From the NCBI RefSeq assembly GCF_002864045.1, contig NZ_PJPV01000077.1, forward strand, positions 37,287 to 61,286: DNA of 24,000 nucleotides, read 5' to 3'. The notes below the pieces were generated by a model. That model was not told where the DNA came from. It saw nothing but the letters and a program-made list of their open reading frames with translations, and did no database searches. This document shows positions 1 through 24,000 of the stretch, one piece after another; within the stretch, counting starts at the first letter, position 1, and the number at the start of each line of letters is the position of its first letter. The stretch comes from Endozoicomonas acroporae. Lineage in GTDB: Bacteria; Pseudomonadota; Gammaproteobacteria; Pseudomonadales; Endozoicomonadaceae. Position numbers and translations under genes: made by a program.

Positions 1-42
1 CCGTTCATACATGGCAGGATCAGCGAGACCTGGGAGAGAACA

Positions 43-843
43 TTATTCCCCGGATTTAGCACTAAGTTCTTCGTTCAGGGCCATGAAGTAATCAGCAGCC
101 AGGCGCAAATGGCTGCCGGTCCAGCAGAACATCTCACCATCCACCAGCCGGGTACTGGCAGTCACACCCAGCCCGGCAAATTCCTGACAATGCCGGTCTT
201 TAAATGAATAGGGCTCTGAAGACAAGAGCAGCATATCTGGCCCGGCTGTTTTTAGCTGTTCGATGGTGATCTCCGGGTAACGCTCCAGATCAGCAAAGAC
301 GTTTTCCATCCCGCAAAGCTTCAGCATCTCATTGATAAACGTATTACCGGCAGCAACCCGATAGGGCTTCCTCCAGATAAAATAAGCCACACGCAGCGTC
401 TTTCCCGAAGCCAGTCGTGCCATTTTGCGCCTGATGTCTTTGACGATTTCATCGGCATTGTGTTCTTTGTTGGTCAGCTGACCAACGGAGGTGATCATGG
501 CCAGGGCATCATCCAGGTTGTGAATATCACAGACCCAGGTTGGGTATTGCTGTTGCAGCCGCTCAATGCCCTCCCGGTAGTTCTCCTCCTTGTTACCGAG
601 GATCAAATCCGGCTGCAAGGCATCTATCGCCGCAAAATCCAATGTCTTGGGACCACCGATAATCGTTTTTTCCTTGCGTGCCCGCCCGGGATGAACACAG
701 TAGCGGGTTACTCCAACAATCCGGTCTTCCAGGCCAAGATCAAACAACAGCTCTGTCAGCGATGGCACCAGAGAGATAATTCTCACTGGCTTGTCACTGA
801 CGTCTACTGAATACTGCATCTGATCAATAAACTGGCGGGACAT
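43..843 (-). CDS. Cobalamin/metal-chelate substrate-binding-fold protein (BtuF/TroA-like), apparently cytoplasmic
   Basis: Intact 266-aa ORF. The N-terminal segment VRIISLVPSLTELLFDLGLEDRIVGVT, followed by PDLILGN and MLLLSSEPY, fits the class III binding-protein pattern of BtuF-type cobalamin binders. There is no hydrophobic signal peptide. It lies at the distal end of the eut relic, which is a B12-dependent pathway. Confidence 0.7.
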   Translation of the reverse strand: MSRQFIDQMQYSVDVSDKPVRIISLVPSLTELLFDLGLEDRIVGVTRYCVHPGRARKEKTIIGGPKTLDFAAIDALQPDLILGNKEENYREGIERLQQQYPTWVCDIHNLDDALAMITSVGQLTNKEHNADEIVKDIRRKMARLASGKTLRVAYFIWRKPYRVAAGNTFINEMLKLCGMENVFADLERYPEITIEQLKTAGPDMLLLSSEPYSFKDRHCQEFAGLGVTASTRLVDGEMFCWTGSHLRLAADYFMALNEELSAKSGE

Positions 844-999
844 TTTTGAGGCCTCAATGTTTCAAGATAGTAAAAAGCTTACCATAGGCAAATAGGCCTT
901 GCTCTTGATTAAAACTGTATCAAGTGAAAGCGCGTTTTAAAGCAGCTTCTGGAAAAACTCTTAATGCTTTACTCATGTTGTTTATCCTTTTTATCCCTC

Positions 1000-1551
1000 T
1001 TATCCCCGGACAATAACCACCTGTCGTTCATTCACTTCAACAACCTGTCCATCCATGCTGGCATGAATCATCGAGCCTAACTGCCCTTCAGGTGCTGCAC
1101 CGATTAACTGCCCTTTAACCACCCGGTCACCAACACTCACCACCGGCTGGCTGCTGGCACCAATATGTTGACGAAGCGACACACTGACTTTATCCATCAC
1201 CACATAACGATGGGTTTTGCACACCGATTCCGGGGTATTGGAAGGCATGGCAATGGCGGCTTTTTCCAGGGATACCTGCAGACGCGCCTCCAGCTTTTCC
1301 CTGAGCTGACGGACAATAGTCAGCGCACCGATGTAATCAACCACCAGCCCATCCTTCAACACCTGGGCAAACTGCATTTCCGTGGCAACCGGCTCGCCCT
1401 GATGGTTCAGCACCACCAGCACGATGTAGGCAGTACCAAGGTCGACCCCCACCACCAGCTTGTCAGCATCGGTAACCTGTGCGGTGTGGGTCAGACTGTT
1501 TTCCACTTGCCGGATCAATTGGCTGATGCGCTCAGGATTGAATTCAGACAT
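1000..1551 (-). pseudogene. Chimeric ORF: EutJ-like N-terminal ~105 aa fused to an RnfC_N-type barrel-sandwich domain (~65 aa)
   Basis: Residues 1-105 (LVVGVDLGTAYIVLVVLNHQGEPV...VLKDGLVVDYIGALTIVRQL) parallel the E. coli EutJ N-terminus (WLGVDLGTCDVV...VVRDGIVWDFFGAVTLVRRH). The remaining ~170 aa of the actin-like fold are absent. The C-terminal VSVSLRQHIGASSQPVVSVGDRVVKGQLIGAAPEGQLGSMIHASMDGQVVEV fits the RnfC N-terminal consensus (QHIGAP..P.V.VGD.V.KGQ.I...G..S..HAS.SG.V). The junction is near nt 1200-1240. Confidence 0.55.
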
Positions 1552-1645
1552 CGTCGTAAATCACGTTGGAACCGCTGCCCGCACCCGGTAAAAACAACGT
1601 TTCTGGCGTTTTCGGGCCGCGGGAGGTGGGCAGCGCTTGTTAAAA

Positions 1646-2333
1646 TTAACAGGCGATCAGTTCGCCTTTTGCATTGGCCGACAGGCCAACCGCATTGGCT
1701 TCATCAAAATCAATATGCATTGCCAGGGAAAAACTGTCGTTTACCCGGACCAGAACCCGATGGAAAGTCATCAGACGATCGGTTTCGACCCGAACATCTA
1801 CTTCCTGCTTGTCCTTCACCCCCCAGTCGCAGGGCATCGGCAGTGGTCATATGGATATGGTTACGGGCACTAATGACACCCTTGTGGAGCTGAACCATAC
1901 CCTGCTTATTGTCAACCGAGGAATAAAGGAAAATACCGGGGCTGCCAGCAATATCACCGGACTCTTTCAGCGGTGCATTGACACCCAGTTGACGGGCATC
2001 CGTACGGGAGATTTCTACCTGACTTTCTGGTCGCGCCGGGCCCAGTACCGCCACTTTCTCAAAAGTGCCTTTGGGGCCAATCACTGTTACCCGCTCTTCA
2101 CACAGGAACTGACCTGGCTGGGAAAGTTCACGCACCGGTGTCAACTGATGGCCGGCTCCGAAAAGGGCCTCAACATCCTTCTGACAAAGGTGTACGTGGC
2201 GGGCAGACGCCTCAATGGGGATCTCTTTGTTGCCGCACTCAGCCTCGGTAGAGGACAGGGTTTGCGCAGCGCATTCAACAATCACCTGATCAACAATTTG
2301 CTTCAGGAGTTCTTCATTCACGAGGGTATTCAC
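1646..2333 (-). pseudogene. pduL: Phosphate propanoyl/acetyltransferase PduL, frameshifted
   Basis: The 207-aa ORF (2333 down) carries both PduL half-domains (IPIEASARHVHLCQKDVEALFG...LSQPGQF...VLGPARPESQVEISRTDARQLGV...ARNHIHMTTADA). After ADALRL it leaves the family sequence. The true C-terminus (GVKDKQEVDVRVETDRLMTFHRVLVRVNDSFSLAMHIDFDEANAVGL) continues in another frame as ORF 1646-1837. The frame switch coincides with a C6 run at 1819-1824. The N-terminus (LLKQIVDQVIVE) looks like a BMC encapsulation helix. Confidence 0.8.
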
Positions 2334-2367
2334 AGCGGAGTCTCACAATCGGCATTGGCCGGATTAA

Positions 2368-2463
2368 GCTGTAGTCAGCCAGTACTTTCTGGGCTTCTTT
2401 GGCCCGGCGGATCAGATTTCTTACTTCCTGGATGGAAGCGAGGTCTTTATCAAGCAGTTCCAA
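2368..2463 (-). pseudogene. 5' stub (~32 codons) of a CoA-acylating aldehyde dehydrogenase (EutE/PduP type)
   Basis: Reverse-strand translation from TTG at 2463 gives LELLDKDLASIQEVRNLIRRAKEAQKVLADYS. This fits the N-terminal pattern of BMC aldehyde dehydrogenases and AdhE (..L..LV..AK.AQ......SQEQ.D). The similarity stops after ADYS, and the frame runs into the pduL start. A full gene would be ~460 codons. Confidence 0.45.
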
Positions 2464-2469
2464 CTTACT

Positions 2470-3012
2470 TTACCTTCTGTGATATTCGATCATGGCCTGA
2501 ATCAGCGCGTCTTTCCTGGCAAACTTGATGTCCTGTTTGCTCATTGGGAAATCCGGCAGCTGTCGTGCCATGTTTCTTAACTCTACTGTTCTGTGAGCCT
2601 TCAGTTCATCCAGCGTCATTTGCCCATTAAGAGCCGCAATGGATGAAGACTCAGGATCAGAGCCAACTGTCACTACCGCTTCTGCTGGCACCACAGCCTC
2701 TGGCCGGGCTGCCGCAGCGGGAGCAGGTTCTCTGATCGTACTACTGAGCAGCACATCCAGCTCCGTGGCCGGTCTGGCAATCACATGGGTGGATACCACT
2801 CTGCCAAGGCGATCGGCAGCCATGGTTCCCGCTTCTACTGCTGCTTTCACAGCACCAACGTCACCACGGATGATGACGGTCACCAGACCACCACCGGAAT
2901 TGTGTTTTGCAACCAGGCTGACATTGGCGGTTTTCAAACAGACATCCGCCGCCTCTACCGCCGGGAGGAAGCCAACGGTTTCAATAAAGCCTGCCGCCTC
3001 TTGTGTTCTCAT
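2470..3012 (-). CDS. BMC-H (PF00936-type) microcompartment shell protein with ~85-aa C-terminal extension
   Basis: Intact 180-aa ORF with RBS GAGAGGGG. The N-terminal 90 aa (AAGFIETVGFLPAVEAADVCLKTANVSLV...GGGLVTVIIRGDVGAVKAAVEAG...GRVVSTHVIARP) match the canonical EutM/PduA BMC-domain pattern. They are followed by an Ala/Pro-rich linker and a helical tail, MTLDELKAHRTVELRNMARQLPDFPMSKQDIKFARKDALIQAMIEYHRR. Confidence 0.88.
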   Translation of the reverse strand: MRTQEAAGFIETVGFLPAVEAADVCLKTANVSLVAKHNSGGGLVTVIIRGDVGAVKAAVEAGTMAADRLGRVVSTHVIARPATELDVLLSSTIREPAPAAAARPEAVVPAEAVVTVGSDPESSSIAALNGQMTLDELKAHRTVELRNMARQLPDFPMSKQDIKFARKDALIQAMIEYHRR

Positions 3013-3033
3013 CGCCAGCCCCTCTCAGGCTAA

Positions 3034-3386
3034 TCAGAAATGCTTGGGATTCTCTGCAACAAACCGTACAGCGTCAGCAAAGGCGTCACACGCCGCTGCG
3101 CACTTCAGCCGGGCTTGGACCCGCCAGCATGCCGATCACTTCACCGGCCAGTTTGGAGTTGGCATTGGCCGCGCCGCCGAAGAAGCTCTTGCCCATCACC
3201 ACAGACACTTCCGCGTTCTTGCACGCTTCATCCAGTGCGCAGTAGGTCACGTCATCCGCATCAGCTGTCAGGATGCCCAGGCTCTTCCAGCCCTCTGGCA
3301 TGCCCAGCTTTATCTGCCATTCTGGCATCAACATTAGGGATCATTTTCACCGCCAGTACACTGGCACCCAGACGATCACCTTTCAT
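3034..3386 (-). pseudogene. eutL: EutL (BMC-T shell protein) with frameshift and ~110-codon internal deletion
   Basis: ATG at 3386 with RBS GAGGAG gives MKGDRLGASVLAVKMIPNVDARMADK. The family sequence continues in another frame as LGMPEGWKSLGILTADADDVTYCALDEACKNAEVSVVMGKSFFGGAANANSKLAGEVIGMLAGPSPAEVRSG (ORF 3086-3334), with the frameshift near 3305-3312. After RSG a third frame reads CDAFADAVRFVAENPKHF-stop, which is the EutL C-terminus (compare E. coli ACNAFTDAVLEIARNP). The central ~110 residues are therefore missing, with the junction near 3088-3092. Confidence 0.8.
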
Positions 3387-3411
3387 TGCTCTACTCCTCT
3401 ATTCCCAAAGA

Positions 3412-4623
3412 TCAGAAACGGAAACCAACACCGCTGCACTTCTGCTCAAACATCTTCTTGACGATGTTGGCAATGTGCGCTCCCGCTTCTGCAGCCGGGG
3501 TCCCGCGACGATGGATATTGGAGATAACAGTACGGCCGGCTTCGGCCATGCCCACCTTGCCTTCATAGGTGATATAGGCACCCATGGACTCACCGGTAGC
3601 CAACCCTGGTCGTTCACCGACCAGCATCACCGTCACTTTGCTGTTGACCAGATCAGTCAGGTGATCCATGGCACCGACACGGCCAAACTTGATGAAGACA
3701 GGGTCGCCTACGCTCAGGCCATAACCTTCCAAGCCCTGCTGCAACGCAGGCAGGATGTTTTTCAGGTTGGCGGTAATCGCGCTGGAAGACAGACCATCAG
3801 CAATGACGATCTGAACGTCCGCACCTTTGCGGCACTCAGACTGAATTTTGGCAACGCCTTCATCACTGATCATGCGGCCAAGGTCAGGACGGGTAACGTA
3901 CATGTCCTTGTCATCACACTTGGAAGAGACAGCGATCAGACCGGTTTCAGTAATGAACGCTTCAGCCACTTCGTTGAAGACCGAGTCGATGGCCACCGCA
4001 TGGTCAGCGCGAAAACGCAGCATGGTTTCCGTCTCGTAACGGGGGCCTGCCTTGCCAATCCCCAGACGCGCGGGTGTTTTGGCTGCTTCGTTGCCTTTCT
4101 GGGAACCGGCGATGGACTGGAAAATCATGCCCGCAGGTGCACCACGCTCAACCGCTTCCATCTGGGACAGTACATGTGCCAGTACACAGTTCTGGGTTGG
4201 GATCTCAAACTTCTGCTTGATCTCTTCAAACTGGTGCAGACAGCGGTAGATACTGTCAGTGGTGTCATCCACCGGATTCAGACCGATAACCGCGTCCCCC
4301 ATACCGTAGGAAAGACCTTCCAGGGTAGAGATACGGATACCGTCGACGTTGTCCGTGGTGTGGTTTGGCTGGAGACGGGCTGCCAGAGTGCCATGACGAC
4401 CGATGGTCGTATTACAGGTGGCCAGTACTTCGATCTTGCTGGCCGCATAAATCAGATCGACGTTGGTCATCAACTTGGCAACCGCAGCGATCATTTCAGT
4501 GATTGATTCGGCGGCTATGCCCGCCAGTACGTCGCCAGAACGTTTTTCGTTGGCCTTGGCGAGTACTTCTTTAATGCTGGAAAAGCTGTAGACCTTTCCA
4601 AACAGTTTGGTTTTAAGAAGCAT
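3412..4623 (-). pseudogene. eutB/eutC: Deletion-fusion ORF: ethanolamine ammonia-lyase large subunit (EutB) fragments joined in frame to the EutC C-terminal ~220 aa
   Basis: From ATG 4623, MLLKTKLFGKVYSFSSIKEVLAKANEKRSGDVLAGIAAES matches EutB residues 1-40 (E. coli MKLKTTLFGNVYQFKDVKEVLAKANELRSGDVLAGVAAAS). The ORF then jumps to ITEMIAAVAKLMTNVDLIY...NPVDD...IPTQNCVLAHV...GAPAGMIFQSIAGSQKG, roughly EutB 105-260. It continues directly into EutC (TPARLGIGKAGPRYETETMLRFRADHA...VQIVIADGLSS...MLVGERPGL...ISNIHRRGTP...EQKCSG). The junctions lie at about nt 4504 and 4085. Confidence 0.85.
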
Positions 4624-4896
4624 GAGGAGCCTGTGCCTCGGGTTTGAATGAGTTAGCGCAACAAGGCTACCCAAACGAGCACGAGACCGGCTTGATATGC
4701 GTCAGCGAGCACCCATCATTAAAAAGTGACGTACATCAATAAAATCAGGGTGCGGATGGCTGTTTTTTGCGGGCAGGGAAGATAAATGATCAGGATCAAA
4801 TCCCGATGGGAAAAACAGCCTTAATAAACGACAAAAACATGATCCAGATCAAATGATGGAAGGAAAAACGCTGAATGTGTCTGCTGATGACTGATT

Positions 4897-5331
4897 TTAA
4901 TGAAGCTCAGTAAGGCGCTCAAGTAACTGCTCCGGGCTCTCGTGCACCAGATCTTTATTGATGTGATCTCCCAACGGCACATGTTTATCGACCACAGGCA
5001 GTATTTCACCCAATAGTTTTGGGGGAGCACAAATACGCAGGGTCTCAAACTGGTGCTGATCATGGGCATGATTGATAGACCTGGCCAGCATATGGGCAAA
5101 GTTGACCGACTCATGCTCTTTGGGCGAGTTATCCGTACCCAGACTACGGACACTACCGCCAGTGGATGAAGTGACTGAATGGCCGGGACCTGCCGTCACG
5201 AACTCATGCCGTTTCCATCTGCCTTCTTCATGATCAATATGATCAACCAGATCAAGCTCTTTCTGGTGTCGGTCAAAACGATAGACCTTGGCTTGGCTGT
5301 TATCAGCAACCAGTACCCAGGATGATGCCAT
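4897..5331 (-). CDS. Host-attachment protein family (PF10116-like)
   Basis: ATG at 5331 is preceded by GAGGTG. The pattern SWVLVADNSQAKVY...PKEHESVNFAHMLARSI...FETLRICAPPKLLGEI...INKDLVHESPEQL fits the family consensus (W.VVAD...AR.F ... P.E.E...FA..VA..L ... F..L.L.APP..LG.LR ... KDLT). Confidence 0.65.
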   Translation of the reverse strand: MASSWVLVADNSQAKVYRFDRHQKELDLVDHIDHEEGRWKRHEFVTAGPGHSVTSSTGGSVRSLGTDNSPKEHESVNFAHMLARSINHAHDQHQFETLRICAPPKLLGEILPVVDKHVPLGDHINKDLVHESPEQLLERLTELH

Positions 5332-5421
5332 GATATGCACCTCTAAATGGCTCGCTAACGATAACTGTTCAAAGATAGTTCAATGGTTCAGGAATTGCCT
5401 GTTTTTACCGTTGAGAAATCT

Positions 5422-7341
5422 TTAACTGGATGGATTTTGCTTTTCAGCCTGCATATAGGCAATTTTAACTTCCATGAAGTGAGCAACTCCGGCAAACTCT
5501 GTTCTCGCCACTTCCAGCATTTTTTGCCGCTCTTCTTTGAGCTTTTGCTTTTTGGACTTAAGCCTGAGAAAACGACTGCTGTCTTTTGAGGTTACAGACG
5601 GTAACAAGTCTGGTTCAATTCCACGCCAGATATAGTCAAAGGTTGTTTGATGAATTGTTTTAAGCTCATCATTAGCCAGGGTTTCCAGAATTGGATCTAT
5701 CTGATCATACAAGTCAATCATAAACTGTCTGTAAAAATTTCTCAGTTTTTCCCGCTGGGAATCTGACGTTATTATGGTATCCGAAGGCAATACAGCCTGT
5801 TCACTGGATTCGGGAAATCCTTCTCTGCCCTTAACATTATTTACAATCTGACTGGCCAAATCTCGATAGAATATCAGTGGGTCCTTTTCCTTCATGCCTG
5901 AGCGAAGTTCTGAAAATGCCTTTTCTACTGAAAAATCCAAATCCCATTGACCAAAGCTGACTCTGACACGTAATAACTGTTCAGGGTCAAGCTGAAAGGA
6001 AGGATCTGCTATTGTTAGCAATTTCAAAATGCCCTGGTGCATTCTAATTAATTTCCTGCTTTTAGTATCACCATCATCCACCAGAACATCACCGAGCATT
6101 GTTTTCAAAACGACCTTAACAGAGCTATCAGGAAGCTGTTTATAATGACAATAAAACTCTGAGAACTTACTCTGTAACTGTTCAGCCATTTTAACAAGCT
6201 GAAGGACTTCACCCTTTTCGTTTTCGGTAAGCGTGCTTTTCAGGTAATACTTTTGAAAACGCTTTTCAGCAATCCCAAATGCCAGATTGAATTTAGCAAC
6301 AGCCCTGGTACACGCTAATGGAAAATAGTGCTCACACTTCTGAAACTCAGGCATATGCTTTGCCGTGCTTTCCAGAGAGCCACACTCATCAAGAAATTTC
6401 CAGAAGCTTTCTGCAACAGCAGGCCAAATGGCATCTCGCAGGGCCTCTCCTCTCAGGGTTGTATATCTATCTTCCCCCAGAACCAGTTTCATAACATCCG
6501 GAACCTGCTCCAGATCCATATTCACGTCTCTAATCAAATTGTACGGTTCAGACAGCCTGACAAAAGACTGTATATCTGTGACAGCCCTCATGACAAAGCC
6601 CGGGTCAAGGGCACCATTTTGGTAGGGCTCAACTTCATGGAATCGTGTTGCCCGATCACTCAGAGCAGCTCTGAAGGAAAATAATTGCGCTAACTGACGT
6701 TGAATTTTTTCCTCTGCTTTTATCGGTTCAGAGCAGAGTTCCTGACTTAATTTGGTTGAGGGTAAATCGATCTTATGATTTTTATTTCGTATCGCTTTAC
6801 GTGTCCACCGGCCTCTATTAAAAGGAGATCCGGCTGGTACCTTAACTTTATCTTCTGAGTGAGATTTTCCCCTGTCAGCTTCAGGAGTAGAATGATGTTT
6901 TTCATACTTATCAACCAACTCGGCCACTGAAACTTCATAATCATCTTCGGGGATGGGAGAGCTTTTTAATTCTGTTATTTTTTTATGACCAGCATTTTCT
7001 TTAAAGGACTCAATACGTTCCAGGACAGAAATAGCAGCCTTATTCGGGTTCAGCCTTTTATTTTCATGCAAAGATTCATCGTCATTTTCTCCAGCATTCG
7101 AAATATAACCGGAGTCAATAGAAGCTATTGAAACACGCCACTGGCTTGAACGATCCGATAAATTTTCCTCATGATAATCATTTAATTTTTCCGCCTCAGG
7201 AAGATGGTTAACTACTTCATTACTTTCTGAAACGGACATACCTGAAAAACTTTTATCTTTGACGCTTTTACTGTGACTTTCCCGGCCGGGACGACCATCA
7301 TCATATGATAAAAAGCCAGTATCATTTCTCTCTATTTTCAT
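5422..7341 (-). CDS. Hypothetical 639-aa protein with no recognisable domain; candidate secreted/effector-like protein
   Basis: Long uninterrupted ORF in a visibly AT-rich segment, with GGAG 6 nt upstream of the ATG at 7341. The first ~200 aa are Ser/Asn/Glu/Lys-rich and look disordered. They are followed by a helical-looking ~400-aa body. I recognise no motif. Confidence 0.65.
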   Translation of the reverse strand: MKIERNDTGFLSYDDGRPGRESHSKSVKDKSFSGMSVSESNEVVNHLPEAEKLNDYHEENLSDRSSQWRVSIASIDSGYISNAGENDDESLHENKRLNPNKAAISVLERIESFKENAGHKKITELKSSPIPEDDYEVSVAELVDKYEKHHSTPEADRGKSHSEDKVKVPAGSPFNRGRWTRKAIRNKNHKIDLPSTKLSQELCSEPIKAEEKIQRQLAQLFSFRAALSDRATRFHEVEPYQNGALDPGFVMRAVTDIQSFVRLSEPYNLIRDVNMDLEQVPDVMKLVLGEDRYTTLRGEALRDAIWPAVAESFWKFLDECGSLESTAKHMPEFQKCEHYFPLACTRAVAKFNLAFGIAEKRFQKYYLKSTLTENEKGEVLQLVKMAEQLQSKFSEFYCHYKQLPDSSVKVVLKTMLGDVLVDDGDTKSRKLIRMHQGILKLLTIADPSFQLDPEQLLRVRVSFGQWDLDFSVEKAFSELRSGMKEKDPLIFYRDLASQIVNNVKGREGFPESSEQAVLPSDTIITSDSQREKLRNFYRQFMIDLYDQIDPILETLANDELKTIHQTTFDYIWRGIEPDLLPSVTSKDSSRFLRLKSKKQKLKEERQKMLEVARTEFAGVAHFMEVKIAYMQAEKQNPSS

Positions 7342-7710
7342 AGCAGACTCCCGACCACATCATTAAAACTTATACAGGCTGCAGGATATTTACATAAGAG
7401 TTTCATATGAATCTATTTTCAATAAATTGTAAAAAACCAATATCGCCAAATATTAACAACCAATTATCTCGTAGATAACAAACAGTTATTTAGCACCAAG
7501 AACAGAGAATCAGCCAAACCCAATATTCAATGTTCAATAATCAGTCAGCAGGCTGTCAGAGTACAGCATAAAATTGCTTAGTAATGTGAAGCTATTTTCT
7601 CTACAGGACGGCCAAAAAGACTTTTAATATGAAATAGATAGTAAAAAAGATAGAATACCCGCAAAATCAAATTAACTGAACAAAACAATAAAAATAGTTT
7701 GGAGCCTTCC

Positions 7711-8115
7711 ATGAGTGCCAGACATGAAAATCTCGACAGCGTCCCTGCTCCTCAAGGGGAAATGACCTTGAAAGTCCTGGCGGATCATCGTTCCGTCAAT
7801 AGCAGTGGTGATGTATTTGCTGGCTGGGTAGCCATGCACCTGGATCAGGCCGGGGAAGTATGCGCCCGCAAGGCCTCCAATGGTGCCAGGGTGGTCACGG
7901 TCAGTATTGGCAGTATGAGCTTTCTCAGGCCAGTTCAGGCCGGTGACCTGATCGGGTTCTTTACCCGGGTGACAGAAATCGGCAAAACCTCGATTAAGGT
8001 GGTCGTTGAAGGCTGGATAGAAAACCACCATGGCTGGGAGAAACTGACAGAAACAACCATGGTGTTTGTTGCCATTGATCGGGGTGGACGGACCCAGCGG
8101 GTCAGGAACTTCTAG
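7711..8115 (+). CDS. yciA: Acyl-CoA thioesterase, hotdog fold (YciA-like)
   Basis: ATG at 7711 has GGAG 6 nt upstream; the track start at 7699 is TTG. PQGEMTLKVLADHRSVNSSGDVFAGWVAMHLDQAG...ARVVTVSIGSMSFLRPVQAGDLI parallels E. coli YciA (PQGDLVLRTLAMPADTNANGDIFGGWLMSQMDIGG...GRVVTVRVEGMTFLRPVAVGDVV). Confidence 0.85.
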   Translation: MSARHENLDSVPAPQGEMTLKVLADHRSVNSSGDVFAGWVAMHLDQAGEVCARKASNGARVVTVSIGSMSFLRPVQAGDLIGFFTRVTEIGKTSIKVVVEGWIENHHGWEKLTETTMVFVAIDRGGRTQRVRNF

Positions 8116-8124
8116 AATATTGAA

Positions 8125-8148
8125 GAGGATCAGGAGCCTCTGATCCTC
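8125..8148. terminator. Hairpin between convergent yciA and the FAH gene (possible bidirectional terminator)
   Basis: GAGGATCAG (8125-8133), a GAGCCT loop, and CTGATCCTC (8140-8148) form a perfect 9-bp stem. There is no clean T-run on the plus strand. The minus strand has a TT-rich tail (TTCAATATTC). Confidence 0.4.
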
Positions 8149-8188
8149 TCAGCCCACTCTGAGAGTGAATGGCTCGTAACACGTGTCT

Positions 8189-8851
8189 TCAGAGACACCG
8201 CGTCCGGGTCGAAAAAATCCCATTCATGGACAGCTCTACATCATCCCCCGATTGCAGAGGCCCAACACCTTCCGGCGTTCCGGTCAGCACGATATCTCCG
8301 GGGAGTAAGGTGAAATGCCTGCTGATATAGCTCAACAGCCCGGGAATGGAGGTCAACATATGCGCCGTTGTCCCCTTCTGCCTTGGCTCTCCATTGACCG
8401 ACAGAGAAAACCCCAGATTGGCAGGATCTTTAATATGCTCGACAGCCACAAACCCGGATAACGGGCAGCTGTTATCAAAGGCTTTGGCAACTTCCCAGGG
8501 CAACCCTTTTGACTTTTGCCGTTCCTGCAGATCTCGCAGTGTCAAATCCAGTCCCAGACCAATAGCCATGATCGCCTGGTTAGCCTCATGCTCACTGGCA
8601 TCGGTCAGAGGCTCCCTGATCAGCAGGCTCACTTCTGTCTCGTGATGGACCGCCCCACGATTACGGGGTAATTTCACAGGCTGCTCAAGGTTAACCATGG
8701 CCGTACGGGGTTTAATAAACAGGACCGGATCATCCGGCAGGGGATTATTCAGTTCCTGAACATGTGCCGCATAATTCCGTCCTACACAAACCACCTTCCC
8801 AACAGGAAGGTCAATACGGTCGCCACTGATCCAGCGGTGCCTGTACTTCAT
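8189..8851 (-). CDS. ycgM: Fumarylacetoacetate hydrolase-family protein (YcgM-like oxaloacetate decarboxylase/isomerase)
   Basis: From ATG 8851, MKYRHRW...VGKVVCVGRNYAAHVQELNNPLPDDPVLFIKP...VHHETEVSLLI...GLGLDLTLRDLQ...GLPWEVAKAFDNSCPLSGF...LSVNGEPRQKGTTAHML...FTLLPGDIVLTGTPEGVGPLQSGD. This is near-collinear with E. coli YcgM as I remember it. Confidence 0.85.
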   Translation of the reverse strand: MKYRHRWISGDRIDLPVGKVVCVGRNYAAHVQELNNPLPDDPVLFIKPRTAMVNLEQPVKLPRNRGAVHHETEVSLLIREPLTDASEHEANQAIMAIGLGLDLTLRDLQERQKSKGLPWEVAKAFDNSCPLSGFVAVEHIKDPANLGFSLSVNGEPRQKGTTAHMLTSIPGLLSYISRHFTLLPGDIVLTGTPEGVGPLQSGDDVELSMNGIFSTRTRCL

Positions 8852-9088
8852 AGCGCATCCCTTATTAACGCCGGTGATGAAAAATGGAACGCACAATACG
8901 CGCCAACATCATACGGATATTTATTATTCAACTGAGCCAGAAGCTTTGTCGGGGTAACAGACAGTGTTTGCCTGTCATTCCCCGGGGAGACTATTGTCCC
9001 ACGGCTCAAGTCACAGTTAAAGCATCTCACTTTCACATACACTGTAGTAGTATCATAAAGACTGGCCGCACAGTGGAAGGAGCATAGT

Positions 9089-9349
9089 ATGTCAGAAGAG
9101 CTGCAACTCAATATCCAGAGCCTTCATGATATTCTTGAAAACTCACCCGTCGATGAATGCACAGCAGGAGCCTTAAAACAGATAACCGAAGAGATCAACA
9201 TTGCCGTTGCCCAGGCAGAAGGAGAGATTCCCATTCAGGGCTACAACGATCAGCTGGAGCAGGAGGCCATTCGCTTCAGTGAAGACCACCCGGCCCTGAC
9301 ACAGGCGATCCGGCAATTAATGTTTACCCTCTCCAGCATGGGTATTTAA
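9089..9349 (+). CDS. Small DUF4404-family protein
   Basis: 86-aa ORF with a strong RBS (GGAAGGAG). It is acidic and helical. The C-terminal FSEDHPALTQAIRQLMFTLSSMGI fits the DUF4404 pattern (FE..HP.L...I..I...L...GI). Confidence 0.6.
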   Translation: MSEELQLNIQSLHDILENSPVDECTAGALKQITEEINIAVAQAEGEIPIQGYNDQLEQEAIRFSEDHPALTQAIRQLMFTLSSMGI

Positions 9350-9664
9350 ATACGGTCACTATGACACAGTTTACAACCTGGTCGGTTTCACTGATGTGAG
9401 GCCGATCTCCCTGCCGGTAACTACCCACCGCCTTTTAGTAAGTACCATCAGGCACAGCCTATGTTATGATGTGCCGCCTGACGCAGCCGGGCGCAACCGG
9501 TAATGCGCCATGAAAACGATGGGCGGATCAATAACAGCCATCAATTGGAAGCACTACTGCTGTTGTCCGCCTGCACAATAAAAACAGTGCTTCTGTGTAA
9601 AACAGCCTTGAGCCCGAAACAGCCCTGAGCCAGTCCGCCCTCAGCTAACCATAAAGAGACCGAT

Positions 9665-10894
9665 ATGCCCGAAATATCGCTGGATAAGAGCAAGATTCGT
9701 TTTCTCCTGTTGGAAGGTGTCCACCCGTCTGCTGTCGAGATTCTTAAAGCATCGGGCTATACCAATATCGACTATGTCACCACCTCCCTGCCTCCTGAGG
9801 AACTTAAGGAACGTATCGCTGATGCCCGCTTTGTCGGCATCCGGTCCCGAACCCAGCTGACCGATGAAATTTTTGCGGAGGCAAAAAAACTCTGTGCTGT
9901 TGGCTGTTTCTGCATTGGCACCAACCAGGTAGAACTGCCCGCAGCTACACGACGGGGGATACCTGTTTTCAACGCACCTTATTCCAACACCCGCTCAGTG
10001 GCTGAGCTGGTGCTGGCTGAAGCCATCCTGCTACTGCGTGGAATCCCGGAAAAGAATGCCATGGCACACCAGGGAGGCTGGCAGAAAACAGCGGCGAACT
10101 CCCATGAAATCCGCGGCAAAAAGCTGGGTATTATCGGCTACGGAAATATCGGCAGCCAGCTCAGCATCATGGCAGAGTCCCTGGGCATGGAAGTCTATTT
10201 CTATGATGTGGTGACCCGGCTTTCCATGGGCAATGCGACCCAGATCAGTGATCTGAACACCCTGCTTGGCATGTGCGACATTGTCAGTCTGCATGTTCCC
10301 GAAACCCGGGATACCCAGTGGATGTTCGGTGAAGCACAGTTTGCCGCCATGAAGGACAACAGCATTCTGATCAATGCCTCCCGTGGTACTGTGGTGGTTA
10401 TTGAAGCGCTGGCCGAGTACCTGAAGAACGGTAAGCTGCTGGGTGCAGCCATTGACGTATTCCCGGAAGAGCCACGGGGTAACGATGATGAATTCATCAG
10501 CCCCCTGCGTGGCATGAAGAATGTTATCCTGACCCCCCATATTGGCGGCAGTACCCAGGAAGCACAGGAAAATATTGGCCGGGAGGTTGCCGAGAAGTTC
10601 GTGATGTACAGCGATATTGGTACTACATTGTCGTCGGTCAACTTCCCGGAAGTCGCTCTGCCTGCTCACCCCGGCAAGCACCGACTGCTGCATATCCACC
10701 AGAATATTCCCGGTATTCTGGGCCAGATCAACCAGATACTGTCTGAAAACCGTATCAACATCAGCGGTCAGTACCTGCAGACCAATGAGTCCGTTGGTTA
10801 CGTCGTTATCGATGTTGATGCTGAACACAGCGATATGGCCATGCAGAAGATAAAAAAGATTGAGGGCACCATCCGCTGCCGCGTTCTTTACTGA
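9665..10894 (+). CDS. serA: D-3-phosphoglycerate dehydrogenase
   Basis: 409 aa, collinear with E. coli SerA. Matching segments are KIRFLLLEGVH, GCFCIGTNQVEL..A..RGIPVFNAPYSNTRSVAELV, GKKLGIIGYGNIG, LINASRGTVV, LTPHIGGSTQEAQENIG, and a C-terminal ACT domain ending IRCRVLY. Confidence 0.95.
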   Translation: MPEISLDKSKIRFLLLEGVHPSAVEILKASGYTNIDYVTTSLPPEELKERIADARFVGIRSRTQLTDEIFAEAKKLCAVGCFCIGTNQVELPAATRRGIPVFNAPYSNTRSVAELVLAEAILLLRGIPEKNAMAHQGGWQKTAANSHEIRGKKLGIIGYGNIGSQLSIMAESLGMEVYFYDVVTRLSMGNATQISDLNTLLGMCDIVSLHVPETRDTQWMFGEAQFAAMKDNSILINASRGTVVVIEALAEYLKNGKLLGAAIDVFPEEPRGNDDEFISPLRGMKNVILTPHIGGSTQEAQENIGREVAEKFVMYSDIGTTLSSVNFPEVALPAHPGKHRLLHIHQNIPGILGQINQILSENRINISGQYLQTNESVGYVVIDVDAEHSDMAMQKIKKIEGTIRCRVLY

Positions 10895-10909
10895 CTGGCA
10901 TCGGTCAAT

Positions 10910-10946
10910 GCTCAGCCTGTTACGCGGGCTGAGCCCGCTATTTAAT
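10910..10946 (+). terminator. Rho-independent terminator candidate after serA
   Basis: GCTCAGCC (10910-10917), a 9-nt loop and GGCTGAGC (10927-10934), followed by CCGCTATTTAATT. Confidence 0.55.
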
Positions 10947-11396
10947 TAACGGTTCAAAAACATGCGTGCGTTAACCTCTTCCCTGTTAATGACAACTCTT
11001 CTGAAAATACGACGTATCTGGGATGAGAAAAACAAAACCCTGATCTATCTCAGCTACTCCACCAAAGAAACGGTCGGCAGTGCCAAACACTCCATGACCA
11101 CCGTGCCCCTGTGGGGAAACCCCGTCTGGGATCAATTAAACCAACCTGATACAGCTCAATAGCTGACCGCAGTTTTCCAGTCCACTCAGTTGATGTGATA
11201 TTAATCTGAGTACCCTGAGCAATTCCCAGATGATCCAGCTATCCTTTGCCAGGCAGCACTGTCGCAAGAAGAGTGAAACAAGGAATCCGCTGCCAGATGA
11301 TTGGCTACAGTTCGGTTCTGGTGTAGCTTCACTTTTTTACTTTTTCACCAGGGTGATGTTCACACCAACCCCTGACTGCCCGACACTTAAGACACC

Positions 11397-12680
11397 ATGC
11401 GTATTCTTCACACTTCAGACTGGCACCTTGGCCAGCACTTTATGGGCAAAAGCCGGGAGGCAGAACACCAGGCCTTTCTGGACTGGCTGATCGAGCTGGT
11501 ACAAGAGCAGCGCATCGATGCCCTGATTATTGCCGGTGATATCTTTGATACCGGCACCCCGCCCAGCTATGCCAGGGGACTGTATAGCCGTTTTATTGTC
11601 AGCCTGCGCAATACCCACTGTCGGCAGCTTATCGTGATTGGTGGCAACCATGACTCAGTGGCCACACTGAATGAATCAAAAGAGCTGCTGGCCTGCCTGA
11701 ATACCTTTGTGGTGGGTGGTGTCAGTCAAGACTCCCGGGAACAGGTTCTGGTGTTGAACAACGCTCAGGGCAACCCCGGCGCGGTGATCTGTGCCATTCC
11801 GTTTGTCCGCCCACGGGATGTTCTGGAAAGTCAGGCGGGAGAGACCGGTGAGGATAAACAGCAGGCACTGCAACAGGCGATTGCTGCCCACTATCAGACC
11901 ATTTATGCAGAAGCTGAAAAGCTGGCAGGGGAACGGCTGCCCATTATTGCAACGGGTCATTTAACGACAGTTGGCGGGCAAATGAGCGAATCCGTGCGTG
12001 AGATTTATATCGGAACCCTGTCGGCATTTCCGGTGGCCGCATTTCCCAAGGCTCACTACATTGCCCTCGGCCACCTGCACCGGCCACAGGTCGTGGCTAA
12101 GCAGGAACATATCCGCTATTCAGGTTCACCAATCCCGCTGAGTTTTGATGAAGCCGGATCCGATAAGCAAGTCATTATTGTGGACTTCAGGGAAAACGAG
12201 CTGAATAAAATTGAGTCCGTCATTGTTCCTGTTTTCAGGCCTCTGATCAGCCTCAAGGGCTCCCTGGACAGCATTGACCAGCAGCTGGCCACTCTTGCCA
12301 CTGAGCGTGCCAATGAGCACGAGCAACCGCAGGCTGATCCATGGCTGGAGATTGAAATCACCACCGAAGCCTACCTTCACGACCTGCAAAGCCGGGTCGA
12401 ACAAATGGTGCTGGCCAAAGAGGAGCTGTCCTCAGTTGAGCTGCTGAGGGTAAGAAGAAAACGGGAAAAAGCCGCAGCATCCCTGACCGTTGCTGACCAG
12501 GAGAGTCTGGCCGAGTTGAACGTTGAGGATGTTTTTCAGCAACGGCTTAAGCAGGAAGAGCTGACCGATGAACAATTACAGCAGCTGACCGGCGCGTTTC
12601 AGGAAATACTCGAAGACGTGTTTGCAGCAGACAAAGAGCATCCCATGCTGGCGCAGCATGGCCAGAAGGACAACGCCTGA
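11397..12680 (+). CDS. sbcD: Nuclease SbcCD subunit D (Mre11-type phosphoesterase)
   Basis: [27 protein letters not shown] and GHLH are calcineurin-like phosphoesterase motifs in SbcD order. The stop overlaps the sbcC start (TGATG at 12678-12682). Confidence 0.93.
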
Positions 12681-15600
12681 TGAAAATTCTCAGCCTGCGC
12701 CTGAAAAATATTAACTCCCTCAGGGGCGAGTGGAAAATAGACTTCCAGAGTGAACCGTTTACCAACACGGGTCTCTTTGCCATTACCGGCCCAACCGGTG
12801 CTGGCAAAACCACGCTGCTGGATGCCATCTGCCTTGCCCTGTACCACCAGACTCCCCGCCTGACCACAATCTCCGCCTCCGATAACGAGCTGATGACCCG
12901 GCATACGGCTGAGTCACTCGCCGAAGTTGAGTTTGAAGTCAAAGGTCAAGCGTATCGGGCCTTCTGGTCACAACGCCGGGCCAGGGGCAAAGCAGACGGC
13001 AAGTTGCAGGCACCCCAAGTCGAGCTGGCCGACAGTGATGGTACGATTATTACCACCCGTATCAGCGATAAATTGAAAAAGGTCAGTGAGCTGACCGGGC
13101 TGGATTTCGGACGTTTTACCAAATCCATGATGCTGGCCCAGGGCGGTTTTGCCGCTTTTCTGGAGGCCAGTGCCAATGACCGGGCTGAGCTGCTGGAAGA
13201 ACTGACCGGTACCGAGATCTACGGAGAAATCTCCCGCCGTGCCTTTGAGCGCATGCGCACCTCAGAGCAGCAACTCGACCTGTTAAAGGCCAGAGCGGGC
13301 GGCATTGCCCTACTGAACGACGATCGACTGACAGAACTGAGAGAAGAACAGAGTCAGCTTGCCGGGCAACAGGAGGAAACCGGCAACGAACGCCTATCCC
13401 TGAACCAGCAGAAGCGTTGGCTGGAAGAGCTGGCCAGCAGACAACGTGAACAGGAAAAAGCCCGGGAGTCATTGAATAATGCTCTTCAACACAAATCAGA
13501 ACACAGCGAGCAAATAAACCGTCTGGAGCAGGCCCTGCCCGCCATGGAGCTGCTGCCGGACTGGGATCGGTTGAGCGAACTGACACAAAAGCATCAACGG
13601 ATACAAAAGACACTGGCCGATCATCAGCAGGAAAAACAGGTCACCACCGAACAGGCGGAAAGTGTTCAGAAACAGTGCCAGATTCAGTTAAATGCCTGGG
13701 AAAGCTATCAGCAGGAACAGGAGCAAACCGAATCCCTGTTGGTAGAGCAGGTCATCCCTCTGGATGCTGATATACAGAGGCTGACCAATGAACAACAGGC
13801 CATCAAAGGCAAATTGCAGGCCGCTGAACATGAGCAGGGCACACTGAACAACAGCATTGCCGATGACCAGCAGTCCCGGGAACAACTCACTGGACAACTT
13901 CAGGTAGCCAACCGTTATCTGGAGCAGAATGCACACCAGCAAACACTGGGCGAACAGCTGCCGGTATTACAAACCCTGTTTGAGCAGCGGGAAACCGCCA
14001 GCCAAGGTGAACAACAGTTTGTTCAAGCTATTCATCAGTTAGAGCAGGAACGCCAGAACCTGGGCGCACAACACCAGACACTGGAAGAGTATATTCAGTC
14101 GCTGGCCAAAACACGGGAACAACGCGCCAGCCAGAACACAACACTGCTAGAGAACAAAACAGCCCTGTTAAATGGCCAGGAAGAAGAGCAGCTGCTGACC
14201 GATCAGCAGCAGTGGCACGATCAATACCCGATATGGCTGCATCTGAATAACCTCAGCCAGCAATTTATCAACTGCACCGCTGACTTACAGAAAGAGCAGA
14301 GCCTCCATGGCAACCTGCAGCAGTCGGTAGCACAGTACACCGACAACATTGAAAAATGCCGGACAGAGTATCGGAATGTCAGGCAGCACTGTCATGACCT
14401 GGAGCAGCTGTTAGCCCGGGAGCGGCAGATCACCAGCCTTAAGGACTATCGCAACCAACTGCAGGCCGGAGCGGCCTGCCCCCTTTGCGGTGCCACAGAA
14501 CACCCGGCCATTGAACACTATCAGCAGCTGAATATTTCCGATACCGAACAACGTTTAACCGCCAGACAGCAGGAACTGGAGCAGCTGCAACTTCAGGGCG
14601 AGAAGCTGAACAAAGAGGTTGCGCGTTTACAGGTACAACTGGAATCCTCAGAGCAGACCATTAACAAGCTGCAAAATCAGATTGCTCTGGTCACATCAGA
14701 TTGGTCCGCCACCAGCAATGCCCAGTCTCTTTCCCTATCGATCAACAACACCGAAGAGTATCAGAGCCACTTCAAACAGTTTTCCGAGACCGGGGAGACC
14801 CGGAAAAAGCAGCTTGACCAATTGAGCCAGCTTAATCGCCGCATTCAACTTGAACAGCAGCAGCTGGACCAGCTGAATAACGACATGACCCAACGCACCC
14901 ATCAACGGGAGGTTAACCAGCATCAGCAAAGCCAGATTGACCAGCAGCTGTCCGAAAAGCGTCAACAGCTTGAGCAACGCCAACACGCCAACCGGGCTTT
15001 GGAAGAGAAGATCAGGCAGAGAATCCAGACTGCGCTGCATCTGGAGATTCCTATCCTGTCAGAGCAATCAACCTGGCTGAGTCAGCAGGAAAAAAACTGG
15101 CAACAATGGCAGCACATCACCGCTGAACAACAAGCGCTGAATGAGAAAATCCAGGCCATTACCCAGCAGCTGAATCACAAGCATCAAAACCGGCAAAAAG
15201 TGGACGAACTTATCCGTGACATCCAGCAAACGCTGGATAACACCAACACTCAGAGACAACAGCAACAGCAGCAACGACAGGATCTGTTTGGCCAGAAAAT
15301 CGTGAGTGAGGAGCGACAGCGACTCAAGTCACTGGTGGTCGAAGCAAAGGCACACCATCAACAAAGCCAAAGCCAGTTGAAAGCCATTGATGACAAGCTG
15401 GCTCAGCTGACTGGAATCGTTCGCCAGCAGACCATGGAACAGGAAACATTGAGCGAAGCACTGACAGTCGCCGGAACAACCTGGCAGACATTATTAAACG
15501 ACAGTCCATTCCGGGATAGCGAACATTTCCAGCAGGCTCTGCTGGACAGAGAAGAGCGAAAGACACTGACAGAACTGAAACAGGCCATTGAACAACAGCT

Positions 15601-16354
15601 GCATGAAGCCAAAGGCAAGCTTGCCTCGGCGGAAGCCAACCTGAAAGCTCATATTGAACAGCCAGCGACTAAACTAACTCTGGATGAAGTGACTGACAGA
15701 CTGACCGAGTTGGACAACCATATTCGCTTAATCAATCAACGACAGGGTGAGATTACCCAGGCACTGAAAGACGACGACGAAAAACGTCTTGGCCAGGCCA
15801 GCCTGTTCAGGGATATTGCGGCGCAAGAGCATCAATATCAGGTTTGGGCGCAACTCAGTGGCCTGATTGGCTCCAGCAAAGGCGACAAGTTCCGTAAGTT
15901 TGCCCAGGGCCTGACGCTGGATCATCTGATTCTTCTGGCCAACCGGCAGCTGGAACAACTCCATGCCCGCTATCTGCTCAACCGCAAGAGCAACGATGAA
16001 CTCAGCCTTGAAGTGCTGGACACCTGGCAGGGTGACTCCGCACGGGATATCAAAACCCTGTCCGGTGGTGAAAGCTTTCTGGTCAGCCTGGCGCTGGCAC
16101 TGGGGTTATCTGACCTGGTCAGCCATAAAACCCGTATCGACTCGCTGTTTCTGGATGAAGGGTTTGGTACACTGGATCAGGAAACACTGGAAACCGCACT
16201 CAGCGCCTTGGATAGCCTGAATGCCAGTGGGAAGATGGTCGGTATCATCTCCCATATTGAGTCCCTGAAAGAACGGATTCCCACCCGGATAGAAGTGATA
16301 AAAGAAACCGGACTGGGCTACAGCAAACTGGGTAGACGCTTTGCCTGTATCTGA
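12680..16354 (+). CDS. sbcC: Nuclease SbcCD subunit C (Rad50-type SMC-like ATPase)
   Basis: The N-terminus has Walker A ([16 protein letters not shown]). A very long Gln/Glu/Leu-rich coiled coil follows, with a central zinc hook ([12 protein letters not shown]). The C-terminus has the signature [16 protein letters not shown], Walker [12 protein letters not shown] and the H-loop ISH. Confidence 0.93.
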
Positions 16355-16375
16355 TCACTTTTATTTTGAGGGTTT

Positions 16376-17602
16376 ATGAATCAACTACTGACGGTTGGCG
16401 CGCTTGAGTCGTTTCTCATCGCCATTTTTGTGCTATTTCTGGGGCATTTCATCAATGCCCGAATTCCTCTATTAAAGCAGTTCAATATTCCTGAGCCTAT
16501 TGTTGGCGGACTGATCATTGCCGGTGTTATTGCCTTGCTGCACTTCAATGGTGTCGAGATTGACTTCCACCTGCCCCTGCAAAACACCTTTATGCTGATG
16601 TTCTTTGCCACGGTTGGTCTGGCCGCCAGCTATACCCAGCTGATTAAAGGTGGGGTCAAGGTGTTTGTTTTCCTTGCCGTGGCGTCTTTCTATATCGTGC
16701 TGCAAAATGGCCTGGGAATGTCACTGGCCAGCCTGCTGGGGCTTGACCCGCTGATGGGGTTAATTGCCGGGTCAATCACTCTTTCCGGAGGTCACGGCAC
16801 CGGTGCGGCCTGGTCTCAAACCTTCCAGCAAGTATACGGCATGCACAATGTACTTGAGATAGCCATGGCTTCAGCCACCTTCGGCCTGATCATGGGCGGC
16901 ATTATTGGCAGTCCGGTGGCGCAGCGACTGGTGGATAAATATGGCCTGAAATCCAGATACGGCAACACCAACAGAACCCATGAACAGTTTCCTGAGCTGG
17001 TAACCTACAACGAAAATGAGGAAGACAATGTCACCTCAAAAAAGATGATTGAATCACTGTTTATGATTCTGATCTGTGTGACCGGTGCCAAGTACCTTGA
17101 AATCTGGGTCAACAACTTTGAGATCAAATGGCTGATGATTCCCGATTTTGTCTATGCCCTGTTTATCGGCGTTATCATCACCAACACGCTGGAAGTCACC
17201 CGGGTGAAAAAGCTGGATATTGAAACCATCGATATTCTCGGCACGGTGTCACTGGCCCTGTTTCTGGCCATGGCCCTGATGAGCTTAAAGCTCTGGAATA
17301 TTCTCGATCTGGCCATCCCGATCCTGATCATCTTGCTGGCACAGTCCGTTATGCTGGCAATATTTACTTATGTGGTGACCTTCCGGGTGATGGGCAAAGA
17401 CTACGACGCGGCCGTTATTGCCAGCGGTCACTGCGGGTTTGGTCTTGGCGCAACACCCACAGCGGTCATGAACATGGGCTCCGTCGTTAACCGCTTTGGT
17501 CCTTCACCCCAAGGGTTTATGGTTGTGCCTATTGTTGGTGCCTTCTTTATTGATATTGTTAACCTGATTATTCTGCAGGCGGCATTGTCGATTTTTGGTT
17601 AA
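16376..17602 (+). CDS. gltS: Sodium/glutamate symporter
   Basis: Polytopic 408-aa protein. IPEPIVGGL, LLGLDPLMGLIAGSITLSGGHGTGAAW, GKDYDAAVIASGHCGFGLGATPTAV and FGPSPQGFMVVPIVGAFFIDIVN are near-identical to E. coli GltS blocks. Confidence 0.93.
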   Translation: MNQLLTVGALESFLIAIFVLFLGHFINARIPLLKQFNIPEPIVGGLIIAGVIALLHFNGVEIDFHLPLQNTFMLMFFATVGLAASYTQLIKGGVKVFVFLAVASFYIVLQNGLGMSLASLLGLDPLMGLIAGSITLSGGHGTGAAWSQTFQQVYGMHNVLEIAMASATFGLIMGGIIGSPVAQRLVDKYGLKSRYGNTNRTHEQFPELVTYNENEEDNVTSKKMIESLFMILICVTGAKYLEIWVNNFEIKWLMIPDFVYALFIGVIITNTLEVTRVKKLDIETIDILGTVSLALFLAMALMSLKLWNILDLAIPILIILLAQSVMLAIFTYVVTFRVMGKDYDAAVIASGHCGFGLGATPTAVMNMGSVVNRFGPSPQGFMVVPIVGAFFIDIVNLIILQAALSIFG

Positions 17603-17740
17603 TGTGTAATCTCCGCTCACCCTTAGCAGAGTCGAACGATGTTTTGCACGATCTGTCTGGATTCGGAGTTTGCGTCTTTCAACTCCGCTAAGGAAGAACG
17701 GAATAGCTGGCCATTGATCACTCACTGGCTTCCCAGTCTA

Positions 17741-17790
17741 ACGCCAAATTCAGCGGTGGCACCACAGGCACTGTCCACTTGAATTTTTTG
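17741..17790. repeat. Structured repeat copy A (unoccupied intron target; terminator-like on the plus strand after gltS)
   Basis: The sequence is ACGCCAAATTCAGCGGTGGCACCACAGGCACTGTCCACTTGAATTTTTTG. The outer arms AAATTCA/TGAATTT and inner GTGG/CCAC pair, followed by a T6 run. Its ends are shared with copies at 20400 and 22667. The extended unit 17736-17817 is bounded by GTCTAAC and GTTAGTT. Confidence 0.7.
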
Positions 17791-17895
17791 ATGGGCACTA
17801 TTTTTGAATTGTTAGTTTAAACAGTGAACTTTTATTCTAATAATCTAATCTAAACTCCATTTTTAATAAATTGTTAATAACTCTAGAGGCCTATA

Positions 17896-18540
17896 ATGCC
17901 ACCATCGATATCCGTAAATTCAGGTCTAACCACAATTACTCAAAAAAGACCAGCAAATTCTACATGCAATCCTCTAAAGCCCATTAAAACCGCTAAAATG
18001 ACGTCAGACACTGAGGTTTTGCCCGTTAATAATGAGAAGTTACGATTAAACAGCAACTTTATCGAATCGTCAGAAAACAAGACGGGTGTATTTTCATTAC
18101 ATTTAGCCAGAAAGTTTGACTTTGGATTTTCATATTTTCCAAAGAATAAAGGATTTTATACAACAACTTGCATAACCATCAACTCAATACCTATTAAAGA
18201 TAGATTTGTTTTTACTTTTTATACTGATGAAAATTACCCTAATCTCTGGGGAAAATCTGATAATGTAAAATCACTTTGTGAAAAAGATATAAAGTGTCAT
18301 TTGCCAAGATTACATAAAAAAGAAAAGCCTAAAGATGACCATTATCATGCTTTACTTTTAAAAGATGCTGACCCTGATTCTTTTTTAAAAACCACACTAA
18401 ATGAAATAGGATTGGCGGATCATGATGAAAATAATATTTTGCATTCAGCAGAATATTTTATCAAAAATCCCACTCAGGATTGTATTAATTTTACTGAAGG
18501 GGCATTATCTCAAAATGGTACATCTGAATCCTTGGAGTAG
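17896..18540 (+). CDS. Hypothetical 214-aa protein, AT-rich orphan
   Basis: Uninterrupted ORF in a strongly AT-rich segment, with AGAGG 7 nt upstream of the ATG. The N-terminal ~45 aa are Ser/Thr/Pro/Asn-rich with no acidic residue in the first 37 aa (first is Asp38). I recognise no motif. Confidence 0.5.
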   Translation: MPPSISVNSGLTTITQKRPANSTCNPLKPIKTAKMTSDTEVLPVNNEKLRLNSNFIESSENKTGVFSLHLARKFDFGFSYFPKNKGFYTTTCITINSIPIKDRFVFTFYTDENYPNLWGKSDNVKSLCEKDIKCHLPRLHKKEKPKDDHYHALLLKDADPDSFLKTTLNEIGLADHDENNILHSAEYFIKNPTQDCINFTEGALSQNGTSESLE

Positions 18541-18672
18541 ATGATGATTTAAGTAACCATTGCTGTATTCCATAGTGAGCTAACATATCACCAGAAATTC
18601 AATGTAAATTCATCCTGATTCGTTACATGCGTGTATAGCTATTATTAGTTGTCGAGAGTTCATGCAGTGCTT

Positions 18673-19044
18673 TCAAAGCATCTTCCGCCTTATCTGACGC
18701 TGGAGAAATATATGGTCATGGAAGAAAGCTGCAATTACATTGGCACTAATATTTTTTGAGGCAAGTTTGGTTGAAACTGCTGCTGTTAGACCAACGGCTT
18801 CCAGGCTTGAGTGTACAGTCAGTGTTATTTGCCTGTAAATATGTTCAAACTTAATATTCGCACTTTCAGCGTTATCTTTTGATAGAACTAAAGATAAGCC
18901 TTCTGATTCAATAAAGCTTGAAAGTGGATTTAAATGAGCATAATCGGAGAGGTCTCCGGGTAAAGTACAGAAAATAAATTCACCCTCTACAAGCTTCGGG
19001 TTGATGCTGCTGAGAAGCTTTTCTAATTCAATAATACCAGTCAT
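18673..19044 (-). CDS. ACT-domain protein (ACT_7 / COG3602-like)
   Basis: LEKLLSSINPKLVEGEFIFCTL...ITLTVHSSLEAVGLTAAVSTKLASKNISANVIAAFFHDHIF matches the small ACT-domain family pattern (L..M.P.L..G.YVFC....ITL.VHSSLEAVG.TA.....LA..GIS.NV.A..YHDHIFV). The last ~10 aa look atypical. Confidence 0.6.
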   Translation of the reverse strand: MTGIIELEKLLSSINPKLVEGEFIFCTLPGDLSDYAHLNPLSSFIESEGLSLVLSKDNAESANIKFEHIYRQITLTVHSSLEAVGLTAAVSTKLASKNISANVIAAFFHDHIFLQRQIRRKML

Positions 19045-19529
19045 TTTTTTATCCGGGTGTAAAACTCAGTCTCTATCAAGGCTCTGAAGTATTCCATGTA
19101 ATCGTGGCCCCATGCAAGAGCGGCCATGCAGTTTGCTCAGGATGTCAGCAACCAGCTCCGGGCTATGACCGTCTTGCTGCACGTCGTTTCGAGTTTGTTT
19201 AGCCGTTCGCCTGGAAGTTCTCTATGATTTTGTTGTGAATGCACGATCTCAAAAACTTATTCATCTCAGTCATTTCCGCTGTCGCATAGAAACACCGCCT
19301 GGTTCAGAGCCATATTTTGATCACTGACTTTGTGGCCACCAACGGTAATCCCATCCAGCAGTGTTTGAACTTCCGGTAATGTCATTGCGAGCCCTTCAAG
19401 ATTTACTGCATCATAAACCAGTGAAGAAATATCCCGAACAGCAAGTTGCTTGGCCATCGCACGATTAGGAATCATCCCCCAAACGGTGTCTTTTGCCGCT
19501 GTCATTGTTTTTTCTGGCTCGGCCAGCAT
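19041..19529 (-). pseudogene. Possible Fic/Fido-family gene remnant (N-terminal two thirds, at least two frameshifts, no HxFx(D/E)GNGRxxR motif)
   Basis: The 87-aa ORF contains VYDAVNLEGLAMTLPEVQTLLDGITVGGHKVSDQNMALNQ, which resembles the Fic N-terminal region (S.AIEGN.LTL.E...LL.G.TV.GK). Continuations in other frames read FLRSCIHNKIIENFQANG, then KQTRNDVQQDGHSPELVADILSKLH, then AALAWGHDYMEYFRALIETEFYTRIKK-stop. The final TGA overlaps the ACT-gene ATG (ATGA at 19041-19044). This is a weak, by-eye call. Confidence 0.3.
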
Positions 19530-19705
19530 TCGCCTTCACTATTAGCAAAAGACGCGAGCACTATTAGCAGCAACCGTTGGTTGGAGTCAGGTTCTCTAAA
19601 TCACCTGTTTGAATTTCAACCCGAATCAATTTCAACACCCCAATTGTGTACGCAAAAGAAATCATTGCTATACTGCTTCCCGAGCAATAGCTAATAGTTT
19701 GAGAG

Positions 19706-19748
19706 AAAAACCCGGTAGGAGCGGCAACTCTGATGATCCGGGTTTTTT
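19706..19748. terminator. Hairpin flanked by an A5 and a T6 run (bidirectional terminator-like)
   Basis: AAAAACCCGG (19706-19715), a 22-nt interior and CCGGGTTTTTT (19738-19748). The interior has partial GAG/CTC pairing. Confidence 0.35.
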
Positions 19749-19874
19749 CTTGCGTGACAGAAACATAGATAGCAATAAAGAAAAGGCAAGAAAAGACTGT
19801 CCATTGTATGAACAGGTATGTCCATAGGTGAAAAGACCCTGTCCACCTATAAACACGAACAAGATAAATAACAA

Positions 19875-20399
19875 GATCAAAGAACAAGTTGCAAAATGCG
19901 GCCTGCTCGGGTGAACATCCTCCGGAGTTTCCAGAGACAACGACAGTTGTTTAACAGATGCCATCCGAAACCACTTCCCCGATGATGACTCTCCGAGATT
20001 TGTTCAGGCCTTCAGTGACAAGAGGTCACCTACTATGCCTTATGCTGTCTTCTGCACTGCGATCACACCAGATTGCTCCCATGTCAGTTAATCCCGCAAC
20101 ACAGTACAGACCTCCCGGGGTAAGACACTTAACTTTCCTCGCGTAGACGCCCAATTTATAAAACGTATCCCGCTTGCAGATGGAGGGCTTAATGGTCACG
20201 GGCCCACTGGCCCAGAATACGTCACACCTCATACTGGATTCTTGTTCATCGCTCCGCGATTTTGCGTTGAGCTTCCTTCAGACCGGGTCGCGTAGACCCT
20301 GCCTTGCAACAACGCCCTTGCCCTTTCGCTAACCTTCGGCTCTGCGAAACCGGGTAAGAGGACTTTCACCTCTCTAGTTAAGTGCCATGCTCGGCAAAC
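19875..20399 (-). mobile_element. Group II intron 5' fragment (ribozyme domains upstream of the ORF only); second copy of the 21137-22666 intron
   Basis: It is collinear, with scattered substitutions, with 22025-22666. Examples are CCAGAGACAACGACAGTTGTTTAACAGATGCCATCCGAAA at 19930 and 22101, and GGTAAGACACTTAACTTTCCTCGCGTAGACGCCCAATTTATAAAACGTATCCCG in both. The 5' end abuts repeat copy B. It lacks a 110-nt segment present in the other copy. Homology fades at the point where the RT ORF would start. Confidence 0.7.
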
Positions 20400-20443
20400 A
20401 CGCCAAATACAGAGGCACCGAAGGCGTCCCCTGGAATTTATTG
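20400..20443. repeat. Structured repeat copy B (occupied on its left by the intron fragment)
   Basis: The sequence is ACGCCAAATACAGAGGCACCGAAGGCGTCCCCTGGAATTTATTG. It has the same ends as copies A and C. The centre is different but still pairs (GGCACC/GGCGTCC). Confidence 0.6.
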
Positions 20444-20523
20444 TTATGCATACTTACTAATTTGTTAGTGAATTTAATGTGCAATTTGCAATATCATTTT
20501 TTATTTCTCATGGGTTTGATAAG

Positions 20524-21099
20524 ATGAATATCTCATTAGGAGATTTAAACTCAATTCGCGAATTCCTGCCGGTAAATTTTGCAAGCGAATCAAAACCAAC
20601 AGAAAGGGAATTAAATTTCACCTATTCTACAGGATTGGATGAAGGGATAGAAGCAATAAACATTCTTGAACGATCTTGTGAGAAAAAAGATGTAGTGTCT
20701 ATTTTTTTTAGAGATAAAAATGCACTAGAACCTTTCAATAGTTCTGACTGTATGTTGTCACTTGATTATAATGAAACCGATGATTACATAATACGTCATT
20801 ATGATGATGAACATAATGATTCAATGCACTGGCCTGAAAACCCTCTCTCATTTCATTGCCATATTAAAAAACAACGAGATGAGGTTGATACTTTAGTAAA
20901 AGGAATATTTCAGAGGCACTCGAAATCTGGAGAAACTCATTACAAACAATATTTATTCTCTAAAAAGAATTTCAAAGAAAACCATCATCAAAATGGAATC
21001 GTATTCAAAAATGGCAGTTCGTCACACAATCTTTCTTGCAAGTCAATTTATGAGGCAGTGGAAGTTGATAAATCATTATTTAGGAATATTCAAGATTGA
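20524..21099 (+). CDS. Hypothetical ~191-aa protein, AT-rich orphan
   Basis: Uninterrupted ORF in a strongly AT-rich segment (the track ORF starts at GTG 20479; the first ATG is at 20524). It is Asn/Asp/Lys/His-rich with no recognisable motif. The RBS is weak. Confidence 0.45.
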   Translation: MNISLGDLNSIREFLPVNFASESKPTERELNFTYSTGLDEGIEAINILERSCEKKDVVSIFFRDKNALEPFNSSDCMLSLDYNETDDYIIRHYDDEHNDSMHWPENPLSFHCHIKKQRDEVDTLVKGIFQRHSKSGETHYKQYLFSKKNFKENHHQNGIVFKNGSSSHNLSCKSIYEAVEVDKSLFRNIQD

Positions 21100-21136
21100 A
21101 TTCTAATAAGTAAATCCAAGAGAGTGAAAAATAAAG

Positions 21137-22022
21137 GTAGCCTTTGCTGCCCCATTGCTTCAGGATATAACACCGTAATCGTCGTCGAATCCATTTGTCC
21201 AAATCTCGCAGAGGACTCAATATTTCGGCAATATCGAAATACGCTTTGACCACCACGGACGGTGGGAAGCCTGGTTTTGCAGGAGCAAAAACCAGCCCTA
21301 CCAAGCAGGGATTTTCTAAGCTCTGCAATAATCCGGATGATTGAATGGCCTCTCGTTCGACGGCTCAGTTGTTTTACGGTCTTTTTCAGTTTGGTAAATG
21401 CTTTATCACTGACTTTCAGCACTATGTTTGAAAGGACAGGCGACAAAGGGCCACCTTGTTGTACACCTTTCACACTGGCTTGCTTTGTTCCATTAATGCA
21501 AACACCCGCTTTCAGATAACGGTTGATTAACCAAAGCGGCGTGGCATCCTTATGGTGAGCTTTGAGTTGTGTCATCAATAAATCATGATTGACATGATCA
21601 AAGAATGCCTCAAGGTCGCAATCCACCACCCAGCTGTATCCGTCTCGTATGACTGATTGTGCGTGACGTATGGCTCGATGTGCATTCCGGTGAGGGCGAA
21701 AACCGTAACTGTTATTATGGAATTTGCTGTCCCACTCTTCCTGCATAATCTGGGCAATAGCCTGCTGTATCAGTCGGTCAAGTACGGTAGGAATACCCAG
21801 CTTGCGTTTGCGGCCATCCGGTTTTGGGATTTCCATCCGCAGCACGGGCTTGGGTTGGCAGGCTCCTTCTGCCAGTTGCTGCCGAATCTTTGGCCAGTGT
21901 TGTTTCAGGAAGTCTGGAAGTTCATCAACGGTCATGCCATCGATACCTGCGGCTCCTTTATTACGTTGAACCTGTTTCAGTGCACGTACCAGATTATTCC
22001 TGTCCAGTACCCGCACCATCAA
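21137..22022 (-). pseudogene. Group II intron reverse transcriptase/maturase, defective
   Basis: RT blocks 0-4 are present (NKGAAGIDGMTV, RKLGIPTVLDRLIQQAI, YGFRPHRNAHRAI, DLEAFFDHVNHDLLM, QGGPLSPVLSNIVL). The sequence then passes directly to KVSDKAFTKLKKTVKQLSRRTRGHS...AELRKSLLG, so the YADD block is deleted in frame. The maturase motif continues in another frame (KAYFDIAEILSPLRDLDKWIRRRLRCYILKQWG) after a 49-nt insertion. The C-terminus is lost. Confidence 0.85.
21248..21296 (-). repeat. 49-nt hairpin insertion element, copy 1 (inside the RT maturase domain)
   Basis: In the gene sense it reads GCTGGTTTTTGCTCCTGCAAAACCAGGCTTCCCACCGTCCGTGGTGGTC. Deleting it joins ...CTGCTTGGTAGG to AAAGCGTATTTC..., giving LLGRKAYFDIAE... 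in frame. It matches the copy at 23800-23848 at 45 of 49 positions. Confidence 0.65.
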
Positions 22023-22666
22023 AGATGAACAAAAGATGCTTTTTTACAGTGAAGAGCGGTTCAATCGGGTCTCCCGTTTCCGGTTCACCCTCTGGTGTAT
22101 CCAGAGACAACGACAGTTGTTTAACAGATGCCATCCGAAATCACTTCCCCGATGATTACTTTCCAAGATTTGTTCTGGCCTTCAGTGGCCAGAGACCACC
22201 TACGCGGTAACTGCTCCTGCGTTACTCTAGCTCCTGCATCCATGCAGTCGTATGTCGTCTGCTGATAGGGCTATGGATAGCCCGTATGCCGAAAATGCAG
22301 GAGCAATTTTCGGTCTTCTGCACTGCGATCACAGCGGATTGCTCCGTTGTCAGTTCATCCATTAACACAGTGCAGTCCTCCCGAGGTAAGACACTTAACT
22401 TTCCTCGCGTAGACGCCCAATTTATAAAACGTATCCCGATTGCAGATGGAGGGCTTAATGGTCACGTGCCCACTGGCCCCGAATACGTCACACCTCATAT
22501 TGGGTTTCTGTTCGTCGCCCCGCGATTTTGCGTTGGGTTACCTTCAGACCGGGTCGCGTAGACCCTGCCTCACGACAACGCCCTTGCCCTTTCGCTAACC
22601 TTCGGCTCTGCGAATACCTGGTAAGAGGACTTTCACTTCTCGAGTTAAGTGCCATGCTCGGCACAC

Positions 22667-22716
22667 ACGCCAAATTCAGCGGCACGAGCGGAGCGAGTGT
22701 CCGCTGGAATTTTTTG
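22667..22716. repeat. Structured repeat copy C (5' exon of two opposed group II introns)
   Basis: The sequence is ACGCCAAATTCAGCGGCACGAGCGGAGCGAGTGTCCGCTGGAATTTTTTG. AAATT+CAGCGG pairs with CCGCTG+(G)+AATTT, leaving one unpaired G, and there is an inner CAC/GTG pair. It is flanked directly by intron 5' ends at 22666 (minus) and 22717 (plus). Confidence 0.75.
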
Positions 22717-23370
22717 GTACGCCCGGCATGGGCATGAACTGATGGGGTGGAAGTCCTCTGTGGGAGAACCTACATCTGACTGGCGGTAAAGACGCCTGCT
22801 GATGACAACCACTAGCTTAAGGCAAGTGCAGTCCCGTGAGGGGCTGTGCGGAGGCAGTCTGACTGCAAAAGTGCGAGCCGACGTATAGAAATCGCATATA
22901 AGGCTTAGTCTCTGGGCGAGTGAGCCAAGGATCACAAAGCCCTATGGTTCGTGAGACACGGTAAATGCGGCGGTTGTGCACTGAAAGTTCATGTCCTTAT
23001 CCGGGGAGATCTGTTCAACATGCGATTGGTAATTCCCAGTTCTCAGCCACTGGTTACAACAGGCTCGGCGAACAGTGACTCATCATCCTGTTCGAGCAAA
23101 CCCGATGGCAACCAATAGCGCCAGCAGAGGCAACTCCGCATGGTGATTGGGCAGAAGTCAGCAGAGGCCATAGTAGTTGTACGACAAAAGTCATTAATGG
23201 ACGGGAAGTCGTCAGCGAAGGGCCGAACATCGATGACAAAGAGGAGACTGATTCCCTCAGGGCGATGCAGCCGTCCGGCGACTCACCGTACCTGGCGACA
23301 GAATCTTTAACCAGCTTTGAACCATGATCTACTAAATTGCGTACTTGAACCGGCTAATCTGGCAAGTGCA

Positions 23371-23420
23371 TGCGACTGCACGGATGCAGGAGGTAGTGGG
23401 GAGCAGGAGCCAGAGCCGGG
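23371..23420 (+). repeat. ~50-nt (47 or 50 nt) insertion in the RT N-terminus carrying the GCAGGAGC motif
   Basis: The sequence is TGCGACTGCACGGATGCAGGAGGTAGTGGGGAGCAGGAGCCAGAGCCGGG. It separates NLASA from KQVKSNKGAPGIDG, which are adjacent in the other RT (NLVRALKQVQRNKGAAGIDG). It causes the frame change and contains the hairpin CTGCA-CGGA-TGCAG. Confidence 0.4.
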
Positions 23421-23799
23421 AAACAGGTCAAAAGCAACAAGGGTGCTCCGGGTATCGATGGAGTCACCATTGAAGCTTATCCAGACTTTGCCAAACAGCA
23501 TTGGTCTTCAGTGCGTCAAGCCTTATTGGACGGAACCTACCAACCATCACCCGTGCGTCGGCATGTTATAGAAAAGCCGGACGGTGGTGAGCGTTTGCTG
23601 GGAATCCCTACCGTGATGGATAGGGTCATACAGCAGGCCATTTTGCAGGTGCTGACCCCTGTCTTTGATCCGGGTTTCTCTCCAAACAGCTTCGGCTACC
23701 GACCGGGACGGTCAGCACACGACGGAGTCCGTCAGGTTAAGCAGTTGATCAACAGGGGGCTGCATTACGCCGTTGACGTTGATCTGAGTAAATTCTTTG

Positions 23800-23848
23800 G
23801 CTGGTTTTTGCTCCTGCAAAACCAGACTTCCCACCTTCCATGGCGGTC
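23800..23848 (+). repeat. 49-nt hairpin insertion element, copy 2 (inside RT block 3)
   Basis: The sequence is GCTGGTTTTTGCTCCTGCAAAACCAGACTTCCCACCTTCCATGGCGGTC. Deleting it turns DLSKFF-G...(stop) into DLSKFFDTVNHDVLM, the conserved group II RT block, and links the two reading frames exactly. Confidence 0.7.
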
Positions 23849-24000
23849 ATACGGTCAATCACGACGTTTTGATGTCGAGGGTCTCCCGTAAGATCCACGA
23901 CAAACGCCTTCTGAAGCTGATTGGTCGCTACCTGCGCTCCGGTGTCATGATTGATGGCAACGTCTACCCTACCAGGGTAGGCATGCCACAGGGTGGGCCT

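Follow-up and report, generated by a model that had tools for sequence, protein, structure and literature searches.

We identified three related repeats (A, B and C) in a 24,000-nt stretch of Endozoicomonas acroporae DNA, hereafter the window, as attC sites of a sedentary chromosomal integron common to Endozoicomonas and its family, a reading to which we assign a probability of about 0.93. The assembly comprises 6.05 Mb in 309 contigs, and the window takes up the final 24 kb of one that is 61 kb long. Upstream of the repeats lie sbcD, sbcC and gltS, and the DNA between the repeats is AT-rich and contains orphan open reading frames (ORFs) without a family match, plus an ACT-domain ORF. Rfam searches placed group II intron domains directly left of B and C on the minus strand and a different intron directly right of C on the plus strand; no Rfam match was obtained for hairpins A, B and C themselves. 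The features of the locus, including group IIC introns of two types (M and D), are listed below.

16376–17602, plus strand: gltS (sodium/glutamate symporter), the core-genome gene bounding the array end
17736–17796, plus strand, which is the attC bottom strand: attC copy A, the last array site, by gltS; covariance model score 53.4 bits
17896–18540, plus strand: ORF1, an orphan of 214 aa in AT-rich cassette DNA, reverse relative to the array orientation
18673–19044, minus strand: ACT-domain ORF of 123 aa, in the same orientation as the array top strand
19185–19506, no strand assigned: what is left of a lost attC, a stub (TTTGTTTAGCC), joined to the remnant of a 234-aa gene
19916–20399, minus strand: second M-type intron, its 5′ end abutting copy B
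20400–20449, plus strand: attC copy B, with its core at 20400–20443 and R″ box GTTATGC at 20443–20449; 60.9 bits
20479–21099, plus strand: ORF2, a reverse-oriented orphan of 206 aa inside an AT-rich module (20473–21138)
21139–22666, minus strand: M-type group IIC intron (Kl.pn.I3-like) at C, its 5′ end abutting copy C
22667–22716, plus strand: attC copy C, with both boxes split by introns; 56.1 bits
22717–24000, plus strand: D-type group IIC intron in the bottom strand of C, after TTG, running off the contig end

The repeats had been described in an earlier note, made from the letters of the window, as three copies with conserved, complementary ends and variable centres that still pair. All three copies were present at 17741–17790, 20400–20443 and 22667–22716, letter for letter as quoted, and the outer arms proved complementary with an unpaired base: AAATTCAG pairs with CTG-G-AATTT, leaving one bulged G, and the arm reads CTTGAATTT in A and carries one mismatch in B (AAATACAG). 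The pattern ACGCCAAAT-N20-40-GAATTT matched the window three times, at A, B and C only, against an expectation of 0.00 from 100 shuffles. The centres did differ between copies, and their pairing held for the most part, not throughout. The end coordinate of 17817 given for the first copy was too far to the right, as it reaches a GTTAGTT outside the family consensus, by which the unit spans 17736–17796. Plus-strand folds of A (z −1.6) and B (z −0.24) were no better than those of shuffled sequences, so the case for selection on structure rests on the alignment of the family; only C, with a modest z of −2.5, and a fourth copy on another contig (C267), with z −4.3, stood out from the shuffles.

Regular expressions proved either too strict or too loose for searching the genome: the strict pattern found no copy beyond A, B and C in the whole genome and a loose one returned hundreds of chance matches, so a covariance model was needed. 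The fourth copy, E, was found as the 5′ flank of another copy of the plus-strand intron, on contig C267. When E was combined with A, B and C in a first covariance model, the genome gave these four plus a few weak sites. A second model, built from 97 copies, returned 5 solid and about 5 weak sites. The genome-wide covariance search that the earlier note had proposed thus yielded about 5–10 copies, more than the three of the window. In relatives, covariance model R1 detected the family in all 20 other genomes of the genus and in 30 of 36 genomes of the family. One of these relatives (G001) had 67 matches, mostly on a single contig (C3), nearly all on one strand and spaced about 470–1,500 bp apart; such arrays, with one site per cassette in the same orientation, are present in relatives, and the window itself has only three sites. 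In the alignment of the 97 copies, which was fitted to the model and so somewhat favours the structure, 96% of cells were paired and 8 of the 13 pairs had changed on both sides; the covariation score was 0.381 as against 0.116 in shuffles (0 of 500 reached the score) and at most 0.067 with the partners slid. Compensatory changes across genome- and genus-wide copies therefore bear out the proposal that conserved ends with variable, pairing centres mark a structure-selected site. Pairing was conserved beyond the window, and a family of just three copies explained by one segmental duplication, which the note had allowed for, is not what we found.

The end boxes and the internal anatomy of the unit are those of an attC. 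Among distinct copies from relatives, TAAC was present on the left in 84 of 84 and GTTA on the right in 84 of 84, corresponding to the integron RYYYAAC and GTTRRRY boxes. Relatives' copies are 56–88 nt long, with a median of 61. Read on the plus strand, the left half of the unit consists of RNMTAAC (the R′ box), GCC, AAATTCAG... (the L box) and a variable terminal stem, and the right half of ...C-T-CCNCT-G-GAATTT, T/ATT and GTTAKSY (the R″ box). The 3′ arm carries two bulged bases, T then G, five pairs apart, in B, C and most array copies (A and G in copy E). This T-then-G order is the arrangement of the recombinogenic attCaadA7 bottom strand. In the window, the boxes survive in part. Copy A retains an intact R′ box (GTCTAAC, 17736–17742); its R″ box is degenerate (GATGGGC at 17790–17796, where all relatives have GTTA) and its bulged G is replaced. 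Copy B keeps the R″ box GTTATGC, and its R′ box is interrupted by an M intron that entered the top strand after GT. In copy C, the R′ box is split by an M intron (top strand, that is, the minus strand of the window) and the R″ box by intron D (bottom strand, the plus strand) after TTG.

Integron integrases lie beside the arrays in three relatives (G006, G003 and G029) and scored 463, 423 and 390 bits, above the curated cut-off of NCBIfam TIGR02249 that served as the criterion. In these genomes the integrase was always on the same strand as the model matches. When the intervals between array sites were compared by their longest ORF, 29 had it on the strand opposite to the model and 7 on the model strand. 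On the grounds of this ORF strand bias, the integrase orientation and the bulged bases, the plus strand of the window is the attC bottom strand. The R boxes and the cassette arrays beside intI single out attC from the candidates that had been put forward at the outset (attC, REP or terminator-type homing target). By analogy with other integrons, the attC bottom strand would fold as single-stranded DNA, IntI would recognise the two flipped-out bases along with the R and L boxes, and a cut at the A/C step of the AAC in the R′ box would lead to cassette excision (attC × attC) or insertion (attC × attI). The integron biology behind this proposed mechanism was reportedly established by Bouvier in 2005 and MacDonald in 2006.

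Compared with the attC sites of other sedentary chromosomal integrons, such as the Vibrio cholerae repeats, the family shares the RYYYAAC/GTTRRRY boxes, a spacer that stays unpaired, two extrahelical bases (T then G) at the L box on the bottom strand, a variable terminal stem, a homogeneous, lineage-specific sequence and, in relatives, arrays with one site per cassette beside intI. In contrast to those sites, the Endozoicomonas sites are short, at the median length given above, and have a spacer of only 3 nt; in the present genome, moreover, the integrase is truncated and the array fragmented and decaying. Taxon-specific attC families of chromosomal integrons have been described, including in Oceanospirillales (PMC8352920). 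Taxon-specific chromosomal-integron attCs and introns in attCs are both well-known kinds of element, and we found no paper describing Endozoicomonas integrons in the literature searched.

We considered other explanations for the repeats. The least improbable, which we still regard as very improbable, is that they are ordinary bidirectional Rho-independent terminators that look alike only because group IIC introns choose such targets. A T run follows each stem on the plus strand, a terminator scan picks up copy C, copy A lies 140 nt after gltS, and a further copy of intron D follows an ordinary terminator on contig C78. However, the same ends occur in intron-free copies (A, the empty site of the relative G005 and most of about 90 array copies), the TAAC and GTTA boxes are invariant, the sites form tandem same-strand arrays beside intI, and the terminator pattern is matched by only one of the three window copies (C). 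What precedes B and C is intron debris rather than genes. Terminator activity of the hairpins is possible, and it leaves the family unexplained. Spread by a transposase as a REP/REPIN- or MITE-like short repeat is slightly less probable still. The units are short imperfect palindromes with conserved ends, in a genome rich in other short mobile repeats, but the genome holds only about 5–10 of them, clustered rather than scattered, where REP/REPIN elements number in the hundreds, dispersed between genes and linked to a RAYT transposase, relatives show one copy per ORF in one orientation by an integron integrase, and the end boxes match the integron consensus. Just as improbable is that the repeats are flanking exon carried with the introns, so that the three copies would merely have accompanied intron spread or a single segmental duplication. 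The introns next to B and C do share 91% identical sequence from the same first nucleotide on; yet the centres of B and C differ even though these introns are collinear, no intron is present in A or in the G005 version of C, the 18 M-type junctions at attCs involve many different stems, and most array copies in relatives are intron-free. An IS200/IS605 end hairpin with a TnpB guide RNA, suspected because a 408-aa ORF precedes copy A, was rejected, as that ORF is gltS.

We therefore retain the attC reading, with some observations that count against it. No intact integrase was found in this genome, and none is linked to the window contig; ORF1 (by A) and ORF2 (by B) are both on the bottom strand, the minority orientation; and no attC was found within 1.5 kb of a copy of the ORF2 module in the relative G018. 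The loss of the R″ box from A and the unremarkable single folds of A and B count on the same side. The only intI of the genome is a 193-aa N-terminal stump on contig C284, 47% identical to residues 31–204 of the enzyme of E. ascidiicola (the G006 integrase is that of E. ascidiicola AVMART05). The window contains the gltS-adjacent end of a decaying array, as seen from the truncated intI, the 5–10 or so sites left, the missing R″ box of A and the reduction of a neighbouring attC to a stub. Because intI is truncated and the sites are damaged, they are probably inert relics unless integrase is supplied in trans. Inspection of 19104–19193 for a fourth attC in the window revealed only an R″ stub, and the covariance model run with filters off gave no fourth site there. 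The homologue of the 234-aa gene joined to this stub is, in G005, an intact cassette ending in the C-like attC; a paralogue on contig C267 has a Fic/DOC domain.

The closest complete relative, G005, whose gltS is 99% identical, has the same gltS-adjacent locus without introns. An uninterrupted version of C, with GCTA on its left and TTAGCC on its right, lies there at L066:16947-16996, and thus represents the empty site for both introns M and D. At the same gltS locus (L066:7538-7682), a divergent attC is followed by some 100 nt derived from the 5′ end of a D-like intron, so that invasion of the locus either predates the split of the two strains or took place independently.

Formally, the cluster in the window is a CALIN, that is, a cluster of attC sites without an integron integrase (Cury et al. 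2016, bioRxiv 10.1101/030866), with three attCs within 5 kb, no integrase on the contig and a stump as the only intI. It may nevertheless be linked to the truncated intI and cassettes on contig C284, because the window contig ends inside intron D, at position 24000. On C284 (L010:10141-12700), three small, same-strand, cassette-like ORFs follow the truncated intI. The attC-like sites of this contig keep the ACGCC...CTTG|TTA ends and have different stems, for which reason the first model missed them. A further observation concerns contig C267, where attC copies at L009:7727-7770 and 10543-10588 flank a type IV retron (L009:7887-9996), made up of RT_IV (586 bits) and 2TM_IV (259 bits), together with a DUF1643 gene after it. 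The integron here carries a defence system as cargo, and the non-coding RNA of the retron would lie in the 117 nt adjoining the attC.

The sites also serve hairpin-seeking group IIC introns on both strands, which agrees with the homing-target role suggested in the earlier note; to be landing pads for such introns is their visible role at present. The hairpin abuts the 5′ ends of both intron types, as expected of group IIC target sites, in which a stem-loop with a short IBS1 of 3–4 nt precedes the intron. On the top strand, M introns enter at GGCGT/TA of the R′ box, and at both B and C the intron starts with GTGTGCC directly after an exon ending in ...GGCGT. The two M introns are 89–91% identical over two collinear aligned blocks. 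The one at C has lost its 3′ end, being cut off in the maturase domain, has a broken reverse transcriptase (RT) frame and stops abruptly near 21138 against AT-rich DNA; the one at B is heavily degraded, with weaker RT remnants extending to about 19508. Across 7 genomes we collected 18 distinct M-type 5′ junctions, all 18 with an exon ending in ...CGT and 14 abutting an opposite-strand attC, with many different stems. The M lineage homes to the attC top strand. Inspection of contig C42 of this genome and of G010 for an intact M-type intron with its 3′ junction revealed only truncated or interrupted copies. The closest plasmid relative of the M protein (70.5% identity) is encoded in a class 1 integron of a Proteus penneri plasmid, where the intron sits in the attC top strand, in cassette orientation, after an aac(6′)-Ib4 cassette, with the junctions ...AAACGT|intron|TAGAT. 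By homology, these junctions place the M insertion point at GT/T of the R′ box. The M intron at C also contains some 50 nt (about 22199–22251) that are absent at B; they have roughly 70 matches in the genome at 90–96% identity and look like an insertion of a small mobile repeat.

Kl.pn.I3 is a IIC intron of blaIMP-4 class 1 integrons (PMC5027574), and one top-strand IIC case in Enterobacter cloacae is cited in PMC7923331. M resembles the Kl.pn.I3 type in a 5′ end near-identical to that of its best plasmid match (the name Kl.pn.I3 for the plasmid intron being putative) and in entering the top strand, in cassette orientation, behind the CGT of the R′ box; it differs in residing in chromosomal attCs, in a genus of marine symbionts, and in that all M copies in the window are broken.

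On the bottom strand, D introns enter at TTG/TTA of the R″ box, both at C and at copy E on C267, and three of four D exons end in TTG. For group IIC-attC introns the published target consensus is TTGT/T (PMC3001079, PMC7923331). Like S.ma.I2 and its relatives, D lies in the bottom-strand R″ box, opposite to the cassettes and right after a stem-loop; unlike them, it has the junction TTG/TT rather than TTGT/T and is found at a plain terminator as well. The best plasmid relatives of D are only 55–59% identical. On contig C145 (2,119 bases), a D-type 3′ end runs straight into a D-type 5′ end, so that the intron has either inserted in tandem or been misassembled from a collapsed repeat.

Head-to-head pairs of D and M introns around one attC were found at three further sites in G010. 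That the chromosomal integrons of Endozoicomonadaceae are a natural home of the top-strand Kl.pn.I3-like, attC-homing introns of clinical class 1 integrons is a speculative idea that we think unlikely. On this reading, single attCs in these genomes are frequently entered on both strands, which would leave intron copies at attCs and at plain terminators in the same cell. Leon and Roy have reportedly proposed that new cassettes arise by intron-mediated joining of a gene to an attC, and intron copies at an attC and at a terminator in one cell are the substrate arrangement of that proposal.

Together, these results identify the repeat family and provide a covariance model that works for it. A chromosomal integron occurs throughout Endozoicomonas, which is a major genus of symbionts in corals and other marine animals; its size runs from over 60 cassettes in some species down to the decayed remnants described here. 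For annotation, the orphan ORFs of the window and the type IV retron on C267 can be read as cassette cargo. The sites also supply many natural examples of group IIC introns entering attCs on either strand. The understanding of how integrons work is unchanged.

Finally, the cassette DNA itself showed some minor features. ORF2 has a patchy distribution (7 of 21 genomes of the genus). Its mobility as a cassette was considered and rejected, since ORF2 homologues in other genomes have no nearby attC; in G018, the ORF2 module has a copy (L078:1495-3618) that is 94% identical and adjoins M-type intron fragments. The motif GTTAGT occurs at 17811–17816 and 20464–20469, exactly 20 nt past the ends of A and B and upstream of ORF1 and ORF2, and both flanks are loosely alignable. 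It was dismissed as a part of the attC, being absent from the family consensus. The ORF1 and ORF2 proteins are weakly similar (E 0.05), and the two may be distant paralogous cassettes. ORF1 is 94% identical in nucleotides to its counterpart in the closest relative. About 110 nt of its 5′ part (17938–18056) recur on contigs C42, C273, C86, C223 and C67 at 76–86% identity, which suggests an N-terminal module common to several genes.

Follow-up and report, generated by a model that had tools for sequence, protein, structure and literature searches.

Tiny two-hairpin units are known from fungal mitochondria, where double-hairpin elements and GC clusters occur in introns, intergenic DNA and genes, are nested, and have no known mover. 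The small dispersed repeats of Nostoc, tens of nucleotides long, are reportedly (in the 2008 account by Elhai) also nested and likewise without a known mover. The IS608 transposase TnpA reads an extrahelical T in a hairpin. Tagged REP families, and REPs located within genes, have also been described (PMC3733652). Here we analysed a window of 24,000 nucleotides from Endozoicomonas acroporae, in which a first-pass annotation had reported one 49-nt hairpin element interrupting the reverse transcriptase (RT) genes of two group II introns at different positions, and compared this locus with such systems.

Both copies were recovered with the coordinates, strands and sequences originally given (Table 1); a degenerate 49-mer matches the window at these two places only, and shuffled sequences are expected to give no match. 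The copies are identical at 45 of 49 positions, the four differences falling at positions 27, 37, 41 and 45. Both lie in sense orientation to their host RT gene, and both are inserted between a G and an A. The stem-loop folds as had been described, and a second hairpin follows it; the predicted fold of copy 1 comprises the two canonical hairpins (−13 kcal/mol, z −4.2). Under a covariance model of the family, copy 1 scores 64.4 bits and copy 2 67.8 bits (E 6e-18). Three more related units in the same intron cluster had been overlooked, all within intron copies. Specifically, member b has the same loops as copies 1 and 2 with different stems (63.6 bits), member (4) scores 41.8 bits, and member c, in which hairpin 1 is degenerate, scores 12.4 bits (E 0.05).

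Table 1 Double-hairpin units and group II introns of the window (a slash marks the insertion point)
Feature	Position	Strand	Location and remarks
Copy 1, double-hairpin unit, 49 nt	21248..21296	-	Intron A X/maturase domain, between codons AGG/AAA (LLGR/KAYF)
Copy 2, double-hairpin unit, 49 nt	23800..23848	+	Intron B RT block 3, splits codon G/AT (DLSKFF/DTVNHD)
Member b, 49 nt	22266..22314	-	Non-coding ribozyme part of intron A; ACCGAAAATTGCTCCTGCATTTTCGG CATAC GGGCTATCCATAGCCC TA
Member (4), 47 nt	22204..22250	+	Antisense to intron A, 15 nt from member b
Member c, 47 nt	23372..23418	-	Antisense, N-terminal coding region of intron B RT (..ANLASA/WKQVK)
Group II intron A	21130..22668	-	Hosts copy 1, b and (4)
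Group II intron B	22717..24000	+	Hosts copy 2 and c; Rfam D1-D4 matches; extends beyond the window, continued in L055
Intron C, 5' fragment, A-type	19915..20401	-	Rfam match and alignment to intron A

Above threshold, an Rfam scan of the region returned only group II intron domains. The RT of intron A lacks blocks 5-7 and its 3' end is truncated, while that of intron B is dead: member c and the 49-mer interrupt it, as do two inserts of 13 nt that lie more downstream. The X domain without copy 1 aligns gap-free to the intact RT P0003, and the copy 2 site is empty in the intact introns L041 and L042, which read ttctttg/atac. The window's own intron A reads FFDH at the equivalent position. The comparison with uninterrupted copies that the annotation had called for thus gave empty RT block 3 (RT3) sites and intact RT homologues without the insert. 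Neither a target duplication nor terminal inverted repeats are present at copy 1 or copy 2, and the borders of copy 2, ttg/GCT...GTC/ata, contain no repeat, including the 3-nt kind. These results bear on the reading that the shared 49 nt are native coding sequence, a chance similarity, or the product of gene conversion between homologous RT positions. RT homologues by the thousand, among them proteins with 90-99% identity, run for 420 aa without interruption, so the insert is not native; no chance matches are expected; and the two sites, in RT block 3 and the X domain, are non-homologous with unrelated flanks, which refutes conversion. No point in favour of this reading was found, and its probability is close to nil.

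In the wider family, units are 47-50 nt long and form two hairpins; the bulged T is invariant, loop 1 is GC-TCCT-GC, loop 2 is TCC, and the stems covary. On the TCCT strand, the unit begins with one purine, followed by an 8-bp stem with the bulged T and a GC clamp around the TCCT loop. After a linker of 5 nt comes a second stem of 5-6 bp, which encloses a TCC(N) loop, and two final nucleotides complete the unit. Read on the opposite strand, a bulged REP-like hairpin is preceded by a GTATG, GTAG or GAAGY head and this, in turn, by a small hairpin. Of the 56 unique members, 26 have GTATG as the linker; 47-nt subfamilies have GTAG or GAGGTA, and the two window copies GAAGC or GAAGT. Hairpin 1 (25 nt, 10 bp plus the bulged T) agrees with the definition of the REP palindrome as a 20-40-nt imperfect stem-loop. 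The annotation's view that the element fits no described class was too strong, since the opposite strand resembles a tagged REP hairpin preceded by a second small hairpin. The unit is organised as two unlike hairpins in tandem and not as a REPIN-type inverted REP pair. Among 24 diverse members, base changes occur on both sides at 13 of 16 pairs, and 89% of cells are paired against 70% in shuffles, a value reached by none of 500 shuffles. Helix 1 is 97.5% paired, with covariation at 8 of 10 pairs. Little or no variation is seen in the bulged T, the GCTC.TGC core and the TCC loop. The covariance model yields 73 units in 335 kb.

In Endozoicomonas, all members found are inside introns. A covariance scan of about 46 kb of non-intron Endozoicomonas DNA with filters off gave no match, nor did a default-filter scan of the non-intron flanks at nine additional loci. 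In other Gammaproteobacteria, family members occur in intergenic clusters, a 290-bp MITE-like unit, two DDE transposase genes and a cobW-type GTPase gene; the 25-nt hairpin 1 is identical inside the cobW-type gene and both transposase genes, and is identical across bacterial orders. Clusters, tandem units and both orientations were seen in Methylococcales-type and other loci. Copies of the exact hairpin-1 type are few, at 1-10 per genome. Neither the region nor the 49-mer was matched in E. coli genomes and plasmids. The core sequence was not found in the literature, and no published link between Endozoicomonas introns and such inserts was found. The units represent an apparently undescribed small mobile repeat family that is present in several groups of Gammaproteobacteria. 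With regard to the options initially raised for the 49-mer, a MITE/REP-like mobile unit is favoured and an RNA-level intervening sequence is unsupported. The third, a parasite of group II introns, holds for the location in Endozoicomonas only; an intron-specific parasite was rejected given the members in cobW, DDE transposases, the MITE-like unit and intergenic DNA.

The strong covariation combined with invariant loops could also indicate a functional structured RNA module, whose UCCU/UCC loops (or the GGA loops of the opposite strand) would bind a protein or Shine-Dalgarno-like sequences, and which mobile elements would carry passively. Consistent with this, in the 290-bp MITE-like unit the element stands at about +1 of a transcript from a conserved promoter, TTGACGGC-N17-TAGAAT, some copies lie directly upstream of terminators, and there is a weak likeness to the Rfam Bacillaceae-1 RNA (24.8 bits, E 0.017). 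That score, however, is under the family threshold of 35, the units lie in both orientations relative to host transcription, and the stem cells contain G.T (29) and A.C (25) equally often. Location within open reading frames makes no regulatory sense, and the exact insertion polymorphisms described below show a unit that is itself mobile. We thus regard such a module as unlikely; both orientations and the G.T/A.C parity speak for an element at the DNA level rather than the RNA level.

The evidence for mobility comes from pairs of filled and empty sites that differ by exactly 47-49 nt. The RT3 site is paired with L041 and L042. Members b and (4) of intron A are paired with intron C, which serves as the empty-site reference within the window; the site of b is also empty in intron B (about 23152), and (4), likewise missing from intron B, occurs in L004, in L006 and in L042, an intact intron. 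Member c is the sole length difference between introns B and B2, which are about 2.05 kb each, 98.6% identical and arranged in tandem in the source genome. The interrupted cobW copies L014 and L007 are paired with L054. Additionally, one transposase family was struck at three different sites (L012 versus L021), and nested inserts were found within copies of the MITE-like unit. At every pair, target duplication and inverted termini are absent; empty sites have exactly rejoined flanks. The element ends are RCTGG... and ...GGTC or ...AATA. Across 22 insertion contexts, position -1 is G or C in 20 and position +1 is A in 17, while nucleotides -4 to -1 vary (TTTG, TAGG, TCCG, ATTC, GAAG), with no fixed 4-5-nt target.

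Some of these insertions recur at the same place. The same insert occupies the same G/AT of RT3 in two intron lineages about 24% diverged (dS 1.3-1.6); the inserts differ at 2 of 49 positions, and the flanks are lineage-specific from -11 and +9, with no co-transfer of flanking sequence. Member b stands at homologous positions in introns with RTs that share only 50% identity, and two base pairs of its hairpin 2 differ there by compensatory changes. Among near-identical intron copies, b, c and (4) are present or absent in a reticulate pattern. The RT3 recurrence and this reticulation are not predicted by near-random insertion and need an extra assumption, namely site preference, precise excision or short-patch transfer. 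Together with the confinement of all Endozoicomonas members to introns, they would suit a site-specific homing hairpin, a dedicated parasite of Endozoicomonas introns in which each subfamily targets a particular group II intron sequence (the RT3 G/AT site and a cagaag/tcagcag site among them) and is copied from filled to empty sites. We consider this rather unlikely. One subfamily with identical hairpin 1 is present in unrelated targets (RT3, X domain, cobW, transposases, intergenic DNA) that have only S/A in common; inspection by eye of linker and stems against the target flanks gave no consistent rule of complementarity or identity; and seven empty targets, when folded, had no common structure. 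Moreover, in the cobW case the flanks travel together with the insert, as in ordinary homologous recombination, and gene conversion suffices for spread among copies 98-99% identical within one lineage.

Next, we considered the consequences for the interrupted genes. The reading frame is broken in all four coding insertions of 49 nt measured, which for the two window copies follows from 49 = 3 × 16 + 1, and insert-bearing copies give truncated open reading frames ending in ..FFGWFLLLQNQ. In seven of eight insert-bearing copies examined, other lesions break the ORF as well, among them 13-nt inserts at YADD, a nonsense codon and deletions; of two interrupted cobW copies, one has a further frameshift. 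Against this stand a dN/dS of 0.02-0.1 around the insert between insert-bearing copies, an insert far better conserved than adjacent synonymous sites, and three sense frames of the unit that are all open. These features could mean a tolerated intervening sequence, with a gene product kept functional by RNA removal, ribosome bypass or a +1 slip on the T5 run; the coding gap of T4 gene 60, at 50 nt, is close to the unit in length. However, the low dN/dS is accounted for by the existence of intact copies 97.5-99% identical to filled ones; the intact reference for lineage 2 is the RT protein P0001 (99% identical to that lineage), for which no contig was located. Programmed bypass was rejected because the borders of copy 2 offer no matched take-off and landing codons and seven of the eight copies carry other lesions. 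The slip on TTTTT would work in theory with the frames used, but at the cost of the FFD motif, whose conserved D would give way to 17 residues within RT block 3, and other members without the T run, or antisense 47-mers, are equally frame-breaking. A tolerated intervening sequence is therefore highly improbable. Removal at the RNA level or bypass of the 49 nt would be marked by the junction peptide DLSKFFDTVNHD.

The damaged introns have nevertheless spread. Introns B and B2, which have diverged at 1.4% of positions, both carry the 49-mer and two lesions of 13 nt, and this tandem pair shows that RT-dead, insert-bearing copies have multiplied. One Endozoicomonas chromosome carries three insert-bearing copies, the same defective intron lineage occurs in at least four genomes, and RT-dead copies still gain or lose family members, which also counts against the RNA-level intervening sequence. 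Since RT-dead introns kept multiplying, the 49-mer has spread with them, as a passenger, between loci and between genomes. We further considered precise, reversible intervening elements, acting either as a site-homing, exactly excising switch on RT and transposase genes or through RNA-level removal or bypass that keeps the genes functional. We rate this as very unlikely; if true, bacteria would have in these units an equivalent of the mitochondrial byp and double-hairpin elements, and the units would be either parasites or a host tool for controlling other parasites.

Taken together, the data favour, with moderate confidence, a REP-like family of non-autonomous mobile DNA elements, 47-50 nt long and defined by structure, to which the 49-mer belongs and which hitch-hikes in introns. 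The unit inserts precisely, leaving neither target duplication nor inverted termini, with a preference for the junction of G/C and A, and any DNA that tolerates damage, such as intergenic DNA and the genes of other selfish elements, serves as a landing site. In the genome of the window, two insertions have disrupted the RT frames of two different group II introns. We infer that the element moves as folded single-stranded DNA. It is probably moved by an enzyme whose gene lies elsewhere and which would recognise the invariant bulge and loops, modelled on an HUH/Y1 transposase of the RAYT or IS200 kind; invariant bulge and loops kept with freely covarying stems across several gammaproteobacterial orders point to a putative conserved recognition protein. 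A rough tblastn with approximate IS200/RAYT queries against the loci around the units (about 4-10 kb per unit) gave no match. Intact RT copies probably mobilise the dead introns in trans, and in Endozoicomonas the unit may have lost its own mobility, persisting only in introns and spreading by retrohoming and recombination.

Several other candidates were rejected. Integron attC sites have RYYYAAC/GTTRRRY cores, which are missing at the hairpin ends, and the core motifs of IS91/Helitron-type ends are absent. A classical MITE was set aside for want of terminal inverted repeats and target-site duplication, and a CsrA-type role of the opposite-strand GGA loop because of the two orientations and the lack of strand asymmetry in the stems.

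At 47-50 nt, these units would rank among the smallest bacterial elements with demonstrable exact insertion polymorphisms. They offer a concrete route to RT loss, by which group II introns become non-autonomous, and they create three layers of nesting, with a hairpin unit in an intron, IS or MITE-like unit that lies in turn in a chromosome. Recurrence at the same nucleotide in diverged introns poses the question of site preference, precise excision or short-patch transfer. For annotation, the covariance model accounts for recurrent 'frameshifted' RT, transposase and cobW pseudogenes.

With integrons, the family shares only a G/W crossover-like target, which resembles their secondary sites. The best Rfam match, RF01690 (Bacillaceae-1 RNA), also has two hairpins with UCCU-type terminal loops, but it comes from Firmicutes, the gathering threshold was missed by the matching locus L029, and a relaxed Rfam scan of a window copy gave only noise and no RF01690 match. 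The fungal mitochondrial elements and the Nostoc repeats are organellar or cyanobacterial and have no sequence relation to the family, so that the likeness is one of form only. Like IS200/IS605 and their miniature derivatives (PATEs), the family has structure-defined ends without target duplication or inverted termini, its exact filled/empty pairs are consistent with precise insertion and excision, and its bulged T is similar to the T read by IS608 TnpA. In contrast to them, it has no conserved 4-5-nt 5' target, only the S/A preference; a single nucleotide of the element lies 5' of hairpin 1 and therefore leaves no room for an IS200/IS605-type left guide sequence; and the unit is far smaller than PATEs.

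The GTAG-tagged REP/REPIN-RAYT systems (PMC2817692; PMC3116915; PMC3733652) differ from the family in that its unit is two unlike hairpins of 47-50 nt in all, where theirs is a single REP or an inverted pair, and in that its head is mostly GTAT (GAAGY in the window copies) where the canonical one is GTAG. Hairpin 1 is kept unchanged between orders, in contrast to the usual lineage specificity of REPs; there seem to be few copies; those within genes break the frame, where REPs add residues; and no RAYT has so far been linked to the family. On the other hand, both have a short, imperfect palindrome that is bulged and has a loop closed by GC, and the 4-5-nt sequence directly 5' of the main hairpin on one strand (GTATG or GTAG in many members of the family) may correspond to the REP head. 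Intergenic clusters and both orientations of the units are seen in several Gammaproteobacteria, as with REPs. In both, subfamilies are distinguished by complementary stem changes, target duplication and inverted termini are absent, and copies are occasionally intragenic.

The first-pass annotation had described one 49-nt hairpin element at two places in the window, and this observation is confirmed in full and proves wider in scope than first stated. The degenerate 49-mer given there matches at just two places, copies 1 and 2, where shuffled sequence gives an expectation of none, and the copies differ at positions 27, 37, 41, and 45. Within the final 4 kb of the window, Rfam identifies three group II intron ribozyme segments (introns A, B, and C). 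The reverse transcriptase (RT) gene of intron B hosts copy 2, which splits the GAT codon of DLSKFF/DTVNHD in RT block 3 (the RT3 site), while copy 1 lies between LLGR and KAYF in the X domain of the intron A RT gene. As had been claimed, precise removal of the 49 nt brings back frame and colinearity. Specifically, the intact introns at loci L041 and L042 read ttctttg/atac at the RT3 point, intron A is insert-free there (FFDH), and its X domain minus 49 nt aligns without gaps to the intact RT P0003. Neither target duplication nor inverted termini were found at the two copies.

The RT of intron A lacks blocks 5–7 and the 3' end of this intron is also missing; block 4 (QGGPLSPVLSNIVL) joins the thumb/X region directly, blocks 5–7 with YADD being deleted, and the truncation point adjoins a low-GC ORF that matches nothing in Pfam. 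Introns A and B stand head to head on either side of one terminator-like hairpin (cagcggcacgagcggagcgagtgtccgctg followed by T6), which fits class-C-type introns, which target stem-loops. In the source genome, a second intron copy, B2, lies directly downstream of B, inserted at the exact 3' end of B (cccttacccgat/gtacgccc).

Positions of units, introns, and neighboring features (L055, continuation of the intron B locus past the window end; other L numbers, fetched homologous or unit-bearing loci)
Feature	Source	Position	Strand	Remark
Copy 1	window	21248-21296	minus	R1 match
Copy 2	window	23800-23848	plus	R1 match
Member b	window	22266-22314	minus	R1, 63.6 bits
Member (4)	window	22203-22250	plus	R1, 41.8 bits
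Member c	window	23373-23415	minus	R1, weak
Intron A	window	22668 down to ~21130	minus	Rfam
Intron A RT gene	window	21090-22022	minus	
Intron B	window	22717 to past window end	plus	Rfam
Intron C, 5' fragment	window	20401 to ~19915	minus	Rfam
Low-GC ORF	window	20479-21099		
Terminator-like hairpin	window; L055	22668-22717; 9160-9207		
13-nt mini-hairpins	L055	10570-10582, 10699-10711, 12577-12589, 12706-12718		also L006, L033, L038, L004
Mobile/defence region	L055	13268-19809		
Third B-type intron, 5' end	L055	18010		
Member cluster	L054	200-3300		
62-nt unit	L004	6768-6829		
290-bp MITE-like unit	L029	2195-1915	minus	example; loci L010, L011, L018, L020, L025, L029, L035, L039, L040, L043, L048

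Copies 1 and 2 belong to one family of units. When one genome per species was searched for hairpin 1, the bulged-T stem, with any loop allowed, 40 loci emerged, among which L001-L003, L009, L022, L030, and L032 have different loop sequences and unrelated contexts. Most of the remainder carry CTGGTTTTTGCTCCTGCAAAACCAG or a variant with one base changed in the bulge or loop, and in most CTGGTTTTTGCTCCTGCAAAACCAG-type loci hairpin 2 comes next, its stem varying by locus and its TCC loop kept. Aligned intron copies reveal extra units with the same build and different stems, and a simple structural scan finds four units of this build in the window. Alignment A1, which covers 24 diverse members, shows an invariant GC-TC.T-GC core and TCC second loop; at least 90% of members keep the bulged T and the other base of the first loop, and 13 of 16 pairs have changed on both sides. 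Pairing in A1 reaches 89% of cells, compared with 70% in shuffles and 27–43% for slid partners, a value matched by none of 500 shuffles. The covariance model R1, built from A1 and applied to the complete window with filters switched off, recovers both reported copies together with members b, (4), and c, with no match of E < 0.5 in the other 21 kb; in total it yields 73 units across 48 sources.

The units are mobile and their insertion is exact. At many sites filled and empty versions can be paired, and their length difference is exactly one unit. The RT3 site is filled in eight intron copies and empty in L041 and L042; members b and (4) are present in intron A and absent from C, a paralogue 93% identical to A that also lies in the window; and member c alone accounts for the difference in length between the tandem introns B and B2 (~2.05 kb, 98.6% identical). 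A cobW-type GTPase gene is split between G and AT in L014 and L007 (QIALSD/49 nt/VLVANKMDL) and intact in L054, one DDE (rve) transposase family holds units at three separate points, where L012 and L021 each supply the empty site for the other, and some copies of a 290-bp MITE-like unit hold extra nested members. No duplication was seen at any of these filled/empty sites. The G and A flanks first reported for two copies take a more general form across the family: among 22 independent contexts, the preceding base is G/C in 20 and the following base A in 17.

The 290-bp MITE-like unit has terminal inverted repeats AACCTAGAAACCGCAGTTGA and an internal promoter-like TTGACGGC-N17-TAGAAT with the double hairpin at ~+1, and its copies adjoin unrelated genes. 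In L054, five members of three subfamilies cluster among merA-, merC-, and cobW-like genes, the cobW gene being the intact orthologue of the split ones. In L004, a 13-nt insert nested in hairpin 1 of member b makes a 62-nt unit.

The interrupted genes are very probably broken and not rescued by recoding. With lengths of 47 or 49 nt, all the measured coding inserts shift the frame. The repaired RT, used as query, returned thousands of uninterrupted homologues, including 420-aa proteins, 90–99% identical, from Endozoicomonas genomes, and of the interrupted form the protein database has nothing but truncated ORFs that end in FFGWFLLLQNQ... Among the eight RT3-bearing copies examined, member c is additionally present in the window copy, L006, L015, and L038; two 13-nt inserts, one at YADD, in L006, L033, B, and B2; a nonsense codon in L038; and many deletions in L004 and L031, so far as the readable part of L026 goes leaving it alone in having no second lesion. 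One of two interrupted cobW copies has an additional frameshift. Removal or recoding of the 49 nt at the RNA level is highly improbable: the unit borders have no take-off/landing codon pair, slipping by +1 on the T5 run would put 17 residues in place of the D of FFD, and the T run is missing in other members, or the members lie antisense.

The 13-nt mini-hairpins make up a further class of tiny inserts (TCTTTAGTAAGAG, TCTTTATGATGAG, TGTTTATAAAGAG; arms CTCTT...AAGAG), common to B, B2, and copies in other genomes, and break the RT frame at three of four sites in intron copies. A more distant RT, P0145 (JGI metagenome), has a different small in-frame insert, FFDR[RPTLRVGA]RHDVLM, one residue past the RT3 point.

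B2 has the 49-mer and both 13-nt lesions in common with B, differs from it at 1.4% of positions, and lacks c. Thus an RT-dead, insert-bearing intron was copied again, and c was gained or lost after that copying. The same defective lineage is present in strains SESOKO1, G21_0, and ALB091, and one Endozoicomonas chromosome holds three filled copies. No unit was detected outside introns in ~46 kb of Endozoicomonas DNA (filters off) or in the flanks of nine other Endozoicomonas loci (default filters); in other Gammaproteobacteria, units form intergenic clusters and tandems in both orientations. The most likely scenario, which we favor with moderate confidence, is that a miniature hairpin DNA element disrupted the two intron RT genes and now rides on introns mobilised in trans. 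Just past the window end come a Fic gene, a retron with its RT and a Retron_Ec48-type effector, the 5' end of a third B-type intron, and an IS110-family transposase, so that the neighborhood resembles a mobile and defence island.

Two intron lineages were compared, the window copy, L006, and L033 against L015, L026, and L038 (lineage 2). The flanks of the RT3 insert show dS of 1.3–1.6 and dN/dS of 0.06–0.09 between lineages, and the insert itself differs at 2 of 49 positions, lineage-specific differences starting at −11 and +9. L015 and L038, within one lineage, show 16 synonymous differences, 1 non-synonymous, and an identical insert. Such low flank dN/dS would be surprising were the insert ancestral. 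Because intact copies are very close to filled ones (L041 97.5% identical to L006 around the site; the intact protein P0001 99% identical to lineage 2), purifying selection most likely acted on intact introns, the filled copies being recent splits from them.

The RT3 unit occupies the same nucleotide in both lineages, members b, c, and (4) likewise recur, and b is common even to intron families with just 50% identity between their RTs. Such recurrence could reflect a site preference of the element, precise excision yielding intact copies, or short heteroduplex transfer, in which mismatch repair resets the flanks but is unable to take out a loop of 49 nt. Over the 60 nt upstream of the cobW insert, five of six informative sites place the two filled alleles together and the empty one apart, and farther upstream the three groupings count 11, 21, and 17. 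Here the flanks move along with the insert, which fits ordinary homologous recombination of the insertion allele. A dedicated homing behaviour of the unit, with same-site recurrence as its product, seems unlikely; active homing or excision, if true, would make the finding matter far more.

An RNA-module function is improbable: the stems contain G.T cells (29) as often as A.C cells (25), evidence against selection acting on a single RNA strand. Among known systems, the unit does not pass as a classical MITE, as a bypass element (no take-off/landing pair at the borders), as an attC site, or as an IS200/IS605 derivative, for which the target would be fixed, and the Rfam Bacillaceae-1 family gives 24.8 bits, below its threshold of 35. 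Its likeness to a known kind shows on the opposite strand, where a small hairpin, a 5-nt head, and a bulged hairpin whose AGGA loop is closed by GC follow one another. This order comes close to that of the tagged REPs in the catalogue of Di Nocera et al., who also describe REPs inside genes and GTAG REPs linked to RAYT transposases (PMC3733652). As the head sequence, GTATG occurs in 26 of 56 unique members; the 47-nt subfamilies have GTAG, and the window copies GAAGC/GAAGT. Because this head is atypical, the two-hairpin build is not a REPIN, and the copy number looks low, the unit is not taken as a proven REP family member; in mechanism, we infer, it is REP-like.

Follow-up and report, generated by a model that had tools for sequence, protein, structure and literature searches.

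Integron attC sites, which recur between single-gene cassettes, are imperfect palindromes. Besides an L box, an unpaired spacer and an extrahelical base, they contain R'' (RYYYAAC) and R' (GTTRRRY) boxes. Group IIC introns lack an endonuclease and retrohome just 3' of stem-loops, using an EBS1-IBS1 pairing of about 4 bp and one IBS3 base but no EBS2. Their reverse transcriptases have RT and X/thumb domains and lack DNA-binding and endonuclease domains, and their ribozymes are recognized by the ends 5' GUNYG and 3' AY together with a short domain V and a domain VI that contains a bulged A. The group IIC-attC introns reportedly include S.ma.I2, E.c.I7 and Kl.pn.I1, which are said to go back to Quiroga in 2008 and to Leon and Roy in 2009. 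The classical insertion site of this group is the attC bottom strand at R'', where the intron interrupts TTGT/T and runs antisense to the cassettes (PMC3001079; PMC7923331). On the Serratia marcescens plasmid CP083755, blaIMP-26 and its attC are separated by an intron that runs against the cassette direction; the bottom strand reads ...GAATTGT/GTACGCCC...CCCGAT/TAGAAAT (a slash marks an insertion point or intron end throughout), so that TTGT/T at R'' makes this a classical IIC-attC site. For insertion into the top strand, PMC7923331 gives, as of 2021, only one report, from a clinical integron of Enterobacter cloacae. Introns of pR148 (NC_019380) and pPp47 (NZ_MG516912) are of this kind, lying in cassette orientation after an aadA1 or aacA4 attC at ...CAAGCGT/GTGTG...CCCGAT/TAGAT, i.e., in the top strand at GT/T of R'. 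Although bottom- and top-strand insertions are each on record, our literature search found no account of the two sharing one site, nor of such double occupancy of opposite strands recurring in three genera or of how broad the top-strand clade is. Here, we describe an attC site in which each strand has been invaded by its own group II intron of a hairpin-seeking kind, the two introns being different and pointing apart.

The window analyzed, 24,000 nt from Endozoicomonas acroporae, is the last 24 kb of a 61-kb contig in a 6.05-Mb draft genome. An Rfam scan of the window returned three matches to RF02001 (group-II-D1D4-3), one on the plus strand (22830-22995, E 4.6e-26) and two on the minus strand (22391-22566, E 2.9e-21; 20125-20299, E 1.3e-19). 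The plus-strand match falls within an intron of the bottom-strand IIC-attC type (22717-24000) that opens with GTACG at 22717-22721 and comprises domains I-III (RF02001 and RF01998) and the N-terminal part of a reverse transcriptase (RT) before running off the contig end, its 3' exon thus lying beyond the contig. The nearer minus-strand match falls within copy C of the top-strand lineage (about 21141-22666), which has 22666 as its first base (GTGTG, the complement of 22662-22666) and consists of domains I-III and an RT remnant (ORF 21090-22022). The third match marks fragment B of the same lineage (19916-20399, minus strand), with domains I-III only (RF02001 and RF01998). Between the starts of copy C and the plus-strand intron there is nothing but a 50-nt hairpin (22667-22716), which folds on both strands (-11.3 and -11.2 kcal/mol; z -2.5 and -3.1). 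The junctions read ...GAATTTGGCGT/GTGTGCCGAGCATGGCAC on the minus strand (intron start at 22666) and ...GGAATTTTTTG/GTACGCCCGGCATGGGCATG on the plus strand (intron start at 22717), and each intron begins 4-5 nt past its hairpin.

The 5' boundaries were established by comparing intron copies. For the plus-strand intron, the boundary occurs in four copies in the window's genome with unrelated 5' flanks: the copy on contig C78 follows a terminator (AGAGCTC-ttgt-GAGCTC, then TTTTTTTTG/GTACG), that on C267 follows a hairpin of the same attC family (...CACCTGGATTTACTTG/GTACG), and that on C145 directly follows the 3' end of another copy. Since the boundary is constant across copies with differing flanks, the hairpin is exon and not intron. 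In the sister genome G005, the 5' exons of all 20 plus-lineage copies end in CTTG, and in 16 of 17 a T opens the 3' exon. The boundary of the minus-strand intron was read from the empty site A, where GGCGT/TAGAC stands against GGCGT/GTGTGCC at site C; about 30 homologues in other genomes start GTGTGCCG(A/G)GCA after ...CGT, with one exception after ...CAT. A first-pass annotation of the sequence had proposed two different group II introns head-to-head around a single 50-nt hairpin serving as the 5' exon on opposite strands, each starting a few nucleotides beyond the base of the same stem-loop as read on its own strand. The multi-copy comparison and site A place the true 5' ends exactly at the coordinates given there. 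Its further claims, that a near-palindromic target had been used from both sides and that copy A (17741-17790) is an unoccupied version of this target, likewise hold.

Both introns were assigned to class IIC, in agreement with the earlier annotation, as the GsI-IIC RT was the best PDB match for both RTs over their full length (E 4e-117 and 6e-137), with IIA and IIB RTs scoring about 1e-32 to 1e-40 against both (LtrA about 1e-38). The RTs of intact relatives (420 aa for the plus lineage, 441 aa for the minus lineage) end immediately before domain V and so have no endonuclease domain. As the same annotation had stated, the two RTs are clearly different proteins, with 50-53% identity over the N-terminal 210 aa and 45-46% over the full length. 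In a pairwise RT identity matrix of the two lineages and the introns of CP083755, pPp47 and pR148, which gives two clades, the plus lineage groups with the CP083755 bottom-strand intron (57%) and the minus lineage with pPp47 (76%) and pR148 (61%), at 45-46% identity between the clades. Judged by sequence, the plus-strand intron probably belongs with the classical IIC-attC introns, and the minus-strand introns belong with the top-strand introns of pR148 and pPp47. At the ribozyme level, RF02001 and RF01998 cover domains I-III, the introns open with GUGUG or GUACG and close with ...CCCGAU, and domains V/VI score 35 bits against RF00029, under its gathering score of 40.

Alignment of domain I identified a homologous 8-nt loop that differs between introns at positions 3-6, where four bases are complementary to the last four bases of each intron's own exon. 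In the plus-strand intron, loop GCCAAGGA (22924-22931) carries EBS1 CAAG (22926-22929), which pairs with TTTG here and with CTTG in other copies. In the minus-strand intron, loop GCACGUGA (22463-22470) carries EBS1 ACGU (22465-22468), which pairs with GCGT through one G-U; the same loop is found in the pR148 and pPp47 introns, whose 5' exons end in GCGT and ACGT. The canonical bottom-strand intron of CP083755 has loop GCACAAGA, in which ACAA pairs with TTGT. EBS1 and IBS1 therefore covary across three specificities (ACAA/TTGT, CAAG/YTTG and ACGU/RCGT), and IBS3 is T in nearly all cases. The first-pass annotation had suggested checking EBS-IBS complementarity at both exon ends, and the EBS1 loop is indeed complementary to each; the IBS1 strings it proposed, on the other hand, were longer than the approximately 4 bp that actually pair. 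The cut made by the plus lineage, TTG/TT, lies one base before the consensus TTGT/T, and the shifted EBS1 (CAAG versus ACAA) matches this G/TT register.

The hairpin at the junction is one of three in the window. Site C (22667-22716), the 5' exon of both introns, lacks the outer R-box bases, and its plus strand corresponds to the attC bottom strand. Site B (20400-20449) retains an intact R'' (GCATAAC on the top strand, GTTATGC on the plus strand) and is occupied on its top strand, at R', by intron fragment B. Site A (17736-17796, top strand on minus) is unoccupied, with R' GTTAGAC (complement of 17736-17742) and a degenerate R'' GCCCATC (complement of 17790-17796), and is the last attC before the core gene gltS (Pfam identification), 139 nt after it. 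A BLAST search of the window's genome with the hairpins returned only A, B and C; the similar attC-like hairpin on C267, of the same family, came up as an intron flank rather than by BLAST. The family was seen as abundant only in sister genomes, above all in G017, where about 38 copies spaced 0.45-2.7 kb apart occupy a 36-kb array with the consensus TAAC-GCCAA-ATTCAGCGGC...GCCGCTGGAAT-TTATT-GTTA and flanks that diverge beyond it into different or repeated units. An alignment of 33 copies from this array and site A showed R''/R' boxes, an unpaired spacer, an L box and a variable center. The repeat thus presents attC traits, namely R boxes, a bulged G and recurrence between units with one ORF each on one strand. 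An extended 82-nt unit (with GTTAGT 20 nt downstream) was also considered and was not supported, as conservation in G017 ends at G/TTRRRY. On three contigs, no match was returned when RYYYAAC...GTTRRRY with complementary arms was strictly required, and matches to a loose attC regular expression were mostly random.

Integron integrase genes (intI) were found above the NCBIfam cut-off as complete genes in G001 and G018 and as shorter matches below it in the window's genome, G005, G010 and G017; the G010 gene is frameshifted and lies beside the array, and on contig C35 of G001 the distance between intI and the family's first attC is about 4 kb. No intI was found on the window's contig, whose end interrupts the array. 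In the window's genome, intI is present only as a 193-aa N-terminal fragment on another contig (C284:16140-16721, minus strand; 188 bits to TIGR02249), followed by small AT-rich ORFs and an attC of another sequence type (GCTAACAAGTGCATGGTGCGG...GCAGGCGTTATGT). The arrays with R''/R' boxes and adjacent intI in relatives suggest that the window holds the distal end of a cassette array. By their sequence, hairpins A, B and C are accordingly attC sites of an Endozoicomonas chromosomal-integron family whose array ends beside gltS.

As attC is near-palindromic, its R boxes give no orientation, and the cassette direction was determined by other means. In G017, the attC variant covaries with the flank on its right side in the window-plus sense and not with that on its left, which places the owning cassette to the right of attC. 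In the same array, 26 of 28 ORFs are encoded on the strand that corresponds to the window's minus strand and stop just short of an attC, and in G001 and G010 intI lies upstream with the cassettes pointing away from it in the window-minus sense. Finally, the bulged G in the fold of site C sits in the 3' arm of the plus strand, and the aadA1 attC, as read in pR148, has its extrahelical base on the same arm of the bottom strand. All four tests identify the window's minus strand as the top strand of the cassettes. The opposite assignment, suggested by two orphan ORFs on the plus strand and a gene-intron-attC appearance, under which the minus-strand introns would have been of the classical IIC-attC type, was reversed by them. 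The orphan ORFs (17896-18540 and 20479-21099, plus strand) are AT-rich, encode 214 and 206 aa and each begin shortly past an attC; both are antisense to the inferred cassette direction, a point against our reading of the locus. Neither had a Pfam match, and they showed no significant similarity to each other, so paralogy is unsupported.

With this orientation, the plus-strand intron occupies the attC bottom strand at R'' (...YTTG/TT), antisense to the cassettes, and introns B and C occupy the top strand at R' (...GCGT/T), in cassette orientation. All three are decayed, B and C being truncated at their 3' ends and the plus-strand RT being frameshifted. Neither B nor C keeps domains V-VI, with no RF00029 match in copy C. 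In the RT remnant of copy C, the YADD block is missing and 49 nt are inserted at 21248-21296, and homology between copy C and an intact copy in G018 stops at query position 1526. Fragment B shares 89-91% identity with copy C; mutations have altered its 5' end (now GTTTG) and its EBS1 loop (now GCCCGTGA). The plus-strand RT frame is broken by small insertions at about 23371-23420 and at 23800-23848. No intact RT of either lineage was found in the window's genome assembly. Full plus-lineage copies of 1931-1933 nt with RTs of 420-422 aa are present in G005 and G010, and a complete occupied site in G010 reads CTAAC...GGAATTTCTTG/intron/TTATGC, with an exon end of CTTG.

Several short elements were observed inside the introns. 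A REP-like element of about 50 nt (about 22199-22251) is inserted in intron C and has no counterpart in fragment B; it has about 74 BLAST matches genome-wide, many at contig ends. A segment of the plus-strand intron (about 23369-23420) is about 81% like this element over 42 nt, and no other genomic copy of it was found. A hairpin-bearing insertion of 49-51 nt (GGCTGGTTTTTGCTCCTGCAAAACCAGAC...) occurs in the window's genome at four places, only inside introns (window 21248-21296 and 23800-23848; C78:37241-37291; C145:225-275). It splits the RT gene in both lineages, but at positions that are not homologous: plus-lineage RTs are interrupted after DLSKFF, the minus-lineage RT within the thumb domain. 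The insertion sits at the same position in all three plus-lineage copies and is absent from the 1931-1933-nt copies of G005 and G010. On contig C21 of G018 (about 2560-4430 of the extracted locus), a third intron type (RF01999, domain V at 4352-4427) begins GTGTGTCATGAG right after the domain V hairpin of an intact minus-lineage intron, a nested insertion that replaces that intron's own 3' end.

The two lineages differ in their distribution. The complete 7.2-Mb Endozoicomonas genome G005 holds more than 25 near-identical plus-lineage copies, mostly at CTTG/T sites with no adjacent hairpin and several inside other repeats, which is unusual for a class C intron. Among 15 distinct sites there, 14 had no attC-like hairpin, and mean fold energy equaled that of the control; for the plus lineage a hairpin is thus helpful and not strictly required. 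For the minus lineage, a scan of one genome per species found 32 loci with close relatives of its RT, and the 5' end could be located in 29 of these, giving 30 sites. The top-strand type therefore looks widespread, as its clade is found at about 30 attC sites across Gamma- and Betaproteobacteria.

Five of the 30 top-strand sites, of which G018 holds three and a Sansalvadorimonas MAG and Denitrificimonas halotolerans JX-1 one each, have an intron of the bottom-strand type on the other strand, 44-50 nt upstream. The partner in the Sansalvadorimonas MAG is an ORF-less derivative. In JX-1, a 48-nt attC separates a full-length bottom-strand intron, which shares 70% identity with that of CP083755 over 1.95 kb, from an opposing top-strand intron whose RT match is complete. 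The whole junction, i.e., the minus-intron 5' part, attC and the plus-intron 5' part, is found at four places in G018 with three hairpin sequences. Within the genus, attC sites are found in all four states (empty, top only, bottom only and both), for which independent double insertion is the simplest account, with some G018 copies looking locally duplicated.

Head-to-tail arrangements were also observed. The 2119-nt contig C145 consists in its entirety of a collapsed, circularly permuted head-to-tail intron with a direct ...CCCGAT/GTACGCC... junction. In G010 (C1:3994-3997 kb), two full-length introns lie head-to-tail in one attC, and in G018 arrays of at least four 761-nt ORF-less derivatives lie head-to-tail beside paired attC sites.

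It is highly probable that two IIC lineages retrohomed separately into opposite strands of site C. Because attC is an imperfect palindrome, each strand would fold into a stem-loop when single-stranded, making both strands targets. Position, strand, lineage, EBS1 complementarity and recurrence are read directly from these loci, and a retrohoming route compatible with IIC biology can be proposed. An intron of the IIC-attC type (5' GUACG, EBS1 CAAG) would have reverse-spliced into the bottom strand after ...TTTG, at G/TT of R'', and one of the second IIC lineage (5' GUGUG, EBS1 ACGU) into the top strand after ...GCGT, at GT/T of R'. In each case, the ribonucleoprotein would recognize the folded single-stranded hairpin and reverse-splice 3' of it, probably through single-stranded DNA at replication forks with nascent strands as primers. 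As each insertion falls outside the stem, it would leave the other strand's hairpin and IBS1 intact, resulting in two introns diverging from one attC.

Separate insertion was weighed against the possibility, which we consider unlikely, that a module already formed (the 5' parts of two introns with attC between them) was copied through segmental duplication, cassette shuffling or homologous recombination of dispersed intron copies. Such copying may have contributed within G018, where the hairpins of the four paired sites include an identical pair and a third that departs from it at 3 bases, and where four of the five minus-lineage copies are paired, suggesting local duplication there. Across sites, however, the hairpins differ in sequence and length (50 nt in the window, 50 nt with a different loop on C72 of G018, 44 nt on C21 of G018, 44 nt in Sansalvadorimonas and 48 nt in Denitrificimonas), as do the flanking introns (full-length versus ORF-less, 70-90% identity), and the coexistence of all four occupancy states in the genus also speaks against a single propagated unit. 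Alternatively, the repeat might have nothing to do with integrons and be a REP-like or terminator hairpin, with both introns simply following terminators. The plus strand of site C does score as a terminator-like hairpin followed by a T-run, the plus lineage is also found after the classical terminator on C78, and BLAST finds only three copies of the repeat in the window's genome besides the attC-like hairpin on C267. The long cassette arrays of sister genomes, in which R''/R' boxes flank units with a single ORF each, all on one strand, and intI lies next to the array, make this reading very improbable.

Equally little probability attaches to the junction being an assembly chimera of intron repeats collapsed at a contig end. 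The window does end inside the plus-strand intron at the end of its contig, and C145 demonstrates that collapse into a permuted contig has taken place in this assembly, but hairpin C is unique and lies between more than 1.2 kb of each intron in one contig, and the same architecture was assembled independently in four other genomes, including contigs of at least 100 kb and one isolate genome. Separate retrohoming into both strands thus remains the preferred reading. Promoters that face outward are known from the 5' regions of bottom-strand IIC-attC introns (Leon et al. 2010, PMC3001079), and double occupancy might be a selected, mutually stabilizing state in which promoters drive the partner or attC is frozen against cassette excision. 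We regard this extension as rather doubtful; a consensus scan for outward promoters gave one weak site against 0.9 expected by chance, which leaves them unsupported. If the pair were selected, the top-strand lineage would represent a second, widespread attC-specialized IIC clade.

Overall, both strands of attC appear to be natural retrohoming targets, and two IIC lineages share the site out between them. A 4-nt loop is all that separates their specificities: bottom-strand insertion at R'' goes with CAAG or ACAA, top-strand insertion at R' with ACGU. Once both introns are in place, neither R box remains part of the stem, which probably locks the cassette junction; with both R boxes split from the L box, IntI should not recombine site C. 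The empty, single, double and tandem sites described here offer naturally occurring substrates on which to test how the strand and register of a hairpin are read by IIC introns.

When compared to the IIC-attC group, the plus-strand intron is alike in its position in the bottom strand at R'', antisense to the cassettes, in starting GUACGCCC... as the CP083755 intron does, in having an IIC-type RT with no endonuclease domain, and in the occurrence of its lineage after an ordinary terminator (C78), as has been reported for IIC-attC introns. It differs in that the lineage inserts one base earlier, at the IntI crossover point (TTG/TT), with EBS1 CAAG and not ACAA, in its spread to many hairpin-free CTTG/T sites in G005, and in an RT that is just 57% identical to that of the canonical plasmid intron. 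Introns B and C share with the pR148 and pPp47 introns the cassette orientation, insertion at GT/T of R' after a 5' exon ending ...RCGT, the 5' end GUGUGCCG(A/G)GCAUGGCAC, the EBS1 loop and an RT of 61-76% identity; unlike the top-strand attC introns of class 1 integrons, they lie in a chromosomal Endozoicomonas array and are both truncated. The E. cloacae case (Rodriguez-Martinez et al. 2012), as summarized in PMC7923331, is likewise an insertion into the top strand of attC. As in tandem IIC introns, including the G010 pair and the G018 761-nt arrays, the hairpin and IBS1 survive insertion and can be reused, but here the second insertion took place on the opposite strand and by a different lineage, producing a divergent pair.
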